Position numbers and translations under genes: made by a program. 64,000 nucleotides of DNA, taken from positions 19,963 through 83,962 of the forward strand of contig JBLHKO010000002.1 in the NCBI GenBank assembly GCA_047620145.1. Reading direction: 5' to 3'. The DNA comes from Gammaproteobacteria bacterium (GTDB lineage: Bacteria > Pseudomonadota > Gammaproteobacteria > Eutrophobiales > Eutrophobiaceae). This document shows, piece by piece, positions 1-64,000 of this stretch (position 1 is its first letter; the number at the start of each line of letters is the position of its first letter). Under the pieces are notes generated by a model. That model ran no database searches. It saw nothing but the letters and a program-made list of their open reading frames with translations, and had not been told where the DNA came from.

Positions 1-125
1 TCCTTTAAGTCTCCCTTAAAAAATCTAGTGGCATCAAGCTAATGAATTAGCTTGTTAGAGTAAATTCCACTGCCTATTCTTTTTTCTGACTGCTACACTT
101 ATGTCATCTATTCAGGGCTTTAATC

Positions 126-1478
126 ATGAATGATCTGACACAAGGAAACGCACCCCAAGACACGGTATCGCAGCTGCACGAGCTGCTCACAAGCGAGTCA
201 CGTGATCACGTTCGCAAATTGTTAGCAGAAATGCATTCGTCAGAGATTGCAGATTTTCTGGAAAGCTTGCCAAGTAAACCCCGTGAAATCGTATGGAGCC
301 TGATCGATCCGGAGCGAGAAGGCGAACTCCTTACACATCTGCAAGGCGCAGTTCGTAGTGAACACCTCGAACAAATGCAGCCGCATGAGGTGGCTGCTGC
401 CACCAAGGATCTGCAGACTGACGATGTCGCCGACATTATTCAGGATCTACCAGAAGAAGTTCAGGAAACTGTTCTGCGTTCCATGGACGAACAAAATAGA
501 TTACGACTGTCTTCAGCTTTATCTTATCCTGAAGATTCTGCAGGCGGCCTGATGAATACGGATGTTATTCCTATACGCGCCGATGTCTCGCTGGATGTTG
601 TCATACGTTACCTCAGACGCTTAGAAAATATCCCTGAAAAAACAGATAACCTGATGGTCATCGACAGAGAAAGCCAATATTTAGGCACACTTTCAGTGAT
701 CGATATTCTAATTGGGAACTCAGAAACAAGCGTCGGAGAATTAATGAAAGAGGACACCGGCATCTCTGCCGATCTTTCCGCCAGTGAAGTTGCCAAAGTC
801 TTCGAACAACGAGATTTGGTTTCTGCCGCGGTCGTTAATGCCGAGGGAATGTTGCTCGGGCGTATTACGGTTGATGATGTGGTCGACGTGATTCAGGATG
901 AAGCGGAGCAAACCGTCAGAAACATGGCAGGTCTGGGTGATGAAGATATGTTCGCGCCCATATTTTCCAGTACTAAACGTCGAACCATCTGGCTTGGCAT
1001 CAATCTGGCAACCGCCTTTCTTGCCGCCTGGGTCATCGGCCGTTTTGAAGATACCATTGAACAACTAGTCGCACTTGCCGTGCTTATGCCTATTGTCGCG
1101 GGCATGGGGGGTGTTGCTGGTAGTCAAACCTTGACCATAGCCATTCGAGGGATTGCCATAGGTCAGTTGACTAAAAGCAATGCCAAAGCTTTGATGTTAA
1201 AAGAGGCCGCAGTGGGTCTTCTTAATGGCTTGATGTGGGCCTGCGTGGTTTCTGTCATTGTTATTTTCTGGTTTGATGACATTTCGCTGGGTTTAATTAT
1301 TGGTGTGGCAATGATTGTAAATTTGATTGTTGCTGCGTTGGCCGGGGCGGTGATTCCTTTGGCTTTGAAACGGTACGGGGTTGATCCGGCAATTGCTGGG
1401 GGCGTTTTGTTGACTACTGTAACTGATGTGGTTGGATTTATGACTTTTCTTGGATTGGCGACGATGTTTTTGGTTTAG
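126..1478 (+). CDS. mgtE: Magnesium transporter MgtE: N-terminal MgtE_N and CBS domains, C-terminal membrane domain
   Basis: A 450-aa ORF. Its domain order, two CBS-like segments followed by a hydrophobic C-terminal domain ending GVDPAIAGGVLLTTVTDVVGFMTFLGLA, is typical of MgtE. Confidence 0.85.
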   Translation: MNDLTQGNAPQDTVSQLHELLTSESRDHVRKLLAEMHSSEIADFLESLPSKPREIVWSLIDPEREGELLTHLQGAVRSEHLEQMQPHEVAAATKDLQTDDVADIIQDLPEEVQETVLRSMDEQNRLRLSSALSYPEDSAGGLMNTDVIPIRADVSLDVVIRYLRRLENIPEKTDNLMVIDRESQYLGTLSVIDILIGNSETSVGELMKEDTGISADLSASEVAKVFEQRDLVSAAVVNAEGMLLGRITVDDVVDVIQDEAEQTVRNMAGLGDEDMFAPIFSSTKRRTIWLGINLATAFLAAWVIGRFEDTIEQLVALAVLMPIVAGMGGVAGSQTLTIAIRGIAIGQLTKSNAKALMLKEAAVGLLNGLMWACVVSVIVIFWFDDISLGLIIGVAMIVNLIVAALAGAVIPLALKRYGVDPAIAGGVLLTTVTDVVGFMTFLGLATMFLV

Positions 1479-1486
1479 TGGTTGAT

Positions 1487-1536
1487 TTTCGTCATACCCA
1501 ATCAATTATCGTCATGCCGGCCTTGAGCCGGTATCC
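1487..1536. repeat. Short hairpin repeat unit: cgtcat followed by a GC-rich palindrome (catgccggccttgagccggtat)
   Basis: The 25-nt core cgtcatgccggccttgagccggtat recurs as its reverse complement at 63084-63110. Related 'cgtcat'+palindrome units are at 1490 and 62231. Confidence 0.6.
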
Positions 1537-1905
1537 AGTCAACCAATCTCGCCTGAAAGGCGAACATTAATTTATCTGTAAGACCTCTTCATTATCACAT
1601 TATCGGTTTCGTCTTCATGACGACTTACTTTTCTTTAAAGATAAGTAAGCAAAAGAACCTTTCCCTAATGTCTTCTCCTGCGGGTTCCTGAATTTAGCTT
1701 GATGGCCAACGCGCCGTCCACAGGCTCATCCCTGATCCGGTGGACTAAAAATCAGCCTATCCTTAACATTCTTACTTCACAGCGCTAAAGGAATAGAGAT
1801 GAAAAAACCTCACATCAAAGTTTCTTCTAAAAATGGCGCGCTTTTAGTTTATATATCCAATAAACGCGCCATTTTGGCTCACTATCAACAAGTTAGCTGT
1901 CAAAC

Positions 1906-2380
1906 ATGAACGATGATAAAAATTCAGCTGTTGGACTGACAAAAGTAATTTCAATTATATATTTCATGTTGGGACTAGAAATTTTTGTTGCAGTCTTTAA
2001 TGAGATAGAAATAAATGGAATGTTATTAAATTGGAAATACGATATATGGGCGCCAATATTAATAATGATTGTTGCATTGGGAACAATAAGAAAAACAAAA
2101 TGGAGCGATGGTCTTCTTCCCCATTATCCTTGGTCATCCTTATTGGTGCGCCCATTGGAACAATTTTAGGCGGTTTTATGCTCTGGCAATTAACCAAATA
2201 TCGTGCTGCGTTTACACGATGGTATTAGCAGCTAACGACCGGCTCAATATCAGCGCGCAAAAAGCAATACACTTGGGGGCAGACCACGTTTTTCGAGCCT
2301 TTGATTACCATGGCTCAAAACCAAGGGGTTTTCTCCCCTTATATCGTGCCGAGCAGATGAATGATTTTAAGGTTATTTGA
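1906..2380 (+). pseudogene. AT-rich segment holding three overlapping, frame-shifted ORFs (87, 65 and 90 aa) with transmembrane-like segments; possibly a decayed membrane-protein gene
   Basis: The ORFs at 1906-2169, 2031-2228 and 2108-2380 sit in three different frames. Each carries hydrophobic helix-like stretches. The AT content is locally high, and no single intact frame spans the segment. Confidence 0.25.
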
Positions 2381-2459
2381 ACAGGACGTTCAAATAAGCG
2401 GAACCAAGACAGGAGTCTTGTTTCCGCGACCTTAAGAAATCATGCATCTGTGAGGGAGT

Positions 2460-2635
2460 CCGCAGGACATGATCTCAGGGGTGTCTTTTTTTGATGTGTA
2501 GGACGCACGAATGTCGCGGGTGCATGGATGCACAAGAGCGACCCTGGGTACTTCATTTTTTGGACAAGCAAAAAAGAAGTGCCTCGCCGTTAAAAGGCGA
2601 AACCAAAGCTAAAACGAATCCTCGATTTCAAATCT
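2460..2635 (+). repeat. Left copy of an inverted repeat of about 170 bp; the core at 2488-2612 is nearly identical to the reverse complement of 63725-63852
   Basis: I aligned it directly against the reverse complement of 63700-63880. The stretch ctttttttgatgtgtaggacgcacgaatgtcgcgggtgcatggatgcacaagagcgaccctgggtacttcattttttggacaagcaaaaaagaagtgcctcgccg(t/c)taaaaggcgaaacc is shared, and similarity falls off toward both ends. Confidence 0.85.
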
Positions 2636-2697
2636 GCCAAAACATATACAATGGAATAATTGTTGACAGGCCGCATTTCTAGACGAGAATTAAATAA

Positions 2698-3258
2698 ATG
2701 ACAAATCTATACCAACTTCCCGATGACTTGCCTGTTCCGTTTGATGATGGGGCGTGTGATCATCTTGAGGGGATGTTGTTGCCTTCGTTGTTGCTTGAGA
2801 CCAGTTCTGGTCGTTCGCTGAATCTTTCAGAAGTAGAAGGCATTGTTGTTATTTTCTTTTATCCTATGATTGGAAGTCCTGATTCGCCGCCGATGGCGGA
2901 CTGGAATGATATTCCTGGCGCGAGGGGTTGTACGCCGCAGACATGTTCTTATCGGGATGCTTATCAGCAGTTAACAGAATTAGGCGCGCAGATTTTTGGA
3001 GCGAGTGCTCAGGCTATTGATGAACAGCGTGAGGCGGCATCGCGTTTAGAATTACCTTTTGAGCTTTTAAATGATTCTGCATTTGTGTTTACAGAATCGC
3101 TTAAGCTGCCCACGTTCGAGTATCATGGGATTAAAATGATCAAACGATTGACGCTTGTGATTGTTAGCGGTGTAATTCGGAAGGTATTTTATCCGGTGTT
3201 CCCGCCTAACGAAAATGTTGTTCACGTCTTGGCTTGGCTAAAGCAGGGAATGCATTAA
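2698..3258 (+). CDS. Peroxiredoxin-like thiol peroxidase (AhpC/TSA/Bcp-type redoxin)
   Basis: A 186-aa ORF. It carries a GCTPQTCSYRD motif that resembles the Bcp peroxidatic-cysteine motif (PGCT..C.FRD), within an overall thioredoxin-fold pattern. Confidence 0.55.
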   Translation: MTNLYQLPDDLPVPFDDGACDHLEGMLLPSLLLETSSGRSLNLSEVEGIVVIFFYPMIGSPDSPPMADWNDIPGARGCTPQTCSYRDAYQQLTELGAQIFGASAQAIDEQREAASRLELPFELLNDSAFVFTESLKLPTFEYHGIKMIKRLTLVIVSGVIRKVFYPVFPPNENVVHVLAWLKQGMH

Positions 3259-3312
3259 AATTAGTAAGCTAAAATTAGTAGCCGGAGACAGATCACTAAT
3301 TAATTAAAAATT

Positions 3313-3654
3313 ATGAATAACGAAGAAATAAAAACCGGATTGAGAAGGATCTGGGTGCGCTATGAGAATATGAAGTTTGCTGTCATAGCTGCAGCAATGC
3401 TAGCTATTCTTGGAACTGCGTTTCTTCGTGTCATTCCCTTATTAGGTATTGCCACTGAATTTTTTGCCTTCTTAATGGCTTATTATTTTTGGTTGCGCTA
3501 TTTTTCAAGCCCTTGCCCGAAATGCGGAGATAGATTCACTGGCCTCTGGGGTAAATCCTTGTTTGGGTTTGCTCGCCCTGCTAAATGTCAGAACTGTGGT
3601 CTTCCTGCAGGCGGTTGGTCTGAAGATATAAAGAAGCTCGATAAAAAACAATAA
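3313..3654 (+). CDS. Small membrane protein with a C-terminal zinc ribbon (CPKCG...CQNCG)
   Basis: A 113-aa ORF with two hydrophobic helices and then two CxxC pairs. Its coding orientation matches the neighbouring genes. Confidence 0.45.
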   Translation: MNNEEIKTGLRRIWVRYENMKFAVIAAAMLAILGTAFLRVIPLLGIATEFFAFLMAYYFWLRYFSSPCPKCGDRFTGLWGKSLFGFARPAKCQNCGLPAGGWSEDIKKLDKKQ

Positions 3655-3660
3655 CAAACT

Positions 3661-4038
3661 TTACCAGCTAAATAACACCCACTGCGGAACGATAATATCC
3701 TGATTGATATCGTTCGTGCTTCGCTCCATTTCCCCGTCACCATCCATGTCTATCAGATAATACGTTGGCCCAACGAAAGGCACGACTTTAACTTTATACA
3801 GATTACCGTTAACACGATATTCGGTAATGGTCGCATCTTCCTGGCGAATAATGGTTACTTCTGGCTCGAGAACAGCGCCACTTTCTACAGGATCAGGCAG
3901 ATCAGGCGGGGCGGGGGCGTCTACGAAAACAGGCGCATTTTCTTCTAGGTCAGCAGCAAGCACACAAACAGGCGCTAGCAACAGTGCGCTCAGGCTTAGA
4001 TACATGCTAAAGCTCAGTCTTGATAATATTTTTCTCAT
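3661..4038 (-). CDS. Secreted hypothetical protein with an N-terminal signal peptide
   Basis: A 125-aa ORF. Its signal peptide reads MRKILSRLSFSMYLSLSALLLAPVCVLAAD. The predicted mature protein is rich in Pro, Asp and Glu. Confidence 0.45.
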   Translation of the reverse strand: MRKILSRLSFSMYLSLSALLLAPVCVLAADLEENAPVFVDAPAPPDLPDPVESGAVLEPEVTIIRQEDATITEYRVNGNLYKVKVVPFVGPTYYLIDMDGDGEMERSTNDINQDIIVPQWVLFSW

Positions 4039-4307
4039 CTGCCTCTTCCTTTTCCGATAAACCCGTCATGGGTCTTATCAACCAACGCCAAGTGTAACAA
4101 AATCACTCTGTAAAACCATATCTATCCCATGAAATACCGCTTAAATATTCAATATAGTCCGAATCTAGTGTCCGAATAGATGGGCAGATTTTATTTGTTC
4201 ATTCATAATGCAGGCACACTAATTTCATCTTCGATAGACAGGGCCTCTACAGAAACTGTTTCGGGTAGTGTTACAGGAATTCGGCTTTATTAAAGACACA
4301 ATAAAAA

Positions 4308-5162
4308 ATGAACAATAAAAAATTCGTTCTGATCGACGGCTCATATTACATGTTCCGCGCTTATCACGGCATGCCCGAGCTAACCAATGGTAGCGGCGAG
4401 CCGACTGGGGCAATTTATGGTGTCATTAACATGGTGCGTAAGTTGTTTAATGAATACCAGCCCGATTATCTGGCCGTCATCTTTGATGCCAAAGGCAAAA
4501 CCTTTCGTAATGATCTCTATCCGGACTATAAAGCGCATCGTCCACCAATGCCGGACGATCTTGTCTGCCAGATAAGTCCCATCCACGATCTCATCCGTGC
4601 GCTCGGGATTCCTCTGTTGATGATTGATGATGTAGAAGCGGACGATGTTATCGGTACGCTGGCAACCCAGGCCAGCCAACAAGGCTTAAAAACTTATATC
4701 TCCTCCGGCGACAAGGATCTTGCGCAACTGGTGGATGATCACATCATTCTGGTCAACACCATGAGTAATGTGATTCTGGATCATAATGGTGTCGTCGAGA
4801 AATATGGTGTGCCGCCTTCGAGCATCATTGATTATCTCGCTTTAATGGGTGATAGCGCTGATAACGTCCCAGGCATCCCCAAGGTCGGCCCAAAGACCGC
4901 CGTCAAGTGGTTGGCTGAACATGGCTCTCTGGAGAAAATTGTTGAAAATGCCGATCAGATAAAAGGCAAGGTTGGAGAAAATCTGCGCGCCAACCTGGAG
5001 CAACTACATTTATCGAAAGAATTAGTCACGCTGAAGCTTGATGTTGAACTGGATTTCAAACCGCACGAGCTGGTGCAAACAACACCAGACAAAGATGCGC
5101 TCAGAGAGGCCTATACTCGCTGGTGTTTTTTTTGTTGGTTTTCTTATCTACACAACCCATAA
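4308..5162 (+). CDS. polA: DNA polymerase I, 5'-3' exonuclease (FEN) domain. It ends at an in-frame TAA between T8 and A7 homopolymers and continues in the same frame as the next ORF
   Basis: Residues 1-265 match the PolA 5' nuclease domain, including IDGSYYMFRAYH and GDSADNVPGIPKVGPKTA. The last ~12 residues, CFFCWFSYLHNP, read like homopolymer-run sequence. Confidence 0.85.
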   Translation: MNNKKFVLIDGSYYMFRAYHGMPELTNGSGEPTGAIYGVINMVRKLFNEYQPDYLAVIFDAKGKTFRNDLYPDYKAHRPPMPDDLVCQISPIHDLIRALGIPLLMIDDVEADDVIGTLATQASQQGLKTYISSGDKDLAQLVDDHIILVNTMSNVILDHNGVVEKYGVPPSSIIDYLALMGDSADNVPGIPKVGPKTAVKWLAEHGSLEKIVENADQIKGKVGENLRANLEQLHLSKELVTLKLDVELDFKPHELVQTTPDKDALREAYTRWCFFCWFSYLHNP

Positions 5163-5192
5163 AAAAAGAACGACTCTCGGCCGCAAACCAGA

Positions 5193-7112
5193 GTGCAGAC
5201 AGATCTGCCATCAGCCAAACCAAAACAGGAAACAGCTGCCGAAACCACTGTGCCCGCACACAAAAATAACCACAAAACAAAGATGGACATCAAAACCACC
5301 GATAAACAAGAATATGAAACCATCTTTACCTTAAAAGATCTGGATCGTTGGTTAGATAAACTGCAGCAGTCTGAGCTATTCGCTTTTGATACTGAAACAA
5401 CCAGTCTCGACTATATGCAGGCGCAGCTGGTTGGCGTTTCCTTTTCGACAACGCCAGGTGAAGCTGCCTATGTACCTGTCGGTCATGATTATGAAGGTGC
5501 GCCAGAACAGTTATCTCGTGACGTGGTCTTGGAAAAACTTCGGCCATTGCTTGAAGATCCCAATAAGGCCAAGCTGGGTCAGAACCTGAAATACGATAAA
5601 AATGTTCTGGCTAATTACGATATCCATCTGACCGGCATTGCCCATGACTCCATGTTGCAATCCTATGTGATAGACAGCACCGCCAGCCGTCATGACATGG
5701 ATACTCTGGCGTTAAATTATTTACAACGCAGCACCACACACTACGAAGATATTGCTGGCAAAGGAACGAAGCAAATTACATTCAACAAGGTGACTATCGA
5801 AGAGGCCGCGCCTTATGCTGCGGAAGATGCTGACATTACATTACAACTGCATCAGAATTTTTGGCCTGAACTACAAAAAAATAAAAAACTACAACATGTT
5901 TACGAGACCCTGGAAATTCCTCTTCTCTCGGTCTTGTCTCAGGTTGAGCGCAATGGCGTCATGGTTGACGCGGAGATGCTTGCTCAACAGAGTATTGAAC
6001 TCGAATCTCGCATGGGCGAGCTGGAACAGCAAGCACATGATCTGGCAAAACAAACATTCAATATTGCCTCACCGAAACAGATTCAAAAAATTCTCTACGA
6101 AGACATGCAATTACCAATCCTGGCAAAAACCCCAAAAGGGCAGCCGTCTACGGCAGAGTCTGTATTACAAGAACTGGCTCAAGATTATGATCTGCCTCGC
6201 TTGATTCTGGATCACCGTAGCCTGAGTAAATTGAAGAGCACCTATACGGATAAATTACCAGGACAAATCAATGCCGATACTGGCCGAGTACACACTTCTT
6301 ATCATCAGGCTGTTGCTGCGACAGGCCGTTTGTCATCTTCCGATCCAAATTTGCAAAACATCCCCATAAGAACTGAAGAAGGCCGACGTATCCGCCAGGC
6401 TTTTATCGCACCGCCAGATTGTGTATTGCTGGCAGCAGATTATTCCCAAATAGAGTTACGCATCATGGCACACCTTTCCCAAGATAAGGGGCTGTTAGAA
6501 GCCTTCAGTCAAAATGAGGATGTACATAGAAAAACAGCCGCTGAAGTTTTTTCGACGACAGTCGAGGAGGTAAGCAATGATCAACGACGCGCGGCCAAAG
6601 CGATTAATTTTGGTCTGATCTATGGCATGTCGCCCTTTGGCCTTGCCAAACAACTGGGCATTACTCGAAGTGAAGCCAAAGATTATGTCGATCGGTATTT
6701 TGAACATTATCCTGATGTTAAAAATTATATGGAAACAACCCGGGAACAAGCCAGAGAACAAGGCTATGTTGAAACCGTCTTTGGCCGCCGTTTATACTTG
6801 CCTGAAATTAATGCACGAAATGCCGCACGTCGACAATATGCCGAAAGAACCGCTATCAATGCGCCCATGCAAGGCACCGCCGCAGACATCATTAAACGTG
6901 CGATGATTGATATTCAGGACTATTTGAATAAAAATAATCCTGACATTAAACTCATCATGCAGGTACATGATGAATTAGTCTTTGAAATACCTGAAAACAA
7001 GATAGAGAGTCTAGAACCTGAAATCAGAAATATAATGACGCGTGCCGCAAAATTGTCTGTGCCATTATTGGTCGACATAGGAACCGGCAATAATTGGGAC
7101 GCAGCCCACTAA
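5193..7112 (+). CDS. polA: DNA polymerase I, 3'-5' exonuclease plus polymerase (Klenow-like) portion. It is in the same frame as 4308-5162 and separated from it by a single TAA
   Basis: It is near-collinear with the E. coli Klenow fragment, sharing FAFDTETTSLDYM, RLSSSDPNLQNIP, YSQIELRIMAHLS, QVHDELVFE and a C-terminal NWDAAH. The ORF finder uses a GTG start at 5193. An internal ATG at 5283 (MDIKTT...) aligns with the natural start of the Klenow fragment. Confidence 0.9.
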   Translation: MQTDLPSAKPKQETAAETTVPAHKNNHKTKMDIKTTDKQEYETIFTLKDLDRWLDKLQQSELFAFDTETTSLDYMQAQLVGVSFSTTPGEAAYVPVGHDYEGAPEQLSRDVVLEKLRPLLEDPNKAKLGQNLKYDKNVLANYDIHLTGIAHDSMLQSYVIDSTASRHDMDTLALNYLQRSTTHYEDIAGKGTKQITFNKVTIEEAAPYAAEDADITLQLHQNFWPELQKNKKLQHVYETLEIPLLSVLSQVERNGVMVDAEMLAQQSIELESRMGELEQQAHDLAKQTFNIASPKQIQKILYEDMQLPILAKTPKGQPSTAESVLQELAQDYDLPRLILDHRSLSKLKSTYTDKLPGQINADTGRVHTSYHQAVAATGRLSSSDPNLQNIPIRTEEGRRIRQAFIAPPDCVLLAADYSQIELRIMAHLSQDKGLLEAFSQNEDVHRKTAAEVFSTTVEEVSNDQRRAAKAINFGLIYGMSPFGLAKQLGITRSEAKDYVDRYFEHYPDVKNYMETTREQAREQGYVETVFGRRLYLPEINARNAARRQYAERTAINAPMQGTAADIIKRAMIDIQDYLNKNNPDIKLIMQVHDELVFEIPENKIESLEPEIRNIMTRAAKLSVPLLVDIGTGNNWDAAH

Positions 7113-7215
7113 ACAGGTATTATTCACCAAAATTATTATTCTAAACACACTAAAAAAAATAGAGCCCAAAAAACATAACCTAGGCAACTATATAATTACC
7201 TAACAGGATATAACG

Positions 7216-7974
7216 ATGCTTTTAATTCCAGCCATTGATATTAAAGACGGTAAATGTGTGCGCCTGAAACAGGGGCGCATGGACGACGAAACTATCTATG
7301 CAGACAATCCCCTGGATATGGCCAAACGCTGGGTTGATGCCGGCGCAAGACGCTTGCATCTGGTAGATCTGGATGGCGCGCTGGCAGGAAAACCGGTTAA
7401 TGCAAAGGTTGTACATGATATCGCTAAAGCCTATCCGGATATTCCGATTCAGATTGGCGGCGGCATTAGAGACGAGGAGACCATTCAAGCCTATCTCGAT
7501 GCGGGTGTCAGCTATGTCATTATCGGCACCAAGGCCGTAACCGCACCACACTTTGTTTCTGATGTTTGCCTGGAATTTCCCGGACACATTATCGTAGGCC
7601 TTGATGCCAAAAACGGGAAGGTTGCCACTGATGGCTGGTCAAAACTATCACATCATGACGTTAATGATATGGCCAAACATTTTCAAGATGATGGGGTGGT
7701 GTCAATTATATTTACCGACATTGGTCGTGACGGCATGATGAATAACGTCAATACAGAAGCAACCGTTGAGCTTTGCAAGCATATTTCTATTCCCGTGATT
7801 GCCTCCGGCGGCATTACAAACCTAGATGATATTCGTTCACTAGCCGCAGTTGCAGACGAAGGCATTGAAGGCGCTATTACGGGCAGAGCGATCTACGAAG
7901 GCACCCTTGATTTCGCCGAAGCACAAAAACTTGCTGACAAGATTTGCACCAATAAAAAAAATGACCTTAGCTAA
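7216..7974 (+). CDS. hisA: ProFAR isomerase, full name 1-(5-phosphoribosyl)-5-[(5-phosphoribosylamino)methylideneamino]imidazole-4-carboxamide isomerase
   Basis: It begins [20 protein letters not shown] and carries the HisA/HisF (beta/alpha)8 signature motifs. Confidence 0.9.
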
Positions 7975-8734
7975 ACGCATTATTCCTTGTCTCGATGTTG
8001 ATGCCGGTCGCGTGGTTAAGGGCGTTAAATTTTTAGACATAAGAGATGCTGGCGACCCTGTTGAAGTTGCACGACGTTATGACGAACAAGGGGCTGACGA
8101 AATAACTTTCCTGGACATTACGGCAAGCAGCGATGATCGCGAAACGATGGTTCATGTTGTTGAACAAGTTGCCAGTCAGGTGTTTATCCCGCTGACCGTT
8201 GGTGGTGGCATACGCACAATTGAAGACATCCGCCGCATGTTAATCGCAGGGGCGGATAAGATCAGTATCAATACAGCTGCGATTAAAAATCCTGATTTTG
8301 TTGGAGAGGCTTCATCGCGATTCGGCTCACAATGTATTGTGGTCGCCATCGACGCCAAGTGTATTTCCACAGAACCCCAGTCCAAGCGCTGGGAAATATT
8401 TACCCATGGGGGTAGAAACGCTACTGGTATAGACGCAATAGAATGGGCCATCAAAATGGAGCAACAGGGCGCTGGCGAGATATTACTGACCAGCATGGAT
8501 CGAGACGGTACACGCGACGGTTTTGATCTGGAGTTAACCAGGGCAATCAGTGAAGCCGTGAATATTCCCGTCATTGCATCTGGTGGCGTCGGAAATCTCG
8601 AACATCTGGCAGAGGGCGTGCTAGAAGGCAAGGCCGATGCAGTTTTAGCGGCCAGCATCTTTCACTTCGGAGAACATACCGTACAAGAAGCAAAGACTGT
8701 TATGAGTAATCGTGGGATTGAGGTACGTAATTAA
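7961..8734 (+). CDS. hisF: Imidazole glycerol phosphate synthase, cyclase subunit
   Basis: It begins [21 protein letters not shown] and contains VIASGG. The ATG at 7961 overlaps the end of hisA by 14 nt. The ORF finder's longer ORF (7850) runs into hisA. Confidence 0.9.
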
Positions 8735-9136
8735 ATGTCTTCCCCAAAGACAGAGGCATGGTTAGACGCAGTAAAGTGGAATAATGACGGTCTGGTTGCT
8801 GTGATTGCCCAGGATTTTAACTCAGGCGATGTCTTGACTCAGGCCTGGATGAGCCGCGAAACACTGGCCCTGACAGAAGCAGAAGGCCGCGCAGTCTATT
8901 GGTCTCGATCGCGAAAGAAAATCTGGTACAAAGGTGAAGAATCTGGACATGAGCAAATCATCAAGGAAATTCTTCTTGATTGTGATAATGATGCATTGCT
9001 CTTGAAAGTAGAACAGATGGGCGGAATTGCTTGCCACACAGGACGTGCCCGGTGCTTTCACCAACGACTTGAAGACGGTCGTTGGGTAACAATAGAACCA
9101 GTGATAAAAGATCCAAAAGACATTTATAAGAAATAA
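8735..9136 (+). CDS. hisI: Phosphoribosyl-AMP cyclohydrolase
   Basis: A 133-aa ORF with the HisI motifs YWSRSR..LW.KGE.SG. It starts immediately after the hisF stop. Confidence 0.85.
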
Positions 9137-9215
9137 GATCTGTAAATAGGCCCTCCTCAGCGATACAATCGCTCAAACGGTATCAAAATATTCTCATTAA
9201 TCGTGGACTTCAAAC

Positions 9216-9536
9216 ATGGCCAGCGATGTACTCGTCAAATTAGCCCAAACACTGGAAAGCAGAAAAAATGCAGCGCCAGATTCATCCTATGTCGCGACGC
9301 TTTATGCAAAAGGTATCGATGAAATCCTGAAAAAGATTGGCGAAGAAGCCACTGAAGTCGTGATCGCTGCAAAATCAGGAGAAAAAACCGCTATAATTAA
9401 TGAGACGGCAGATCTGTGGTTTCACACGCTGGTAATGTTGGCACAACAAAATTTGAGTCCTGATGATGTCTTGTCAGAGCTCGATCGAAGAATTGGCTTG
9501 TCCGGTCTCGAAGAAAAAGCCAGTCGCCAAAAATAA
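9216..9536 (+). CDS. hisE: Phosphoribosyl-ATP pyrophosphatase
   Basis: A 106-aa ORF with the HisE-like pattern EEATEV..A......[13 protein letters not shown]. hisI and hisE are separate genes here, as in Pseudomonas. Confidence 0.85.
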
Positions 9537-9562
9537 GTCGCAAACAAATACGGAGAGATATC

Positions 9563-9784
9563 ATGGGTTTTGGCATAACAGAATTAATCATTGTCCTGGT
9601 CATCGTCATTTTACTTTTCGGTACAAAAAAACTGCGCAGCCTGGGGGGTGATTTGGGCGGGGCTCTTAAAAGTTTTCGCGGAGCAATGAAGGATGTTGAT
9701 GAACTTGAACAGCCTGAAAATAAAGAACATGAAAACAGCGGCTCAATCATTGAAGGTGAAGTAGACAAAACCACAGAAAAATAG
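9563..9784 (+). CDS. tatA: Twin-arginine translocase, TatA subunit
   Basis: It begins [28 protein letters not shown], which is the TatA/E signature. Confidence 0.9.
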
Positions 9785-9909
9785 CTAGATATTTAAACTT
9801 GTTCTGACCTACAAACCTTCATTCCACAAGGGAGGATCCAAAAATCTTTAGTACCTCCAACAACATTTATATAAATCATCAAACCACTTATTTATTTTAG
9901 ATATGAACC

Positions 9910-10200
9910 ATGTTTGACATAGGTTTTTGGGAGCTCGTTATAATCGCGGTCATCGCGTTACTTGTCGTAGGTCCCGACAAGCTTCCTGCTTTTGCACAAC
10001 AGGCAGGAAAATGGATTGGCAAAATTCGTCGCATGAAAAACAATCTACAAAGAGAATTAAAACAGGAATTATCTTTAGATGAAGGAAAAGAATTTAAACA
10101 ACAGCTGAGCGACCTTGATGATTTGATGAAAAATGCACCAGATCAAGATCCTGCTTTTCTAGCCGAAAGTGATCGAAGTAATAAAAAAACAGACAGCTGA
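9910..10200 (+). CDS. tatB: Twin-arginine translocase, TatB subunit
   Basis: It begins [26 protein letters not shown], which is the TatB signature. Its position follows tatA. Confidence 0.85.
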
Positions 10201-10208
10201 AAAAAAAT

Positions 10209-10988
10209 ATGTCTGTAAACAAGCAAGAAAACATTAATGATGTCGATCGAAGAGATGCGCAACCTTTCGTGTCTCATCTCATCGAGTTACGCTCAAGACT
10301 TTTAAAAAGCCTGGGAGCTGTCTTACTGGTGTTTTCTTGTTTGTTTTATTTCGCCAACGATATCTATAGTCTTGTTGCCGCGCCTCTGGTTGAACAACTG
10401 CCGCCCGGAAGTTCTATGATCGCAATAGATGTAGCAGCACCGTTCCTGGCGCCTTTTAAACTCACCTTATTTACTGCCATCTTTATTAGCATGCCCTACC
10501 TGCTCATTCAAATATGGGGTTTTGTCGCGCCGGGTCTTTATCAACAAGAACAGCGTTTTGCTCGCCCCTTAATTGTCAGCAGCATCCTTTTGTTCTATGC
10601 AGGAACAGCATTCGCTTACTTTATTGTTTTCCCGCTCGTCTTTGGTTTTTTTAATGCCGTCACCCCGGAAGGCGTTGCGGTAATGACAGATATGAGTAGA
10701 TATCTTGATTTCGTGCTGAAAATATTTTTTGCCTTTGGCCTGGCCTTCGAGGTGCCCGTGGCAACGGTACTTTTGATCTGGAGTGGCTTTACTTCAGCAG
10801 AAACACTAAAACAAAACCGGGCCTATGTCATCGTCGCCGCTTTTGTCTTTGGAATGCTGTTAACGCCGCCCGACGTTGTATCCCAGATATTATTGGCGCT
10901 CCCCATTTGGCTATTATTCGAGGTAGGCCTTTTCTTTAGCCTAAGACTGCCAGCGAATACAAACACCATCAATCAAGACGATCAGTAA
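10209..10988 (+). CDS. tatC: Twin-arginine translocase, TatC subunit
   Basis: A 259-aa polytopic membrane protein. It follows tatA and tatB. Confidence 0.9.
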
Positions 10989-12342
10989 GCAAGCCTAAAT
11001 GCTTTTCAATATTGCTGCCGATTCTAATTTGTGGCATGGAGGCTTCTAGCTCCTCTTCAGTCTCTCGTGTTTCAATATCTCTTTTTGCACCAGAAAATGC
11101 TGTCGGAAGATCACGACCGGTCTTCAGGTGTTTACCAAACAACGCTTCTCCAAAATAAGTGTAATCACCGTCATGCCCACAACCAAACGACATTTTATCT
11201 TTGTCCGAGGCTGTCATAATCAACGTATTTTCATTAATCAAAGGATCTATAAAGCCGCCGGAGTAACAAGCCGAAACCACGATCACACGCCATTTTATTC
11301 CAGACCGATCCAGTATGTTTTTGATCTTGCCCGGTTCAATATCATTCATATCCAGCGGATAATAATCAATTGAAAGTTTATGATCTTTAGACCCATGTGA
11401 TGTCAGCATAAGAAACAGAATGTCTTCTTCAGGATTCATAATCTCGGCCATTGCCATTACTGCTGATTCAAGATTATGTGCATTTGCCAAAGGCTGTGTT
11501 TTTACTGTCTTTGAATTATTAATTAACAATAACGACCTGTCTTTGGTGTCAAACCGATCATCAAACAATTGTTTAGCTAGTTTTGCTTCATTCATAAACA
11601 CGTCTTCATCTGCATAACCCGCTAACCCCAGAAAATATAAATCTGTGACTCCGGCTCTTTCAGGCAACAGGCTCTCAGTTATTTGGCTGACCAGCTCATT
11701 TTGACGATAAAAAGTATTTTCAACATTGATGCTCTCGTTGTTTTTTATAGCTTTAATATTGGCCGAAAAGTCGGCATGCCAAAGCGGCTGTTGTGGCAAT
11801 TGAAACAGGGGTACGTAATTGATAATCCCATATAAAGTGACCAGCAAGACGGATCTGAAAACATTTGTGTGATAATACTTGCGGACACATTTCAATATAA
11901 TTGCCAGATACCATGCCAGGTAAAGATAAAAAATCGTCCAGCTTATCTGGTAAGAATCAAACCATGTTTGTTTTTCTGCGAGCCAGTCAACAAGCAAATA
12001 AATTCCCCAGACAGAGGGAACGACAGCAAGAAAAATAATCATGACATTAACTATGCTTGCCATATCTTTTTCTATTTGTGCAATGATCGCGACACTGATA
12101 AAAAACAAGAGATACAACGTCGCCTGATACGTCAGACCATAAATATTGAATATATTGTTCGGGGAAGTGTCAAAATAATCATAAGAAAACGAAAGAAAAA
12201 AAGACACTATTAATAACAAACAAAGCTGTATAAAGCCAAATCTGAATTGCCACAGATCGGTAGGGATGAATAAGGCGAGCCGGGTTCCCGACCAAAGATT
12301 CTGAGCCAGCTTTACACACGGTTCAATTAAAAATTTATTCAC
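10969..12342 (-). CDS. Membrane-anchored peptidase C13 family protein (legumain/GPI8-like caspase fold): N-terminal ~6-TM domain, C-terminal C13 domain
   Basis: A 457-aa ORF. His and Cys sit in the motifs LTSHGSKD and [10 protein letters not shown], which resembles the catalytic dyad of the legumain/GPI-transamidase family. The N-terminal ~200 aa are strongly hydrophobic. Confidence 0.6.
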
Positions 12343-12392
12343 GTGCTGAGCAAAGTCAATTGATATAGTCTTTTATACAATTCAATATCGCC

Positions 12393-12821
12393 TCAAGATT
12401 GCTCCCACGGTAGACTTGCCACTCGCCAACCATTCGTTGTGTTTCTATGTCCATTGTTATCCAGATCGCCCTCAAAACCATCTTCGATGTTATAAAGATT
12501 ATTGAACCCTTGCTGAACAAGTTCTTCTGCCGCCGCCTGTGAGCGTTTACCACTTCTACATATTGCTAATATAGCGAGAGACTCGGGATCCTGACCTGCA
12601 TCTGTTCGCTTGATCAGCGCTTCACGAACTTTTTTTACAAATTGAGCATCGACACTCCAGTCAGGTGCGTCCATCCACGGGATGTGCAGGGCATTGAGTG
12701 GATGCCCGACGTAGTCATATTCCATGCTGGTTCGAACATCCAATAAGACTGCTTGTGGATCGCCTTCAAGAATTTCCCATGCTTGCTGTGGGGATATCTC
12801 TTTTATTTTTGATTCTGACAT
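12393..12821 (-). CDS. Rhodanese-domain sulfurtransferase
   Basis: A 142-aa ORF. The active-site loop reads CRSGKRS within a rhodanese-like fold pattern. Confidence 0.75.
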   Translation of the reverse strand: MSESKIKEISPQQAWEILEGDPQAVLLDVRTSMEYDYVGHPLNALHIPWMDAPDWSVDAQFVKKVREALIKRTDAGQDPESLAILAICRSGKRSQAAAEELVQQGFNNLYNIEDGFEGDLDNNGHRNTTNGWRVASLPWEQS

Positions 12822-12976
12822 AATGATCTATACCTGATTTATCATGGCCGAAGCTTATCCTACTCTGGCAGGGAGAATCAAAAAACACAAGCTCTGTTAC
12901 TTGTTCTGGATTTATGATGGAATACGCTATTTACATAAAATAATAATGATTAAAATACGAAACAAATTACGAGGAG

Positions 12977-13903
12977 ATGTCCATGACAATGGATGATAAA
13001 GACGGCGTGATCTGGATGGACGGAGAATTTGTCCCCTGGAGAGAGGCAAAAGTACACGTCCTTACACATACCCTGCACTACGGTATGGGTGTATTCGAAG
13101 GCATTCGCGCCTATCATGCTAAAAATGGTACCGCCATCTTTCGCCTGCAAGCACATACTGATCGGCTCTTTGGCTCAGCACATATTCTTAATATGCCGAT
13201 GCCTTTTGATAAAGCGACGATCAGCAAAGCGTGTCTTCAGGCTGTTGCAAAAAACAATCTTGATTCGGCCTATATACGACCTATGTGTTTTTATGGATCA
13301 GAAGGCATGGGCTTGCGTGCTGATAATCTTAAGGTTCACGTAATGATTGCCGCCTGGTCCTGGGGCGCTTATCTTGGCAGTGAAGGTCTGGAAAAAGGCA
13401 TTCGCATTCGAACCTCTTCTTATACGCGTCATCATGTCAATATAACCATGTGCAAGGCCAAGGCGAATGGTAATTACCTTAATTCCATGCTGGCTTTACA
13501 AGAGGCCCTGGATTGTGGCTATGACGAAGCCCTGCTGCTTGATACCGAGGGCTTTGTCGCAGAAGGTAGTGGTGAAAATATCTTCATCGTTCGAGACGGC
13601 GTTCTTTATACGCCTGATCTGAGCTCCGCATTAGAAGGCATCACCAGGGATACAATTTTTGCCTTGGCGAAAGAGAAGGGTTTGGAAATACGCGAAAAAA
13701 GAATCACTCGAGATGAAGTCTACATTGCAGAAGAGGCATTTTTTACCGGCACCGCAGCGGAAGTAACTCCGATTCGTGAGCTGGATGGGCGTATAATTGG
13801 CGAAGGACGGCGCGGCCCAATCACGGAAATAATTCAAAAAGACTATTTTGATCTTGTGCATGGGCGTTATGAACATAAACCGGAATGGTTAAGCTACATA
13901 TAA
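12977..13903 (+). CDS. ilvE: Branched-chain amino acid aminotransferase
   Basis: It is collinear with E. coli IlvE, sharing WMDGEFVPWREAKVHVL..HYG..VFEGIRAY and EVF.TGTAAEVTP. Confidence 0.9.
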   Translation: MSMTMDDKDGVIWMDGEFVPWREAKVHVLTHTLHYGMGVFEGIRAYHAKNGTAIFRLQAHTDRLFGSAHILNMPMPFDKATISKACLQAVAKNNLDSAYIRPMCFYGSEGMGLRADNLKVHVMIAAWSWGAYLGSEGLEKGIRIRTSSYTRHHVNITMCKAKANGNYLNSMLALQEALDCGYDEALLLDTEGFVAEGSGENIFIVRDGVLYTPDLSSALEGITRDTIFALAKEKGLEIREKRITRDEVYIAEEAFFTGTAAEVTPIRELDGRIIGEGRRGPITEIIQKDYFDLVHGRYEHKPEWLSYI

Positions 13904-14112
13904 AGGAGATCCTCGTGAACGATCAACAAGCTTTAAAAACACCTAACGACAAAAAAACTTACGAGGTTGAACGTGCCCAACTGCCTTTACATTGCCCGAC
14001 CCCTGAAATGAGTCTATGGAATTCTCACCCCCGGGTTTTTTTGTCTATAGAGGAAAGCGGCCGTGCGGCCTGCCCCTATTGTGGTACCGTGTTTACATTA
14101 AAAGATGAATGA
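13885..14112 (+). CDS. Small zinc-finger (CPxCG-type) protein
   Basis: A ~65-75-aa ORF with CPTPE...CPYCG. An alternative GTG start at 13915 overlaps the ilvE stop. Confidence 0.45.
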   Translation: MVKLHIKEILVNDQQALKTPNDKKTYEVERAQLPLHCPTPEMSLWNSHPRVFLSIEESGRAACPYCGTVFTLKDE

Positions 14113-14133
14113 TCAACCGGCCCACCAGAGAAG

Positions 14134-15060
14134 GTGACAGCAGAGAATAAACAGACCCATGTGATCTGGCGCATTAGTGATGGCAAGACCGGGCATGGTT
14201 CGCAAAGCAAGGGCTTGGTTAAAGCGTTAAATCAGATTCAGCCGTGTGATTGCCATGATATTGAGCTTTCTGACGGAAAAAACGGAATGCTGGATTTCCT
14301 TTTCAAACATTTTCCTTTAGGTAAAGAATTGCCTGATCCAGACATTATCATCGGCGCAGGGCACGAAACGCATTTTCCTCTACTTTGTGCAAAACGTGCG
14401 CGCGGCGGCAAAACTATTGTTGTTATGAAACCAAGCATTCCAACAAGTTACTTCGATTTTTGTTTTATTCCTGAACACGACAGTCCAAAGACAGCTAACA
14501 ACATACTTGCCACTAAAGGCGCGATAAATTGCATTTCTACTTCGACGGAGCAAATGAACGACCACGGATTAATTTTAATAGGTGGGCCTTCAAGACACTT
14601 CTGTTGGGATACTGAATATCTTCTGCAACAAATAAATGAAATTATTGAGACGCATAGAGATATCAAATGGGAAATCTCTGATTCTGCCCGCACACCGGAA
14701 GAAACAAGCCGGGCGCTGGCAAAACTACATGAGCCAAACGTAGAATATAAAAATCTCTCAAGTACTGGTGCAGCATGGCTAGGCCGGCGGCTTAATCTTG
14801 CTGCCAACGTTTGGGTTAGTGCGGATAGTGTATCAATGATCTATGAATCTCTTACTTCTGGCGCTGCTGTTGGCTTGCTTGATGTGCCGACACAGAGCTC
14901 AAGCAAGCTTACAGATAATATCGCCGGACTAGTCGAAAATAGCATGGTAACCCCTTACAACGCATGGCTAACCAAACGAAAATTAAACAAGCCTTCTGTC
15001 CAGTTAAATGAAGCTAGCCGTTGTGCTGAATATCTTTATAGCTCTGTTTTGCTGCACTAG
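14134..15060 (+). CDS. ELM1/DUF1022-like protein. Members of this family commonly occur in LPS-core and sugar-transferase neighbourhoods
   Basis: A 308-aa ORF whose overall pattern, including ILIGGPSRHF, recalls the 'mitochondrial fission ELM1' bacterial family. I am assigning it from memory. Confidence 0.4.
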   Translation: MTAENKQTHVIWRISDGKTGHGSQSKGLVKALNQIQPCDCHDIELSDGKNGMLDFLFKHFPLGKELPDPDIIIGAGHETHFPLLCAKRARGGKTIVVMKPSIPTSYFDFCFIPEHDSPKTANNILATKGAINCISTSTEQMNDHGLILIGGPSRHFCWDTEYLLQQINEIIETHRDIKWEISDSARTPEETSRALAKLHEPNVEYKNLSSTGAAWLGRRLNLAANVWVSADSVSMIYESLTSGAAVGLLDVPTQSSSKLTDNIAGLVENSMVTPYNAWLTKRKLNKPSVQLNEASRCAEYLYSSVLLH

Positions 15061-15110
15061 AGTCAAACAAACCCAATGCTCTTGAATTCAAATAATCTGG
15101 GCCATAAATC

Positions 15111-16226
15111 ATGCCTCCAAAACGTCTAAGCGTTGTCCAGTTGCTCCCTGCGCTAAATGTCGGCGGCGTCGAACGTGGCACACTGGAAGTCGCGAATGAG
15201 CTCGTTAGGCGTGGGCATCGATCCATCGTGATCTCTGCTGGTGGCAGGCTGGTTGACAAGCTTGTCGCTTCTGGCAGCGAACACCTGCAAATCAACATTG
15301 GGAAAAAATCTCTTTTATCCTTGAGACATGTCGCTTTTCTTAGACAATATTTTCACGAAGAAAATATTGATGTCGTCCACGCCCGTTCCCGTTTTCCTGC
15401 CTGGCTAACCTATCTTGCCTGGAGAAAAATGGATGAGTCTTCCCGGCCAAGGTTTGTCACTACTGTACACGGACCTTATCGTGTTAATCCCTACAGCAAA
15501 GTAATGACCAAAGGTCAGAACGTCATTGCTACTTCCGGATTTATTTTAGATTATATTAAAAATAATTATCCCGCTGTTGATAAAACCAAGATCACACTGA
15601 TTCACAGAGGCGTATCAAACACAGAGTTTCCTTTTAACTACAAGCCCGACGATGATTGGTTAAAAGCATGGCATGAACAACATTCAACACTATCGGATAA
15701 ATTTATCTTAACCATGCCTGCACGCGTGACCCGTTGGAAAGGACACGAAGATTTTCTTGAAATTTTGAGGCACCTTAAACAGCAGGGTGTTCCGATCCAT
15801 GGCTTGATCGCAGGCGGACCTCACCGTCGCAAAACAGGCTATCTTGATGAGCTAAAGGAAAAATCACGTTCACTTGGGCTGGAAAATGAAATTACTTTTC
15901 TAGGCCACAGAAATGATATTAAGGAAATAATGTCGATCTCAAATATCGTTTTATCCTTAGCCAAAACACCAGAGGCTTTTGGCCGCACCGCTCTTGAGGC
16001 TTTGTGTTTAGGCATACCCGTTATTGCCTACAATCATGGTGGTGCTGCCGAAGTACTGGCGGAGATGTATCCTAATGGTCGTGTTGAGCCAAATAATACT
16101 ATCGCTGTCTCTGATAAGGTGATCTCTTTTTACAAAAATCCGGTGTCCGTGTATGACAAAAATTTCTTTACGCTTGATAAAATGCTTGATAAAACGCTGT
16201 CTCTTTATTCTGAAGCATCATTATAA
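15111..16226 (+). CDS. Glycosyltransferase family 4 (GT-B fold)
   Basis: It begins VVQLLPALNVGGVERGTLEVANELVRRGH, and its C-terminal half resembles the GT4 EX7E region. Confidence 0.75.
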   Translation: MPPKRLSVVQLLPALNVGGVERGTLEVANELVRRGHRSIVISAGGRLVDKLVASGSEHLQINIGKKSLLSLRHVAFLRQYFHEENIDVVHARSRFPAWLTYLAWRKMDESSRPRFVTTVHGPYRVNPYSKVMTKGQNVIATSGFILDYIKNNYPAVDKTKITLIHRGVSNTEFPFNYKPDDDWLKAWHEQHSTLSDKFILTMPARVTRWKGHEDFLEILRHLKQQGVPIHGLIAGGPHRRKTGYLDELKEKSRSLGLENEITFLGHRNDIKEIMSISNIVLSLAKTPEAFGRTALEALCLGIPVIAYNHGGAAEVLAEMYPNGRVEPNNTIAVSDKVISFYKNPVSVYDKNFFTLDKMLDKTLSLYSEASL

Positions 16227-16262
16227 ATCTTTTTTCTCCCTCGAGCTTTCCTTACAAAGAGA

Positions 16263-17063
16263 ATGAATTACAAATATAAGTATCACGCCCTGCGTCGCGA
16301 CTGTTTTAATTTTTCCTTGTTGGCTCATCGAGACTTTGATGCCATGCTGATTACCATGCATCAGTCTGGAACCCATTGGCTGCAATACATGCTGACATTA
16401 GCTTTGGTTGAGAAATTAGGCCTGGACATGCCAGAATATATACAAAGCGACTTGTTTTTCGGAAACCCCTCCTCTTATCAAGATAACAGCGAGAGGATTA
16501 GAATTGCCGGCTCACACTCCATTCCACACGCTCTGGTTGGCTCAACACTGTTTAATAAAATATTACACTTTCCCAAATACCTTGTTTTGGTTAGAGACAT
16601 GCGCGACTCATTGGTTTCAAACTATGAAAAATGGAAAGATCATTCTGAATATAAAAATTTTTCAACTTTTCTCCGCGGCGATGAAAAAGGTAAACGATTT
16701 AATAGTGATATCTGGTGGTGCATACGTTTCTACAATGCCTGGGGACGGGTTCTCGCCAACGTCCCCGACACAACAATGTCTATCAAATACGAAGATCTGC
16801 TTACAAACACTTTTGATATATTAAAAACGGCCTCGGTGTTTCTGGAGCTGGAATTAGACGAGGAACAACTTAATCATGGCCTCCATGGGGCATCCAAAAG
16901 CAACATGCAGGAAAAACATAACCCGTCGGCTTTGACTGTCGTCAGAGAAGACCGCAGAGATCCTTTAGACTGGTTTTCTGAAAAAGATAAACAGTTTTTT
17001 GTTCACGCTTGCAGGGATCATCTTAAGTACGATTTCGGCTATAACTTTAACGACATGCATTAG
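16263..17063 (+). CDS. Sulfotransferase-domain protein (PAPS-dependent)
   Basis: HQSGTHW matches the 5'-phosphosulfate-binding (5'-PSB) motif (PKSGTTW-like). VRDMRDSLVSNY matches the 3'-phosphate-binding motif (RDPRD..VS.Y-like). Confidence 0.65.
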   Translation: MNYKYKYHALRRDCFNFSLLAHRDFDAMLITMHQSGTHWLQYMLTLALVEKLGLDMPEYIQSDLFFGNPSSYQDNSERIRIAGSHSIPHALVGSTLFNKILHFPKYLVLVRDMRDSLVSNYEKWKDHSEYKNFSTFLRGDEKGKRFNSDIWWCIRFYNAWGRVLANVPDTTMSIKYEDLLTNTFDILKTASVFLELELDEEQLNHGLHGASKSNMQEKHNPSALTVVREDRRDPLDWFSEKDKQFFVHACRDHLKYDFGYNFNDMH

Positions 17064-17129
17064 GTTTTTCTGTCAGAATAATTACAATATTTTTGGTATA
17101 AATATATCTAGTCCAATTAAAGATCATAT

Positions 17130-18104
17130 TTGATGGCAAATATTCTAATCATTAAGCTCGGCGCGCTCGGCGATGTCGTCATGTCAACGTCGTTGATAAA
17201 ACAAATTCAATCATGTCATTCTACAGATAATCTTTTTCTACTTACGGCAAAGCCCTTTGACACAATTTTTCATAATTGGGGAAACCTGAATATTCACACG
17301 GTAAAAAGGAAGGGGCTTAAGAATAGCTTGCTCACTATTGCGTGGATTAGGCAGAATCATTTTGACTCTGTCTATGATTTGCAATCAAACGACCGAACTG
17401 GTTTGTACTGTGCACTATCGGGAATTAGCAGAAGAGTCGGCAACCACCCCCGATATCCGTATAATATTCATCCTGAAGACTCTTATCAGGGACAATGTCA
17501 TATCTATAGCCGCATGCTGGCTGTACTTGAGTCCGCAAACATCCCTGTTAAACCCTGTGCGCCATCTTTGCCCGCCTCTGAAGAAGAACAACAACGCATT
17601 CGAACATGGTTAAAAGAAAACAAACTAATTGTTAATAATTTCATCATCATTCACGCAGGCGGGAGCAAACAACACCCTGAAAAACGATGGCCTTATTATG
17701 AACAACTCGCGACAAAACTGTCCTCTATGGATAAAACGATTGTCTGGATTGGAGGTAATGACGATCTTGAAATAAACCAGAGGCTTTCCTCGATCGCGGG
17801 AATAAACGCAAGCAGCGTGTTTACTTTCTCCGAACTGGCAGAGCTGGGTCGGCACGCTTCCTTCGCGATCGCAAATGATTCTGGCCCAATGCACGTTCTT
17901 TCCTGTTCTGGCGTTTCCGTTTACGGATTGTTTGGTCCAACAAACTGGCGCCGTAATCATGCTGTCGGCCAAGAGGATCGTGTAATCTCTGCCCGTACTG
18001 ACGGAGATTCGCTAATTAATAACAGTTCTTTCAGGCCCGCATCACTTGAAACGATCTCGATAGATATTCTTCTCAGCCGCCTGTCTTCGGACGGGGCGCT
18101 TTAG
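17130..18104 (+). CDS. ADP-heptose:LPS heptosyltransferase family (GT9)
   Basis: It begins MANILIIKLGALGDVVMSTSLIKQI and contains IHAGGS.....RWP, which is the WaaC/WaaF/WaaQ family pattern. Confidence 0.75.
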   Translation: MMANILIIKLGALGDVVMSTSLIKQIQSCHSTDNLFLLTAKPFDTIFHNWGNLNIHTVKRKGLKNSLLTIAWIRQNHFDSVYDLQSNDRTGLYCALSGISRRVGNHPRYPYNIHPEDSYQGQCHIYSRMLAVLESANIPVKPCAPSLPASEEEQQRIRTWLKENKLIVNNFIIIHAGGSKQHPEKRWPYYEQLATKLSSMDKTIVWIGGNDDLEINQRLSSIAGINASSVFTFSELAELGRHASFAIANDSGPMHVLSCSGVSVYGLFGPTNWRRNHAVGQEDRVISARTDGDSLINNSSFRPASLETISIDILLSRLSSDGAL

Positions 18105-18114
18105 TCTCGTGGCA

Positions 18115-19167
18115 TCAAGAATTGTTTTTCTGATCTGCTACTACTTGTTCATATAGTTTTAAGAATTTTGGCACGACAACTTCCTTTGCATAAAACTCTT
18201 TATAATCAGACAAAGCTTGTCCTGCTTTTTTCTCTCTGTCTGTACTATCTTTAGCTGCTAATATCATAGCCTCAAACAAAGACTCAATATTGTTGACCTC
18301 GGCAAGATAGGCGTTTTTTTTATTGAGAATTTCTCTTGGCCCCTGACTTTTTGTAGATATTATTGGCTTGCCCATGGCCATGGCTTCAAGCACCGCGATA
18401 CCGAAAGGCTCGTCTAGTGAGGGCAAAACAAAAACATCTACACTTTTTAGAAAGGTCTCCACATCTTTAATCCACCCAACAAATTTAACATTCTCAGCCA
18501 GCCCCAATTCTTTACATAGGTGTTTAAGGTTCTCCGACTCGGGGCCATCGCCGCCAATAAGTAACGTAACCTTTATATTGGTTTCTGTAAGTTTTTTAAA
18601 TGCATTTAAAACAACGTGGAAGCCTTTTTTATGGACCATCCGCCCATAACAAGCATAAACAAGCGTTTCATTCTCACAGAATGATGCTTCAGTCACCGGA
18701 TCTAGGTGTGAAAAATGAGGAATTAATTCAATCCTGCTTTCTGGAATTCCTTTTTGTCCTAGATATTCAACCTGATCTTTTGTTGCCGGTATAAATTTCG
18801 TGACATTTTTATAATATTTTAAATCGATATAGTTGTGTAATGTAACCACCAGCGGTTTTTTCAGTTGCTTACATGCTTTGCCTGCCATGTATGTTCCTCG
18901 GGACAAATGTGATTGAACAATATCTGAATCATGTTGCTGTATTTTTGTCGCAATGGCTCTCCAGGCAAAAGGATCTCTTGTGCTAAATGTTTTCACGGTG
19001 TTTAGTTTGATACCAGAAACACCTTTTAAAACTTGTTCTGTCTCAGAGCCTGGCTGACAAATAGCTAAAACATCATTCCCCATATTTACCAGCGCGCTTA
19101 CAAGATCAACGAACAATCGTTCCGCGCCGCCGAATCTTTTAGCTAACATTACTTGCGTTATTTTCAT
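18115..19167 (-). CDS. Glycosyltransferase family 4
   Basis: A 350-aa ORF with a GT-B pattern: FGGAERLFVDLVSAL at the N terminus and an EPFGIAVLEAMAMGKPII motif toward the C terminus. Confidence 0.75.
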   Translation of the reverse strand: MKITQVMLAKRFGGAERLFVDLVSALVNMGNDVLAICQPGSETEQVLKGVSGIKLNTVKTFSTRDPFAWRAIATKIQQHDSDIVQSHLSRGTYMAGKACKQLKKPLVVTLHNYIDLKYYKNVTKFIPATKDQVEYLGQKGIPESRIELIPHFSHLDPVTEASFCENETLVYACYGRMVHKKGFHVVLNAFKKLTETNIKVTLLIGGDGPESENLKHLCKELGLAENVKFVGWIKDVETFLKSVDVFVLPSLDEPFGIAVLEAMAMGKPIISTKSQGPREILNKKNAYLAEVNNIESLFEAMILAAKDSTDREKKAGQALSDYKEFYAKEVVVPKFLKLYEQVVADQKNNS

Positions 19168-19170
19168 TTC

Positions 19171-20070
19171 TTAAACTATGTTTTGTAATTGTTTAACAAC
19201 ATCATTAACGGAGACTTGTTCAATCTTATGCCCTTCCCCAACCAGCCAGAAGGCTTTTTCTCCCCACGGTCGGTAGCGATCAGGCTCGCCTTCCCCGAAA
19301 ATAGTTAAGGTTGTAACTCCGGCTGCACTTGCCATGTGCCCCAACCCGGAATCATTTCCAACAAACACTGTTAAATATTTTTGAACAGCGACGGCCTGTA
19401 GAATATTGGTCATGCCACATAAATTAAAACAGGGCGGCTTAACTCGCGAAGAGATAAAGCCTGAGCGTTCTTTATCTCTGCTGTCGCCCAAAAAGACTAT
19501 GGCATCAAAATCCTTTCCCATTTTTTCCACTAAAGACAGATAGTTTTCTTTCGGCCATATTTTTACATCAGCATTGGCGCCTGTGCCTATTCCCAACAGT
19601 CTCTTTCCGTAGTATTGACCCAGCGCCTCTTCGGCAAATTTTTCTTCTGCGTCGCTTAGCCAAACATAGCATGCCGGAGGCTGCCCTTTATAGACTTCCG
19701 AAATAATCCCGACATGCTCTTGGACAGCATGAGGCCCCGCGTTCGTTCTGTTCCTTTTTGTGAGCCTTTTTCTGGCTGGTAGCAAATAAGCCAGTCCATC
19801 AGTGCGAACATCTACAATCAGATCATAAGATTGAAACCAGAGTGACTTTAATAAGGCAGGAACACCTCTTAAAAGGTTATTTTTTTGTTTATTAAATATC
19901 TTTCCACGAAAAGGACAGTGCTTAAAAACCTCGCTGGAGCGCTGGTCGCCGACAATATCAATAACCGCGGACGGATAGCATTCATGTAAGGCTAAGAGAA
20001 CCGGGGTTGTCATGATTGCGTCGCCAATATTGCTTAATGAAATAAACAATATTTTATTAATTACTTTCAT
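19171..20070 (-). CDS. Heptosyltransferase family (GT9)
   Basis: It begins ILFISLSNIGDAIMTTPVLLALHE and contains GTGANADVKIWP and VGNDSGLGHMASAAG. Confidence 0.7.
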   Translation of the reverse strand: MKVINKILFISLSNIGDAIMTTPVLLALHECYPSAVIDIVGDQRSSEVFKHCPFRGKIFNKQKNNLLRGVPALLKSLWFQSYDLIVDVRTDGLAYLLPARKRLTKRNRTNAGPHAVQEHVGIISEVYKGQPPACYVWLSDAEEKFAEEALGQYYGKRLLGIGTGANADVKIWPKENYLSLVEKMGKDFDAIVFLGDSRDKERSGFISSRVKPPCFNLCGMTNILQAVAVQKYLTVFVGNDSGLGHMASAAGVTTLTIFGEGEPDRYRPWGEKAFWLVGEGHKIEQVSVNDVVKQLQNIV

Positions 20071-20097
20071 ACCATTCAGTATATTTCTGAGGCTGGC

Positions 20098-21468
20098 TTA
20101 TTTACCGATACAAAATTTTGAGAAGATCTCACCGAGAAGATCATCGGCAACGAAGCTGCCGGTAATTGTTCCCAGTGATTCCTGTGCCATACGCAGATCT
20201 TCGGCGAACAACTCCAGAGTATTTTTATTTTCCAGGCGCTCTTGTCCATTGATTAAATATTCCTGCGTCTTCAATAATGCATTAAGATGACGTGCCCGCG
20301 CCATGTAACTATCTTCACTGGCGTCGCCTATTCCCGCGATGGTTTTTAATTGTTGAATCAAGGCGTTAATGCCTTCTCCTGTTTTAGCAGACAGAAAAAC
20401 CTCAAATTCATTTATATTTTTATCAAGCAGTTCGTTTTTGTTATCGGCCAAATCAATTTTATTTCTTACTACAATCTTTTTTACATTTTCTGGAAGGGCA
20501 TCTAATACGCGTTGTTCTTCGTTTCCCAGCTTCTGTTCATATTCTAATATCAATAATATAATGTCAGCACTACTCGCTGCGTTTAATGCGCGCTTGATGC
20601 CTTCCTCTTCAATCTCATCTCTGGTTTCTCGGATCCCGGCAGTATCTAATATATTAAGCGGAACACCTTCTATAAGAATATTTTCTTCGACAATATCCCT
20701 CGTTGTTCCCGGTATTGTGCTGACAATTGCGGCCTCTCTTCCGACAAGCCTGTTTAGCAGGCTCGATTTGCCCACGTTCGGACTGCCGACGATTGCCAAC
20801 TGTAAGCCTTTGCTCAAAATCGCACCTTGACTGGCTCTTACAAGTATCTTGTCAAGATCTTCGAGACACGCAGATAATTTTTCTTTTATCTCCCCTTCTT
20901 TAATAAAAGCCACTTCTTCATCAGGGAAATCTAATACGCTTTCGATAAACATGCGTAAATTAATAAGCCTTTGTAACAGATCGTTTATGTTTTGTGAGAA
21001 TTCGCCTTCAAGAGAACGTGTCGCGCTCCGAGCGGCTTGTGACGAAGCGCTATCAATTAATCCGGCCACGGCTTCGGCCTGTACCAGATCAATTTTATTA
21101 TTCACAAAGGCACGCTCTGTAAACTCGCCCGGCCGTGCCTGCCTGGCCCCCAACGCAATCACACGATCAAGCAACATAGACATTACCACCTGTCCCCCAT
21201 GCCCCTGAAGCTCAACAACATGCTCACCTGTATAGGATGCTGGCTGAGGGTAATAAATGAGAATGCCGCTATCGATTGTTGAACCGTCTTGCGCAAGAAA
21301 AGAGCAAAGCATGGCCTGTCTGGCCTTTAGGTCTTGGATTTGTGTGTCATTATCGATGAGCTGCCTCGCGATTGTGGCGGCGTTGGCCCCGGAAAGACGA
21401 ACTACACCGACAGCTCCTCGCCCGGGCGGCGTTGCGATTGCGGCGATGGTGTCGTCAGAGGCTACCAT
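20098..21468 (-). CDS. mnmE: tRNA modification GTPase MnmE (TrmE)
   Basis: A 456-aa ORF. Its G domain carries GSPNVGKSSLLN and GTTRD, and the C terminus ends ...CIGK. Confidence 0.95.
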   Translation of the reverse strand: MVASDDTIAAIATPPGRGAVGVVRLSGANAATIARQLIDNDTQIQDLKARQAMLCSFLAQDGSTIDSGILIYYPQPASYTGEHVVELQGHGGQVVMSMLLDRVIALGARQARPGEFTERAFVNNKIDLVQAEAVAGLIDSASSQAARSATRSLEGEFSQNINDLLQRLINLRMFIESVLDFPDEEVAFIKEGEIKEKLSACLEDLDKILVRASQGAILSKGLQLAIVGSPNVGKSSLLNRLVGREAAIVSTIPGTTRDIVEENILIEGVPLNILDTAGIRETRDEIEEEGIKRALNAASSADIILLILEYEQKLGNEEQRVLDALPENVKKIVVRNKIDLADNKNELLDKNINEFEVFLSAKTGEGINALIQQLKTIAGIGDASEDSYMARARHLNALLKTQEYLINGQERLENKNTLELFAEDLRMAQESLGTITGSFVADDLLGEIFSKFCIGK

Positions 21469-21485
21469 CGTTTATCTCAAGCGCG

Positions 21486-23135
21486 TCAGCTCTGTGATGC
21501 TGCTGCGCGGTCGATGCTTCTGGTGATAACCCATTGTTGTGCGATAGACAGAATATTGTTTACCACCCAATATAACACTAGGCCTGACGGAAAAAATGCA
21601 AAGAATACCGTGAACACGACAGGCAATACTGACATCACCTTTTGTTGGACAGGATCCATAGGCGCAGGATTTAGTTTTTGCTGTATCAGCATGGTTACGC
21701 CCATAATTAACGGCAATACGTAAAATCGATCAGGCGCGGACAAATCATTTAGCCAGAAGATAAAATCTGCCTGTCTTAACTCAACGCTTTCAAGCAAGGT
21801 CCAGTACAGCGCAATGAAAACAGGTATCTGTATAAGGATCGGGAAACAACCTCCCAGCGGATTTATTTTTTCTTTTTTATAAATATCCATCATTGCCTGA
21901 TTAAGGCGAGTTCGATCTCCTTTGTAACGATCCTTGATAGCCATCAACCGTGGCTGAACCCGGCGCATATTGGCCATGGACTTATAGCCGGCTGCGGACA
22001 ACTTAAAAAATATTAGTTTCAGCATCAACGTAACCAGCACGATTGCCCAGCCCCAATTACCAGTAATGCCGTGAAATCTTTCCAGGCACCAAAATAATGG
22101 TTTTGCTAAAAACCACAAAACCCCATAATCAACCGTTAATTCTAGGCCTGGGGCAATTTTTTCGAGCTTGCCCTGACTTTTTGGGCCCATATAAAGTCTT
22201 TGCTCAACAACACTTGTCGTGTTCGGCTCAACAGTAATCGTCGGCGCTATTACGCCAATCACAAAGTGACCCCCTTCAGGCGCGAGTGTATAAAAATGAT
22301 TCGTTTCTTCGTGAGTCGCGGGAACCAGCGCACTGACAAAATAATGTTGCAACATTGCTGCCCATCCATTAGCAATATCTACATTAAGATTTTCATCTTC
22401 AAGATCATCAAAGCTAAGTTTTTCATAGCGCTTTTCTGGGCTTGAAATAACCGTGCCGGTATAGGTATAAAGAATGCGAGACTCTCTTCCAGGATCGCTT
22501 CTTTGTAGTTGACTATATGCGCGTCCTGTCCAGGCCGATCCGCTTTGGTTTTCTATTTCATATCTAATATTTACCAGATAACTATCTCTGGTAAATTCAT
22601 AGATCTTCGTAACCTTCAGGCCATTATCGGACTCCCATACTAACGGCACAGTAAGTTTGTTCTCTCCCGCGCTCAAGTCATAACGACTACTTTGAGCGGT
22701 AAATCTTGCTTCGTGTGTTGGCCCACCATTTTTACTTAACAGGCCACCTTGTGCGACATAAAACAAGGGAGAAGTATTGTTAAATAAAAGTATTGGTTCG
22801 TTTGGCGTGTCGAGCGCGACAGGATATTTAAGGAGCTCGACTTTATCGATCCCGCCCCCGATTTGGCCTATGCTTATTTGAAATAAATCTGTCTTGACCT
22901 TGATCGGCTCTTCGTCCGCCTTGACGGTCAGGGGAATATTATTTGTGCCACTGGGCGCTCGGCTTTGCACCTCTGGTAGCGCGGGAGCGACAGGGACGTC
23001 GACACCTTGAGCTTCGCCAGCGGCTTGTTGAGCAGTCTGCACGACAGCAACGCCGTAGTCTTTTTCCCATTCTTGCCAAAGCATTAACAGCACGAGGCTA
23101 AGCGCAACGACTAATATAAAACGCAAATTATCCAT
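21486..23135 (-). CDS. yidC: Membrane protein insertase YidC
   Basis: I place the start at MDNLRFILVVALSLVLLMLWQEWEK (compare E. coli [25 protein letters not shown]). The ORF track extends it to 23210, which would overlap yidD. Confidence 0.9.
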   Translation of the reverse strand: MDNLRFILVVALSLVLLMLWQEWEKDYGVAVVQTAQQAAGEAQGVDVPVAPALPEVQSRAPSGTNNIPLTVKADEEPIKVKTDLFQISIGQIGGGIDKVELLKYPVALDTPNEPILLFNNTSPLFYVAQGGLLSKNGGPTHEARFTAQSSRYDLSAGENKLTVPLVWESDNGLKVTKIYEFTRDSYLVNIRYEIENQSGSAWTGRAYSQLQRSDPGRESRILYTYTGTVISSPEKRYEKLSFDDLEDENLNVDIANGWAAMLQHYFVSALVPATHEETNHFYTLAPEGGHFVIGVIAPTITVEPNTTSVVEQRLYMGPKSQGKLEKIAPGLELTVDYGVLWFLAKPLFWCLERFHGITGNWGWAIVLVTLMLKLIFFKLSAAGYKSMANMRRVQPRLMAIKDRYKGDRTRLNQAMMDIYKKEKINPLGGCFPILIQIPVFIALYWTLLESVELRQADFIFWLNDLSAPDRFYVLPLIMGVTMLIQQKLNPAPMDPVQQKVMSVLPVVFTVFFAFFPSGLVLYWVVNNILSIAQQWVITRSIDRAAASQS

Positions 23136-23145
23136 ATAACTGTTA

Positions 23146-23358
23146 TCAATCCGGAACCGGATCGTAGCCTCCTTCGTATAGCGGGTGGCAACGACATATG
23201 CGTGACGCACCCATAACAGAACCTTTTAAAGCGCCGTGTTTTGTAATTGCTTCCGCCGTGTATTCCGAGCAGGTTGGTAGATAACGACAACTAGGGCCTA
23301 GAAAAGGACTAAATATATATTGGTAAGCCTTGATCCCGGAAATTAAAATTTTCTGCAT
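23146..23358 (-). CDS. yidD: Membrane protein insertion efficiency factor YidD
   Basis: A 70-aa ORF containing [23 protein letters not shown]....GALKGS.....RICRCHP. Confidence 0.9.
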
Positions 23359-23705
23359 TGCGAAATTGTTTTCCAGTGTGCGTTAATTGATTCTGTGATC
23401 TTTTTTTTGTTAATAACGATTAACTTTTTGTGGGCCACTACAACAACGTCCATGCCGCCTAATATCTTTTTATGTTGGCGGAAGCTCTCTCTTACTGCTC
23501 TTTTTATATGGTTCCTGCTTACCGCACGACTCACATTCTTCTTTGATATAGCAAGCCCTAGCCTGGCTTGAGTGAGATTGTTCCTGCTGGCAAGCACAAG
23601 AAACTTTTCGTCTGCCGAGCGACAGGAAGACTTAAACACCTTTTGATAGTCCTTTGGGTTGTTAAGCCTGTTTGTTTTCGCAAAACAGCCCGTTTCTATG
23701 GACAC
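23343..23705 (-). CDS. rnpA: Ribonuclease P protein component
   Basis: A 120-aa basic protein with an RNR-like motif ([12 protein letters not shown]). It sits between rpmH and yidD. Confidence 0.85.
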
Positions 23706-23719
23706 GACATCTGTTTGAC

Positions 23720-23854
23720 TTAGGCGGAAAGCTTCTTACGTCCCTTGGCTCGACGCGCCTTAATAATACTGCGACCTGCCTTAGTACGCATTCTCACACG
23801 GAAACCATGCTGCCGTTTTCTCTTTAATTTACTGGGTTGAAATGTTCTCTTCAT
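23720..23854 (-). CDS. rpmH: 50S ribosomal protein L34. It is not in the ORF track because it is shorter than 60 aa
   Basis: Hand translation gives [44 protein letters not shown], which is the classic L34 sequence. Confidence 0.9.
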
Positions 23855-23960
23855 CGGTTTGTTTCCGTCGTGTTTATAAGCTAATCGTAAAAAGCGCGGT
23901 ATGGTACGTTTTCCAGACCTTCCCTGTCAATTCGTCTTGAAATAATAGTCTGCGACAGCT

Positions 23961-23969
23961 TGTGGATAA
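23961..23969 (-). promoter_or_regulatory. Perfect DnaA box (TTATCCACA on the minus strand) in the rpmH-dnaA intergenic region
   Basis: tgtggataa on the plus strand is the reverse complement of TTATCCACA. It lies 80 bp upstream of the dnaA start. Confidence 0.6.
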
Positions 23970-24048
23970 GTTATAGTATCGAGTATAGAATTCATAACGA
24001 ATTTTCGTTTCTTGCTTCATTACTATTTTACCAAGAGGATTATCAACG

Positions 24049-25383
24049 TTGCTCAGCTCGCCATGGAATTATTGTCTTGAACGGCTAGAGGGAGAGCTAA
24101 CGCCACAACAGTTTAACACTTGGGTTCGCCCACTGCAGACAGAAGAACGAGACAGCACGATTGTACTTTTAGCGCCGAATCGCTTTGTGAAAGATTGGGT
24201 ACAGGAGCAATATTTCGAAAAAATAAATACAATTTTGTCCGAGAAAAATGAATTTAACCATTACTCGCTCTCATTAGAGGTTGGTTGTAAAAATATTTCC
24301 TCTGAGCCAATCACACTAAAACCAACAAACGCCCAACAAAAAACAACAAAAAATATTCAACACGCAAGTAATCTTAATCCTGATTTCATCTTTGAGTCTT
24401 TTGTTGAAGGCAAATCAAACCAGCTAGCCAAAGCCGCTTCGATACAGGTCGCTGAAAACCCCGGAAACTCTTACAACCCTTTGTTTATTTATGGCGGTGT
24501 TGGTTTGGGGAAAACACATTTAATGCATGCCATTGGTCATGAAATCATGCGTAAAAACAACAACAGTAATGTTGTTTATTTACACTCTGAGCGCTTTGTT
24601 GCTGATATGGTGAGAGCATTGCAGCACAACGCGATTAATGAATTTAAACGTTATTATCGTTCAGTTGATGCTTTATTGATTGACGACATCCAGTTTTTTG
24701 CTAAAAAAGAGCGCTCACAAGAAGAGTTTTTCCACACATTCAACGCCTTACTAGAGGGTCAACATCAAATCATCCTTACCTGCGATCGTTATCCTAAAGA
24801 GGTCTCAGGCCTGGAAGAGCGACTTAAATCACGTTTTGGTTGGGGCTTGACGGTCGCTATTGAGCCGCCGGAGCTGGAAACAAGGGTGGCAATTATTAAA
24901 AGCAAGGCGGCTTTAACAAATATAAACATCCCTGACGAAGTGTCGTTTTTTATCGCCAAGCGTTTCAGCGCAAACGTTAGAGAACTGGAAGGAGCCCTCA
25001 ATAGGGTCGTCGCCAGCTCTAACCTGACACAAAAACCCATCACCCTGGAGCTGACTAAAGATGTTTTGCGAGATCTTCTCTTGTTGCAGGATAAACTAAT
25101 TACTATTGAAAACATTCAAAAAACAACCGCAGAATATTACAAAATTCGTATAACTGATCTGCTCTCAAAAAGAAGAAACCGTTCGATCGCCAGACCAAGA
25201 CAAGTAGCAATGAAATTATCTAAAGATTTAACTAACCATAGTTTGCCAGAAATAGGCAATGCTTTTGGTGGGAGAGACCATACAACTGTTTTACATGCTT
25301 GTAGAAAAATTACTGAACTCAGAACAACAGAGGCGAAAATAGATGAAGATTATAATAATTTAAGTAAAATTCTAACAACATGA
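24049..25383 (+). CDS. dnaA: Chromosomal replication initiator DnaA
   Basis: It begins, from a TTG start, [30 protein letters not shown] (compare E. coli [30 protein letters not shown]). It has an AAA+ [10 protein letters not shown] Walker A motif and a C-terminal DNA-binding domain. Confidence 0.95.
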
Positions 25384-25589
25384 TGTGGGTAAGCTGTGTT
25401 TAAAAAATACTATTTATAAACACTTAGGTTATCCACAAGAAACAAACAAATATTTTACAGTAAATAACGGACTTATCAGAACAGTGTTACATTGATAAAA
25501 CAAAGGCAAGTGTTTGAATAATATAATAAATATTATTTATATCCACAAAAAGGTACCAAGCTAATAATAGTAATAATAAGGTTTATATA
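25384..25589. promoter_or_regulatory. Candidate oriC / DNA-unwinding region: AT-rich dnaA-dnaN spacer carrying three DnaA-box-like 9-mers
   Basis: There is a perfect box, ttatccaca, at 25429-25437. One-mismatch boxes lie at 25384-25392 (tgtgggtaa, reverse) and 25539-25547 (atatccaca). The spacer is roughly 70% AT. Confidence 0.45.
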
Positions 25590-26690
25590 ATGAATTTTAA
25601 TATAGAAAGAAATGAAATCTTACCTTCTTTACAAGCAGTTTGCGGTGTTATTGATAGAAGACAAGCGTTACCGATATTAAGCAATTTATTAATTGTTGTA
25701 AAAAAAGGAAAAATTATTTTTACAGGAACCGATATGGAAGTAGAGATGGTGACGGAAATAAATCACCCTTCTGAAAGCCAGGGAGAAATCACCATACCTG
25801 CGAGAAAACTATTAGATATTTGTAGGGCCTTGCCTGATGACGCTAATATAAATCTTAGTTTCAAGAAGGATCAGGTTTTAGTTAAGTCGGGTAAAAGTAA
25901 ATTTACTCTAGCAACGTTACCTGCAACGGAGTATCCGTCAACAGAAGCTTTAAGCAGTAGCAATAAAATTTCACTTCCCCAGGAAGAACTAAAAGCTTTA
26001 CTTGAAGACACTATGTTTTCAATGGCGCAACAAGATGTTCGTTATTATTTAAATGGTCTTTTGTTAGAGCTAGACAAAAACAGCCTTAGAGCAGTTGCCA
26101 CTGATGGACACAGGCTCGCTTTAAAGGAAATTAACGTTAAAACGGGCATTGAAGAAGCACAACAAATTATCATTCCAAGAAAGGGTGTGATTGAGCTAAT
26201 CAGGTTGCTAGATGGCGACGATAAAAACGTGAGTATTGAGGTAAGCCAAAACCATATTCGTGTAAGCAAAGAAAAGCTACAGTTTACAAGCAAGCTTATT
26301 GATGGAAAATTTCCTGATTATCAAAGAGTTATACCTAAAGAAGGCGCTCACCCAATTAAAACAGACAGGGAGACACTAAAACAGGGCCTAATCAGAGCAT
26401 CAATACTCTCGAACGAAAAATACAAAGGCATTCGGCTTGTGCTTCAACATAACCTATTAAAAGCTTTCGCACACAACCCGGAACAAGAAGAAGCAGAAGA
26501 GGAAATAGAAATAAACTATAAAGGCGACGATATTGAAATAGGCTTCAACGTCACTTATTTGCTCGACGCACTCTCAACCATAAAAACGCAAGAAGTGATT
26601 TTAAATATATCAGACCCGAACAGCAGTTGTCTGATTCTCCCCGACGACGAATCAGAGTGTAAATATGTTGTTATGCCAATGAGGCTTTAG
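25590..26690 (+). CDS. dnaN: DNA polymerase III beta sliding clamp
   Basis: A 366-aa ORF beginning MNFNIERNEILPSLQAVCGVIDRRQALPILSNLLI, ending ...VVMPMRL, and located immediately downstream of dnaA. Confidence 0.95.
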   Translation: MNFNIERNEILPSLQAVCGVIDRRQALPILSNLLIVVKKGKIIFTGTDMEVEMVTEINHPSESQGEITIPARKLLDICRALPDDANINLSFKKDQVLVKSGKSKFTLATLPATEYPSTEALSSSNKISLPQEELKALLEDTMFSMAQQDVRYYLNGLLLELDKNSLRAVATDGHRLALKEINVKTGIEEAQQIIIPRKGVIELIRLLDGDDKNVSIEVSQNHIRVSKEKLQFTSKLIDGKFPDYQRVIPKEGAHPIKTDRETLKQGLIRASILSNEKYKGIRLVLQHNLLKAFAHNPEQEEAEEEIEINYKGDDIEIGFNVTYLLDALSTIKTQEVILNISDPNSSCLILPDDESECKYVVMPMRL

Positions 26691-26717
26691 TCGGGATAAC
26701 ATAAACGAACATAAATA

Positions 26718-27794
26718 ATGAGGCTGGAATCGTTAACCGTAAGGCAAGTTCGTAACCTTGCCGACATTCAAATTACACCAAACGCAGAAGTAAACATTAT
26801 CTATGGCGAAAACGCCGCAGGTAAAACAGCAATTCTAGAATCAATTTACTTGCTCTCAAAAGCAAGATCTTTCAGAACTGCCCACATCAAAGAAGTCATC
26901 CAACACAAGCAGGAGAACCTAACGGTTTCCGCAACTCTTTTTAGAGACGACAACACGAACAAACCGGTCAAGACTGGAATAAGGAAATCTAGCAGAGAGA
27001 CAGAGATTAAACACAACGGGGAGCGAGTAATGACGGTTTCACAACAAGCAAAAAACGTTGTTGTTCAAACCGCAAACCCAGACAACACAAAAGTATTGAC
27101 GGGATCACCAAAAGACAGAAGAAAATGGATAGACTGGGCATTGTTCCACGTGGAACAAGACTATCTTCAAACATGGCACAGCTATCATCACTCCCTTAGA
27201 AACAGAAACGCCTTGCTTAGAAGATCAGCAAAGGATGAAGAGTTCTTTGTTTGGGAAGAGATGATGGCTGCAACAGCAGAAAGACTGGGGGAGATGTGGA
27301 GAAATTATCTTGTTCGCCTGCAGCAATACTATCAGGAAATAGCAGGCGAGCACTCCTGCGGCGGCGTAGCCTTTAGCGTAAAACAAGATAAAGCTAAAAC
27401 ACTCGGGTTTCTAGAGCACCTACAATCGACCAGACAGTCCGACAGAAGCGTGGGGTTTACACAGCATGGCCCACACAAGGTTGACTTTGAATTCAAAAGC
27501 CAGGACAAGCACGCCAATACGGTATTTTCCAGAGGGCAAATTAAGTTCTTCGTAACAATGCTTTCTATCGCGCAGGCCAAAGTACTAAAAGATGATAAAG
27601 GCGTGACTCCTATTATTCTGGCGGACGATCTGACCGCCGAGTTAGACAAAAAGACAGTGGTCGCGATTCTGGAGCTTTTATATAAAGACAAAATGCAGCT
27701 GTTTATTACAACAACAGAACCAGACAATATTTCAAGAAACCACAAAGAAACCTCACTGTTTCACGTGAAACATGGGAAGATAAAAAGATGTTAG
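26718..27794 (+). CDS. recF: DNA replication and repair protein RecF
   Basis: It has a Walker A motif (GENAAGKTAILESI) and the ABC/SMC-like signature. Its position after dnaN is the expected one. Confidence 0.9.
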   Translation: MRLESLTVRQVRNLADIQITPNAEVNIIYGENAAGKTAILESIYLLSKARSFRTAHIKEVIQHKQENLTVSATLFRDDNTNKPVKTGIRKSSRETEIKHNGERVMTVSQQAKNVVVQTANPDNTKVLTGSPKDRRKWIDWALFHVEQDYLQTWHSYHHSLRNRNALLRRSAKDEEFFVWEEMMAATAERLGEMWRNYLVRLQQYYQEIAGEHSCGGVAFSVKQDKAKTLGFLEHLQSTRQSDRSVGFTQHGPHKVDFEFKSQDKHANTVFSRGQIKFFVTMLSIAQAKVLKDDKGVTPIILADDLTAELDKKTVVAILELLYKDKMQLFITTTEPDNISRNHKETSLFHVKHGKIKRC

Positions 27795-27847
27795 AATGTG
27801 TGGCGAAACCGGCCAAAAAACAAACAGGAATTATGACCCACAAATGA

Positions 27848-30265
<2,418 letters not shown>

Positions 30266-30291
30266 TTTATCAGCAAGCCAACCGCCACAGC

Positions 30292-30956
30292 TTAGCCTGC
30301 TCGAGCGCAAGCAAGGACATCAACCCGGCTAACTCCGGCAAGACGAAGCGTCCGCGCTAGTTCGTTTATGGTGCTGCCGGTAGTGATGACATCATCAATT
30401 AGCAAGACGTGGTTGTAAGAGACCCTTTCAGCGGTAGAAAAAGCATTGTGAACATTTTGCTTGCGTTTTTTAGCGGGCAACGCCGTCTGCGGGACAGTGG
30501 CTCGGTTGCGCTTACAGGTGTTTGCGTCAATCGGGATGCCGAGCTCTTTGGATAAAGGTCGAGCAATCTCAACAGACTGGTTATAACCTCTCGAAATCAG
30601 TCTGCTGGAGTGTAATGGCACGGGGATGATGCAATCCGGTAATGGCGCGCCAGAATAAAGGGACAAGCTCCCGAGAAGACGGCCCAAAGAATTAGCAGCA
30701 TCAATACCCTGCTTGAATTTCATGTGTTGTATCAAGCGATTTGCTGGATAGAGATATTGAAATGGCGCGCAGACACTGTCTATAGAAGCCCAAGGCCGGT
30801 GTAAACAGTCCGCGCAGGTTCTTGATGCGCTGTTTGGCTTAGCACACTTAGGGCAGGCGCTGGCGTTTAACACCAGATCGTTTAAACAGTCCGCACAAGT
30901 TGCCCTATGTTTCCCGCAGGGGCGAGCACACAAAAAACAACGATTGCCTGAGAACA
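30292..30956 (-). CDS. ComF family protein (ComFC/GntX-like phosphoribosyltransferase-domain protein)
   Basis: It has N-terminal CxxC pairs (CFLCARPCG, CADC, CPKC, CADC) and a C-terminal PRTase motif (VLLIDDVITTGSTI). I chose the start at the internal Met (MFSGNR). The longer 294-aa frame would overlap the divergent bioB start. Confidence 0.65.
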
Positions 30957-31113
30957 TGTCAGATTGCCCGCAGTTAACTTTAAAGTGTTGTTTAAGGTTG
31001 ACAGCAAATCCTTTGCGCATATGATTCCGTAATTGTTCAGATAAAACTAAATTTAATAAAGACGCGGTTTTAATAAATAACCAACCAAACCAAAGACTAA
31101 CTAGGCTACGTTT

Positions 31114-32091
31114 ATGTCCAACAATATTCAAGCACTGCAGAAAAATAACGAAATACGTCATGACTGGCATACACATGAGGTGTTGTCGTTAATGAAGCAA
31201 CCACTAAATGACCTAGTGTTTCAGGCACAGTCTATGCACAGGAAATATTTTGACGCCAACACAGTTCAGCTAAGCACTTTGCTAAACATAAAACGCGGCG
31301 GTTGCTCTGAAGATTGCGCTTATTGTCCCCAAAGCGCGCGTTATCAGACAGAGGTCGAGGGAGAGCCAATGCTTTCGTTGGACGAAATAAAAAAAGCTGC
31401 GAATACGGCGAAGCAGGAAGGGGCAACAAGATTCTGCATGGGCGCGGCGTGGCGCAGCCCAAAAGAAAAAGATTTTAAGTTGGTTTTGGATATGGTTCGA
31501 GAAGTTAGAGGGCTGGGCATGGAAACATGCGTGACCATGGGCATGTTGAATGACGATCAAACATCAAGGCTAAAGCAGGTGGGTCTTGATTATTACAACC
31601 ATAACATCGACAGCTCAGAATCATTTTATGAAACCATTATCAGCACTAGAGACTACAAGGATCGCCTAGAGACCCTGGAAAGTGTTCGTAAGGCAGGCAT
31701 TAACGTGTGTTCAGGCGGCATAATTGGTATGGGCGAAGCTGAGTCAGATCGGGCAGAGATGTTGTGTACACTGGCTAATTTGGAAAAACATCCGGAAAGC
31801 GTGCCGATTAATTTGCTGGTGAAAGTAAAAGGCACGCCGTTGGCTGATGTCGACGATTTAGATCCCTTTGATATGGTGCGCATGATAGCCAGCGCAAGGG
31901 TTATGATGCCGGCTGCTTATGTTCGTTTGTCTGCTGGCCGAATGGAAATGAATGACGAGCATCAAGCGCTATGTTTTATGGCTGGAGCAAACTCGATCTT
32001 CTATGGCGAAGAACTGCTAACGACAAATAATCCTGAACTGGAAAAAGATCGGCTGTTATTTGATCGTCTGGGCATTAGCGCATCACAATAA
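31114..32091 (+). CDS. bioB: Biotin synthase
   Basis: It carries the radical-SAM motif [11 protein letters not shown] and the remainder of the BioB pattern. Confidence 0.9.
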
Positions 32092-32103
32092 TCCGGGTTT
32101 GTA

Positions 32104-33276
32104 ATGGACTTGCAGGCAGATGAATTCAGGGGCGCGCTGGATGCAAAGCTTAAAGCGCGCAAAGAAGATAATCTTTTTAGAAATCGACAAACAATTGATT
32201 CTCGCCAAGGGGCGGCGGTTAAGATCAAGGGCCGCTGCTTGATTAATTTTTGTAGCAACGATTACCTGGGCCTATCCAACCATCCTGAGATCGTGTCAGC
32301 GTTCAAGGCGGGAGCCGACGAGTATGGCGTCGGTAGTAGCGCTTCGCCGATGGTGTCTGGTCGATTTGATATACACCAACAGCTAGAGGAGAAGCTCGCC
32401 AAAAAAACAGGACGTGAGGCCGCCTTGATATTTCCCAGTGGATACATGGCGAACCTGGCCGTCGCGACTAGTTTCGCAGGAAGATCAGACGCTGTTTTTC
32501 TCGATCGGTTGGCACATGCCTCGCTTGTTGATGCTGCACGTTTGTCAGCTGCCAAACTGCACAGATATAAGCACGTCGATACTGCGGCTTTGAGCTTAGC
32601 CCTTGAAAAATCAACAGCAAAAACAAAGTTAGTGTTAACTGACACAGTGTTTAGCATGGACGGTGACATAGCGCCGGTAAGGAAAATTGCCGAGGTTTGT
32701 AAGCAAAACCACGCAGTGCTGGTTGTTGATGATGCTCATGGGTTTGGTGTGCTCGGGAAAATGGGCGGAGGCCTGTTAGAAGAAGATAATATCCAACCAG
32801 ATCAGGCCCCTGTGCTTGTTGCAACATTTGGTAAGGCGCTTGGAACAGCCGGTGCATTTGTTGCGGCTGATAAATTAATAATTGAAACGCTTGTGCAGTT
32901 TGGCAGAAGCTACATTTACACGACGGCACAGCCTCCCGCGCTTGCTAGCGCAACGCTTGCCGCTCTTGAAGTACTTGAAAAAGAACCGTGGCGAAGACAA
33001 AAACTACATGAATTAGTGAAACGATTTAAGCTGGGAGCAGAGGCCCTGGGCCTGGATCTTTTGCCGTCAGATACAGCAATTCAACCCTTGTCTATTGGCA
33101 GCTCTGAAAACGCAATACGCATTAGTGAAAATTTACGCAAGGCAGGTTTTTTGATTTCTGCCATCAGGCCGCCCACGGTGCCTGAAGGGACTGCGCGATT
33201 ACGCATTACATTAACGGCCGCACATACTGAAGACCAGATAGATCGCTTGCTGGATTCGTTGGGAAGAGCGTTATGA
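32104..33276 (+). CDS. bioF: 8-amino-7-oxononanoate synthase
   Basis: A 390-aa PLP-dependent acyltransferase of the BioF/Kbl class. It sits between bioB and bioC. Confidence 0.85.
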   Translation: MDLQADEFRGALDAKLKARKEDNLFRNRQTIDSRQGAAVKIKGRCLINFCSNDYLGLSNHPEIVSAFKAGADEYGVGSSASPMVSGRFDIHQQLEEKLAKKTGREAALIFPSGYMANLAVATSFAGRSDAVFLDRLAHASLVDAARLSAAKLHRYKHVDTAALSLALEKSTAKTKLVLTDTVFSMDGDIAPVRKIAEVCKQNHAVLVVDDAHGFGVLGKMGGGLLEEDNIQPDQAPVLVATFGKALGTAGAFVAADKLIIETLVQFGRSYIYTTAQPPALASATLAALEVLEKEPWRRQKLHELVKRFKLGAEALGLDLLPSDTAIQPLSIGSSENAIRISENLRKAGFLISAIRPPTVPEGTARLRITLTAAHTEDQIDRLLDSLGRAL

Positions 33277-34148
33277 CGGTCGATAAAATAAAAGTAGCTG
33301 CGAGCTTTGGCCGCTCCGCAAAGGGCTATGAAGAACACGCGGTGTTGCAAAGAACCGTTGCGGAACGTCTTCTGGAAAGGTTGCCGCTGGTAAACATTCA
33401 GCCCAAGGTTATTGTTGATGCTGGTTCGGGACCGGGAGGTTCTGCTAGGCAGTTGAGGAAAATGTATAAGGCCGCACAAATTCTGCAGCTTGATTTGTCA
33501 TATGAGATGCTAAGCCGATCCAGGTCGATGGAGCCGAGGTTTTTTTCAAAACAACAATTTGTTTGTGGCGATGTCGAAAAATTACCACTTCGAGAGAGTA
33601 CCGTGGAGTTGTTTTTCTCTAGCCTGATGTTGCAATGGTGTAACGATCTTGATGAGACCTTCACCCAGATTAAAGGCGCGCTCAGTAAGGGCGGTTTATT
33701 TCTGTTTGCAACTCTTGGTCCTGACACCTTGAAGGAACTACGTTCGAGTTGGGCCGAAGTAGATGACGACGTGCACGTGAATACCTTTATTGATATGCAT
33801 GACGTTGGTGATGCCTTGGTTCGCGCCGGTTTTGTTGAGCCGGTAATGGATACAGAACATATCACGATGACCTATGAAAACTGCATCTCGCTAATGAAAG
33901 ACTTAAAGTCGCTGGGGGCTACCAATTCAAACGTTGAAAGATCTCGAGGGCTTACAGGGCAAAACAAAATAAAAAAAATGGTCTCAGCCTATGAGAACTT
34001 CCGGACTGAGGGGCGCTTACCGCTTAGCTACGAGATAGTTTACGGCCATGCATGGACGCCCACGCATGATTACGCGTCAGATTCTGCACTTGGGGATCAG
34101 GGTAATGTGGCCTATTTTCCTGTTTCTTCGCTCAAGATTAGGCGCTAA
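33273..34148 (+). CDS. bioC: Malonyl-ACP O-methyltransferase
   Basis: It has a SAM-dependent methyltransferase motif (VVDAGSGPGG). It overlaps bioF by an ATGA junction and lies between bioF and bioD. Confidence 0.8.
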   Translation: MTVDKIKVAASFGRSAKGYEEHAVLQRTVAERLLERLPLVNIQPKVIVDAGSGPGGSARQLRKMYKAAQILQLDLSYEMLSRSRSMEPRFFSKQQFVCGDVEKLPLRESTVELFFSSLMLQWCNDLDETFTQIKGALSKGGLFLFATLGPDTLKELRSSWAEVDDDVHVNTFIDMHDVGDALVRAGFVEPVMDTEHITMTYENCISLMKDLKSLGATNSNVERSRGLTGQNKIKKMVSAYENFRTEGRLPLSYEIVYGHAWTPTHDYASDSALGDQGNVAYFPVSSLKIRR

Positions 34149-34150
34149 GG

Positions 34151-34855
34151 GTGTCCGCTTATTTTATTACGGGGACAGACACGGGTGTGGGCAAAACCTG
34201 GGCAACGTTGGCGCTGATAAAGGCGCTGCAAAACAGTGGTGAAGTTGTTGTCGGCATGAAGCCTATTGCTAGTGGATGTACGAAAACAGTCGCAGGCCTA
34301 CGCAATGATGATGCTGTTAAAATCTTGGAGCTTACGAACAAGAAGCGCTCACCATCGCTAGAATATAAAACGATTAATTCATATGCATTTGAGCCTGCGG
34401 TAGCGCCGCATATTGCGGCAGACTGGTCTGGCGAAAAAATTGATATCGAGAAAATAGCTGATGATTTTAATTTTCTGCATAAGGAGGCCGACAGCGTGCT
34501 TGTCGAGGGGGTTGGGGGCTGGAGTGTGCCCTTGGGCGGCAATGAGATGTTGGTAGACATGGTTAGGCGTCTTGATTTGTCGGTGATACTGGTTATTGGT
34601 CTACGTTTAGGGTGTATTAATCATGCCTTATCAACATCTCGAGCAATCCAGAGTGACGGGGTTAAGTTACAAGGTTGGATGACCAGTCAGATTGATCAAG
34701 CCTATGCCGGTGTGGAGGAGACCATGGATACTTTTCACTCTCGAATTAACGCCCCTTATCTGGGAAGCCTGCCCTACATGAAAAAGTTTGATCTAGACTT
34801 TTTAGCCGGTAACATAAATCTGCGCACTCTCAAGACGCTAAATAATATTAAATAG
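34151..34855 (+). CDS. bioD: Dethiobiotin synthetase
   Basis: From a GTG start it begins VSAYFITGTDTGVGKTWATLALIKAL, which matches the BioD P-loop. Confidence 0.85.
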   Translation: MSAYFITGTDTGVGKTWATLALIKALQNSGEVVVGMKPIASGCTKTVAGLRNDDAVKILELTNKKRSPSLEYKTINSYAFEPAVAPHIAADWSGEKIDIEKIADDFNFLHKEADSVLVEGVGGWSVPLGGNEMLVDMVRRLDLSVILVIGLRLGCINHALSTSRAIQSDGVKLQGWMTSQIDQAYAGVEETMDTFHSRINAPYLGSLPYMKKFDLDFLAGNINLRTLKTLNNIK

Positions 34856-35044
34856 ACGCATAAATTTATTACAAAACTTGCAAAAAGACACCAAAATAGG
34901 GCATATTGTCGCACTAGGTACTAGTTGTTGAGTGCGTAACCACTGAAGCATAAGAATAATTATTGGATTGAGGGAGACAAGTGGTCTACGAGAGAAGAGT
35001 TGCGAATAATCTTAGGCTGGAAACATTAAAATAAAAGCGCGCGC

Positions 35045-35072
35045 GCAAAGGGCATCGCCTTTGGTTTTATCT
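35045..35072 (+). terminator. Possible rho-independent terminator (caaagggcatcgcctttggtttt) in the long bioD-coxB spacer
   Basis: A 6-bp stem (caaagg/cctttg) with a 6-nt loop is followed by gttttat. Confidence 0.25.
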
Positions 35073-35276
35073 GTATTAGCAATAGGCTCTTTACTTAATG
35101 ATCGCAGTAACTGTCCATTTATGAATTCTCTAAAGCAAACACTATAGGCAAAGGGTTGCTTGTATTCATGTTTTTGAGTTGTTGGGTTTGGGCAGAACAG
35201 TTGTATCGGTTCAGAGGCTGAAGTAACAGGGTTAGAAATTTAAATTTTTCGATTACATTTTGTTGAGGAACGCTGC

Positions 35277-36419
35277 ATGTTTGTTAAATATCTGAGAAAC
35301 ATTATGAGGGGTGCGGTTCCGGCGGCGGCGCTGCTGTGGTCAACGGTTACCAATGCTGATTGGACGCTTAATCTAAGAGAAGGCGTCACTCCAATTAGTC
35401 ATGAGATCTATGACCTGCATATGCTCATCCTTTATATCGTCACCGTTATCGGGATCCTGGTGTTTGGCGTCATGGCCTGGTCCATTTTCCACCATAGAAA
35501 GTCCAGAGGGGCGGTCGCCGCAAATTTTCACCACAGCACGGCAGCTGAAATTGCTTGGACGATTATTCCAATTCTGATTTTGGTGGTGATTGCCGTTCCT
35601 GCGACCAAGACACTGGTGTTCATGGAGCAAACAGGTGATGCAGATATCACCTTGAAAGTCACCGGTTATCAATGGAAATGGAAGTATGATTATATTGAAG
35701 ATGACTTAAGTTTCTTCAGCTCTCTAGATAAGAAGAGTAATGAAGCCCGCGTGTTAGATTCTGGTATTGATCCTGCCACTGTTGAAAACTACTTATTAGA
35801 GGTAGATAAACCGATTGTTTTGCCGGTGGATACCAAGATACGCATTTTGACTACAGCGAATGATGTTATTCACGCTTGGTGGGTACCTGACTTGGGCTGG
35901 AAGCGCGACGCTGTCCCAGGCTATATCAATGATAACTGGGCGATCATTGAAGAGGAAGGGACCTATCGAGGCCAATGTGCCGAGTTATGCGGCAAAGACC
36001 ATGGGTTTATGCCGATTGTTTTGAAGGCAGTTTCGAAAGAGGCTTACCGTACCTGGATAGCTGATACTAAACAGGCGCAAATCGACGAGCTTAATAACTC
36101 AGACAGAGAATGGGCAAAGGACGAGCTGATGACCAAGGGCGAAGAGGTCTATAACGCTGCTTGTGCTGCTTGCCACATGGCTAATGGTCAAGGCATACCT
36201 GGCGCTTTCCCGGCGCTAGATGGCAGTGCATTAGCGACAGGCCCAGTGGCAGATCATATGAGCATCGTCCTTAAGGGGAAAGCGGGTTCCGCGATGCAAG
36301 CCTTTGGCAAACAGTTAAGCGATGCTGAGCTTGCGGCAGTAATTACTTATGAGCGTAATGCATGGACTAATGCGGTGGGCGATATCGTTCAACCTGCTGA
36401 CATCAAAGCCGCGCGTTAG
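35277..36419 (+). CDS. coxB: Cytochrome c oxidase subunit II with a fused C-terminal cytochrome c domain
   Basis: The CuA region reads HAWWVPDLGWKRDAVPGYINDNW...CAELCGKDHGFMP. The C-terminal haem-binding site is CAACHMANGQG. Confidence 0.9.
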   Translation: MFVKYLRNIMRGAVPAAALLWSTVTNADWTLNLREGVTPISHEIYDLHMLILYIVTVIGILVFGVMAWSIFHHRKSRGAVAANFHHSTAAEIAWTIIPILILVVIAVPATKTLVFMEQTGDADITLKVTGYQWKWKYDYIEDDLSFFSSLDKKSNEARVLDSGIDPATVENYLLEVDKPIVLPVDTKIRILTTANDVIHAWWVPDLGWKRDAVPGYINDNWAIIEEEGTYRGQCAELCGKDHGFMPIVLKAVSKEAYRTWIADTKQAQIDELNNSDREWAKDELMTKGEEVYNAACAACHMANGQGIPGAFPALDGSALATGPVADHMSIVLKGKAGSAMQAFGKQLSDAELAAVITYERNAWTNAVGDIVQPADIKAAR

Positions 36420-36481
36420 GCAAAAATATTCATTTAAAAATTTAAGTTAACAGTTAAACAAAAGATTAAGAGGTTAGAGAC

Positions 36482-38077
36482 ATGAGCTACGGAGCTGTCC
36501 ACGACGACGATCATCACGATCACAAGCCAACGGGTATAGGCCGTTGGTTGTTTTCAACAAATCACAAAGACATTGGCACTATGTACCTGGTGTTTGCCTT
36601 GATTATGTTTTTTATTGGTGGTGCCATGGCCATGGTTATCCGCGCGGAACTTTTTCAGCCGGGATTACAATTTGTTAATCCTGATTTTTTTAATCAAATG
36701 ACCACCATGCATGCCCTAATCATGATCTTTGGCGCCGTGATGCCAGCAGGGGTTGGTCTTGCTAACTGGTTAATACCAATGATGATTGGTGCGCCGGATA
36801 TGGCCTTGCCCCGCATGAATAATATGAGTTTCTGGATATTGCCATTTGCATTTGCTATGTTGTTGTCTACTCTGTTTATGGATGGTGGTGCACCGGCCGG
36901 TGGTTGGACGATGTATCCGCCATTGGTCTTGCAGTTGGGCAACGGCTTTCCGTTTCTTATTTTTACTGTTCATTTTCTCGGCCTCTCATCCATCATGGGC
37001 GCGATAAACATTATTGCCACCGTGTTTAATATGCGCGCTCCGGGCATGACCTTCATGAGACTGCCTCTGTTTGTCTGGACCTGGATTATCACTGCGTTTC
37101 TACTGATTGCTGCTATGCCTGTTTTTGCAGGCGCGGTGACGATGCTATTAACAGACAAATTCTTTGCTACCAGTTTTTTTAGTGCTGCAGGCGGTGGCGA
37201 TCCAGTGATGTTCCAGCATATCTTCTGGTTCTTCGGTCATCCTGAAGTTTATATTCTGATCTTGCCTGCTTTCGGTATTGTCTCGCAGATATTACCAACC
37301 TTTGCGCGCAAGCCATTGTTTGGTTATGCCTCGATGGTTTATGCAACAGCCGCTATCGCGTTCTTGTCTTTCTTTGTTTGGGCACACCATATGTTTACCG
37401 TTGGCATGCCTTTGGCCGGCGAGCTTTACTTTATGTATGCAACGATGTCGATTGCTGTGCCAACTGGCGTAAAAATATTTAACTGGGTAGCAACCATGTG
37501 GAAAGGCTCAATGACCTTCGAGACGCCTATGTTGTTCTCACTGGCCTTCATCGTTTTATTCACCATCGGTGGTTTTACCGGTTTAATGATGGGCGTAACT
37601 CCGGTTGATTTTCAATACCACGATACTTACTTTATCGTTGCTCATTTTCATTATGTGCTAGTGCCGGGCGCAGTTTTTGCCTTGATGGCCGCAGCCTATT
37701 ACTGGTTACCAAAATGGACAGGACATATGTACAACGAATGCTTGGGCAAATGGCATTTCTGGTTGTCCGCTATCTCTGTCAACGTCTTGTTTTTCCCGCA
37801 ACACTTTTTAGGTTTGGCGGGTATGCCTCGTCGTATTCCAGACTATAACGTTCAGTTCGCTGATTGGAACATGGTCTCTAGTTTGGGCGGTTTTGCATTT
37901 GGTTTATCACAATTACTGTTTGTCTATATCGTCGTTCAGTGTATTCGTGGTGGCGAAAAAGCGACGGATCAAGTATGGGAAAGTGCTCATGGTCTGGAGT
38001 GGACACTGTCTTCTCCTCCTCCTTTCCACTCATTTACGATTCCGCCTCAAGTGACGGAAGACACGGCCCATTCTTAA
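36482..38077 (+). CDS. coxA: Cytochrome c oxidase subunit I
   Basis: A 531-aa ORF with the classic 12-TM haem-copper oxidase pattern, including WFFGHPEVYILILPAFGI and HHMFTVG. Confidence 0.95.
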   Translation: MSYGAVHDDDHHDHKPTGIGRWLFSTNHKDIGTMYLVFALIMFFIGGAMAMVIRAELFQPGLQFVNPDFFNQMTTMHALIMIFGAVMPAGVGLANWLIPMMIGAPDMALPRMNNMSFWILPFAFAMLLSTLFMDGGAPAGGWTMYPPLVLQLGNGFPFLIFTVHFLGLSSIMGAINIIATVFNMRAPGMTFMRLPLFVWTWIITAFLLIAAMPVFAGAVTMLLTDKFFATSFFSAAGGGDPVMFQHIFWFFGHPEVYILILPAFGIVSQILPTFARKPLFGYASMVYATAAIAFLSFFVWAHHMFTVGMPLAGELYFMYATMSIAVPTGVKIFNWVATMWKGSMTFETPMLFSLAFIVLFTIGGFTGLMMGVTPVDFQYHDTYFIVAHFHYVLVPGAVFALMAAAYYWLPKWTGHMYNECLGKWHFWLSAISVNVLFFPQHFLGLAGMPRRIPDYNVQFADWNMVSSLGGFAFGLSQLLFVYIVVQCIRGGEKATDQVWESAHGLEWTLSSPPPFHSFTIPPQVTEDTAHS

Positions 38078-38099
38078 GCTGGATCAGGTCAGGTAAACG

Positions 38100-38225
38100 A
38101 TGGCAGAGAAAGAGAACGATGATGTAACGGCATCAAGGAATGCCGCAAATATAAAGCTGGCTTTATTCCTGGGCGTTGTTGCCTTCGGAATTTATCTAGG
38201 GTTTATTTGGTATTACGTCGGGTGA
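38100..38225 (+). CDS. Small (41-aa) single-TM protein between coxA and ctaG. Not in the ORF track
   Basis: Hand translation gives MAEKENDDVTASRNAANIKLALFLGVVAFGIYLGFIWYYVG*. Small membrane proteins are common at this position in cox operons. Confidence 0.3.
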   Translation: MAEKENDDVTASRNAANIKLALFLGVVAFGIYLGFIWYYVG

Positions 38226-38791
38226 ATAGTGAATACATAAGCGTTAAATTGGCCGTTTTTGCATTAGCTATGTTTGGCTTTGGCTATGCCTTGGTACCGC
38301 TTTACGATGTGATTTGTGATATTACCGGGTTGAACGGAAAAACTGGAGAAATTACTAGCGAAGCAGTCAGTAAGCTGATTGTTGATTATGATCGTACGGT
38401 TACGGTGCAGTTTGATACGAATGTTAACAGTGAGTTGCCGTGGCAGTTTCAAGCAGTCAATAAAACACTGGTGGTTCATCCCGGCGAAGTTACGGAAGCA
38501 GTATTTATCGTAGAAAATATTTCTTCGGCAGACGTAATCGGGCAGGCCATTCCGAGCGTGACACCGTCTCGGGCTTCGTTATATTTTAACAAGTCTGAAT
38601 GTTTTTGTTTCACCCAGCAAACATTGGCTGCTCATGAGCGAAAAGAAATGGTCGTTCGTTTTGTGGTGGAGGCAGATTTGCCGGAAAATATTTCGACACT
38701 AACATTGTCATATACTTTTTTTGTTGCGCCGGAATCTACAGGAGCTGTTTCACAGACGCCAGTGGTGATCGCGGCGGAAGCCAGAATCTAG
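38207..38791 (+). CDS. ctaG: Cytochrome c oxidase assembly protein CtaG/Cox11
   Basis: It shows the Cox11 pattern (FGYALVPLYDVICDITGLNG...CFCF). It starts at TTG 38207 or, alternatively, GTG 38222. Confidence 0.85.
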   Translation: MVLRRVNSEYISVKLAVFALAMFGFGYALVPLYDVICDITGLNGKTGEITSEAVSKLIVDYDRTVTVQFDTNVNSELPWQFQAVNKTLVVHPGEVTEAVFIVENISSADVIGQAIPSVTPSRASLYFNKSECFCFTQQTLAAHERKEMVVRFVVEADLPENISTLTLSYTFFVAPESTGAVSQTPVVIAAEARI

Positions 38792-38845
38792 TTTTTTTGA
38801 AAATTTAAAATTAAGCATTAGATAATATAACGAGGAATAGAAGTC

Positions 38846-39727
38846 ATGTCTGATTCGAATAGCGCTTACTTTATACCTGAACCAAGCCGTTGGCCGTTAG
38901 TAGGCTCTATGGCTTTATTTTTAACATTCGTCGGTGCGTCTATTATGTTGAATGGCTCGGGATTTGGTACCTTTATCTTTGGTCTCGGCACAGCAGCTAT
39001 TGTTTATATGTTTGCAGGTTGGTTTGCAGAAGTGATCGGCGAGAGTATGCATGGTAAATACAATAAGCAGGTAGATATCAGTTTTCGCTGGGGAATGAGC
39101 TGGTTTATCTTCTCCGAGGTTATGTTTTTTGCGGCATTTTTTGGCGCTTTGTTTTATGCGCGCGAGTTATCTTTGCCTTGGCTGTCTGGTGAAGGCGCTA
39201 AAATGGCAACGCATATGTTTCTATGGCCCGACTTTGAGCTGGATTGGCCTATATTGTCAATTCCAGATGAGAATGCTTTTACCGATTCTTTGTTTTATGA
39301 AGTGATCCCTGCATGGGGCATACCTGCTCTGAATACGGCGATATTGTTGACCAGTGGCGCGACCGTCACCTTTGCACATTGGGCCTTGAAGAAAAACAAT
39401 AACAAAGCACTTTGCTGGTGGCTGCTTGCAACGGTGTTGCTTGGTTTCACCTTTGTCTATTTTCAAGCATACGAATACCATCATGCCTATTCTGAGTTAA
39501 ATTTGAAATTTAGTTCAGGAATTTATGGGTCGACCTTTTATATGCTAACAGGTTTTCATGGGTTTCATGTGACCATGGGCGCGACCATGTTACTGGTTAT
39601 CTTGATTCGCTCAATGAAGGGTCATTTTAATGATCACAATCATTTCGCTTTTGAGGCGGTTGCCTGGTATTGGCATTTTGTTGATGTGGTTTGGTTAGGC
39701 TTGTTTGTTTTTGTTTACTGGTTGTAA
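38846..39727 (+). CDS. coxC: Cytochrome c oxidase subunit III
   Basis: A 293-aa 7-TM protein containing GFHGFHVTMGATMLLV. Confidence 0.9.
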   Translation: MSDSNSAYFIPEPSRWPLVGSMALFLTFVGASIMLNGSGFGTFIFGLGTAAIVYMFAGWFAEVIGESMHGKYNKQVDISFRWGMSWFIFSEVMFFAAFFGALFYARELSLPWLSGEGAKMATHMFLWPDFELDWPILSIPDENAFTDSLFYEVIPAWGIPALNTAILLTSGATVTFAHWALKKNNNKALCWWLLATVLLGFTFVYFQAYEYHHAYSELNLKFSSGIYGSTFYMLTGFHGFHVTMGATMLLVILIRSMKGHFNDHNHFAFEAVAWYWHFVDVVWLGLFVFVYWL

Positions 39728-39767
39728 ACTAGAAAACAAATTCAATTAATTAAGCGAGAGGCGCTAC

Positions 39768-40034
39768 TTAATGTAGCGCCTTTTCTGTTTTAGATGGCTC
39801 AGGTTCAGGCATGCCAGAGCTAATGCCGTGGGGCTGTATCAAGCCCATGAAATAACCGACGAACAGCATTAGAAACAGAGCGATAGACAAAGCAACTCTT
39901 ATGGTGAGTGATTTTACAGTGCGATCTGTCTCGCCCTTGTCATTAACCAGGAAAAACATGCCTGATGTAAGACTGACAATTATCGCCAGTAGCAAGAGTA
40001 CGATAATAATTTTATAAACGAGAACGCCAGACAT
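39768..40034 (-). CDS. Small two-helix membrane protein (twin-TM/DUF2909-like) of the kind often linked to cox operons
   Basis: An 88-aa ORF with two hydrophobic helices. Confidence 0.4.
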   Translation of the reverse strand: MSGVLVYKIIIVLLLLAIIVSLTSGMFFLVNDKGETDRTVKSLTIRVALSIALFLMLFVGYFMGLIQPHGISSGMPEPEPSKTEKALH

Positions 40035-40126
40035 TGCCTAGTAATAACATTTGTTTGTGAAGCATGAGTATACTCTCGATAATGTTTCACTTCATATCGC
40101 AATATCACCAAGGGTTTCTACGTTAA

Positions 40127-40861
40127 ATGCGCATTATTTTTTGGGATTTTAATCCGAGTCTTTGGCCGACGCTGGCGACGCTATTGATATTGCCAATGTT
40201 TCTGTCTCTGGGGTTCTGGCAATTAGACAGGGCGGAACTAAAGCGTGTATTACACAAAGACTTTGAAGGTCGTCAAAGCGCACCAGTTTTAGATTTAAAC
40301 GAAGAAATAAATGTTAAGAATGGATTAGAAGAGCTACTTTGGCACAAAGTGACTATTAAGGGCGAGTTCTCCAGAGACGCTAACATATTGTTGGACAACC
40401 AAGTGATCAACGGGAAAGCTGGTTATTTTGTTTACACCCCGTTCAAATTCAAGAATGAGGGGTTCTGGATATTGGTAAATCGAGGCTGGTTGCCTGCGGG
40501 AGCAAGTCGAGACGATCCTCCTGGGTTAATTGCTGAAGAAGGAGTTCTAAAGATTGTCGGTAGCATTAAATTACCGCCCAGCACAGGGATGTTGTTGGCT
40601 GAGAATCTTGCAGAGCAGCTTGGCGATGGAACGATTCGGGTACAGAAACTGGAGTTTGTTGCCATTGAAAAAGCATTAAAAATTGAGTTGTTGCCTAACG
40701 TGGTAAGGTTGGAGCCTGAGTCGGCGGGCGGATTTACAAGACATTGGAAAGCTCCTGGGTCGGGTGAAGAAAAACATTTGGGCTACGCCTTCCAGTGGTT
40801 TGCGATGGCAGGCGCAATATTTATTATTTATTTGATTCTTAACTTTAAACGGACGAAATAG
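40127..40861 (+). CDS. SURF1 family cytochrome oxidase assembly protein
   Basis: It has N- and C-terminal TM helices around a periplasmic domain (WILVNRGWLP, GYAFQWFAMAG), which is the SURF1 pattern. Confidence 0.8.
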   Translation: MRIIFWDFNPSLWPTLATLLILPMFLSLGFWQLDRAELKRVLHKDFEGRQSAPVLDLNEEINVKNGLEELLWHKVTIKGEFSRDANILLDNQVINGKAGYFVYTPFKFKNEGFWILVNRGWLPAGASRDDPPGLIAEEGVLKIVGSIKLPPSTGMLLAENLAEQLGDGTIRVQKLEFVAIEKALKIELLPNVVRLEPESAGGFTRHWKAPGSGEEKHLGYAFQWFAMAGAIFIIYLILNFKRTK

Positions 40862-40867
40862 GTTTTT

Positions 40868-41467
40868 ATGTCAGAACAAATCAACAAAAAGAAAAGTAGC
40901 TTCCCATTAATCATGTTGCTGCTGCTTTTTTTATTACCCGTAACAGCCTCTTGGTATCTGGTTTTCTTTACGGATTATGCGCGAAATGAAGAAGGCGCCG
41001 AACATGGATCTTTAATCAAGCCAGCACGGCAATTAGAGGATGTGCCGTTAATGAGGGTGAGCGAACGTTCGGTAGAGCCGACTTCATTATATGGTGAGTG
41101 GTCGTTGTTGTTTTTTATTGTTGGTGCTTGTGAAGAATCGTGTGCAGAGACTCTTTACCGTATTCGTCAGATTAGGTTGGCAACTGGCAAGGAGATGCAT
41201 CGAATACAACGCGTTGCTATTATCAACGAGGGCGATGGGTCGGTGTTTAGTGATTATTTGAGCAAAAACTTCCCGGGCCAGCATTATGCTCACCAAGATG
41301 ATCTCAGTGAAAATTTTATCAATCAATTTCAGGATCAAAATGTTAATGACAAGATGGCTGTATTTTTGATTGATCCTAGGGGGTTTTTGATGATGCGCTA
41401 CTCAGGAGACGCCGAGCCGTCAGGGATTATTCGAGATTTATCACGCTTGCTTAGAATATCGACCTAA
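40868..41467 (+). CDS. Hypothetical membrane-anchored protein in the cox-biogenesis cluster; contains a CEESC motif
   Basis: A 199-aa ORF with one N-terminal TM helix. I recognise no confident family. It sits between SURF1 and cyoE. Confidence 0.35.
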   Translation: MSEQINKKKSSFPLIMLLLLFLLPVTASWYLVFFTDYARNEEGAEHGSLIKPARQLEDVPLMRVSERSVEPTSLYGEWSLLFFIVGACEESCAETLYRIRQIRLATGKEMHRIQRVAIINEGDGSVFSDYLSKNFPGQHYAHQDDLSENFINQFQDQNVNDKMAVFLIDPRGFLMMRYSGDAEPSGIIRDLSRLLRIST

Positions 41468-41546
41468 GCTCAAGGAAATGGTTGAAAAAGCATTTATAAT
41501 GCCAGTAATTATATTAATTACGTATCAAGATAAAGAGAAAAATTAA

Positions 41547-42464
41547 TTGAACGATCAGACAGCAATTGTTGAACATGGCCCTAAATGGCGCGAGTACTAT
41601 GAATTATGCAAACCCAAGGTGGTGATGCTGATTATATTTACTGCCGTGGTTGGTATGTTGCTTGCAGTGCCTGGAATGTCGTTGCCTTTTGGTAAGGTAA
41701 TTTTTGCGACGATTGGGATCGGTTTAGCTGCTGCCTCGGGTGCAGCGATTAATCAGTTAGTCGAGCGTCGTATAGATGCGGTGATGGCGAGAACCATGAA
41801 CAGGCCTTTGCCACAAGGCGACTTGAACACAAGCAATGCATTTATATTTGCCTTGGTACTGTGTGTTCTCTCAATGACGATATTAATAACTAAAATAAAT
41901 GCGCTTACAGCCCTACTGACATTTATTTCGCTCGTTGGTTATGCCGTTGTGTACACCATGTTCCTTAAGCCGGCTACACCGCAAAATATTGTGCTGGGTG
42001 GCGCAGCAGGCGCAGCACCTCCGCTGCTTGGTTGGACGGCGATGACAGGAGAAGTCAGCTCGGAAGCATTGCTGTTATTCCTGATAATATTTATTTGGAC
42101 GCCGCCACATTTTTGGGCCTTGGCAATTCGCCGACGCGATGAATATGCGAGTGTCGGCATTCCTATGTTACCGGTGACACACGGCGTTGCCTTTACCAAA
42201 CTTCAGATTCTTTTGTATACATTGCTCTTGCTTGCAGTAAGTCTTTTACCGTTTGTCATTCATATGAGTGGCTTGATTTATTTGGCGGGCGCAATCGCGC
42301 TTGGGTTAGGCTTTATCTGGCAAGCATTTGTTTTGTATCGCTCCGACACGGATGATCATGCGATGAAAACATTTGGTTTCTCTATCTTTTATCTGAGCGT
42401 ACTGTTTGGATTCTTGTTACTTGATCACTATGCTCGTATTTTTATACGGCATTTCTTCTTATAG
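41547..42464 (+). CDS. cyoE: Protoheme IX farnesyltransferase (heme O synthase)
   Basis: It follows the UbiA-family pattern with YELCKPKVVMLIIFTAVVGM, NQLVERRIDAVMARTMNRPLPQG and multiple TM helices. Confidence 0.9.
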   Translation: MNDQTAIVEHGPKWREYYELCKPKVVMLIIFTAVVGMLLAVPGMSLPFGKVIFATIGIGLAAASGAAINQLVERRIDAVMARTMNRPLPQGDLNTSNAFIFALVLCVLSMTILITKINALTALLTFISLVGYAVVYTMFLKPATPQNIVLGGAAGAAPPLLGWTAMTGEVSSEALLLFLIIFIWTPPHFWALAIRRRDEYASVGIPMLPVTHGVAFTKLQILLYTLLLLAVSLLPFVIHMSGLIYLAGAIALGLGFIWQAFVLYRSDTDDHAMKTFGFSIFYLSVLFGFLLLDHYARIFIRHFFL

Positions 42465-42473
42465 TATCTTCTG

Positions 42474-43097
42474 ATGCCGACGAGAAAAATCCTGTTTAGG
42501 GTTTTGATTATTGTTATTCCGCTTTTGTTAGGCGTGTTCTTTTCCCTGACTATTAATCAAGAACGCGGCGCACTTGAAGGAGTCTCCGCAACTGTTTTGC
42601 CTGAAGCCAAGGCTTTGCCTGCCTTCATTCTGGAAGATCATCGCGGCAATAAATTTACAAACGAAACTATGAAGGGCCAATGGTCTTTTGTTTTTTTTGG
42701 TTTTACGCATTGTCCAGATATTTGTCCTTCAACATTGGCAATTCTCAATCAGGTTAGTGAGGTTTTGAATAAACAGACAGGCGTTGAAATACCAAAAATT
42801 ATTTTTATATCGGTTGACCCAAATCGTGATACTAAAGAATTACTTACCGACTATGTGTCTTATTTTAACCCAGAGTTCATAGGGGTTACGGGAGAGTTGC
42901 AAGCATTACAAGGCTTGACCCAATCGTTGGGAATTGCTTTTGGTATTGAAGGAGATGAGAAGAGTGATGATTATGAAGTCTTTCACAGCGCAAGAATTAT
43001 GCTGATAGATCCTGATGTCAAATTCAAGGCGTTATTTTCGGTGCCGCATGATGCTGGCGTTATTGCGTCAGATTACACAAAGATTAGTAATTTATAA
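42474..43097 (+). CDS. SCO1/SenC family copper chaperone
   Basis: A thioredoxin-like fold with the FGFTHCPDICPST motif. Confidence 0.85.
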   Translation: MPTRKILFRVLIIVIPLLLGVFFSLTINQERGALEGVSATVLPEAKALPAFILEDHRGNKFTNETMKGQWSFVFFGFTHCPDICPSTLAILNQVSEVLNKQTGVEIPKIIFISVDPNRDTKELLTDYVSYFNPEFIGVTGELQALQGLTQSLGIAFGIEGDEKSDDYEVFHSARIMLIDPDVKFKALFSVPHDAGVIASDYTKISNL

Positions 43098-43125
43098 TTA
43101 AAAATAAAAAACTAGGTTTGCCAAT

Positions 43126-43156
43126 ATAAAAAACGGCATCAAGGCCGTTTTTTATT
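43126..43156. terminator. Bidirectional rho-independent terminator between the convergent SCO1 and rpoH genes
   Basis: The sequence is aaaaaacggcatcaaggccgttttttat. The stem acggc/gccgt is flanked by A-runs on one side and T-runs on the other. Confidence 0.6.
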
Positions 43157-43174
43157 TAAGAGTTTAATTAGATT

Positions 43175-44023
43175 TTATGCAGTGATTAAATCAGCGATCT
43201 TGCTAAAGGCGGATTTCTCAAGCTGTCTGATTCTTTCAGCTGAAACACCGTATTCATCTGCAAGCTGGTGCAGTGTTAGTTTTTTATCACTTAACCAACG
43301 CTTGCTAACAATGTCTTTGCTGCGCTTATCTAACTGTTTCATGGCGGTACTTAAAGCTTCAAGTTTGATATCTTCAAGCTGAGTTATTTCCAGTTCTTCT
43401 TCAGGCCCCTGGCTTTTATTTTCAAGATAGGCGGCGGGAGTGAAAGAAATCCCATCATCATCAGCAACAGAGCCATCGAAAGACAGATCATAATTGCTGA
43501 GTCTTTTTTCCATCTCCACGACCTCTTGTGGTTTAACGCCAAGATCTTTCGCGACGGAATCTATTTCATCTTTATTTAACCAGGCTAAACGCTTTTTAGA
43601 TGATCGTAGATTAAAAAAAAGTTTTCTTTGCGCTTTTGTCGTCGCAATTTTGACGATTTTCCAATTGCGTAAAATGTATTCATGCATTTCGGCGCGTATC
43701 CAGTGCACGGCAAAAGAAACGAGTCGGACGCCAACAGTAGGATCGAAGCGTTTTACGGCTTTCATTAAGCCAACACTACCTTCTTGAATAAGGTCGGCTT
43801 GTGGCAATCCATAACCACTGTAGCCTCTTGCGACTTTAACGACAAAACGTAGATGAGACATAACCAGCTGACGCGCAGCTTCAATGTCACCCTGTTCTCT
43901 GTAGCGTTCTGCTAACGAGCGTTCTTCTTCCGCACTGAGCATCGGGACCTTATTAACACTCTGGAAATAACTTTCCAGTGATCCGGCATTCAATGCGATT
44001 GGCATAGTTATGTCGTTACTCAT
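43175..44023 (-). CDS. rpoH: RNA polymerase sigma-32 (heat-shock sigma factor)
   Basis: It has sigma-70 regions 2 and 4. The RpoH box matches [12 protein letters not shown] and the downstream [15 protein letters not shown], and the protein is 282 aa. Confidence 0.9.
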
Positions 44024-44153
44024 AATTTTATAGTTTCTCTTGTTTGATAACGGTTATTTTAGCACTCGTAATGTGAGAGTGCCAATAATTGTGAGAGTTC
44101 CCGGTATTAAGAAGCGAAGTCAGGCGGTTACATAAGTTATTGATTTATAGTGA

Positions 44154-45104
44154 TTATACTGGCTCAATGGCTCTTAAGTGACGTTGAACCGAGATCCATG
44201 AACCAAACAGACCAAGAAATACCCCGCAGGACAGCATAATTAAGGTTTCCATACTGGATAAACCAACTAGATTAAATTCACTGGCATAGAGTTCGGCTAG
44301 TTGGATAACCGGTGACTTGAGGAATTGCAGTGTAAGCGTTAACAGTGCCCATGAGGCAATGCCACCACTGAACCCATACCAAAACCCGGTATATAGGAAA
44401 GGTCTTTGGATGAAGGCGTTTGTTGCTCCAAAAAGTTTGGTGATTTGAATCTCGTTACGGTGATGATAGATAGCCATGCGTATGGTATTGCCAACAATAA
44501 GTAAAACACCAAATCCAATAAATGCCGAGAAAATAATAATACAGCGCTGGATGATGTCGATGATCCCATATAGGCGCTTAACCCATTGTTGATCATATTG
44601 CGCAATTTCTATTTCAGGCTGAGTATAAAGGAATTCAATTATCTGTTGATCTCCGCCATCAGGAAGTGCCGTTAATTTTGGGAAAATAATGATGATAGAA
44701 GGCAAGGGATTCTCATCAAGGAGGTCGATGACTTCCGAAAACCCAGACAGTTCCTTATATTCAGCCAGCGCTTCCTCACGCTGTATAAACTTAGCCGTAT
44801 CAATCTTCGGATTGACAAGTAAACGCGCAATGACATCAGCAGCTTGTGTATCATCAACGTCTTGTTTTAAAAAAGCAGTTATTTGAATAGCGCCGTCCCA
44901 GCCGGAGGTGATTTGTTGTGCATTTTCTAAAAGCAAATAAAAGCCGCCGGGCAAAGCCAGAGAAATTCCTATGACGGCCGTGGTTAGAATGCTGGTAAGC
45001 AGGTTTCGACAATATTGTCCAAGACTATAAACAAAAGACTGAACGTGTAAAAGTCCCCAGTACTTAAGCACTGTAACTGGGTTATTTCGAGTCTTGGCTC
45101 TCAT
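44154..45104 (-). CDS. ftsX: Cell division ABC transporter permease FtsX
   Basis: A 316-aa protein with 4 TM helices and a periplasmic loop. It is the last gene of the ftsYEX order. Confidence 0.85.
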   Translation of the reverse strand: MRAKTRNNPVTVLKYWGLLHVQSFVYSLGQYCRNLLTSILTTAVIGISLALPGGFYLLLENAQQITSGWDGAIQITAFLKQDVDDTQAADVIARLLVNPKIDTAKFIQREEALAEYKELSGFSEVIDLLDENPLPSIIIIFPKLTALPDGGDQQIIEFLYTQPEIEIAQYDQQWVKRLYGIIDIIQRCIIIFSAFIGFGVLLIVGNTIRMAIYHHRNEIQITKLFGATNAFIQRPFLYTGFWYGFSGGIASWALLTLTLQFLKSPVIQLAELYASEFNLVGLSSMETLIMLSCGVFLGLFGSWISVQRHLRAIEPV

Positions 45105-45125
45105 TAAAGTGTCATTTTATAAGCT

Positions 45126-45815
45126 TTAATTAGAGTCTTGCTTGTCAGTTGTATTACCAAAATGAGTTGGAATTCTACCTTCACGTAACGTGATAATGCG
45201 TTTATGCATTTTTTTAATCATATCCATGTCATGACTGGCGATTAATACAGTAACGCCTACTTGATTAAACTGTTCAAAAAGTTTCATCGTATCTAGAGAA
45301 AGCGCAGGATCAAGATTCCCTGTTGGTTCGTCAGCGAGAAGTAACAAAGGTCGATGGACAACAGCCCTGGCAATACCAACCCTTTGCTGTTCGCCGCCCG
45401 AGAGTGTCATAGGGCTGGATTTTACTTTTTTTAATAAACCAACCTTGTCTAAAGCGGCATGCACGCGCTTGCGTATTTCTGAATGCCCATGCCCAGCAAT
45501 AACCAAAGGCAATGCGACATTATCAAAAATAGTGCGATCATTAAGTAGTCGATGATCCTGAAAAACAAGTCCTATGTTGCGGCGATAGTAAGGAATTCGA
45601 TTATTTCTAACTCGATCAAGATTTTGGCCATTGATAATAATCTGTCCGCGACTATGTCTTTCAATCAATGCGATGAGTCTTAACAATGAACTTTTACCTG
45701 CCCCAGATCTGCCAGCAACAAATGCCATTGCGCCTTGTTCAATATGTAAATTAATATTTTTCAGAGCCAGGTGTCCGCCGTGATACTGCATATGAACATT
45801 ATTAAAGCGGATCAT
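45126..45815 (-). CDS. ftsE: Cell division ATP-binding protein FtsE
   Basis: An ABC ATPase with the motifs GRSGAGKSSL, LSGGEQQRVGIARA and LLLADEPTGNLD. Confidence 0.9.
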   Translation of the reverse strand: MIRFNNVHMQYHGGHLALKNINLHIEQGAMAFVAGRSGAGKSSLLRLIALIERHSRGQIIINGQNLDRVRNNRIPYYRRNIGLVFQDHRLLNDRTIFDNVALPLVIAGHGHSEIRKRVHAALDKVGLLKKVKSSPMTLSGGEQQRVGIARAVVHRPLLLLADEPTGNLDPALSLDTMKLFEQFNQVGVTVLIASHDMDMIKKMHKRIITLREGRIPTHFGNTTDKQDSN

Positions 45816-46792
45816 TATTGAAACTCAAGTAGTGCATCAACAAACGTTGTGCTGTCAAAGACATGCAGGTCGTCGATTTTTTCACCGACACCAATGAAGC
45901 GTATGGGGATTGCAGTTTCAAGAGCCAAGGCAAAGATCACCCCGCCTTTTGCTGTGCCATCAAGTTTTGTCAAAACAATTCCGTCAATTCCGATCGCATC
46001 GTTAAATAGCTTTGCTTGAGAAAGCGCATTTTGGCCAGTCGCAGCATCTAATACAAGCATGTTTTCAATTGTCAAAGCATCATCAAATTTTCCGATAGTG
46101 CGGTAAATTTTCTTAAGTTCGTCCATAAGATTGTCTTGCGTATGCAGCCTCCCGGCAGTATCCGCAATGAGTATATCTATATTATTTGCCTTTGCAGATT
46201 GCAAAGCGTCAAAAATGACAGCAGCGGAATCAGCGCCTTGGTGTTGTGCGATCACTGGAACATTATTTCGTTCGCCCCAGGTTTGTAACTGTTCAACGGC
46301 GGCGGCCCGGAAAGTGTCTCCGGCAGCCAACATGACACTATTACCTTGATTGATGAAGTGTTTGGCAAGTTTGCCTGCCGTGGTTGTTTTGCCAGCACCA
46401 TTAACGCCAGTTAAAAGAATAACAAAAGGACCAGATTTACTGACAAATGATAGTTCTAATGGCTGATGCACAGGATCAAGCATGTCTGTCATGACTGTCG
46501 CAAGCGTTTGGCGTAGCTGACCCGGATCGTCAAGCGCATTACGTTTGATTGAAGCGTGTAATGTATCAGTGATTTTTGTTGTCGCCTGAACGCCCAAATC
46601 AGCTAGAAGTAATCGTTCCTCCAGGTCGTTCAGAAAATCTGCATCAATAACCTTTTTCCCTTGCAACAGATCTCCAAGCCCACCGAATAAATTTGATTGT
46701 GTTTTGCTGAGGCCAGATTTTAGCTTGTTATAAAAAGAAACCTCCTCTGTCGCAGATTTCTTTTGTGTCGCTTGCTTTTTAAATCCAAACAT
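45815..46792 (-). CDS. ftsY: Signal recognition particle receptor FtsY. This is a short form lacking a long acidic A domain
   Basis: It has an SRP54-type GTPase domain (GVNGAGKTTTAGKLA, DTAGR, TKLDG). Confidence 0.9.
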   Translation of the reverse strand: MFGFKKQATQKKSATEEVSFYNKLKSGLSKTQSNLFGGLGDLLQGKKVIDADFLNDLEERLLLADLGVQATTKITDTLHASIKRNALDDPGQLRQTLATVMTDMLDPVHQPLELSFVSKSGPFVILLTGVNGAGKTTTAGKLAKHFINQGNSVMLAAGDTFRAAAVEQLQTWGERNNVPVIAQHQGADSAAVIFDALQSAKANNIDILIADTAGRLHTQDNLMDELKKIYRTIGKFDDALTIENMLVLDAATGQNALSQAKLFNDAIGIDGIVLTKLDGTAKGGVIFALALETAIPIRFIGVGEKIDDLHVFDSTTFVDALLEFQ

Positions 46793-46904
46793 TATCTCTT
46801 TGCTACTCTATAGTTAAGCGTCATGATCCTATCATTAACCGTGACCGAACTACTAAGGTGAATCAGGCTCTAACCATGTTCTGAAAACTACATTTACAAG
46901 TAAT

Positions 46905-48350
46905 TTGGGTATAGTTTCAGTATCCTTAGCCCACGTTGTGAAAATTGGAGAAATATGTGTGAAGTTATCCCCCATAAATGGTTTTTTAAGTATTGCCTTA
47001 AGCCTGTTTTCAGGTGTTGTGTTTGCTAATGTCCACGAATATGAGCTGGACAATGGACTGAAAATTCTTGTCAAAGAAGATCATCGCGCGCCTGTGGTGG
47101 TCTCGCAAGTCTGGTACAAGGTCGGTTCGAGTTACGAGCATGAGGGCATCACGGGCATTTCTCACGCGCTTGAACATATGATGTTTAAAGGTACAGAAAA
47201 ATATCCGGCAGGCGAATTTTCTCGCATCATTTCAGAAAATGGTGGTCAGGAAAATGCATTTACAGGGTCAGACTACACAGCTTATTTTCAGACATTGGAA
47301 AGTTCTCGTTTACCCATCAGTATGGAACTGGAAGCAGATCGTATGCGAAACCTTATTGTCGACGAGGATGAGTTTATAAAGGAGATTGAGGTGGTTAAGG
47401 AAGAGCGTCGCTGGAGAACCGAGGATAACCCGAAATCATTTGCTTATGAAGTTGCTATGTCTACCGCATTTCAGACTAGCCCCTATCGCAACCCTATTGT
47501 TGGTTGGATGAGCGATCTTGATAATATGACGGTTGCATCCCTGCGCAAATGGTATCAGCAGTGGTATGCCCCGAATAATGCAACTCTAGTCGTGTCAGGC
47601 GACGTAAATGCAGAAGAAGTGTATCAGCTGGCAAAAAAATACTTTGGGCCTTTAGCTGCAGGTAAGCCAGTAAAAATATCCCAGCGACCAGAAATCGAGC
47701 AAAAAGGTGTTAAACGAATCACTGTTAAAAGGCCTGCCGAGTTGCCATATATGATGATGGCATACAAAGTTCCGGTATTAAAAACAGCAGTTGATCAGCC
47801 AGAGTTGATTGCTGAATGGGAACCTTACGCACTGGAAGTGTTGGCCGGAATTTTAGGAGGCAGCAGTAGTTCGCGTTTCGCGAGTAATCTTGTGCGTGGT
47901 AAAGAGATCGCTGCAGGCGTGAGTGCTGGTTATAACTTTTCAGCACGGCTAGATCATCTCTTCACGATCAGCGGAACACCTTCGAATAAATATACAGTGG
48001 CTCAACTAGAAGCAGCAGTTCAGGAAGAGATAGAGTTAATGAAAAATAGTCTGGTCAGTGAAAGCGAACTGGCAAGAATCAAGGCGCAAGTTGTTTCCAA
48101 TGATGTTTATGAGCGTGATTCTGTTTTTTATCAGGCAATGATTATTGGTATATTCGAAACGGTAGGTCTTTCCTGGCAACAAGCAGAAAAATATGTTGAG
48201 TCAATCAAGGCCGTGACCGCAGAGCAAGTCCAGGCAGTTGCGATAAAATATTTACAGGAAGATCTGCTAACCGTGGCGGTGCTCGAGCCGCAGCCACTGG
48301 ACGGCCAGAACCGAAGCGCAGCATCAGGAGGGTTCGGACATGGGCGCTAG
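46905..48350 (+). CDS. M16 family zinc peptidase (pitrilysin-like), active-subunit type
   Basis: It has the inverted zinc motif HALEHMMFKG. A more likely start is the GTG at 46959, which gives the signal peptide VKLSPINGFLSIALSLFSGVVFA. Confidence 0.8.
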   Translation: MGIVSVSLAHVVKIGEICVKLSPINGFLSIALSLFSGVVFANVHEYELDNGLKILVKEDHRAPVVVSQVWYKVGSSYEHEGITGISHALEHMMFKGTEKYPAGEFSRIISENGGQENAFTGSDYTAYFQTLESSRLPISMELEADRMRNLIVDEDEFIKEIEVVKEERRWRTEDNPKSFAYEVAMSTAFQTSPYRNPIVGWMSDLDNMTVASLRKWYQQWYAPNNATLVVSGDVNAEEVYQLAKKYFGPLAAGKPVKISQRPEIEQKGVKRITVKRPAELPYMMMAYKVPVLKTAVDQPELIAEWEPYALEVLAGILGGSSSSRFASNLVRGKEIAAGVSAGYNFSARLDHLFTISGTPSNKYTVAQLEAAVQEEIELMKNSLVSESELARIKAQVVSNDVYERDSVFYQAMIIGIFETVGLSWQQAEKYVESIKAVTAEQVQAVAIKYLQEDLLTVAVLEPQPLDGQNRSAASGGFGHGR

Positions 48351-49707
48351 AATTACATTCATTATATATTTTCTTTCGATCGTTACTTTTTCGCAATCCA
48401 CACTGGCGACACCAGACATACAAAAGTGGCAATCTGAAATGGGTGCAAATGTTTTCTTTGTTGAAGCAAAGGAAATACCCATCGTCGATATTCAGATAAT
48501 TTTTGATGCCGGCAGTGCGCGAGACGGAGAACAAGCAGGCCTTGCAGCACTTACCAACGGTTTATTGGATGAAGGCGCTGACGGACTTACCGCAGATCAA
48601 ATTAGCCAGGGTTTTGATGATGTCGGGGCAAGCTATGGCGGCAGTGCAGATTATGACTCTGCTTCTGTCAGTCTTCGCAGTTTGACAGATCCTGCAATGT
48701 TGCTGCCAGCTCTGGATAACCTCGCGCGTGTTTTGGTAAAACCTGACTTTCCTGAAGATGCCATGACAAGACAAAAAAACAGAACCTTGATTGGGATACG
48801 CAATAAACAACAATCTCCTGGCGCGTTAGCAAGCGATGCTTTTTTTGCCGAAGTATTTAAGGGGCATCCCTATGCTGTTGCAAGCTCAGGGACTGAAGAA
48901 AGTGTCAGCGCATTACAGCGAAGAGATGTTGTTGCTTTCCATAAAAACTATTACGTAACAAAAAATGCAACTATTGCTATTGTCGGTGATTTGACCAAAG
49001 AGCAAGCACAGGTAATGGTTGAAAAATTACTCAAGGAATTACCTGTCGGTGAAAAGCCAACACAAATCCCGACAGTTCCGGTTCTAGAAAAAGCAGCGAC
49101 GGTAAAGATTGAACATCCCTCATCGCAAACACATATTCTCTTGGGACAGACGGGGTTAAAGCGAGGAGACGCTGATTATTTTGCGCTCTATGTAGGCAAC
49201 CATGTGCTTGGCGGTGGTGGTATGGTCTCTAGATTGTTTGCTGAGATTCGGGAAAAACGTGGCTTATCTTATGGCGCGAATAGTTATTTTTCACCGATGC
49301 GTGAAAATGGAACGTTCACTGCAAGTTTGCAAACACGAACGGATCAGGCTGAAGAAGCGCTTGAAGTATTACAAGATAATCTGGAACGATTCATCGATCT
49401 TGGTCCGACAGAAGCAGAGCTGGAGGCCTCAAAGAAAAATATCACAGGCGGTTTTCCATTAAGACTCGCTAGCAACAGCAAGATTGTTGGTTATATTGCG
49501 ATGATTGGTTTTTATGGCTTAGAAGAAAATTACCTTGATACATTCAACACAAACGTCAACGCAGTTACTGTTGATCAAATCAAGGACGCGTTTAAACGAC
49601 GTCTATCTCCGGATAAATTTGTCACGGTAATGGTGGGTCCCATATCGGAAAAAGACAGGGTAGAAGAAAAAGCCCAGGAAGTCGTTCAACCAGGGGATTC
49701 GAGCTGA
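48340..49707 (+). CDS. M16 family peptidase, second subunit type (no HxxEH motif)
   Basis: A 455-aa ORF with a signal peptide and the M16 fold pattern. Its start overlaps the end of the preceding M16 gene. Confidence 0.75.
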   Translation: MGARITFIIYFLSIVTFSQSTLATPDIQKWQSEMGANVFFVEAKEIPIVDIQIIFDAGSARDGEQAGLAALTNGLLDEGADGLTADQISQGFDDVGASYGGSADYDSASVSLRSLTDPAMLLPALDNLARVLVKPDFPEDAMTRQKNRTLIGIRNKQQSPGALASDAFFAEVFKGHPYAVASSGTEESVSALQRRDVVAFHKNYYVTKNATIAIVGDLTKEQAQVMVEKLLKELPVGEKPTQIPTVPVLEKAATVKIEHPSSQTHILLGQTGLKRGDADYFALYVGNHVLGGGGMVSRLFAEIREKRGLSYGANSYFSPMRENGTFTASLQTRTDQAEEALEVLQDNLERFIDLGPTEAELEASKKNITGGFPLRLASNSKIVGYIAMIGFYGLEENYLDTFNTNVNAVTVDQIKDAFKRRLSPDKFVTVMVGPISEKDRVEEKAQEVVQPGDSS

Positions 49708-50258
49708 AGCAGACCGGGAAAATCCGGATCATTGCAGGGAAATGGCGTGGACGAAAGATTCCGGTCGTTGATACACTTGGATTACGACCAACGCCTGATC
49801 GAGTAAGAGAGAGTCTGTTTAACTGGTTGCAACCCTATGTCGTGGGCGCAAAGTGTCTTGATTTGTTTGCAGGTTCGGGGGCTTTAGGAATAGAGGCCGT
49901 TTCTCGTGGAGCCGTTAGTAGCACGTTGATAGAGCAGGATAGGAAAACGGCTGAAAGGTTACGCGAACTACTCAAATTGCTCAATACAGCAGAGGTGACT
50001 GTCTATGAAGCGGATGCCTTACAGTGGCTTAAAAGTGCGACTAAAGCTTTCGACATTATCTTTCTGGATCCACCTTTCGGTAAAAACTTGATTGATCAGA
50101 GTTTAGCGCTGTTGCTTGAGTCTGGCTGTGTCTCCAAGCAAACCTTAATTTATGTTGAAAGCGAAACCGAGTGGCAGACAGAAATAAATGTCGAAGTGAT
50201 TAAACAAGCGAAGGCAGGTCAGGTAAACTATATGCTATTAAAAATAGCAGCAGATTGA
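49704..50258 (+). CDS. rsmD: 16S rRNA (guanine966-N2)-methyltransferase RsmD. The start is uncertain because no ATG, GTG or TTG precedes the conserved N-terminal block
   Basis: GKIRIIAGKWRGRKIPVVDTLGLRPTPDRVRESLFNWL aligns with E. coli RsmD ([37 protein letters not shown]). The frame is open from 49617. The first canonical start, TTG at 49827, falls after this conserved block. Confidence 0.7.
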   Translation: MKQTGKIRIIAGKWRGRKIPVVDTLGLRPTPDRVRESLFNWLQPYVVGAKCLDLFAGSGALGIEAVSRGAVSSTLIEQDRKTAERLRELLKLLNTAEVTVYEADALQWLKSATKAFDIIFLDPPFGKNLIDQSLALLLESGCVSKQTLIYVESETEWQTEINVEVIKQAKAGQVNYMLLKIAAD

Positions 50259-50262
50259 TTTA

Positions 50263-50745
50263 ATGAAAATAACAGCTATATATCCTGGCACATTCGATCC
50301 CATTACCAACGGTCATGTCGATATTGTGACCCGTGCTTCCCGGCTTTTTGACAAGGTATTCCTTGCTGTCGCTGACAGTACTGCTAAAAAGACTCTATTC
50401 TCAACGGATGAAAGGATTGATTTGGCAAAATCTGTTTTGTTATCATTAGGAAATGTTGAAGTCTGTAGCTTTGATAAATTGGTGACGGATATCGCACGCG
50501 AGCTGGATGCAAAGGTTATTATCCGTGGCATTAGAGCCGCAGCCGATTTTGACTATGAATTTCAGATGGCGGGCATGAATAGAAGCTTATATTCGGATGC
50601 TGAAACAATTTTTTTGAGACCTGCTGAACATTTAAGTTTTATATCATCGACCCTGGTCAGGGAAATTTCATCTTTAGGCGGAGAAGTAAGTCAATTTGTC
50701 GACAAAAGTGTTTTGGCTGCGCTTGATAAAAAGTTTCCTAAATAA
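50263..50745 (+). CDS. coaD: Phosphopantetheine adenylyltransferase
   Basis: It begins MKITAIYPGTFDPITNGHVDIVTRA, which is the CoaD signature. It is 160 aa. Confidence 0.95.
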   Translation: MKITAIYPGTFDPITNGHVDIVTRASRLFDKVFLAVADSTAKKTLFSTDERIDLAKSVLLSLGNVEVCSFDKLVTDIARELDAKVIIRGIRAAADFDYEFQMAGMNRSLYSDAETIFLRPAEHLSFISSTLVREISSLGGEVSQFVDKSVLAALDKKFPK

Positions 50746-50774
50746 ATTAAGACATTAATATAAATTATTACTTA

Positions 50775-52484
50775 ATGAAAATTGTCTCTCGACATTTTGC
50801 AAGTATTTTACCTCTGTTTTTTATAAGTCTGTTCTGTGTTTCAGCGGTTCATATTCAAACAACACAGGCACAATCGCCTCCCAGCGCAGCAATAGCCACA
50901 GCTCACCCTTTTGCCACAGACGCCGGCGAAGAAATTCTTCGTGCTGGAGGTAATGCCTTTGATGCTGCCGTGGCGATTACAGCGGCACTTGCAGTCGTCG
51001 AACCTTATAGCTCTGGTATTGGTGGTGGTGGTTTTTGGTTATTGCATCGTGCAGAGGACGGCAAACAAACGATGATTGATGGGCGAGAGGTTGCGCCAAT
51101 GTCTGCGGACAAAGATATGTATCTGGATAAAAATGGTAATGTTATCAAAGGTGCTTCAATTAATGGACCCAAGGCTGCGGGCATCCCAGGGGTGCCGGCA
51201 GGTCTGGAACATTTGGCAAAAAATTATGGTCGTTTACCATTAGAAAAAAGCCTGGCCCCTGCGATCAGATTTGCCGAAGAAGGTTTCCCTGTCACCGAGC
51301 GTTACCGGAAGTTGACGGCTTATCGACTTGAAACCATGAAGTCGTTTCGATCTACAGCGAATATTTTTCTAGAAAATGACCAAATCCCAAGCCTGGGATA
51401 TAACATTATTCAGAAAGATCTGGCGAAAACTTTAAGAAGGATAGCGAAACAGGGAGTAAGTTATTTTTACACAGGCGCGCTGGCTAGGAGAATGACGCAG
51501 GGATCTCGTAGTAGAGGCGGACAATGGAGTGACGCGGATCTTGCAAATTATAAAGTGATCGAACGGCAACCTGTAGTTAGTCAATATAAGAATTTACGTA
51601 TTATTTCAGCGCCACCACCCTCCTCAGGCGGAATTGTTTTAGCGCAAATTTTCGGCATGCTTGAAAAATTTGATCTGGATGCTCTGGATCATAATCAACG
51701 CAAACATGTTGTTATCGAAGCGATGCGACGCGCTTATCGAGATCGTGCAGCTTATCTGGGTGATCCAGATTTCGTTGATATTTCAGAACAAAGACTATTA
51801 GATAAGAATTATCTTGATGGACTCGCCGTTACTATTGATCTGGATCATGCGACGCCTAGTTCAGCGTTGGGCGATATTCCGATCTCTCAACAAACGGGCA
51901 CCAATACAACACATTTTTCAGTGATTGATAAAGAAGGGAATAGGGTTTCGGCTACGCTTAGCATTAATCTGCCTTTCGGCTCAGGCTTCGTGGTTCCCGG
52001 GACAGGCGTATTGTTGAACAATGAGATGGATGATTTCTCGGCCAAAGCACAAGTCCCAAACGCTTATGGCTTGGTCGGCGATCAGGCGAATGCTATCGCA
52101 GCCGGCAAACGTCCGCTCTCAAGTATGTCGCCAACGTTTATCGAGACTGATGACAGGGTCGGTATTTTAGGCACGCCCGGCGGCAGTCGGATTATCAGTA
52201 TGGTGTTGCTCGGTATTCTTGATTTTGCTGATGGCAATTTACCGAGCTCCTGGGTGACGGTGCCGCGTTATCATCATCAATATCTTCCCGATGAAGTACA
52301 GTTTGAACAAGGAGCACTGACACTTAATCAACAACGCGAACTCAAAAATCGTGGACACGTGTTAAATGAAAAAAATAGAGCCTACGGGAACATGCAGGCT
52401 ATCTTATGGGATAAAAAAATAAACAAATTATTTGCAGCCAGCGATCCTAGAGGCGAAGGCAGGGCGCTTGTGATAACCCCATGA
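50775..52484 (+). CDS. ggt: Gamma-glutamyltransferase
   Basis: A 569-aa ORF with a signal peptide. It has the autoprocessing Thr region (GTNTTHFSVIDKEGN) and GGSRII. Confidence 0.9.
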   Translation: MKIVSRHFASILPLFFISLFCVSAVHIQTTQAQSPPSAAIATAHPFATDAGEEILRAGGNAFDAAVAITAALAVVEPYSSGIGGGGFWLLHRAEDGKQTMIDGREVAPMSADKDMYLDKNGNVIKGASINGPKAAGIPGVPAGLEHLAKNYGRLPLEKSLAPAIRFAEEGFPVTERYRKLTAYRLETMKSFRSTANIFLENDQIPSLGYNIIQKDLAKTLRRIAKQGVSYFYTGALARRMTQGSRSRGGQWSDADLANYKVIERQPVVSQYKNLRIISAPPPSSGGIVLAQIFGMLEKFDLDALDHNQRKHVVIEAMRRAYRDRAAYLGDPDFVDISEQRLLDKNYLDGLAVTIDLDHATPSSALGDIPISQQTGTNTTHFSVIDKEGNRVSATLSINLPFGSGFVVPGTGVLLNNEMDDFSAKAQVPNAYGLVGDQANAIAAGKRPLSSMSPTFIETDDRVGILGTPGGSRIISMVLLGILDFADGNLPSSWVTVPRYHHQYLPDEVQFEQGALTLNQQRELKNRGHVLNEKNRAYGNMQAILWDKKINKLFAASDPRGEGRALVITP

Positions 52485-52583
52485 TATTTATAAGATAAAA
52501 TAATAAGGCAGTAATATTGTTGCGTTGCAATAATAGCAAATGTATACTGAATCCCTGCTTATTTTTAATTTTGCAGATATGCA

Positions 52584-52898
52584 ATGAGAGAGTCGTTTGA
52601 ATATTTTATGGATCATTATACAAAACTAAACAGCCTGGCCCTGAATACCATTGAGCAGGTTACTATGTCTCAACTTAAGGCCTTTCAAGATAATGTGAAA
52701 ATCGGCTTTTATTCACTGACTTCCGCAAGTGAGATAGAGGATCTTGGTTCATTACAGACTTACATGGAAGAACAGACGGCGATTACACAATATGTAACCG
52801 ACAGTGCCGTTGATGAAGTTAAGGAAATTGCAGATCTTGGAGAATCCTATGCGAGCGAGGCCAAGGAGATTGTAGGGAAGATAATTCCTTCAGTTTAA
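52584..52898 (+). CDS. Hypothetical helical protein, possibly phasin-like
   Basis: A 104-aa Glu/Ala/Ser-rich protein predicted to be helical. I see no diagnostic motif. Confidence 0.3.
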   Translation: MRESFEYFMDHYTKLNSLALNTIEQVTMSQLKAFQDNVKIGFYSLTSASEIEDLGSLQTYMEEQTAITQYVTDSAVDEVKEIADLGESYASEAKEIVGKIIPSV

Positions 52899-52950
52899 TA
52901 TCTAATATGTGGGCTTAAAGCTGTAAGTGTAGATCAGCATTACAAGGGGG

Positions 52951-54753
52951 TTACTCACTCAAGGCAAAACCAATCAAGGCATCCCCGCTAGGAGTTTGTA
53001 ATAATGCGTTACCACCTGCGGCGACAGCAACAAATTGTTGTCCCCCAACTTGATAGCTCATGGGTGGTGCGTTTACACCTGCCCCACAATTAAACTCCCA
53101 AAGCCGTTGCCCATTGCTGCTATCGAAGGCAGCAAACATCCCGCTTGCTTCTCCCATGAATACCAGGTTGCCTGATGTAGCCAGCACGCCACCAATCAAT
53201 GGTTGATCTGTTTTGATTTGCCACTTTATCTTACCTTTGTTACGCGTATCCAATGCTGTGAGTGTTCCCCAGCTAGATTCTGTCTTAGAAATGTCGGTTA
53301 AAATATAAGGCACTTCCTTCCCTTCGAAGGTACCGTGTTCTGTGCGATAGAGTGTGGGCTTATGAATTCCTGCAATAAATATAGTCCCGCTTGATGCATC
53401 GTATGAAGTCGGTGACCATGAAGCTCCGCCCCATGATCCTGGGTAGATAATTACACCTTCATCACTGGGGGCATGAAACATATTGCTTTGGGGAACAAAC
53501 GCTTCTGAGCGATAAATGAGCTCCCCAGTTTTGCGATCGTGCACATAAAACCAGCCAGTTTTCGCGGCTATACCAATGGCAGGAGTAACTTGCTCTCCTT
53601 CATGCAAATCAAATAACACAGAATTGCTTGCAACATCATAACCCCATAAATCGTGAGGCACTTGTTGATAATGCCAACGGGTTTCGCCAGTGTATGCGTC
53701 AATTGCGACCAACGAATTAGCGTAAAGGTTATCGCCAGGCCTAGCACTTGAAACATCGTTTGGTGAAGCATTGCCTGTGCCTACATAAATCAATCCAAGC
53801 TTCGGATCAAATGAAGGAGTGCTCCATGTAGAACTACCACCGATACGCCAGCGATCTTTTAGTTCAGTGGATAATTCCTTTTCACGTACAATATCCCGAG
53901 GCAAGACTTCACCTTGTGGTGTTTTAGAGGCAAACTCACCTTCCCAATCACCACTTTTGGTGGTGAACCAACGCCAAACTTCTTCGCCCGTATTTACATT
54001 AAAGGCAGCAATGTAGCCGCGCAGTCCGATAAAACGATCTGCTGCTGGTATTTTGTCGGGGGAAACGCCTTTTAGTGCAAATTGCGAGAATATATTATAA
54101 AACATACCGTAACCGGCTGCTGTTACTCCAACGACGACCAGGTCGCGATAAACTATCGGCGCCATTTTAGCAGGCAAAGTATCACTATTTTCTATTAAAA
54201 AGTCTTTTTGTGTTTGCGTAAGCCCTTCAAGCTCGGCGACAGTGGGGCGCGCGATAATTGTGTCCCAGACGATATCGCCGGTTGTTTGATCAAGCGCAAT
54301 CAGACGTCCGTCATTCGTAGCTTCAAATACCTTACCGTGACCTAGTGCTGCACCACGATTGGCAGGACCGCCTTTGTTATTTTCTTTTCGATTTTTATGT
54401 TCGTAGCGCCAAAGAACCGTCCCCTTTGCGGCATCTAAAGCTACAACATCGTTACCCGGAATGGTGGCATACATGACGCCATCTGCAACTAGTGGTTGTG
54501 TCTGAAAAGATCCAATTTTACCAGATTGAAATATCCATTTTGGAACTAGTCGTTTAACGTTATCACGGTTAACTTGTGTGAGTGGTGAAAAATTTTGATT
54601 GCTATAGTCATGACCAAAGGAGAGCCAGTTACTTGAATCATGTGAAGCGGCAAGTAGCCGGTTTGCATCGACGACCGAATTGCTGTTTTCGGCAGCGGTT
54701 GAAAGTGCTATTAGCGACAAGAGAGTCGTTACAATGAGTTTATGTTTTGGCAT
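52951..54753 (-). CDS. PQQ-dependent dehydrogenase (quinoprotein alcohol/methanol dehydrogenase-like 8-bladed propeller) with a signal peptide
   Basis: A 600-aa ORF with repeated W-containing propeller motifs and an ...NCGAGVNAPPMSYQVGGQQFVAVAAGG C-terminal region typical of PQQ-ADH. The vicinal Cys-Cys typical of type I MDH/ADH is not evident. Confidence 0.7.
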   Translation of the reverse strand: MPKHKLIVTTLLSLIALSTAAENSNSVVDANRLLAASHDSSNWLSFGHDYSNQNFSPLTQVNRDNVKRLVPKWIFQSGKIGSFQTQPLVADGVMYATIPGNDVVALDAAKGTVLWRYEHKNRKENNKGGPANRGAALGHGKVFEATNDGRLIALDQTTGDIVWDTIIARPTVAELEGLTQTQKDFLIENSDTLPAKMAPIVYRDLVVVGVTAAGYGMFYNIFSQFALKGVSPDKIPAADRFIGLRGYIAAFNVNTGEEVWRWFTTKSGDWEGEFASKTPQGEVLPRDIVREKELSTELKDRWRIGGSSTWSTPSFDPKLGLIYVGTGNASPNDVSSARPGDNLYANSLVAIDAYTGETRWHYQQVPHDLWGYDVASNSVLFDLHEGEQVTPAIGIAAKTGWFYVHDRKTGELIYRSEAFVPQSNMFHAPSDEGVIIYPGSWGGASWSPTSYDASSGTIFIAGIHKPTLYRTEHGTFEGKEVPYILTDISKTESSWGTLTALDTRNKGKIKWQIKTDQPLIGGVLATSGNLVFMGEASGMFAAFDSSNGQRLWEFNCGAGVNAPPMSYQVGGQQFVAVAAGGNALLQTPSGDALIGFALSE

Positions 54754-54937
54754 TTGCTATCTTTACTCCGTCCACTGCTTCTATGATTTGATTGCTACCT
54801 GATGCCCAGCTATAGGTGTCAAAAATGTGATTGCTACTTAAAGTATTGTTTGAATTTATATAAAAAGCAGGAGAAACACAACAGATCAATAAAGATAATC
54901 CACAAAGAAAGGTCGCTAGAAGACAAGGGTTTTTCAT
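54740..54937 (-). CDS. Small putative secreted protein (65 aa) wedged between the AstE-like gene and the PQQ dehydrogenase
   Basis: It has a signal-like N terminus (MKNPCLLATFLCGLSLLICCVSPA). It begins 5 bp after the AstE-like stop and overlaps the PQQ-DH start by 14 nt. It could be spurious. Confidence 0.25.
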   Translation of the reverse strand: MKNPCLLATFLCGLSLLICCVSPAFYINSNNTLSSNHIFDTYSWASGSNQIIEAVDGVKIANAKT

Positions 54938-54942
54938 ATAAT

Positions 54943-56256
54943 TTAATGAAGCTCTTCTTCTTGTTCAGCGCTGTATTCGTTATCTGTACTAATTGTGTCT
55001 TTATCAGAATAATCAAGCAACTCGTCAACATGATTTATTTCTTCGGCATTAATGATTGCTGAATCCTCTGTTTCTATGGCTATATGGAATGCGGCATAAC
55101 CTGGAAGCATAAATTGATTTAGTGCCATTCCCAATATACGGCCTTTGACAGGTGCCCTTATCTCTATTTGTTTGTTGGTTAATGGATTTATGATATGTCC
55201 AAGTAAACTATTTTCTTGTACAAATGAACCAATTTTTTGATTTGAGATCATGATTCCACCACTATTTACTCTTATCCAGCGTGATTGGTAGTAAATAGGT
55301 CGGGTTCCAGACTGCAAATGTAAAGTCTTTAAGACACCAATATTTGCCATCATGGCATTAATTGTTTTTACGCCAGACTCAACCAATTCATTTTGTAAGG
55401 AGCCTGGCTGTCCGAGCTCAAATGTTACAGAGGGTATTCCCGCATTAGATGCTGCCGTTCGTAAAATACCTGCACTTCCTTGTTTATGTAGAACAGTTGT
55501 TGAGTCAAAATAGTTAATGAAATCTCTAACTTGTGGATTACGCATATCCGCACGTATCTGAGGCAGGTTATCGCGTTTTAAGGAGCCAGTATGGAAATCA
55601 ACAAGGTAATCGCAATGGGTTATAATTTGATTAAAGAATTTATAGGCTATGCGCGATGCTGAGCTGCCATCAGGTCTGCCGGGGAAATAGCGATTGAGGT
55701 CTCGTCTGTCTGGCAGGTAACGTGAACCGTGAGTGAAGCCGAATATGTTAACAATCGGCACGCCTATGACGGTTCCAGAAATTTTTGATGGTTCAAGAGA
55801 ACGGAGAACGCGCCTTACAATCTCGATTCCATTTATTTCATCACCATGTATTGCTGCAACGAGACAAACAACCGATCCCGTATTCTGGCCCCGAGCAATT
55901 AACACAGGCGGGCTGACAATGCGACCTGAAAAAGATTGACCCGCCGACCAATTAAGCTCTGATAATGTTCCGGGCTGAACATTTTTATCTAAAATTATTA
56001 AAGGGCCTTGTGAGCCGACATCCTGTGGAAAATAAAGCGTTTTATCTTTACTGTCAGAGTGGTTTATTTTGAGAGCAGGTGAATCATTAATAAGATCGAG
56101 GGCAATCTCTGATGTGGTGATTCCTTTTTTATGGCTATCTTGTTCAGCATATGTATTGAAACTTGCTAGATAAATACTGAAAAAAAGCAGAGCTAAGAAA
56201 GAATATTTGAACAAGTATAATTCACTAATATTCATTTTTAGCAATAGATTTTGCAA
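54943..56256 (-). CDS. Succinylglutamate desuccinylase/aspartoacylase (AstE/AspA, M14-like) family protein with a signal peptide and an acidic C-terminal tail
   Basis: GDEINGIEIVRRVL and HTGS match the AstE/AspA zinc-site pattern. The C terminus reads ...NEYSAEQEEELH. It overlaps the upstream RimK-like gene. Confidence 0.7.
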   Translation of the reverse strand: MQNLLLKMNISELYLFKYSFLALLFFSIYLASFNTYAEQDSHKKGITTSEIALDLINDSPALKINHSDSKDKTLYFPQDVGSQGPLIILDKNVQPGTLSELNWSAGQSFSGRIVSPPVLIARGQNTGSVVCLVAAIHGDEINGIEIVRRVLRSLEPSKISGTVIGVPIVNIFGFTHGSRYLPDRRDLNRYFPGRPDGSSASRIAYKFFNQIITHCDYLVDFHTGSLKRDNLPQIRADMRNPQVRDFINYFDSTTVLHKQGSAGILRTAASNAGIPSVTFELGQPGSLQNELVESGVKTINAMMANIGVLKTLHLQSGTRPIYYQSRWIRVNSGGIMISNQKIGSFVQENSLLGHIINPLTNKQIEIRAPVKGRILGMALNQFMLPGYAAFHIAIETEDSAIINAEEINHVDELLDYSDKDTISTDNEYSAEQEEELH

Positions 56257-57172
56257 TCAAGATACGCTCTTTGGCATTCACGGGGAGAGTCTCTAATGCA
56301 TCAATTGCGTCGAAACGATGTTGCAGTCCTTCACCGTTAGCAATTTGGATAGATAATCCTGGTCGTGCATTTAACTCCAACACCAGGGGTCCCAGTTCAG
56401 CGTCCAAAACTATATCTACACCAAGAAAACCCAGTGGAGCAAACTCATAACAACGCGCGGCCAATAGCAGCAGCTCTTCCCATCTAGGGATTACCAAATT
56501 ATTTAATGGTGTGCCAAAGTCAGGGTGTTCAGTAATGCGACGATCTTTGCAGACAGCTAAAGTAGTAATCCCCGAATCCAATTGTACGCCAACTCCGATT
56601 GCTCCTTGATGGAGGTTGGCCTTGCCATCAGATTGCTGTGTCGGCAATCGCAGCATAGCCATTGCGGGTATGCCCTTATAAACCAGGATTCGTATATCGG
56701 GCACACCCTGGTAACTCATAGCGTTAAATACAGGATCAAATTTGACACGGTATTCTATGATGGCTTGATCGACCTGACCGCCAAGGCTATAAACACCGCC
56801 CAGAATATTAGCAATATGATGGCCTAAAAATTCTTTATCTATAGTAGCACCACTGGCTTTAGTGAATATATCTTTGCGCCGATTTTGAATCACAAGGATG
56901 CCTTTGCCACCACTCCCATGGGCGGGTTTGACAACAAAGTCTTGTTTGTCATAAATTATTTTCTCGAAGGAATTTGCATCGTGCACAGTTGATATCACAC
57001 CATAAAGCTTAGGGACAGCAATGTTAGCGCGTTCAGCTAATTGTTTAGTTCGAACTTTGTCATCAACGAGCTTGTACATGGCTCGCGGATTATTTGGCAT
57101 GACGTAGTTGTGGTTACGGGCATTTATCCCGACAACGCCGGCTTTACGAAGATTTCGGATCCGATTCAACAT
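56225..57172 (-). CDS. RimK-like ATP-grasp ligase (alpha-L-glutamate ligase-related protein)
   Basis: It has an ATP-grasp fold with KPAHGSGGKGILV and LGVDIVLDAELGPLVLELNARPGLSIQIANG. The 315-aa size is typical of the RimK-related 'E-ligase' family. Confidence 0.8.
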   Translation of the reverse strand: MLNRIRNLRKAGVVGINARNHNYVMPNNPRAMYKLVDDKVRTKQLAERANIAVPKLYGVISTVHDANSFEKIIYDKQDFVVKPAHGSGGKGILVIQNRRKDIFTKASGATIDKEFLGHHIANILGGVYSLGGQVDQAIIEYRVKFDPVFNAMSYQGVPDIRILVYKGIPAMAMLRLPTQQSDGKANLHQGAIGVGVQLDSGITTLAVCKDRRITEHPDFGTPLNNLVIPRWEELLLLAARCYEFAPLGFLGVDIVLDAELGPLVLELNARPGLSIQIANGEGLQHRFDAIDALETLPVNAKERILIAKSIAKNEY

Positions 57173-58727
57173 CTTTAATTGTTTCTTCCGATAAATCTTT
57201 AAAACGGATTAGTTCGTTCAGGCGATAGCCTGTATATCTACCAGTTGCAATAAATATTGCAAGTAACACCAGAAGGAGTTCTGGAAAGGTAAATATAATA
57301 TGTTCAAGATAGTTATTACTCATCACAAAATAGCCGATCACGGCGGTAAATAAACTTCCCATGCTTTCTTTAAACGCATCAAATGGACCTGCTTCTTCCC
57401 AGGTTATCGACATACGTTCAATCACCATTGTTATGATAACCAGAGGGAACAGTGCAATCGAAAAACCGCGGTCAAGATTTAGCTCATTGCTTAATAGACT
57501 GATTGATAGCATTAAGATGATAACCATAACGAGTACAGCGCTTAGTCTTGGCACCAGCAACAGGTTCAAACGTTCAAGATAGAAACGAAAAGTCAGGCCG
57601 CTACTAACTATCAGGCAGAACAGTAAAATACCCCATAATAATTCTGTTTCTCTAAAGGCCAGCGCGATAAGTATTGGCATGAACGTACCAAAGGTGGGGA
57701 CACCGACTATCGTGCGCATAAAAACAACCACTAAAACACCCAAGGGGATCATCAATAATATTTTGTAAACATTTTGTGTGCTGATAGGAAGTTTATTTAG
57801 AGACAAGGCGCGGAGTAATGATTGTTTTGTTTCGGCGCGTTCTTGTGAAATTTCTGTATCAGAATAGGGGCGCTGTGATACTGAAAAGCGAAGATGTTCG
57901 TTTGTGCCTCCTTGTATGCTCAACACGGGATCATTACCAATACTCCAGCGTAGAAAATTCCCCGGGTAACCTGTACTACCAAAAATCGGATCAAATCCTT
58001 CCCAGGTTTGTCCATTGTGTACTTCGAGCCAATAAATCAGTTTTGCATCGTTAAAGTCTTCCCCAAGGCTTAAGCCTCTTACAAGACGCGAAGAAATCCT
58101 CGCACCTTCTAGAATATAGATAATGCGTTTTACCCACTCCTCACTTCCCGGGGAGTTGCCTTTTTGTATGACAAGTACATTTTTACTGGGCGAAGGGCTA
58201 TTAAGGTGAACCAGCAATTGACTAACAAAAGTAAAAACATCGGCTGATTCACTGCGAACTTTTTCTAGCGTATCTTCAATGGCAGAAGCAAGCGGTTCTT
58301 CATAATCCGGTTTCTCAGGCACAGGAGGTAATTTAGACTTCTGAGTTGTTTCCCCCTGCGCAAGCTCTTCAGGTACCACTTCGATACGGTAATAAAGATG
58401 CTGTCTATCATTCGCTTTGCGTATAGACCATTCTGCCATGCGATCAGTTTGCGTGTTGGTGACATTTAATCCGTAATTTCGTGAGACAAAAAATTCTTCT
58501 AATTTTAGAAACGCGCCCAACTTATCTGGGATATCGAGATTAACTTTGGCGGAACGACCAGAGCCATCGAATTCAACTCGTGCTTCAACAGCCCAGATGG
58601 TCGATACTTGATTCGGGAGAAGTGGCAATCCCAAGGACTTCACCTTGGCATACATTATTCCCAGGCCCAATATGGTGAGTAGGAGAATCAGGAGTTTAAC
58701 GTTTAGGTTACGCATCAAAGTAAACAT
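57144..58727 (-). CDS. Inactive transglutaminase-like domain fused to a 7-TM module
   Basis: A 527-aa ORF. It has an N-terminal anchor, a ~300-aa extracytoplasmic domain, and seven C-terminal hydrophobic helices. It overlaps the RimK-like gene by 29 nt. Confidence 0.65.
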   Translation of the reverse strand: MFTLMRNLNVKLLILLLTILGLGIMYAKVKSLGLPLLPNQVSTIWAVEARVEFDGSGRSAKVNLDIPDKLGAFLKLEEFFVSRNYGLNVTNTQTDRMAEWSIRKANDRQHLYYRIEVVPEELAQGETTQKSKLPPVPEKPDYEEPLASAIEDTLEKVRSESADVFTFVSQLLVHLNSPSPSKNVLVIQKGNSPGSEEWVKRIIYILEGARISSRLVRGLSLGEDFNDAKLIYWLEVHNGQTWEGFDPIFGSTGYPGNFLRWSIGNDPVLSIQGGTNEHLRFSVSQRPYSDTEISQERAETKQSLLRALSLNKLPISTQNVYKILLMIPLGVLVVVFMRTIVGVPTFGTFMPILIALAFRETELLWGILLFCLIVSSGLTFRFYLERLNLLLVPRLSAVLVMVIILMLSISLLSNELNLDRGFSIALFPLVIITMVIERMSITWEEAGPFDAFKESMGSLFTAVIGYFVMSNNYLEHIIFTFPELLLVLLAIFIATGRYTGYRLNELIRFKDLSEETIKDVESDPKSS

Positions 58728-58760
58728 GAGTTATGGAAAAGTGCATATAAAATGATAGGT

Positions 58761-59282
58761 TCAATTATTAAGTAAGCACAATCTGTTTGCTAGAAAGATT
58801 TTATCTGCATCCACAAGGAAATTACCTTTCAATGTCATACGACCCAGGAGAAGCGGATAATTAAAACTTGACCTGTCTGACAAGGTGACGGGCGTGAGAT
58901 AGTTTTCGCCACCTAAGCAGAACTCGATCTCAACAACATATCGGCTAACGCTCTCTCCTATGTGTTCTTTAATTTTGGTTTCGCGGATGATGGGCTTCTC
59001 AACTTCAATAGCCTTGACTGATCCATTTTTTTTGTAAATCAAATCAGGTAATGTAAATCTTACCCAGTCTTCATCGTTAATTTTAAATGGTTCGATGTTG
59101 ATTGCATGTATAGAGCTGGTACGAGCCCCTGTATCTAGTTTAGCCTTAACCCTAACGGATCCAGGTTGAAGATAGGCCCATTCTAGCCACCCAAGGACGT
59201 CTAGCCTCGCCAGAGCGGGGCTACTTAAAAGCATTGAAAGCAAGATAAAAATAAATTTATCTCGTTTTTTAATTACACGCAT
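58761..59282 (-). CDS. Retropepsin-like aspartic peptidase (DUF785, the so-called putative ATP-dependent zinc protease family), secreted
   Basis: A 173-aa ORF with a signal peptide and a KLDTGARTSS (D-T-G-A) aspartic protease motif. It is the first gene of the operon. Confidence 0.65.
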   Translation of the reverse strand: MRVIKKRDKFIFILLSMLLSSPALARLDVLGWLEWAYLQPGSVRVKAKLDTGARTSSIHAINIEPFKINDEDWVRFTLPDLIYKKNGSVKAIEVEKPIIRETKIKEHIGESVSRYVVEIEFCLGGENYLTPVTLSDRSSFNYPLLLGRMTLKGNFLVDADKIFLANRLCLLNN

Positions 59283-59471
59283 TCTTTATTAAGGCTCTCT
59301 TTTTAAAAAAGGAGGCGAGTATATAGAGTCTAAATTAAAGATGTACTAATCATTTTAATACGTGAGTAACCAGACGGCGGAGATTGGATTAAATATCAGC
59401 ACAAACTGCCGGGGGCCACTCGGCCCTAGCTTCCTGCTTCACTTTACCACTTACATTCATGATGTCTTGTA

Positions 59472-59505
59472 CATAAAAAAGGCCGCATTTGCATGCAGCC
59501 TTTCG
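59472..59505 (-). terminator. Rho-independent terminator downstream of hppA
   Basis: On the minus strand the sequence reads aaggctgcatgcaaatgcggccttttttat. It is GC-stem plus U-run. Confidence 0.55.
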
Positions 59506-59526
59506 TTATTTACGAAGTAGTAAAGA

Positions 59527-61542
59527 TTAAGTCAGTAACGGCGCAATCACCAAGCTGACAATGGCCATGACATTAATCAGGATGTTCATGGCAGGGCCTG
59601 AAGTATCTTTCATTGGGTCACCGACGGTATCACCTACAACGGCTGCTGTGTGAACGTCAGAACCTTTGCCGCCCAAGTTTCCTTTCTCAATGTACTTCTT
59701 GGCATTATCCCAGGCACCACCCGCGTTAGCCATGAACAGAGCCATCATGACGCAGCAGATTAAAGCGCCGCCTAACATTCCCCCCAGTGCTTTCGGACCT
59801 AAGCCAAAGCCGACCACGACAGGGGCTAATACGGCAAGGGCGCCGGGCATGATCATTTTTCTTAGCGCAGCACGAGTGGCAATATCAATACAACGCGCGG
59901 TATCTGGTTTGCCAGTACCTTCAAGTAAACCAGGGATCTCTTTAAACTGCCGGCGGATTTCCTTGATCATTTCAAAGGCTGCATCACCCACGGCAGTCAT
60001 GGTCATGGCGCTCACCAGGAATGGGAAAATGCCACCAAGGAACATGCCGCAGAGCACGATTGGATCATTCAGCCTGAGTATAAATTCAGGATCGTTCAGC
60101 GTGATCTTTTCGATAAAGGCGCTGATTAATGCCAGCGCGGCAAGAGCCGCAGCACCAATCGCAAAGCCTTTACCAATGGCGGCTGTTGTATTGCCGACTT
60201 CATCCAGTGAATCAGTGATTTCACGTGTTTCCTTACCCATATTTGCCATCTCGGCGATGCCGCCTGCGTTATCTGCAACAGGACCATAGGCATCAATCGC
60301 CATGGTGATGCCGACGGTCGCAAGCATGCCGACAGCAGCAATACCGACGCCATAGAGACCCGCAAAGTGGCTGGAGGTGAAGATAATGGCGCAGATAGTA
60401 ATAACAGGAATGGCAACAGATTGCATACCAGTAGCAAGCCCTGAAATGATGACTGTCGCCGGGCCGGTTTCGCCATCTTTGGCAATCTTACGCACCGGTG
60501 CACCACCTGTGTAATATTCAGTAACCAATCCAATCACAATGCCACCAACGGCGCCAGAGAGTACTGCAACCCAAATGTCACTAGAGCCACCCATCTGTGC
60601 GATCAGGAAATAGGCTGCCGCGATGAAGATAAGTGATGAACCCATGGTGCCTATACGCAAGGCAACTTCGGGACTTTTTGCAGAAAAGATTTTGACAGAA
60701 TAGATGCCTATCATTGAACAAATCAGGCCAGCTGAGGCCAAGGCCAAAGGCATGAATGTCAGCGTTTCTTGGCCTGTTGTAGAAAGTGTTGCCACAACGT
60801 CCGTGCTCATCGTTGCAGCGAGTGCAATAGTTGCAATCATCGCGCCACAATAAGATTCAAAGATATCTGATCCCATGCCTGCAACATCGCCAACGTTATC
60901 GCCGACATTATCTGCAATTACACCTGGATTGCGTGGGTCGTCTTCAGGGATGCCAGCTTCAAGTTTACCTACCAGATCAGCACCGACGTCAGCGCTCTTG
61001 GTGAAGATGCCGCCGCCTACACGAGAGAATAAAGCAACAGAGGATGCGCCCATGGCGAAGCCTTCTATTGCGTGAATAGTATGTGGATCACTTGCAAAGA
61101 AATAATACAGAATGCCAACACCAAACAAGCCCATGGCTGCAACTGTAAGTCCCATGATTGAGCCTCCAAAGAAGGCGACTTGTAGGGCTGCAGCTGCGCC
61201 TTTATTATTGGCGGCAACTGCTGTTCTTACGTTTGCGTGGGTTGCGGTATACATACCAAAATAACCTGCGGAACCTGAACAGAGGGCACCGAGCAGAAAG
61301 GCCATTGCAGTGTTCATGCCCAAATCAGAACTGGCAATGGCTACAATACAAATGACGCAAAAGATAGCTAGGCGTGAATACTCACTCTTCATGAAGACCA
61401 TGGCACCGAGATGAATTTCATTTCCAATCTCAACGACCTTGCCTTCACCGGCGGGCTCTGCCTTGACCTTCAAAAAGACCAGTACAGCACAAATAAGACC
61501 AAAAATGCCTAACCAAATAGGCAGAGTGGTTATAGACGACAT
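59527..61542 (-). CDS. hppA: Membrane-bound proton/sodium-translocating pyrophosphatase
   Basis: A 671-aa ORF with ~16 TM helices and the V-PPase motifs [17 protein letters not shown] and DNVGDNVGD. Confidence 0.95.
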
Positions 61543-61756
61543 AGAAAACCCCTTATTTTAAAATTGATTCATGATTTCGTTAAATTATGGTTCTGGCGCC
61601 TATCTATAGCACCAGGAGGTGCCCCTGCACCAAAGCTGGGAAGTTATACCTGTATCGGCCTGTGCTGTAAAGTCAGCAGCTAATTAAGCTGCTAAAATGC
61701 CAGAATCTGCAACAGTTTCACCGAAATATCGTGATCATTGTATGGAGCGTTGATGT

Positions 61757-62221
61757 ATGAATGCCACACTTATCAGCCTATTGTTTATTATAGCCGCCGC
61801 ACAACCCCACGCCGTTAGCATAGAAGAATTCCTCGAAAAGGAATGCAATAAAGGTGTGGAAAAAGATTGCGAAGAATTGGCTGACTTAAAATTGCAGCTG
61901 GTTAAACAGGAGCGTTTGCAGACCAGAGCAGTTTTATATGGTCAACGCATCAATGGTAATGGGCCCATGGTCGACGAAAAGACGCCGAATCTAGAAGACG
62001 CATATCCTGTTGTTATGCAAGATCACCTTGATAGTGAGACCGCCGCTGGAGAAACATTAAGCCTGGATCAAGTTCGATTACCGAGCTGTGCTAATCACTA
62101 TCATAATCATTGGGTAAACAAGAAGCTTTGGTGGCCGACCGATGATGAACATAAGCCCGACTGGGCATCAATCTATGTTTTCATTGTTGATCATTATTAT
62201 GGGTTTTGCCTTAAGTCTTAG
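61757..62221 (+). CDS. Secreted hypothetical protein
   Basis: A 154-aa ORF with the signal peptide MNATLISLLFIIAAAQPHA and cysteine pairs. I recognise no family. Confidence 0.4.
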   Translation: MNATLISLLFIIAAAQPHAVSIEEFLEKECNKGVEKDCEELADLKLQLVKQERLQTRAVLYGQRINGNGPMVDEKTPNLEDAYPVVMQDHLDSETAAGETLSLDQVRLPSCANHYHNHWVNKKLWWPTDDEHKPDWASIYVFIVDHYYGFCLKS

Positions 62222-62228
62222 GTTGTCA

Positions 62229-62258
62229 ATCGTCATTCCCGCGCAGGCAGGAATCCAG
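62229..62258. repeat. 'cgtcat'+palindrome hairpin unit (cgtcattcccgcgcaggcaggaatcc)
   Basis: It has the same architecture as the units at 1490, 1509 and 63084. The stem is attcc/ggaat. Confidence 0.5.
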
Positions 62259-62261
62259 TGA

Positions 62262-62579
62262 TTAAGGCTCAAGTCGATCTTTGTTTAATAATTTGTGACC
62301 TTCAAAAACCGTGACGATAAGAACGGTTTCATTCTGAACCAGATAAACGATGCGGTAATCCCCTAAAAATACTTCGCGAATATTATTATTTTCAAATTCA
62401 GGAACGATACGTCCGGACATTGGTGCATCGATAATTTTTCTTGCTCTTGTCCGTAATTGTTTAATCCATTTTTTGGCATTGACTAGATTATCTTCGGCAA
62501 TAAATTTACCGATTGAAATTAGATCGTCCTGAGCTCGTTTCGTCCATGCTAATTTCGTTTTTGCTAAGTGATCACAAAT
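62262..62579 (-). CDS. ParE/RelE-family toxin of a type II TA pair. It has no canonical start codon and is absent from the ORF track
   Basis: Hand translation of the minus strand gives ...LAKTKLAWTKRAQDDLISIGKFIAEDNLVNAKKWIKQLRTRARKIIDAPMSGRIVPEFENNNIREVFLGDYRIVYLVQNETVLIVTVFEGHKLLNKDRLEP*. The frame opens just after a TAG and overlaps the antitoxin stop. The only in-frame candidate start upstream of LAW is an ATT. Confidence 0.55.
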   Translation of the reverse strand: MCDHLAKTKLAWTKRAQDDLISIGKFIAEDNLVNAKKWIKQLRTRARKIIDAPMSGRIVPEFENNNIREVFLGDYRIVYLVQNETVLIVTVFEGHKLLNKDRLEP

Positions 62580-62848
62580 TCCTCCCTAAGCGTAGCTGAT
62601 AATTCCTCGTCAGAAATAATGTTTCCTGCTTTGGCATCTTGCAGACCCTCTTTTACAGCAGCAAAAAATTGTTCCTGTCTAGATAATCGATCAAATTCTT
62701 CAGGTGTCAGCAGGACGGCGGCAGGCTTACCATTTTGAGTAATAATCACAGGGCGATTTTTTTCATGCAGATTGCGTAAAACTTTGGAGGCATGAGTCTT
62801 GAACTGTCCGAGGGGGAAAATATCTTCAGATATAAGAATGGATTTCAT
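62564..62848 (-). CDS. Phd/YefM-family antitoxin
   Basis: A 94-aa ORF with the Phd/YefM pattern MKSI.ISE......K.H.SKVLR.L....RPVIITQNGKP.AVLL..EEFD.L. Confidence 0.75.
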   Translation of the reverse strand: MKSILISEDIFPLGQFKTHASKVLRNLHEKNRPVIITQNGKPAAVLLTPEEFDRLSRQEQFFAAVKEGLQDAKAGNIISDEELSATLREEFVIT

Positions 62849-62900
62849 TAGACTAATATTCAGACCTTAATTTAGACCTGATATTGGCGTTATAATACAC
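62849..62900 (-). promoter_or_regulatory. Putative TA operator: direct repeats AGGTCTAAAT/AGGTCTGAAT next to a TTATAA -10-like hexamer upstream of the antitoxin
   Basis: On the minus strand the sequence reads gtattataacgccaatatcaggtctaaattaaggtctgaatattagtctaATG. Confidence 0.35.
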
Positions 62901-63038
62901 AAGCCGCAAGCTTTTAAAGGTAGAGGCCAAAGCAGTATCCGGCCCGTGAATTAGGAGCACGCCATACTGGGCGTGACCCAGTATTCAGTGAAAAAGTACA
63001 ATCTGTAGCGCCTGTAAGGTGGGATTGATTGACTGGGT

Positions 63039-63112
63039 CGCTCTTTGATATCCATATCACCGCGACATTCGTGCATCCTGCACGTCATACCGGCTCAAGG
63101 CCGGCATGACGT
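63039..63112. repeat. Composite repeat: a cgcgacattcgtgcatcctgcac unit followed by a cgtcataccggctcaaggccggcatgacg hairpin
   Basis: The first unit also occurs inside the large repeat, at 2505-2527 (reverse complement) and 63807-63830. The second unit is the reverse complement of 1509-1535. Confidence 0.7.
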
Positions 63113-63128
63113 AATCTTCACAACTATT

Positions 63129-63683
63129 TTATTCGAGTGTCTTTAACATCTCTGCAACTTCATATAGCGGCAGCCCCATCACACCAGAATAACTCCCCTC
63201 CAACCGTTCAATAAAAGCAGCCGCCTTTCCTTGTATTGCATAGGCGCCTGCCTTGCCCAAAGGTTCTTCCGTTTCACAATAATCCAGAATGTCAGTTTCA
63301 GTTAGTGGACGAAAACTTACGTGGTTGATATTTAAACAAATTTGTTCGGTATCTGTGATCAGGGCAACAGCGGTATAAACGTGATGTGTTCTACCGGATA
63401 ATTCCTCAAGCATTTTAATTGCATCTTGTATGGTTTCGGCTTTGCCCAAAATGATATTGTCGAGGACGACACTGGTATCTGCAGCGAGTATTGGCAAGTT
63501 GTTTTGTATTTTTGCTTTTGCTGCGCGGGCTTTTTCTAGTGCCATTCGTTTAACGTAGGTTTTGGCTAATTCTTTTCCGTCCCAGGTTTCGTCGATTTCG
63601 ATATTCACTAGCTCGAAGTCTATGCCAATTTGTTTTAGGAGTTGTTGGCGGCGGGGGGAGGTTGAGGCCAGGTTAATTTTCAT
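63129..63683 (-). CDS. maf: Maf-like nucleoside triphosphate pyrophosphatase
   Basis: It begins MKINLASTSPRRQQLLKQIGIDFELV and contains ...ILAADTSVVLD. It is 184 aa. Confidence 0.9.
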   Translation of the reverse strand: MKINLASTSPRRQQLLKQIGIDFELVNIEIDETWDGKELAKTYVKRMALEKARAAKAKIQNNLPILAADTSVVLDNIILGKAETIQDAIKMLEELSGRTHHVYTAVALITDTEQICLNINHVSFRPLTETDILDYCETEEPLGKAGAYAIQGKAAAFIERLEGSYSGVMGLPLYEVAEMLKTLE

Positions 63684-63699
63684 TATGATTGTGTTTATT

Positions 63700-63880
63700 G
63701 GTGGATTTGAAATAGGAGGTGTAGTTTAGCACTGGTTTCGCCTTTTAGCGGCGAGGCACTTCTTTTTTGCTTGTCCAAAAAATGAAGTACCCAGGGTCGC
63801 TCTTGTGCATCCATGCACCCGCGACATTCGTGCGTCCTACACATCAAAAAAAGACACCCCTGATATCAAGGCCTGCGGCT
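63700..63880 (-). repeat. Right copy of the ~170-bp inverted repeat. The core at 63725-63852 is the reverse complement of 2488-2612
   Basis: My by-eye alignment of the core shows only 3 or 4 mismatches. Similarity then decays toward 63700 and 63880. Confidence 0.85.
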
Positions 63881-64000
63881 TCCCTCGTCAGTCAGTAGTG
63901 CTCACGGGGTCGTGGCTACATGACTTCCTTTCATGGAGCCGCTTATCTGCACGTCCTGTGCAGCTACCCCTATCACTACTTCCTTCCTCGGCTTGATATA

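Follow-up and report, generated by a model that had tools for sequence, protein, structure and literature searches.

The window analysed here is a stretch of 64,000 nucleotides from a gammaproteobacterial assembly (GCA_047620145.1, JBLHKO010000002.1:19963-83962). A repeat search of the window found an inverted pair of 189-nt arms (2452-2640 and 63698-63886), which are 90% complementary and lie 61 kb apart. The left arm faces the start of a peroxiredoxin gene and the right arm faces the start of maf. The genes between the arms include rpmH (23854, minus strand), dnaA (about 24.5 kb, plus strand) and gyrB (about 28-29 kb, plus strand), and the cumulative GC skew has its minimum at about 24 kb. 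Therefore, the initial annotation, which had described near-identical copies flanking the replication origin region, had the origin context right. The features identified in the window are listed in Table 1.

Table 1 Positions of the elements, the 50-nt module, the doublet spacer and the small hairpin repeat in the window
Feature	Position	Strand	Basis or remark
Small hairpin repeat, uninterrupted ("empty") form	1509..1548	+	cgtcatgccggccttgagccggtat^ccagtcaaccaatc
Element E ("E-type", divergent partner of A); borders approximate	1604..1790	-	match to the 3' end of D, sequence
Spacer segment X, common to both doublets	1746..1883		73% identity to L001 9020-8894
Element A, core domain	2329..2492	+	Rfam RF01731, fold z-score -6.1, consensus fold
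Module copy A	2493..2542	+	model R1 73.6 bits, E = 2e-18; independent fold domain; covariation
Element A, trailing part (hairpin 3, hairpin 4, tail)	2546..2640	+	alignment and fold
Module copy C	63037..63086	-	model R1 67.8 bits
Element B, trailing part (hairpins 3 and 4, tail)	63698..63795	-	alignment, fold
Module copy B	63796..63845	-	no difference from copy A; same private variant GTGTAGGACG
Element B, core domain	63853..64000	-	TwoAYGGAY-type; fold, 74% identity to A core

In a pairwise alignment, about 130 nt of the two arms (approximately 2478-2608 against the reverse complement of approximately 63733-63864) were almost identical. A single mismatch separated A from B in this core (cgccgT/Ctaaaagg), and a weaker similarity continued on both sides. 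A 33-mer of the core occurred exactly twice in the window and in none of 100 shuffles. The near-identical inverted repeat is therefore real by repeat search, alignment and shuffles alike. Its borders had been drawn too narrowly: about 160 nt of further homology lie upstream, in an RNA domain that has diverged while covarying. The repeat is also composite rather than one unit. Copy B extends about 6 nt past the window end, and the DNA beyond this end was taken from contigs encoding an identical Maf protein. Copy B lies less than 300 nt from the window end, and these repeats are frequent break points of metagenome contigs. Both facts would fit a duplicated or collapsed contig end, and the initial annotation had named such an artefact as a reason to discard the repeat. 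However, assemblies of different samples give B unique sequence on both sides, the upstream domains of A and B differ in a covarying manner, and their tails differ too. Copy B, including the 50-nt module described below, was matched base for base in metagenome assemblies of other samples (L004 and L006). Since independent assemblies rebuilt copy B exactly, we regard an assembly artefact as practically ruled out.

The inverted repeat is the 3' part of two elements of about 300 nt, A and B, which we assign to the TwoAYGGAY RNA family (Rfam RF01731; Weinberg 2010, PMC2864571); an extended Pseudomonadota form of this RNA has been described in a preprint (10.64898/2026.09.22.753630). In Pseudomonadota, TwoAYGGAY occurs in multiple copies and in divergent doublets, with extra 3' hairpins and with repeats at a fixed downstream position (10.64898/2026.09.22.753630). 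The same arrangement of doublets was found here. B is one half of a divergent doublet, the other half of which, element D, lies about 680 bp off on the other strand. The left end of the window holds a homologous arrangement, with E on the minus strand, a shared spacer and A on the plus strand. Four elements within about 74 kb thus form two homologous divergent doublets, E/A and B/D, and the arms of the inverted repeat belong to the element on the right of the first doublet (A) and to the one on the left of the second (B).

A search of Rfam with a short stretch matched A to RF01731 at 2329-2489 (plus strand) with 44.6 bits (gathering score 43; E = 1.3e-5), whereas the gathering scan of the whole window returned no match to any family and missed A. 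Therefore, the lack of an Rfam match on long inputs is unreliable for TwoAYGGAY. Rfam searches with B, D and their relatives gave sub-threshold matches at most. The core domains (about 155 nt) of A, B, D and six relatives nevertheless share one TwoAYGGAY-type consensus fold (RNAalifold), in which 24 of the 42 pairs show compensatory changes. On the strength of this shared covarying fold, B and D were counted in the family although the Rfam model reported neither. Wobble pairs in the core domains favour the annotated strand (15 G.U versus 5 A.C). The core domains of A and B are 74% identical, and those of A and D are 88% identical. Upstream of the near-identical stretch, the sequences of A and B diverge while their hairpins are kept by compensatory changes, with GGA in most loops.

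The core domain of A comprises a basal stem (CCCC...GGGG) with inner stems, two sequential hairpins with the loops AGGAC and AGGA, and a U-run (2486-2492). The order of the predicted fold is the basal stem with its two GGA-loop hairpins, the U-run, an independent domain of 50 nt, hairpin 3 (2546-2583, with GGA in its loop and covarying among relatives) and hairpin 4 (2585-2599, cgcc-gttaaaa-ggcg). The minimum-free-energy fold of 2329-2612 had a z-score of -6.1, and the element folds ranged overall from -4.6 to -6.1. Copy B adopts the same fold with or without the 50-nt domain; its U-run is at 63846-63852, and the element was found whole in L001 (9056-9216) and in L004. The tail of A resembles that of B up to about 2640, and the tail of B stops 15 nt short of the maf start codon (63683). 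The palindromes seen inside the repeat by the initial annotation are real and correspond to these covarying hairpins. The trailing hairpins are present in the elements of relatives with or without the 50-nt domain. Loops in the core read cAGGAc, cAGGAg and aAGGAAg, so that, relative to AYGGAY, the GGA is kept and the Y before GG is missing.

The initial annotation suggested a modular family of MITE- or REP-like repeats. The modularity held, as did the existence of a small, mobile-looking separate unit; a single MITE/REP unit of about 170 bp did not, the true units being the element of about 300 nt and a 50-nt insert. Transposition of one such MITE/REP-like element to two origin-flanking sites would account for the stretch of near-identity within 189 nt of recognisable similarity, for the internal palindromes and for the presence of a sub-module elsewhere in the window. 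However, both terminal inverted repeats and a target-site duplication are lacking. Diverged, covarying homology continues upstream, and the near-identical core splits into a 50-nt unit, which is missing from B in four assemblies, and hairpins conserved throughout the family. This explanation is contradicted by the empty B allele and is highly improbable compared with paralogous elements carrying an insert.

Element E contains a GGA hairpin (tccaccGGATCAGGGATGAGCCTgtgga), a 3' stem (...caggagaagacattaggg), a T-run, a trailing hairpin (gcttacttatctttaaagaaaagtaagtc) and cgtc-atgaa-gacg, and its segment 1636-1683 matches the 3' end of D at 78%. The spacer segment X, between E and A, contains a palindrome of 46 nt at 1830-1875 (AAAATGGCGCG...CGCGCCATTTT; AAAATGGCGCGCTTTTAGTTTAT/ATATCCAATAAACGCGCCATTTT), and the B/D spacer keeps a similar sequence (AAATGGCGCG...GCGCGCAATTT; L001 approximately 8905-8950). 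This palindrome might mark a bidirectional promoter or a regulator site common to both doublets. A conserved protein encoded by the doublets was also considered and was dropped, since the small ORFs in one doublet show no homology to those in the other. Another family of small repeats, with the hairpin ccggccttgagccgg and the flank tatccagtcaa, is present 3' of mgtE (1509-1548) and 3' of maf (63010-63112). In the relatives L018, L024 and L026, this small hairpin repeat follows TwoAYGGAY-type elements at a fixed distance, a placement reminiscent of Pseudomonas fluorescens, in which REP arrays lie downstream of TwoAYGGAY (10.64898/2026.09.22.753630).

The independent 50-nt domain of A is a module of its own. 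Copy A reads GATGTGTAGGACGCAC-GAAT-GTCGC-GG-GTGCATGGATGCAC-AAGA-GCGAC, which corresponds to hairpin H1, a linker and helix P2 enclosing hairpin H2. In copy C (GACGTGCAGGATGCAC-GAAT-GTCGC-GG-TGATATGGATATCA-AAGA-GCGAC), the H2 stem is fully compensated. The initial annotation had pointed to a lone occurrence of a 14-mer at 63039 (cgcgacattcgtgc); this occurrence is real and is in fact a complete copy of the module (copy C). A covariance model of the module found exactly three copies in the window, and it also found diverged copies elsewhere that are beyond the reach of fixed search patterns. In the module, which is 49-52 nt long, a hairpin of 4 bp with the loop A(N)GGAY is followed by a linker of 4-5 nt and a 5-bp helix; the helix encloses a bulge of 2 nt, another hairpin with a GGA loop and an ARGA strand of 4 nt. 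This layout does not vary among the copies. The loop of H2 is the canonical AUGGAU. In 26 diverse copies, 13 of the 14 pairs change on both sides and 92% of the cells are paired; none of 500 shuffles reached the observed values, and pairing fell to 12-50% in a control with slid partners. The ratio of G.U to A.C wobbles was 15:8 in A3 and 4:11 in A2 and thus picked out no folding strand, so that the hairpins of the module may matter as DNA rather than as RNA. A "type 2" module in L011 and L015 has an unrelated sequence and the same architecture, and it merges into the same family.

Pattern scans of genomes and metagenomes, which also returned obvious chance matches in high-GC coding DNA, recovered about 59 distinct sites filled with the module; these come from proteobacterial MAGs and metagenomes ranging from 37% to 72% GC. 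A fourth filled module in the same organism is at L001 443-493. In each of the four, the sense strand points towards the origin (plus to the left of dnaA, minus to the right), which with n = 4 is not significant; transposition of single-stranded DNA predicts an orientation bias relative to replication. In copies from high-GC DNA, nested inserts occur: H2 holds one of 42 nt in its loop, H1 also holds one, and a module is found within a module (L009 1130-1221, L012 5726-5817, L014 34-125, L021 257-348, L023 3522-3618 and L130 1182-1251), and tandem copies occur in L012 and L088. The module itself thus serves as an insertion target. Among known families and replicons, no Rfam family covered the module; a 15-mer of it gave 120 matches in viral contigs, all by chance, and a BLAST search of plasmids gave a single chance match in a primase gene. 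A literature search with the module sequence returned a single unrelated paper, and a keyword search for a CsrA-linked mobile repeat returned nothing relevant. Inspection by eye for the defining motifs of a group II intron remnant, an integron attC site, a CRISPR repeat, a k-turn and the known small ribozymes showed none of them, and these identities were rejected.

The module is a discrete, structurally constrained unit that is seamlessly gained or lost at T^C, usually just after a hairpin and a T-run. At locus B, the 50 nt are absent from L001, L002, L003 and L005 (GATGTGTAGGACGCACGAATGTCGCGGGTGCATGGATGCACAAGAGCGAC) and present in the window, L004 and L006, and linked SNPs mark the filled and the empty form as two strain lineages. 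D is empty in this organism and filled at the identical position in L024, a related MAG. The corresponding site of E (between 1656 and 1655) is empty in the window and filled in L030 and L050; E-type elements with a filled site were also found in L064, L079, L090 and L091. Copy C sits within the small hairpin repeat just 3' of maf, where it is fixed in seven of seven versions of the locus, and the repeat behind mgtE provides the uninterrupted counterpart. All four comparisons of empty and filled sites (B, D, E and C) give a difference of exactly 50 nt, with T on its upstream and C on its downstream side and without any duplicated base. Across the recovered sites, T precedes the module in 51 of 51 scorable cases and C follows it in 54 of 59 distinct ones; the upstream flank is rich in YTKT. 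The ends of the module (GAYGTG... and ...GAGCGAC) are not inverted copies of each other, and the module has neither the terminal inverted repeats nor the target-site duplication of classical MITEs. The locus offers natural experiments on the function and the spread of TwoAYGGAY elements, with an allele pair that differs by a 50-nt cassette and with empty and filled sites that fix its ends and its T^C target.

Insertions of the module were found in several other contexts. Modules occupy the apical loops of unrelated long hairpins (L022, L053 and L074) and positions directly behind classic intrinsic terminators (L001 443, in the same organism, and L113 1940). Modules were also found in or beside genes for IS91-family transposases (Pfam: Zn_Tnp_IS91 and Y2_Tnp), at no fewer than five separate positions and in either orientation. 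A 51-nt copy in L034 lies in frame inside the HxH motif of an IS91-type gene, while other insertions in genes are out of frame or bring stop codons. Because the module has inserted independently into coding DNA, recombination among sRNA paralogs cannot account for it. Unbiased clustering of the ORFs neighbouring modules revealed no recurrent protein besides the IS91-family transposase. In L028, L040, L052, L087 (4293-4343) and L117, the upstream flank of the module is the HxH site of an IS91-type gene and the downstream flank is its PLDL|MARL site, which suggests that recombination between two modules inserted in one transposase gene removed about 0.3 kb.

The seamless gain and loss, the fixed dinucleotide at the junctions, the subterminal hairpins, the lack of terminal inverted repeats and the preference for hairpin/T-run sites and rolling-circle elements suggest that the module may move as single-stranded DNA by a footprint-free mechanism of the HUH type, of either the IS200/IS605-RAYT or the IS91/Helitron kind. 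The independent insertions into IS91-type transposase genes point in the same direction. We propose this mechanism tentatively and place it noticeably below even odds; the IS91 genes appear only as insertion targets of the module.

Given these two kinds of units, the 3' near-identity of A and B is explained by trailing hairpins that are conserved family-wide and by the same private module variant in both elements. This variant was found nowhere else among the recovered copies. The filled and the empty B haplotypes show 5-7 differences over about 1050 aligned nt, and two of these substitutions lie within 7 nt of the indel and equal A (cCTGGGTAC versus CTTGGGCAC). Since both substitutions next to the indel equal A, they point to a conversion tract from A rather than to a second clean insertion, and B in this strain probably received its module from A by gene conversion. 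The tract would be short, at least 59 nt and at most about 120 nt. Alternatively, one master copy could have supplied A and B in two separate transpositions, given that the module does transpose and that both elements offer its favoured site, which follows the U-run and precedes cttggg. However, separate transposition does not provide for the two adjacent substitutions by which filled B copies the private flank of A, and the filled sites of relatives read CTTGGGTAC; we thus consider it unlikely. The B-type loci of relatives are filled (L011 and L018), so that the empty B allele may have arisen by exact loss of the module and need not be ancestral. As a whole, paralogous TwoAYGGAY elements, a mobile module and a conversion from A to B form the best explanation of the inverted repeat, and we assign it a probability of about 0.72.

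If the conversion took place as proposed, the near-identical copies to either side of the origin do recombine, and they do so non-reciprocally. The initial annotation had expected such copies to be substrates for recombination that inverts the origin-containing segment. The exchange between A and B agrees with the first part of this expectation; no inversion was found, and seven of seven versions of the maf locus had the arrangement of the window, although short contigs could hardly reveal an inversion. Contigs of the same organism (L007, L008, L133, L001-L003 and L005) have ends inside or beside the elements, and the TwoAYGGAY-type repeats thus break metagenome assemblies here. All the contigs found with mgtE and the peroxiredoxin gene end inside repeats, and no alternative A allele was among them. 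Because the repeats fragment short-read assemblies, no second allele of locus A was recovered.

The repeat had also been thought to donate promoter or regulatory sequence to the adjacent genes, and a cis-regulatory leader or promoter cassette for the peroxiredoxin gene and maf would fit the orientation of the copies, both of which face a start codon at 15-58 nt and share atttcaaatc in their tails. However, the only good sigma-70-like match upstream of the peroxiredoxin gene (2663-2690) falls outside the repeat, and at maf the -10 box of the match overlaps the ATG. Furthermore, the two downstream genes are unrelated, other sequences adjoin the same elements in relatives, and D and E have no such arrangement with a gene. 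A leader or promoter role is therefore very improbable. On the opposite strand, hairpin 4 and the A-run of hairpin 3 resemble an intrinsic terminator (GTTTCGCCTTTTAACGGCGAGGC with a T-rich tail; 2581-2603, minus strand, and L001 9255-9277, minus strand). The 3' end of the element may stop transcription arriving from the side of the downstream gene.

The elements are rich in GGA, with 8 per element against about 2.9 expected; 6-8 of these are unpaired in the predicted folds, and the opposite strand has 1-3. The loops of TwoAYGGAY match the CsrA-binding motif, and binding of CsrA has been proposed; paired GGA hairpins would suit dimeric CsrA/RsmA (PMC4333381). The preprint on the extended form leaves the function open and mentions a possible role as a Csr/Rsm sponge as well as a "mobile-element-like" expansion (10.64898/2026.09.22.753630). 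The elements may thus be transcribed and then act as multivalent decoys for a CsrA/RsmA-type protein, and each module would add two GGA hairpins of the high-affinity type. With the evidence of GGA number, loop position and strand, we give the decoy role slightly less than even odds. RF01731 is placed in the Rfam clan CL00106 together with the CsrB/Rsm sRNAs. The U-run after the basal stem is terminator-like, so that the module and the trailing hairpins might fall outside the main transcript. A GacA/UvrY box (TGTAAGN6CTTACA, up to 3 mismatches) was not found near any element, the window having fewer matches than its shuffles, and no csrA gene was found in the window. CsrA homologues lie 1.5-3 kb from modules in two unrelated loci (L020 1484-1648 and L027 1529-1675) and are 82% and 43% identical to E. 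coli CsrA. Two CsrA homologues in about 0.7 Mb of sampled DNA are above expectation, and the observation is anecdotal.

The SELEX consensus of CsrA is RUACARGGAUGU, and the module loops GCAGGAUGC and GCAUGGAUGC resemble it. The module might be a so far undescribed, ultra-small mobile element that is defined by its structure and carries two candidate CsrA/RsmA hairpins. It would insert and excise without a footprint at T^C, mostly right behind hairpins or terminators and very often in IS91-type transposase genes, and would so spread protein-binding sites. We consider this rather doubtful as a complete account. If true, protein-binding sites would be spreading among sRNA sponge genes and mRNA 3' ends, and a transposable regulatory RNA cassette would tie the mobile-element-like expansion of TwoAYGGAY to Csr/Rsm regulation; with a cassette that binds CsrA/RsmA, bacteria would have a means of relocating post-transcriptional regulatory sites within a genome. 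The hairpins and GGA loops of the module could instead be recognition features for a single-stranded DNA transposase, unrelated to CsrA or to any RNA function. The seamless T^C insertion, the subterminal hairpins and the preference for hairpin/T-run sites and IS91-type genes are consistent with such recognition features, as are the wobble test, which showed no preference for an RNA sense strand, and the position of the module behind a terminator-like U-run. However, the two sequence-unrelated module types have only their architecture and GGA motifs in common, the loops resemble the CsrA consensus, and the 44%-GC lineage accumulates modules in sense orientation in GGA-rich elements. A role confined to transposase recognition is thus on the unlikely side as well.

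TwoAYGGAY elements rank among the most abundant structured non-coding loci of Pseudomonadota. The elements described here resemble them in the two sequential GGA-loop hairpins on a long basal stem, the extra 3' hairpins, the multi-copy divergent doublets and the downstream repeats at a fixed position, and variants with additional 3' GGA hairpins are known. They differ in their host, an uncultured gammaproteobacterial lineage with 44% GC rather than Pseudomonas, in their A-GGA-Y loops and in the spacing of the doublets (530-680 bp versus a median of 249 bp). Moreover, the extra hairpins here include a discrete 50-nt insert that is also found outside TwoAYGGAY loci. The host elements appear to be a known, recently re-described family, while the 50-nt cassette, its seamless T^C insertion, its polymorphism in the population and its association with IS91 appear to be new. 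With the sRNAs CsrB, RsmY and RsmZ, the elements have in common the many GGA motifs in hairpin loops, the pairs usable by dimeric CsrA/RsmA and the several paralogs per genome, but the GacA/UvrY box is missing here, and the copy number and mobile-element-like behaviour are unlike those of classical sponge genes.

The module also resembles several kinds of small mobile elements. REP and REPIN sequences, which are linked to RAYT (IS200/IS605-like, Y1 HUH), are likewise tiny, hairpin-forming, extragenic multi-copy elements without terminal inverted repeats or target-site duplications and are often placed behind genes and terminators. However, the hairpins of the module are direct rather than inverted, one is nested in a third helix, and the GTAG of REP is not conserved, occurring in the module only in the private variant of the window. 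Unlike REP, the module also inserts into coding DNA, and no RAYT gene was seen. Like IS91, ISCR and Helitron elements, the module inserts at a fixed dinucleotide without duplication, has a subterminal 3' hairpin and is physically associated with IS91-family (Y2 HUH) genes. It differs in being only 50 nt long, in that the association with IS91 is one of an insertion target, and in its T^C flanks; the target of IS91 is GTTC/CTTG and that of Helitron is A^T, neither of which matches the flanks of the module. With single-stranded DNA elements mobilised by HUH enzymes in general, it shares the lack of terminal inverted repeats and target-site duplications, the subterminal hairpins, a short fixed motif and seamless empty alleles. 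The palindromic elements of Rickettsia are also small structured repeats able to sit in frame in genes, as does the copy in L034, but their sequences and hosts are unrelated and most copies of the module are extragenic.

Two further observations concern the right end and the arms of the repeat. Contigs of the B-empty haplotype (L001, approximately 10130-10192, and L002) diverge totally from the window beyond about 62880 and end there. A toxin-antitoxin pair of the PhdYefM/ParE type is encoded on the minus strand at 62564-62848 and 62262-62420, and because the contigs of the other haplotype diverge at this point, the pair is strain-specific. Finally, the repeat creates two spurious ORFs, at 2491-2682 (plus strand) and 63695-63847 (minus strand), with identical N-termini (MMCRTHECRGCMDAQERPWVLHFLDKQKRSASPLKGET...), which gene callers could annotate as duplicated hypothetical proteins.

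Follow-up and report, generated by a model that had tools for sequence, protein, structure and literature searches.

The rloABC system was named in P. aeruginosa by Lormand et al. (mBio 2025), who described an operon of three genes that contributes to tolerance of hypo-osmotic conditions, to the formation of biofilms and to resistance against beta-lactams (PMC12239564). In vitro, RloA cuts alpha-Glu stretches of at least 8 residues and leaves those of 6 or fewer uncut. Moreover, deletion of all RloA paralogues (rloA1-3) is lethal in low-salt medium, and this lethality is suppressed by deletion of rloB or rloC (PMC12239564). The words carboxypeptidase, deacylase, desuccinylase and aspartoacylase are all absent from the main text of that paper. 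Poly-alpha-L-glutamate is produced by RimK and trimmed by RimB (PMC11957791), and in cyanophycin turnover CphZ is the precedent for an AstE/AspA-family enzyme that completes the breakdown of a polymer made by an ATP-grasp enzyme (PMC9974463).

The window analyzed here, a stretch of 64,000 nucleotides from an uncultured gammaproteobacterium, had been predicted to hold four packed minus-strand genes of named families. In fact, all four open reading frames were found at exactly the positions given (Table 1), and the family assignments are borne out by Pfam matches well above the gathering cut-offs. These are PF05618 for rloA (121.5 bits against 27; 3e-35), PF14400 and PF14402 among the proteins of the four genes (154.2 and 338.4 bits, each against 25), PF14397 for rloC (295.9 bits against 31.4; 3.5e-88) and PF24827 for gene 4 (150.9 bits against 25; 4e-44).

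Table 1. Predicted features of the rlo locus, in coordinates of the window.
Feature	Position	Strand	Description or basis
rloA	58761..59282	(-)	retropepsin-like aspartic peptidase, secreted, 173 aa
rloB	57144..58727	(-)	inner-membrane protein, 527 aa
rloC	56225..57172	(-)	cytoplasmic ATP-grasp ligase, alpha-L-glutamate ligase-like, 315 aa
gene 4 ("rloD-like", accessory)	54943..56235	(-)	AstE/AspA-type zinc hydrolase, 430 aa from ATG
gene 4, alternative TTG start at 56256	54943-56256	(-)	437 aa
deletable 38-nt segment within gene 4	56083..56120	(-)	DNA alignment
intergenic region 5' of rloA, presumed promoter region	59283..59475	(-)	alignment
intrinsic terminator of upstream pyrophosphatase gene	59476..59504	(-)	hairpin and U-run
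65-aa ORF	54740-54937		adjoins gene 4
PQQ dehydrogenase	52951-54753

Judged from sequence, the first three genes are rloA, rloB and rloC, an ordinary example of the envelope-stress operon rloABC, since their Pfam and TIGRFAM matches exceed the cut-offs, the A-B-C order is kept, and the RloA structures and contact residues agree. The N-terminus of RloA is hydrophobic and signal-peptide-like (MRVIKKRDKFIFILLSMLLSSPALA) and its DTG motif lies at residues 50-52, as expected of the secreted D-T-G peptidase that had been proposed. Its top NCBIfam models are RloA3, RloA, RloA2 and RimB, all under their narrow cut-offs, and its nearest solved structures are 9g58 and 9g59. By alignment, the catalytic D48 of the P. 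aeruginosa protein is kept, and so are most of the residues that contact polyglutamate (K46, R92, K95, K97, R114 and R137; PMC12239564); H stands in place of R99, and the loop that holds K109 is absent from the window protein. RloB has an N-terminal TM helix, then a periplasmic beta-sandwich and a transglutaminase-like domain free of cysteine, and then a C-terminal multi-helix (7TM) domain. Its top species-level match has 58% identity. RloA and RloB both fall short of their narrow NCBIfam models, with 124 bits for a cut-off of 210 and 419 for one of 900.

RloC passes TIGR02291 (alpha-L-glutamate ligase-like) with 431.9 bits against a cut-off of 314.2. It is neither a canonical RimK nor a glutathione synthetase, with 23.9 bits against 331 for PRK10446 (RimK), 51 against 143.4 for a second RimK model and 26.7 against 272 for the glutathione synthase model. 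The nearest solved sequences, RimK 5zct and 4iwx, are weakly matched (E about 6e-5), and the weak match to Pfam TTL (19.7 bits) falls just under the cut-off of 20.1. Among related loci, rloC follows rloB in 80/80 and rloA is upstream in 54/75. The 33-nt gap between rloA and rloB and the 29-nt overlap of rloB with rloC are present as predicted, the latter also in loci L004 and L167.

The window operon resembles that of P. aeruginosa in its three domain architectures (secreted DTG retropepsin-like peptidase, inactive transglutaminase-7TM fusion and cytoplasmic ATP-grasp ligase), their order and their single strand (PMC12239564), but adds a fourth gene. In RimABK, too, an alpha-glutamate ligase of the ATP-grasp type has a retropepsin-like endopeptidase as its partner, by which polyglutamate is trimmed (PMC11957791), RloA being homologous to RimB and RloC to RimK. 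However, the cytoplasm is where RimB and RimK work, with RpsF as their target, whereas the window peptidase has a signal peptide, the window ligase fails the RimK models, a membrane-protein gene stands between the two, and the EAL-domain RimA is absent from the window system.

The start of gene 4 is probably the ATG at 56235, because homologues begin at its equivalent (MNI.../MTI...); this gives 430 aa and an 11-nt overlap with rloC (ATGAATATTAG), and the 32-nt overlap of the original prediction is valid for the TTG start only. Its sequence features identify gene 4 as a zinc hydrolase of the AstE/AspA type that is secreted and has kept its catalytic residues. In ATG numbering, it comprises a hydrophobic, signal-peptide-like N-terminus (1-30), a disordered linker (31 to about 75), catalytic and capping domains (about 76-388) and an acidic disordered tail (389-430) ending in EQEEELH; secretion and tail were both as predicted. 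The H-E-H zinc triad and the catalytic Glu are intact, and H130, E133, H215, E273 and the RRDLNRYFPG motif are invariant among homologues. No NCBIfam equivalog is reached (DoeB 91 bits against 402.7, AstE 26 against 305.65, ASPA 30 against 180, MpaA 19.8 against 157). The AF2 model has a mean pLDDT of 82.7, with the tail below 50, disordered and undocked. When the full-length fold including the capping domain was searched with Foldseek, the top matches were 3na6, DoeB and 3cdx, followed by CphZ and AstE; the murein tripeptide amidase MpaA (5hxd and 4axv) was also returned, at E about 1e-9. The five former matches are small-substrate enzymes. Every homologue carries an acidic tail of 34-85 aa with 10-25 D/E and just 0-7 K/R, and its end is clade-specific yet conserved, being [DE][DE][DE]-x-His in 47/97 homologues and Glu in many others.

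Gene 4 suggests a parallel with cyanophycin turnover (CphA, cyanophycinase, CphZ), where an ATP-grasp enzyme makes an amino-acid polymer, an endopeptidase cuts it, and the last hydrolytic step falls to a zinc enzyme of the AstE/AspA family encoded in the same cluster (PMC9974463). In structure gene 4 matches CphZ (E 2e-19), and it keeps the triad and the catalytic Glu, but sequence identity is only about 15%, and it is closer to DoeB-like enzymes, secreted, acidic-tailed and of predicted activity; the window polymer is presumed to be polyglutamate and not Asp/Arg. In eukaryotes, tubulin polyglutamylation by TTLL ligases (ATP-grasp) is opposed by CCP deglutamylases (M14 carboxypeptidases). There too an ATP-grasp glutamate ligase faces a zinc hydrolase of the carboxypeptidase-A-like clan, and RloC has its weak TTL match; this is an analogy only, the subfamilies being different and the window compartment the bacterial envelope.

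The surrounding DNA delimits the unit. The upstream terminator (hairpin of -18 kcal/mol, z -4.7, then a U-run) has an equivalent hairpin in L167, the nearest relative, and sets the 5' limit of the rlo transcription unit. A block of the intergenic region is conserved with L167 by alignment; a consensus scan of its minus strand gave no sigma-70-like match, and the rloA promoter is presumed only. Downstream, the 65-aa ORF begins 5 nt past the stop of gene 4 and shares 14 nt with the PQQ dehydrogenase gene. Both adjoin the operon as originally described, but they are a lineage-specific insertion outside the conserved unit. Within gene 4, a 38-nt segment flanked by a TCACC direct repeat is missing in three metagenome contigs of the same population, which are otherwise 99.8-99.9% identical to the window, and its loss leaves signal peptide and enzyme in different reading frames. 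The allele of the window is the ancestral one, since the encoded residues have homologous counterparts in P0002; the deletion allele indicates that gene 4 is dispensable, at least in that population.

As to linkage, the four-gene synteny exists outside the window genome, in L004, L167, L007 and others, but the four genes are not always co-inherited. At species level, 20/80 loci have a gene 4 homologue no more than 8 kb from rloB and 60/80 lack one; the chance expectation is about 0.4% by our own estimate (16-kb neighbourhood, assumed 4-Mb genome). The homologue is found in 18/54 rloA-positive loci versus 0/21 rloA-negative ones (Fisher p = 0.0018, phylogeny ignored) and is the sole recurrent accessory family. 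Near rlo it is co-directional downstream, co-directional upstream, divergent or convergent, and these arrangements are spread over several clades of its tree. In the window clade all members with visible context are linked to rlo, and the gene 4 start overlaps or abuts the rloC end in the window, L167 and L004. Conversely, rlo genes are present at 7/80 gene 4 homologue loci in metagenomes. Solo homologues have a lipid A acyltransferase nearby in 32/80 loci, a Kdo kinase in 22/80 and a heptosyltransferase in 14/80, and a YkuD L,D-transpeptidase neighbours the homologue in 22/80; both samples are skewed to close relatives or one abundant lineage. As homologues elsewhere are mostly solo, many adjoining LPS genes, the link is facultative. 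The few rlo-bearing loci and the solo copies beside lipid A/LPS-core genes and YkuD show that the family has a role independent of adjacency to rlo, which could be envelope- or peptidoglycan-related.

Our main reading, tentative and given a probability of roughly 45%, is that the locus is an rloABC operon with a translationally coupled fourth gene, whose product is a hydrolase of the periplasm that finishes oligo-glutamate breakdown. RloC, as a cytoplasmic relative of RimK, would build an alpha-glutamate-rich product, free or on an acceptor. RloB, whose transglutaminase-like domain is catalytically dead, would be required alongside RloC for making, exporting or presenting that product, as Pseudomonas genetics suggests. 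The secreted RloA dimer would cut long alpha-polyglutamate in the periplasm, as its P. aeruginosa orthologue does in vitro, and gene 4 would there hydrolyse the oligo- and di-glutamates too short for RloA to free glutamate, or alternatively remove a residual N-acyl-glutamate stub. Such a cycle would parallel that of cyanophycin. Points against it are the three-gene P. aeruginosa operon, the 7/80 linked homologues, the deletion allele and the sample skew; furthermore, the substrate specificity of gene 4 is not readable from sequence. We know of no biochemical product of RloC or RloB in any organism.

The frequency of solo copies also allows that gene 4 sits beside rlo for no functional reason, as a periplasmic scavenging deacylase or dipeptidase (N-acyl amino acids, dipeptides) that was simply carried there in some lineages. 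Its absence from most rlo loci, the frameshifting allele and the catabolic role of the family enzymes with defined function (AstE, ASPA, DoeB, CphZ) point the same way. We consider this unlikely, however, given the four arrangements across several clades, the restriction to rloA-positive loci, the overlap with rloC in the window clade and the status of gene 4 as sole recurrent accessory gene. It is likewise improbable that gene 4 encodes an amidase for the envelope or for peptidoglycan peptides, acting for example on stem peptides that contain gamma-D-Glu or on some other amide linked to the cell wall or LPS, with rlo tuning cell-wall homeostasis, so that the two meet at the cell wall and not at polyglutamate. 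The LPS and YkuD neighbours and the fold matches to MpaA (5hxd and 4axv) would suit it, and a peptidoglycan link is a speculation of Lormand et al., whose discussion covers cell-shape and beta-lactam phenotypes (PMC12239564). Yet the MpaA structural match is far weaker than those to DoeB, AstE or CphZ-type enzymes, the MpaA model is failed, the LPS neighbours may reflect one abundant lineage (the clade with a DYVDGMSE tail), and the polyglutamate-cleavage residues of RloA are also required in vivo in P. aeruginosa (PMC12239564).

The acidic tail, universal and conserved at its end by clade, might itself contact the system, as a pseudo-substrate or regulatory element for RloA or the RloB periplasmic domain, or as an acceptor extended with glutamate by RloC before export, in the way that RimK lengthens ribosomal protein S6 at its acidic C-terminus. 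S6 ends Glu-Glu, unlike the terminal His of the window tail. The positively charged substrate channel of RloA would suit this reading, but RloA left a mixed D/E stretch of CprS uncut in vitro (PMC12239564). An 8-Glu run is absent from the window tail, solo homologues have equally acidic tails, and the model leaves it undocked, which together make this very unlikely.

Overall, the original observation is confirmed and its interpretation partly supported. Its statement that no substrate or role had been defined is out of date, since the substrate and genetics of P. aeruginosa rloABC were published in 2025, and its ligate-and-trim idea fits the published rlo genetics (PMC12239564). The window rloABC is a distant orthologue of the P. 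aeruginosa system in an uncultured gammaproteobacterium. What is new is gene 4, which recurs next to rloABC operons as a previously undescribed add-on and may complete the breakdown of the system's presumed polyglutamate product.

The ORF list reproduced the four minus-strand genes at the positions originally predicted, together with the 33-nt gap after gene 1 and the 29-nt overlap of genes 2 and 3. The earlier domain calls also held, with Pfam scores far over the gathering thresholds in every case (PF05618 for gene 1, PF14400 and PF14402 for gene 2, PF14397 for gene 3 and PF24827 for gene 4). The first three genes are almost certainly orthologues of rloA, rloB and rloC, which were named by Lormand et al. 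(mBio 2025, PMC12239564). In Pseudomonas aeruginosa the operon rloA, rloB, rloC encodes a secreted retropepsin-like peptidase, an inactive-transglutaminase-7TM inner-membrane protein and a cytoplasmic ATP-grasp protein (PMC12239564). RloA cuts 8 or 10 consecutive alpha-glutamates and not 6 or fewer; a triple rloA1-3 mutant does not grow in salt-free LB and is also defective in biofilm, beta-lactam response and cell shape, and these defects are suppressed by deletion of rloB or rloC (PMC12239564). Both the phenotypes and the polyglutamate cleavage are known for P. aeruginosa only (PMC12239564). Poly-alpha-glutamate is made by RimK-type ligases and trimmed by RimB (PMC11957791). In its core, the window operon is thus a system already known and characterised recently, which makes the original premise of missing experimental data out of date.

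Features of the rlo operon and its surroundings in the window
Feature	Position	Strand	Remarks
gamma-glutamyltranspeptidase (GGT) gene	50775-52484	plus	near the operon in the window and L167, not in L004
phasin gene	52584-52898	plus	
PQQ-dependent dehydrogenase	52951-54753	minus	TIGR03075 405.7 bits, below the cut-off of 480
65-aa ORF	54740-54937	minus	hydrophobic N-terminus, no family match, same population only
gene 4	54943-56256	minus	437 aa with TTG start, ORF list
acidic tail of gene 4	54943-55068	minus	C-terminal 42 codons
38-nt deleted segment of gene 4	56083-56120	minus	flanked by TCACC direct repeats
gene 3 (rloC)	56225-57172	minus	315 aa, ORF list
gene 2 (rloB)	57144-58727	minus	527 aa, ORF list
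gene 1 (rloA)	58761-59282	minus	173 aa, ORF list
intrinsic terminator of the membrane pyrophosphatase gene	about 59476-59504	minus	-18 kcal/mol, z -4.7, then U-run
membrane pyrophosphatase	59527-61542		upstream neighbour of the rlo operon
Phd/YefM-family antitoxin gene	62564-62848	minus	

Gene 1 scores 121.5 bits with PF05618 (cut-off 27), carries DTG at residues 50-52 and has a hydrophobic, signal-peptide-like N-terminus closing in ...PALA. We aligned it to 9g58, a solved structure among those closest to the window RloA; the alignment follows the published P. aeruginosa numbering after a shift of 20. By that numbering, K46, D48, R92, K95, K97, R114 and R137, seven residues known to act in polyglutamate binding and cleavage by the P. 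aeruginosa RloA, are all conserved in gene 1; H stands in place of the flap residue R99, and K109 falls in a loop that is absent. Gene 2 matches the RloB architecture, namely an inactive transglutaminase-like periplasmic domain plus 7TM, and its cytoplasmic C-terminus is conserved (GRYTGYRL.EL.RF). The top NCBIfam models for genes 1 and 2 are RloA, RloA2, RloA3, RimB and RloB. The curated Rlo cut-offs are unreached (RloA3 124.4 vs 210, RloA 84.3 vs 280, RloB 419.1 vs 900, and likewise RloA2 for gene 1), yet as equivalog and exception models they are narrow, and the scores therefore mark the window proteins as distant orthologues, with no sign of another family. RimB, which is cytoplasmic and has no signal peptide, was rejected for gene 1 on its score (NF052261 78.7 vs 200) and on the signal-peptide-like N-terminus. 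Gene 3 reaches 431.9 bits with TIGR02291 ('alpha-L-glutamate ligase-like protein'; cut-off 314.2), and fails as RimK, the S6 glutamate ligase (PRK10446 23.9 vs 331; TIGR00768 51 vs 143.4), and with the models of canonical glutathione synthetase. The ligase therefore lies outside both canonical families, placement in which had been named beforehand as counter-evidence to the original prediction.

We further focused on gene 4, an exported, AstE/AspA-type zinc hydrolase. Its predicted 32-nt overlap with rloC holds for the TTG start and is reduced to 11 nt, ATGAATATTAG, when an internal ATG at 56235 is used. This ATG is the equivalent start in five close homologues (MNI.../MTI...) and gives a protein of 430 aa. 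AGAG stands 6 nt 5' of the TTG, so the longer form may also be made. Membership in the AstE/AspA superfamily is clear (PF24827 150.9 bits vs cut-off 25), and the zinc triad H130, E133 and H215, the catalytic E273 (ATG numbering) and the motifs RRDLNRYFPG, HGDE, DFHTG and FELG do not vary among 97 homologues. None of the named equivalog cut-offs is reached (DoeB 91.4 vs 402.7, AstE 26.1 vs 305.65, ASPA 30.1 vs 180, MpaA 19.8 vs 157). Roles in ectoine (DoeB) or arginine (AstE) catabolism were rejected on these low scores, on the signal peptide and on the lack of pathway genes nearby, including those of the arginine-succinyltransferase pathway.

The AF2 model of gene 4 (mean pLDDT 82.7) consists of an N-terminal helix corresponding to the signal peptide (the mature protein being residues 31-430), a disordered linker, confident catalytic and beta capping domains and a disordered tail. 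Its best structural matches are 3na6, DoeB (6twm, 6twl), 3cdx and 2qj8, with target-normalised TM-scores of about 0.82, followed by the cyanophycin dipeptide hydrolase CphZ (E 2e-19), AstE, aminoacylase 3, ASPA and MpaA. Judging by the aspartoacylase structure, the capping domain of this family limits the active site to small substrates. Such a restriction fits the characterised family members, all of which split N-acyl amino acids or dipeptides.

The conservation of the operon was analysed among 80 RloB-anchored loci, taken from one genome per GTDB species, with RloB identity of 41-60%. These loci span Methylococcaceae, Nitrosomonas, Thioalkalivibrio, Woeseiaceae, Chromatiaceae, Porticoccaceae, Oceanococcus and others, and their neighbours were detected by tblastn with the window proteins. 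The predicted linkage of the first three genes is well borne out, since rloC directly follows rloB in 80/80 loci and, of the 75 with sufficient flank, 54 have rloA upstream. About a quarter of the rloB-rloC loci have no adjacent rloA, mostly in Woeseiaceae, Chromatiaceae and Ectothiorhodospiraceae-type genomes (including L043, L047, L049, L050, L055, L057, L058, L066, L068-L072, L075, L077-L079 and L082), and in about 10-14 of these rloA-less loci rloB-rloC is flanked by ubiH-like and glycine-cleavage (gcvT/H/P) genes.

Constant co-inheritance of all four genes, raised as a check in the original prediction, was not found. A gene 4 homologue occurs within 8 kb of rloB in 20/80 loci, or 14/56 where both flanks are long enough, and rlo genes occur at 7/80 loci in a gene 4-anchored metagenome sample. 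Among the 20 linked loci, gene 4 is downstream and co-directional in 14, upstream and co-directional in 2, and divergent in 4; at two metagenome loci it is convergent. The closest relatives are the richest in linkage, with 6 of 8 loci at RloB identity of at least 55%. Moreover, the linkage is confined to rloA-positive loci (18/54 vs 0/21, p = 0.0018, uncorrected for phylogeny), and clustering of all neighbouring ORFs returned gene 4 as the sole recurrent accessory family. In a neighbour-joining tree, the clade of the window is linked in every member with visible context (L167, L004, L007, L009, L010, L087, L014 and L015), and elsewhere linked and solo clades are intermingled, one large solo clade having a tail that ends in DYVDGMSE. 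Both samples are biased; taken together with the tree, the counts in the two directions indicate that the association of gene 4 with rlo is real and recurrent, but facultative.

Variation was also seen within the population of the window. Three JGI metagenome contigs that share 99.8-99.9% identity with the window are missing a 38-nt stretch of gene 4 (near 6909 in L001, 4320 in L002 and 2013 in L003). The resulting frameshift cuts the catalytic domain off from its signal peptide, and JGI calls this allele as a 389-aa protein without a signal peptide. Residues of the deleted segment have homologues in the nearest relative, L167, so the intact allele of the window is the ancestral one. Within this population, gene 4 is evidently either dispensable or variable.

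As for the boundaries of the unit, a strong terminator after the pyrophosphatase gene, missed by the consensus terminator scan and with a counterpart in L167, implies that rloA opens its own transcription unit. The consensus scan gave no convincing minus-strand promoter 5' of rloA. It also gave no terminator-like site between gene 4 and the PQQ dehydrogenase, so read-through may occur. The dehydrogenase and the 65-aa ORF lie downstream as first described; they were rejected as members of the conserved unit, because both are missing there in L167 and in L004, another four-gene relative. L167 (RloB 83% and gene 4 65% identical to the window) has a convergent GST after gene 4 and then a GGT-CoaD-RsmD-M16-M16-FtsY-FtsE-FtsX block as in the window, and lacks the phasin gene as well as the dehydrogenase and 65-aa ORF at the equivalent position; the flanks of L004 are different again. 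Judging by these differing flanks, a lineage-specific insertion seems to have placed the three genes between gene 4 and GGT, and the dehydrogenase and 65-aa ORF may be co-transcribed with gene 4 in the window strain. The GGT gene belongs to the conserved block, so its proximity is probably incidental despite the glutamate theme. An Rfam scan of the whole window had no matches, and a PADLOC scan covering the products of genes 1-4 and the 65-aa ORF came back empty, so a defence-system reading was dropped. In L001, the matching metagenome contig, a weak ParE-like toxin call lies next to the Phd/YefM antitoxin.

We propose that RloC and RloB would generate a glutamate-rich product reaching the periplasm and that RloA would fragment it. 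Given the limit of RloA, short oligomers would be left behind, and gene 4, exported to the same compartment, would hydrolyse what RloA leaves uncut. By analogy, the closest precedent for this role is CphZ, an AstE/AspA-family enzyme whose gene clusters with those of an ATP-grasp synthetase and an endopeptidase and which carries out the final hydrolysis (PMC9974463). Gene 4 may act in a similar way; it is not a CphZ member itself, being only about 15% identical, with a likeness that is structural only, and no cyanophycin synthetase or cyanophycinase was seen among the checked genes near the window operon. The repeated recruitment of a second periplasmic hydrolase, only with RloA and from a family whose characterised members split small N-acyl amino acids and dipeptides, supports a model in which a small acidic peptide would be turned over. 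We give the whole model, rloABC plus gene 4 finishing the hydrolysis of RloA leftovers, a probability of about 0.45; that gene 4 is functionally linked to rlo in some way is rather probable.

Two other readings of gene 4 are each unlikely. An envelope or peptidoglycan amidase would suit the surroundings of the solo copies (loci L088-L165), where lipid A acyltransferase (PF03279, 32/80), Kdo kinase (22/80), heptosyltransferase (14/80) and YkuD L,D-transpeptidase (22/80) genes recur. This LPS neighbourhood may reflect one abundant lineage or an rlo-independent envelope role. Incidental adjacency to rlo is in line with the many unlinked copies, among them a solo one in the deposited NCBI assembly of Halioglobus japonicus, and with the frameshifted allele; against it stands the restriction of linkage to loci with rloA. 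The tail brings in a further reading. Every gene 4 homologue has a C-terminal tail of 34-85 aa with 10-25 D/E vs 0-7 K/R, which is disordered in the AF2 model of the window protein (pLDDT below 50). It ends in [DE][DE][DE]-x-His in 47/97 homologues (EQEEELH in the window), and other clade-conserved ends are ...E[YF]D, ...EEGS, ...DYVDGMSE and ...DPxE. Its acidity and conserved ends would suit a pseudo-substrate or acceptor; we regard this use of the tail as very improbable. A fuller form of the preferred model is less likely than not: gene 4 would be a facultative fourth Rlo component, a dedicated periplasmic oligo-glutamate hydrolase that completes a cycle of alpha-polyglutamate synthesis, export, endo- and exo-cleavage, with its acidic tail coupling it to RloA or RloB.

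Neither gene 4 nor the way it recurs at rloA-positive loci seems to have been described before. The main text of Lormand et al. (PMC12239564) uses none of the words carboxypeptidase, deacylase, desuccinylase and aspartoacylase, and in literature searches for RloD, or for AstE with RimK or transglutaminase, the only relevant papers were Lormand 2025 and Little 2025, the in-silico study of Iyer et al. 2009 being outside their scope. If the link is incidental, all that is left is one more ordinary orthologue of an operon already known. Through gene 4, the question of what Rlo systems produce and break down becomes open to a concrete biochemical test, and if the model is true, a dedicated oligo-glutamate hydrolase would be the first biochemical handle on the product of a system that affects osmotic survival, the formation of biofilms and the tolerance of beta-lactams in P. 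aeruginosa.
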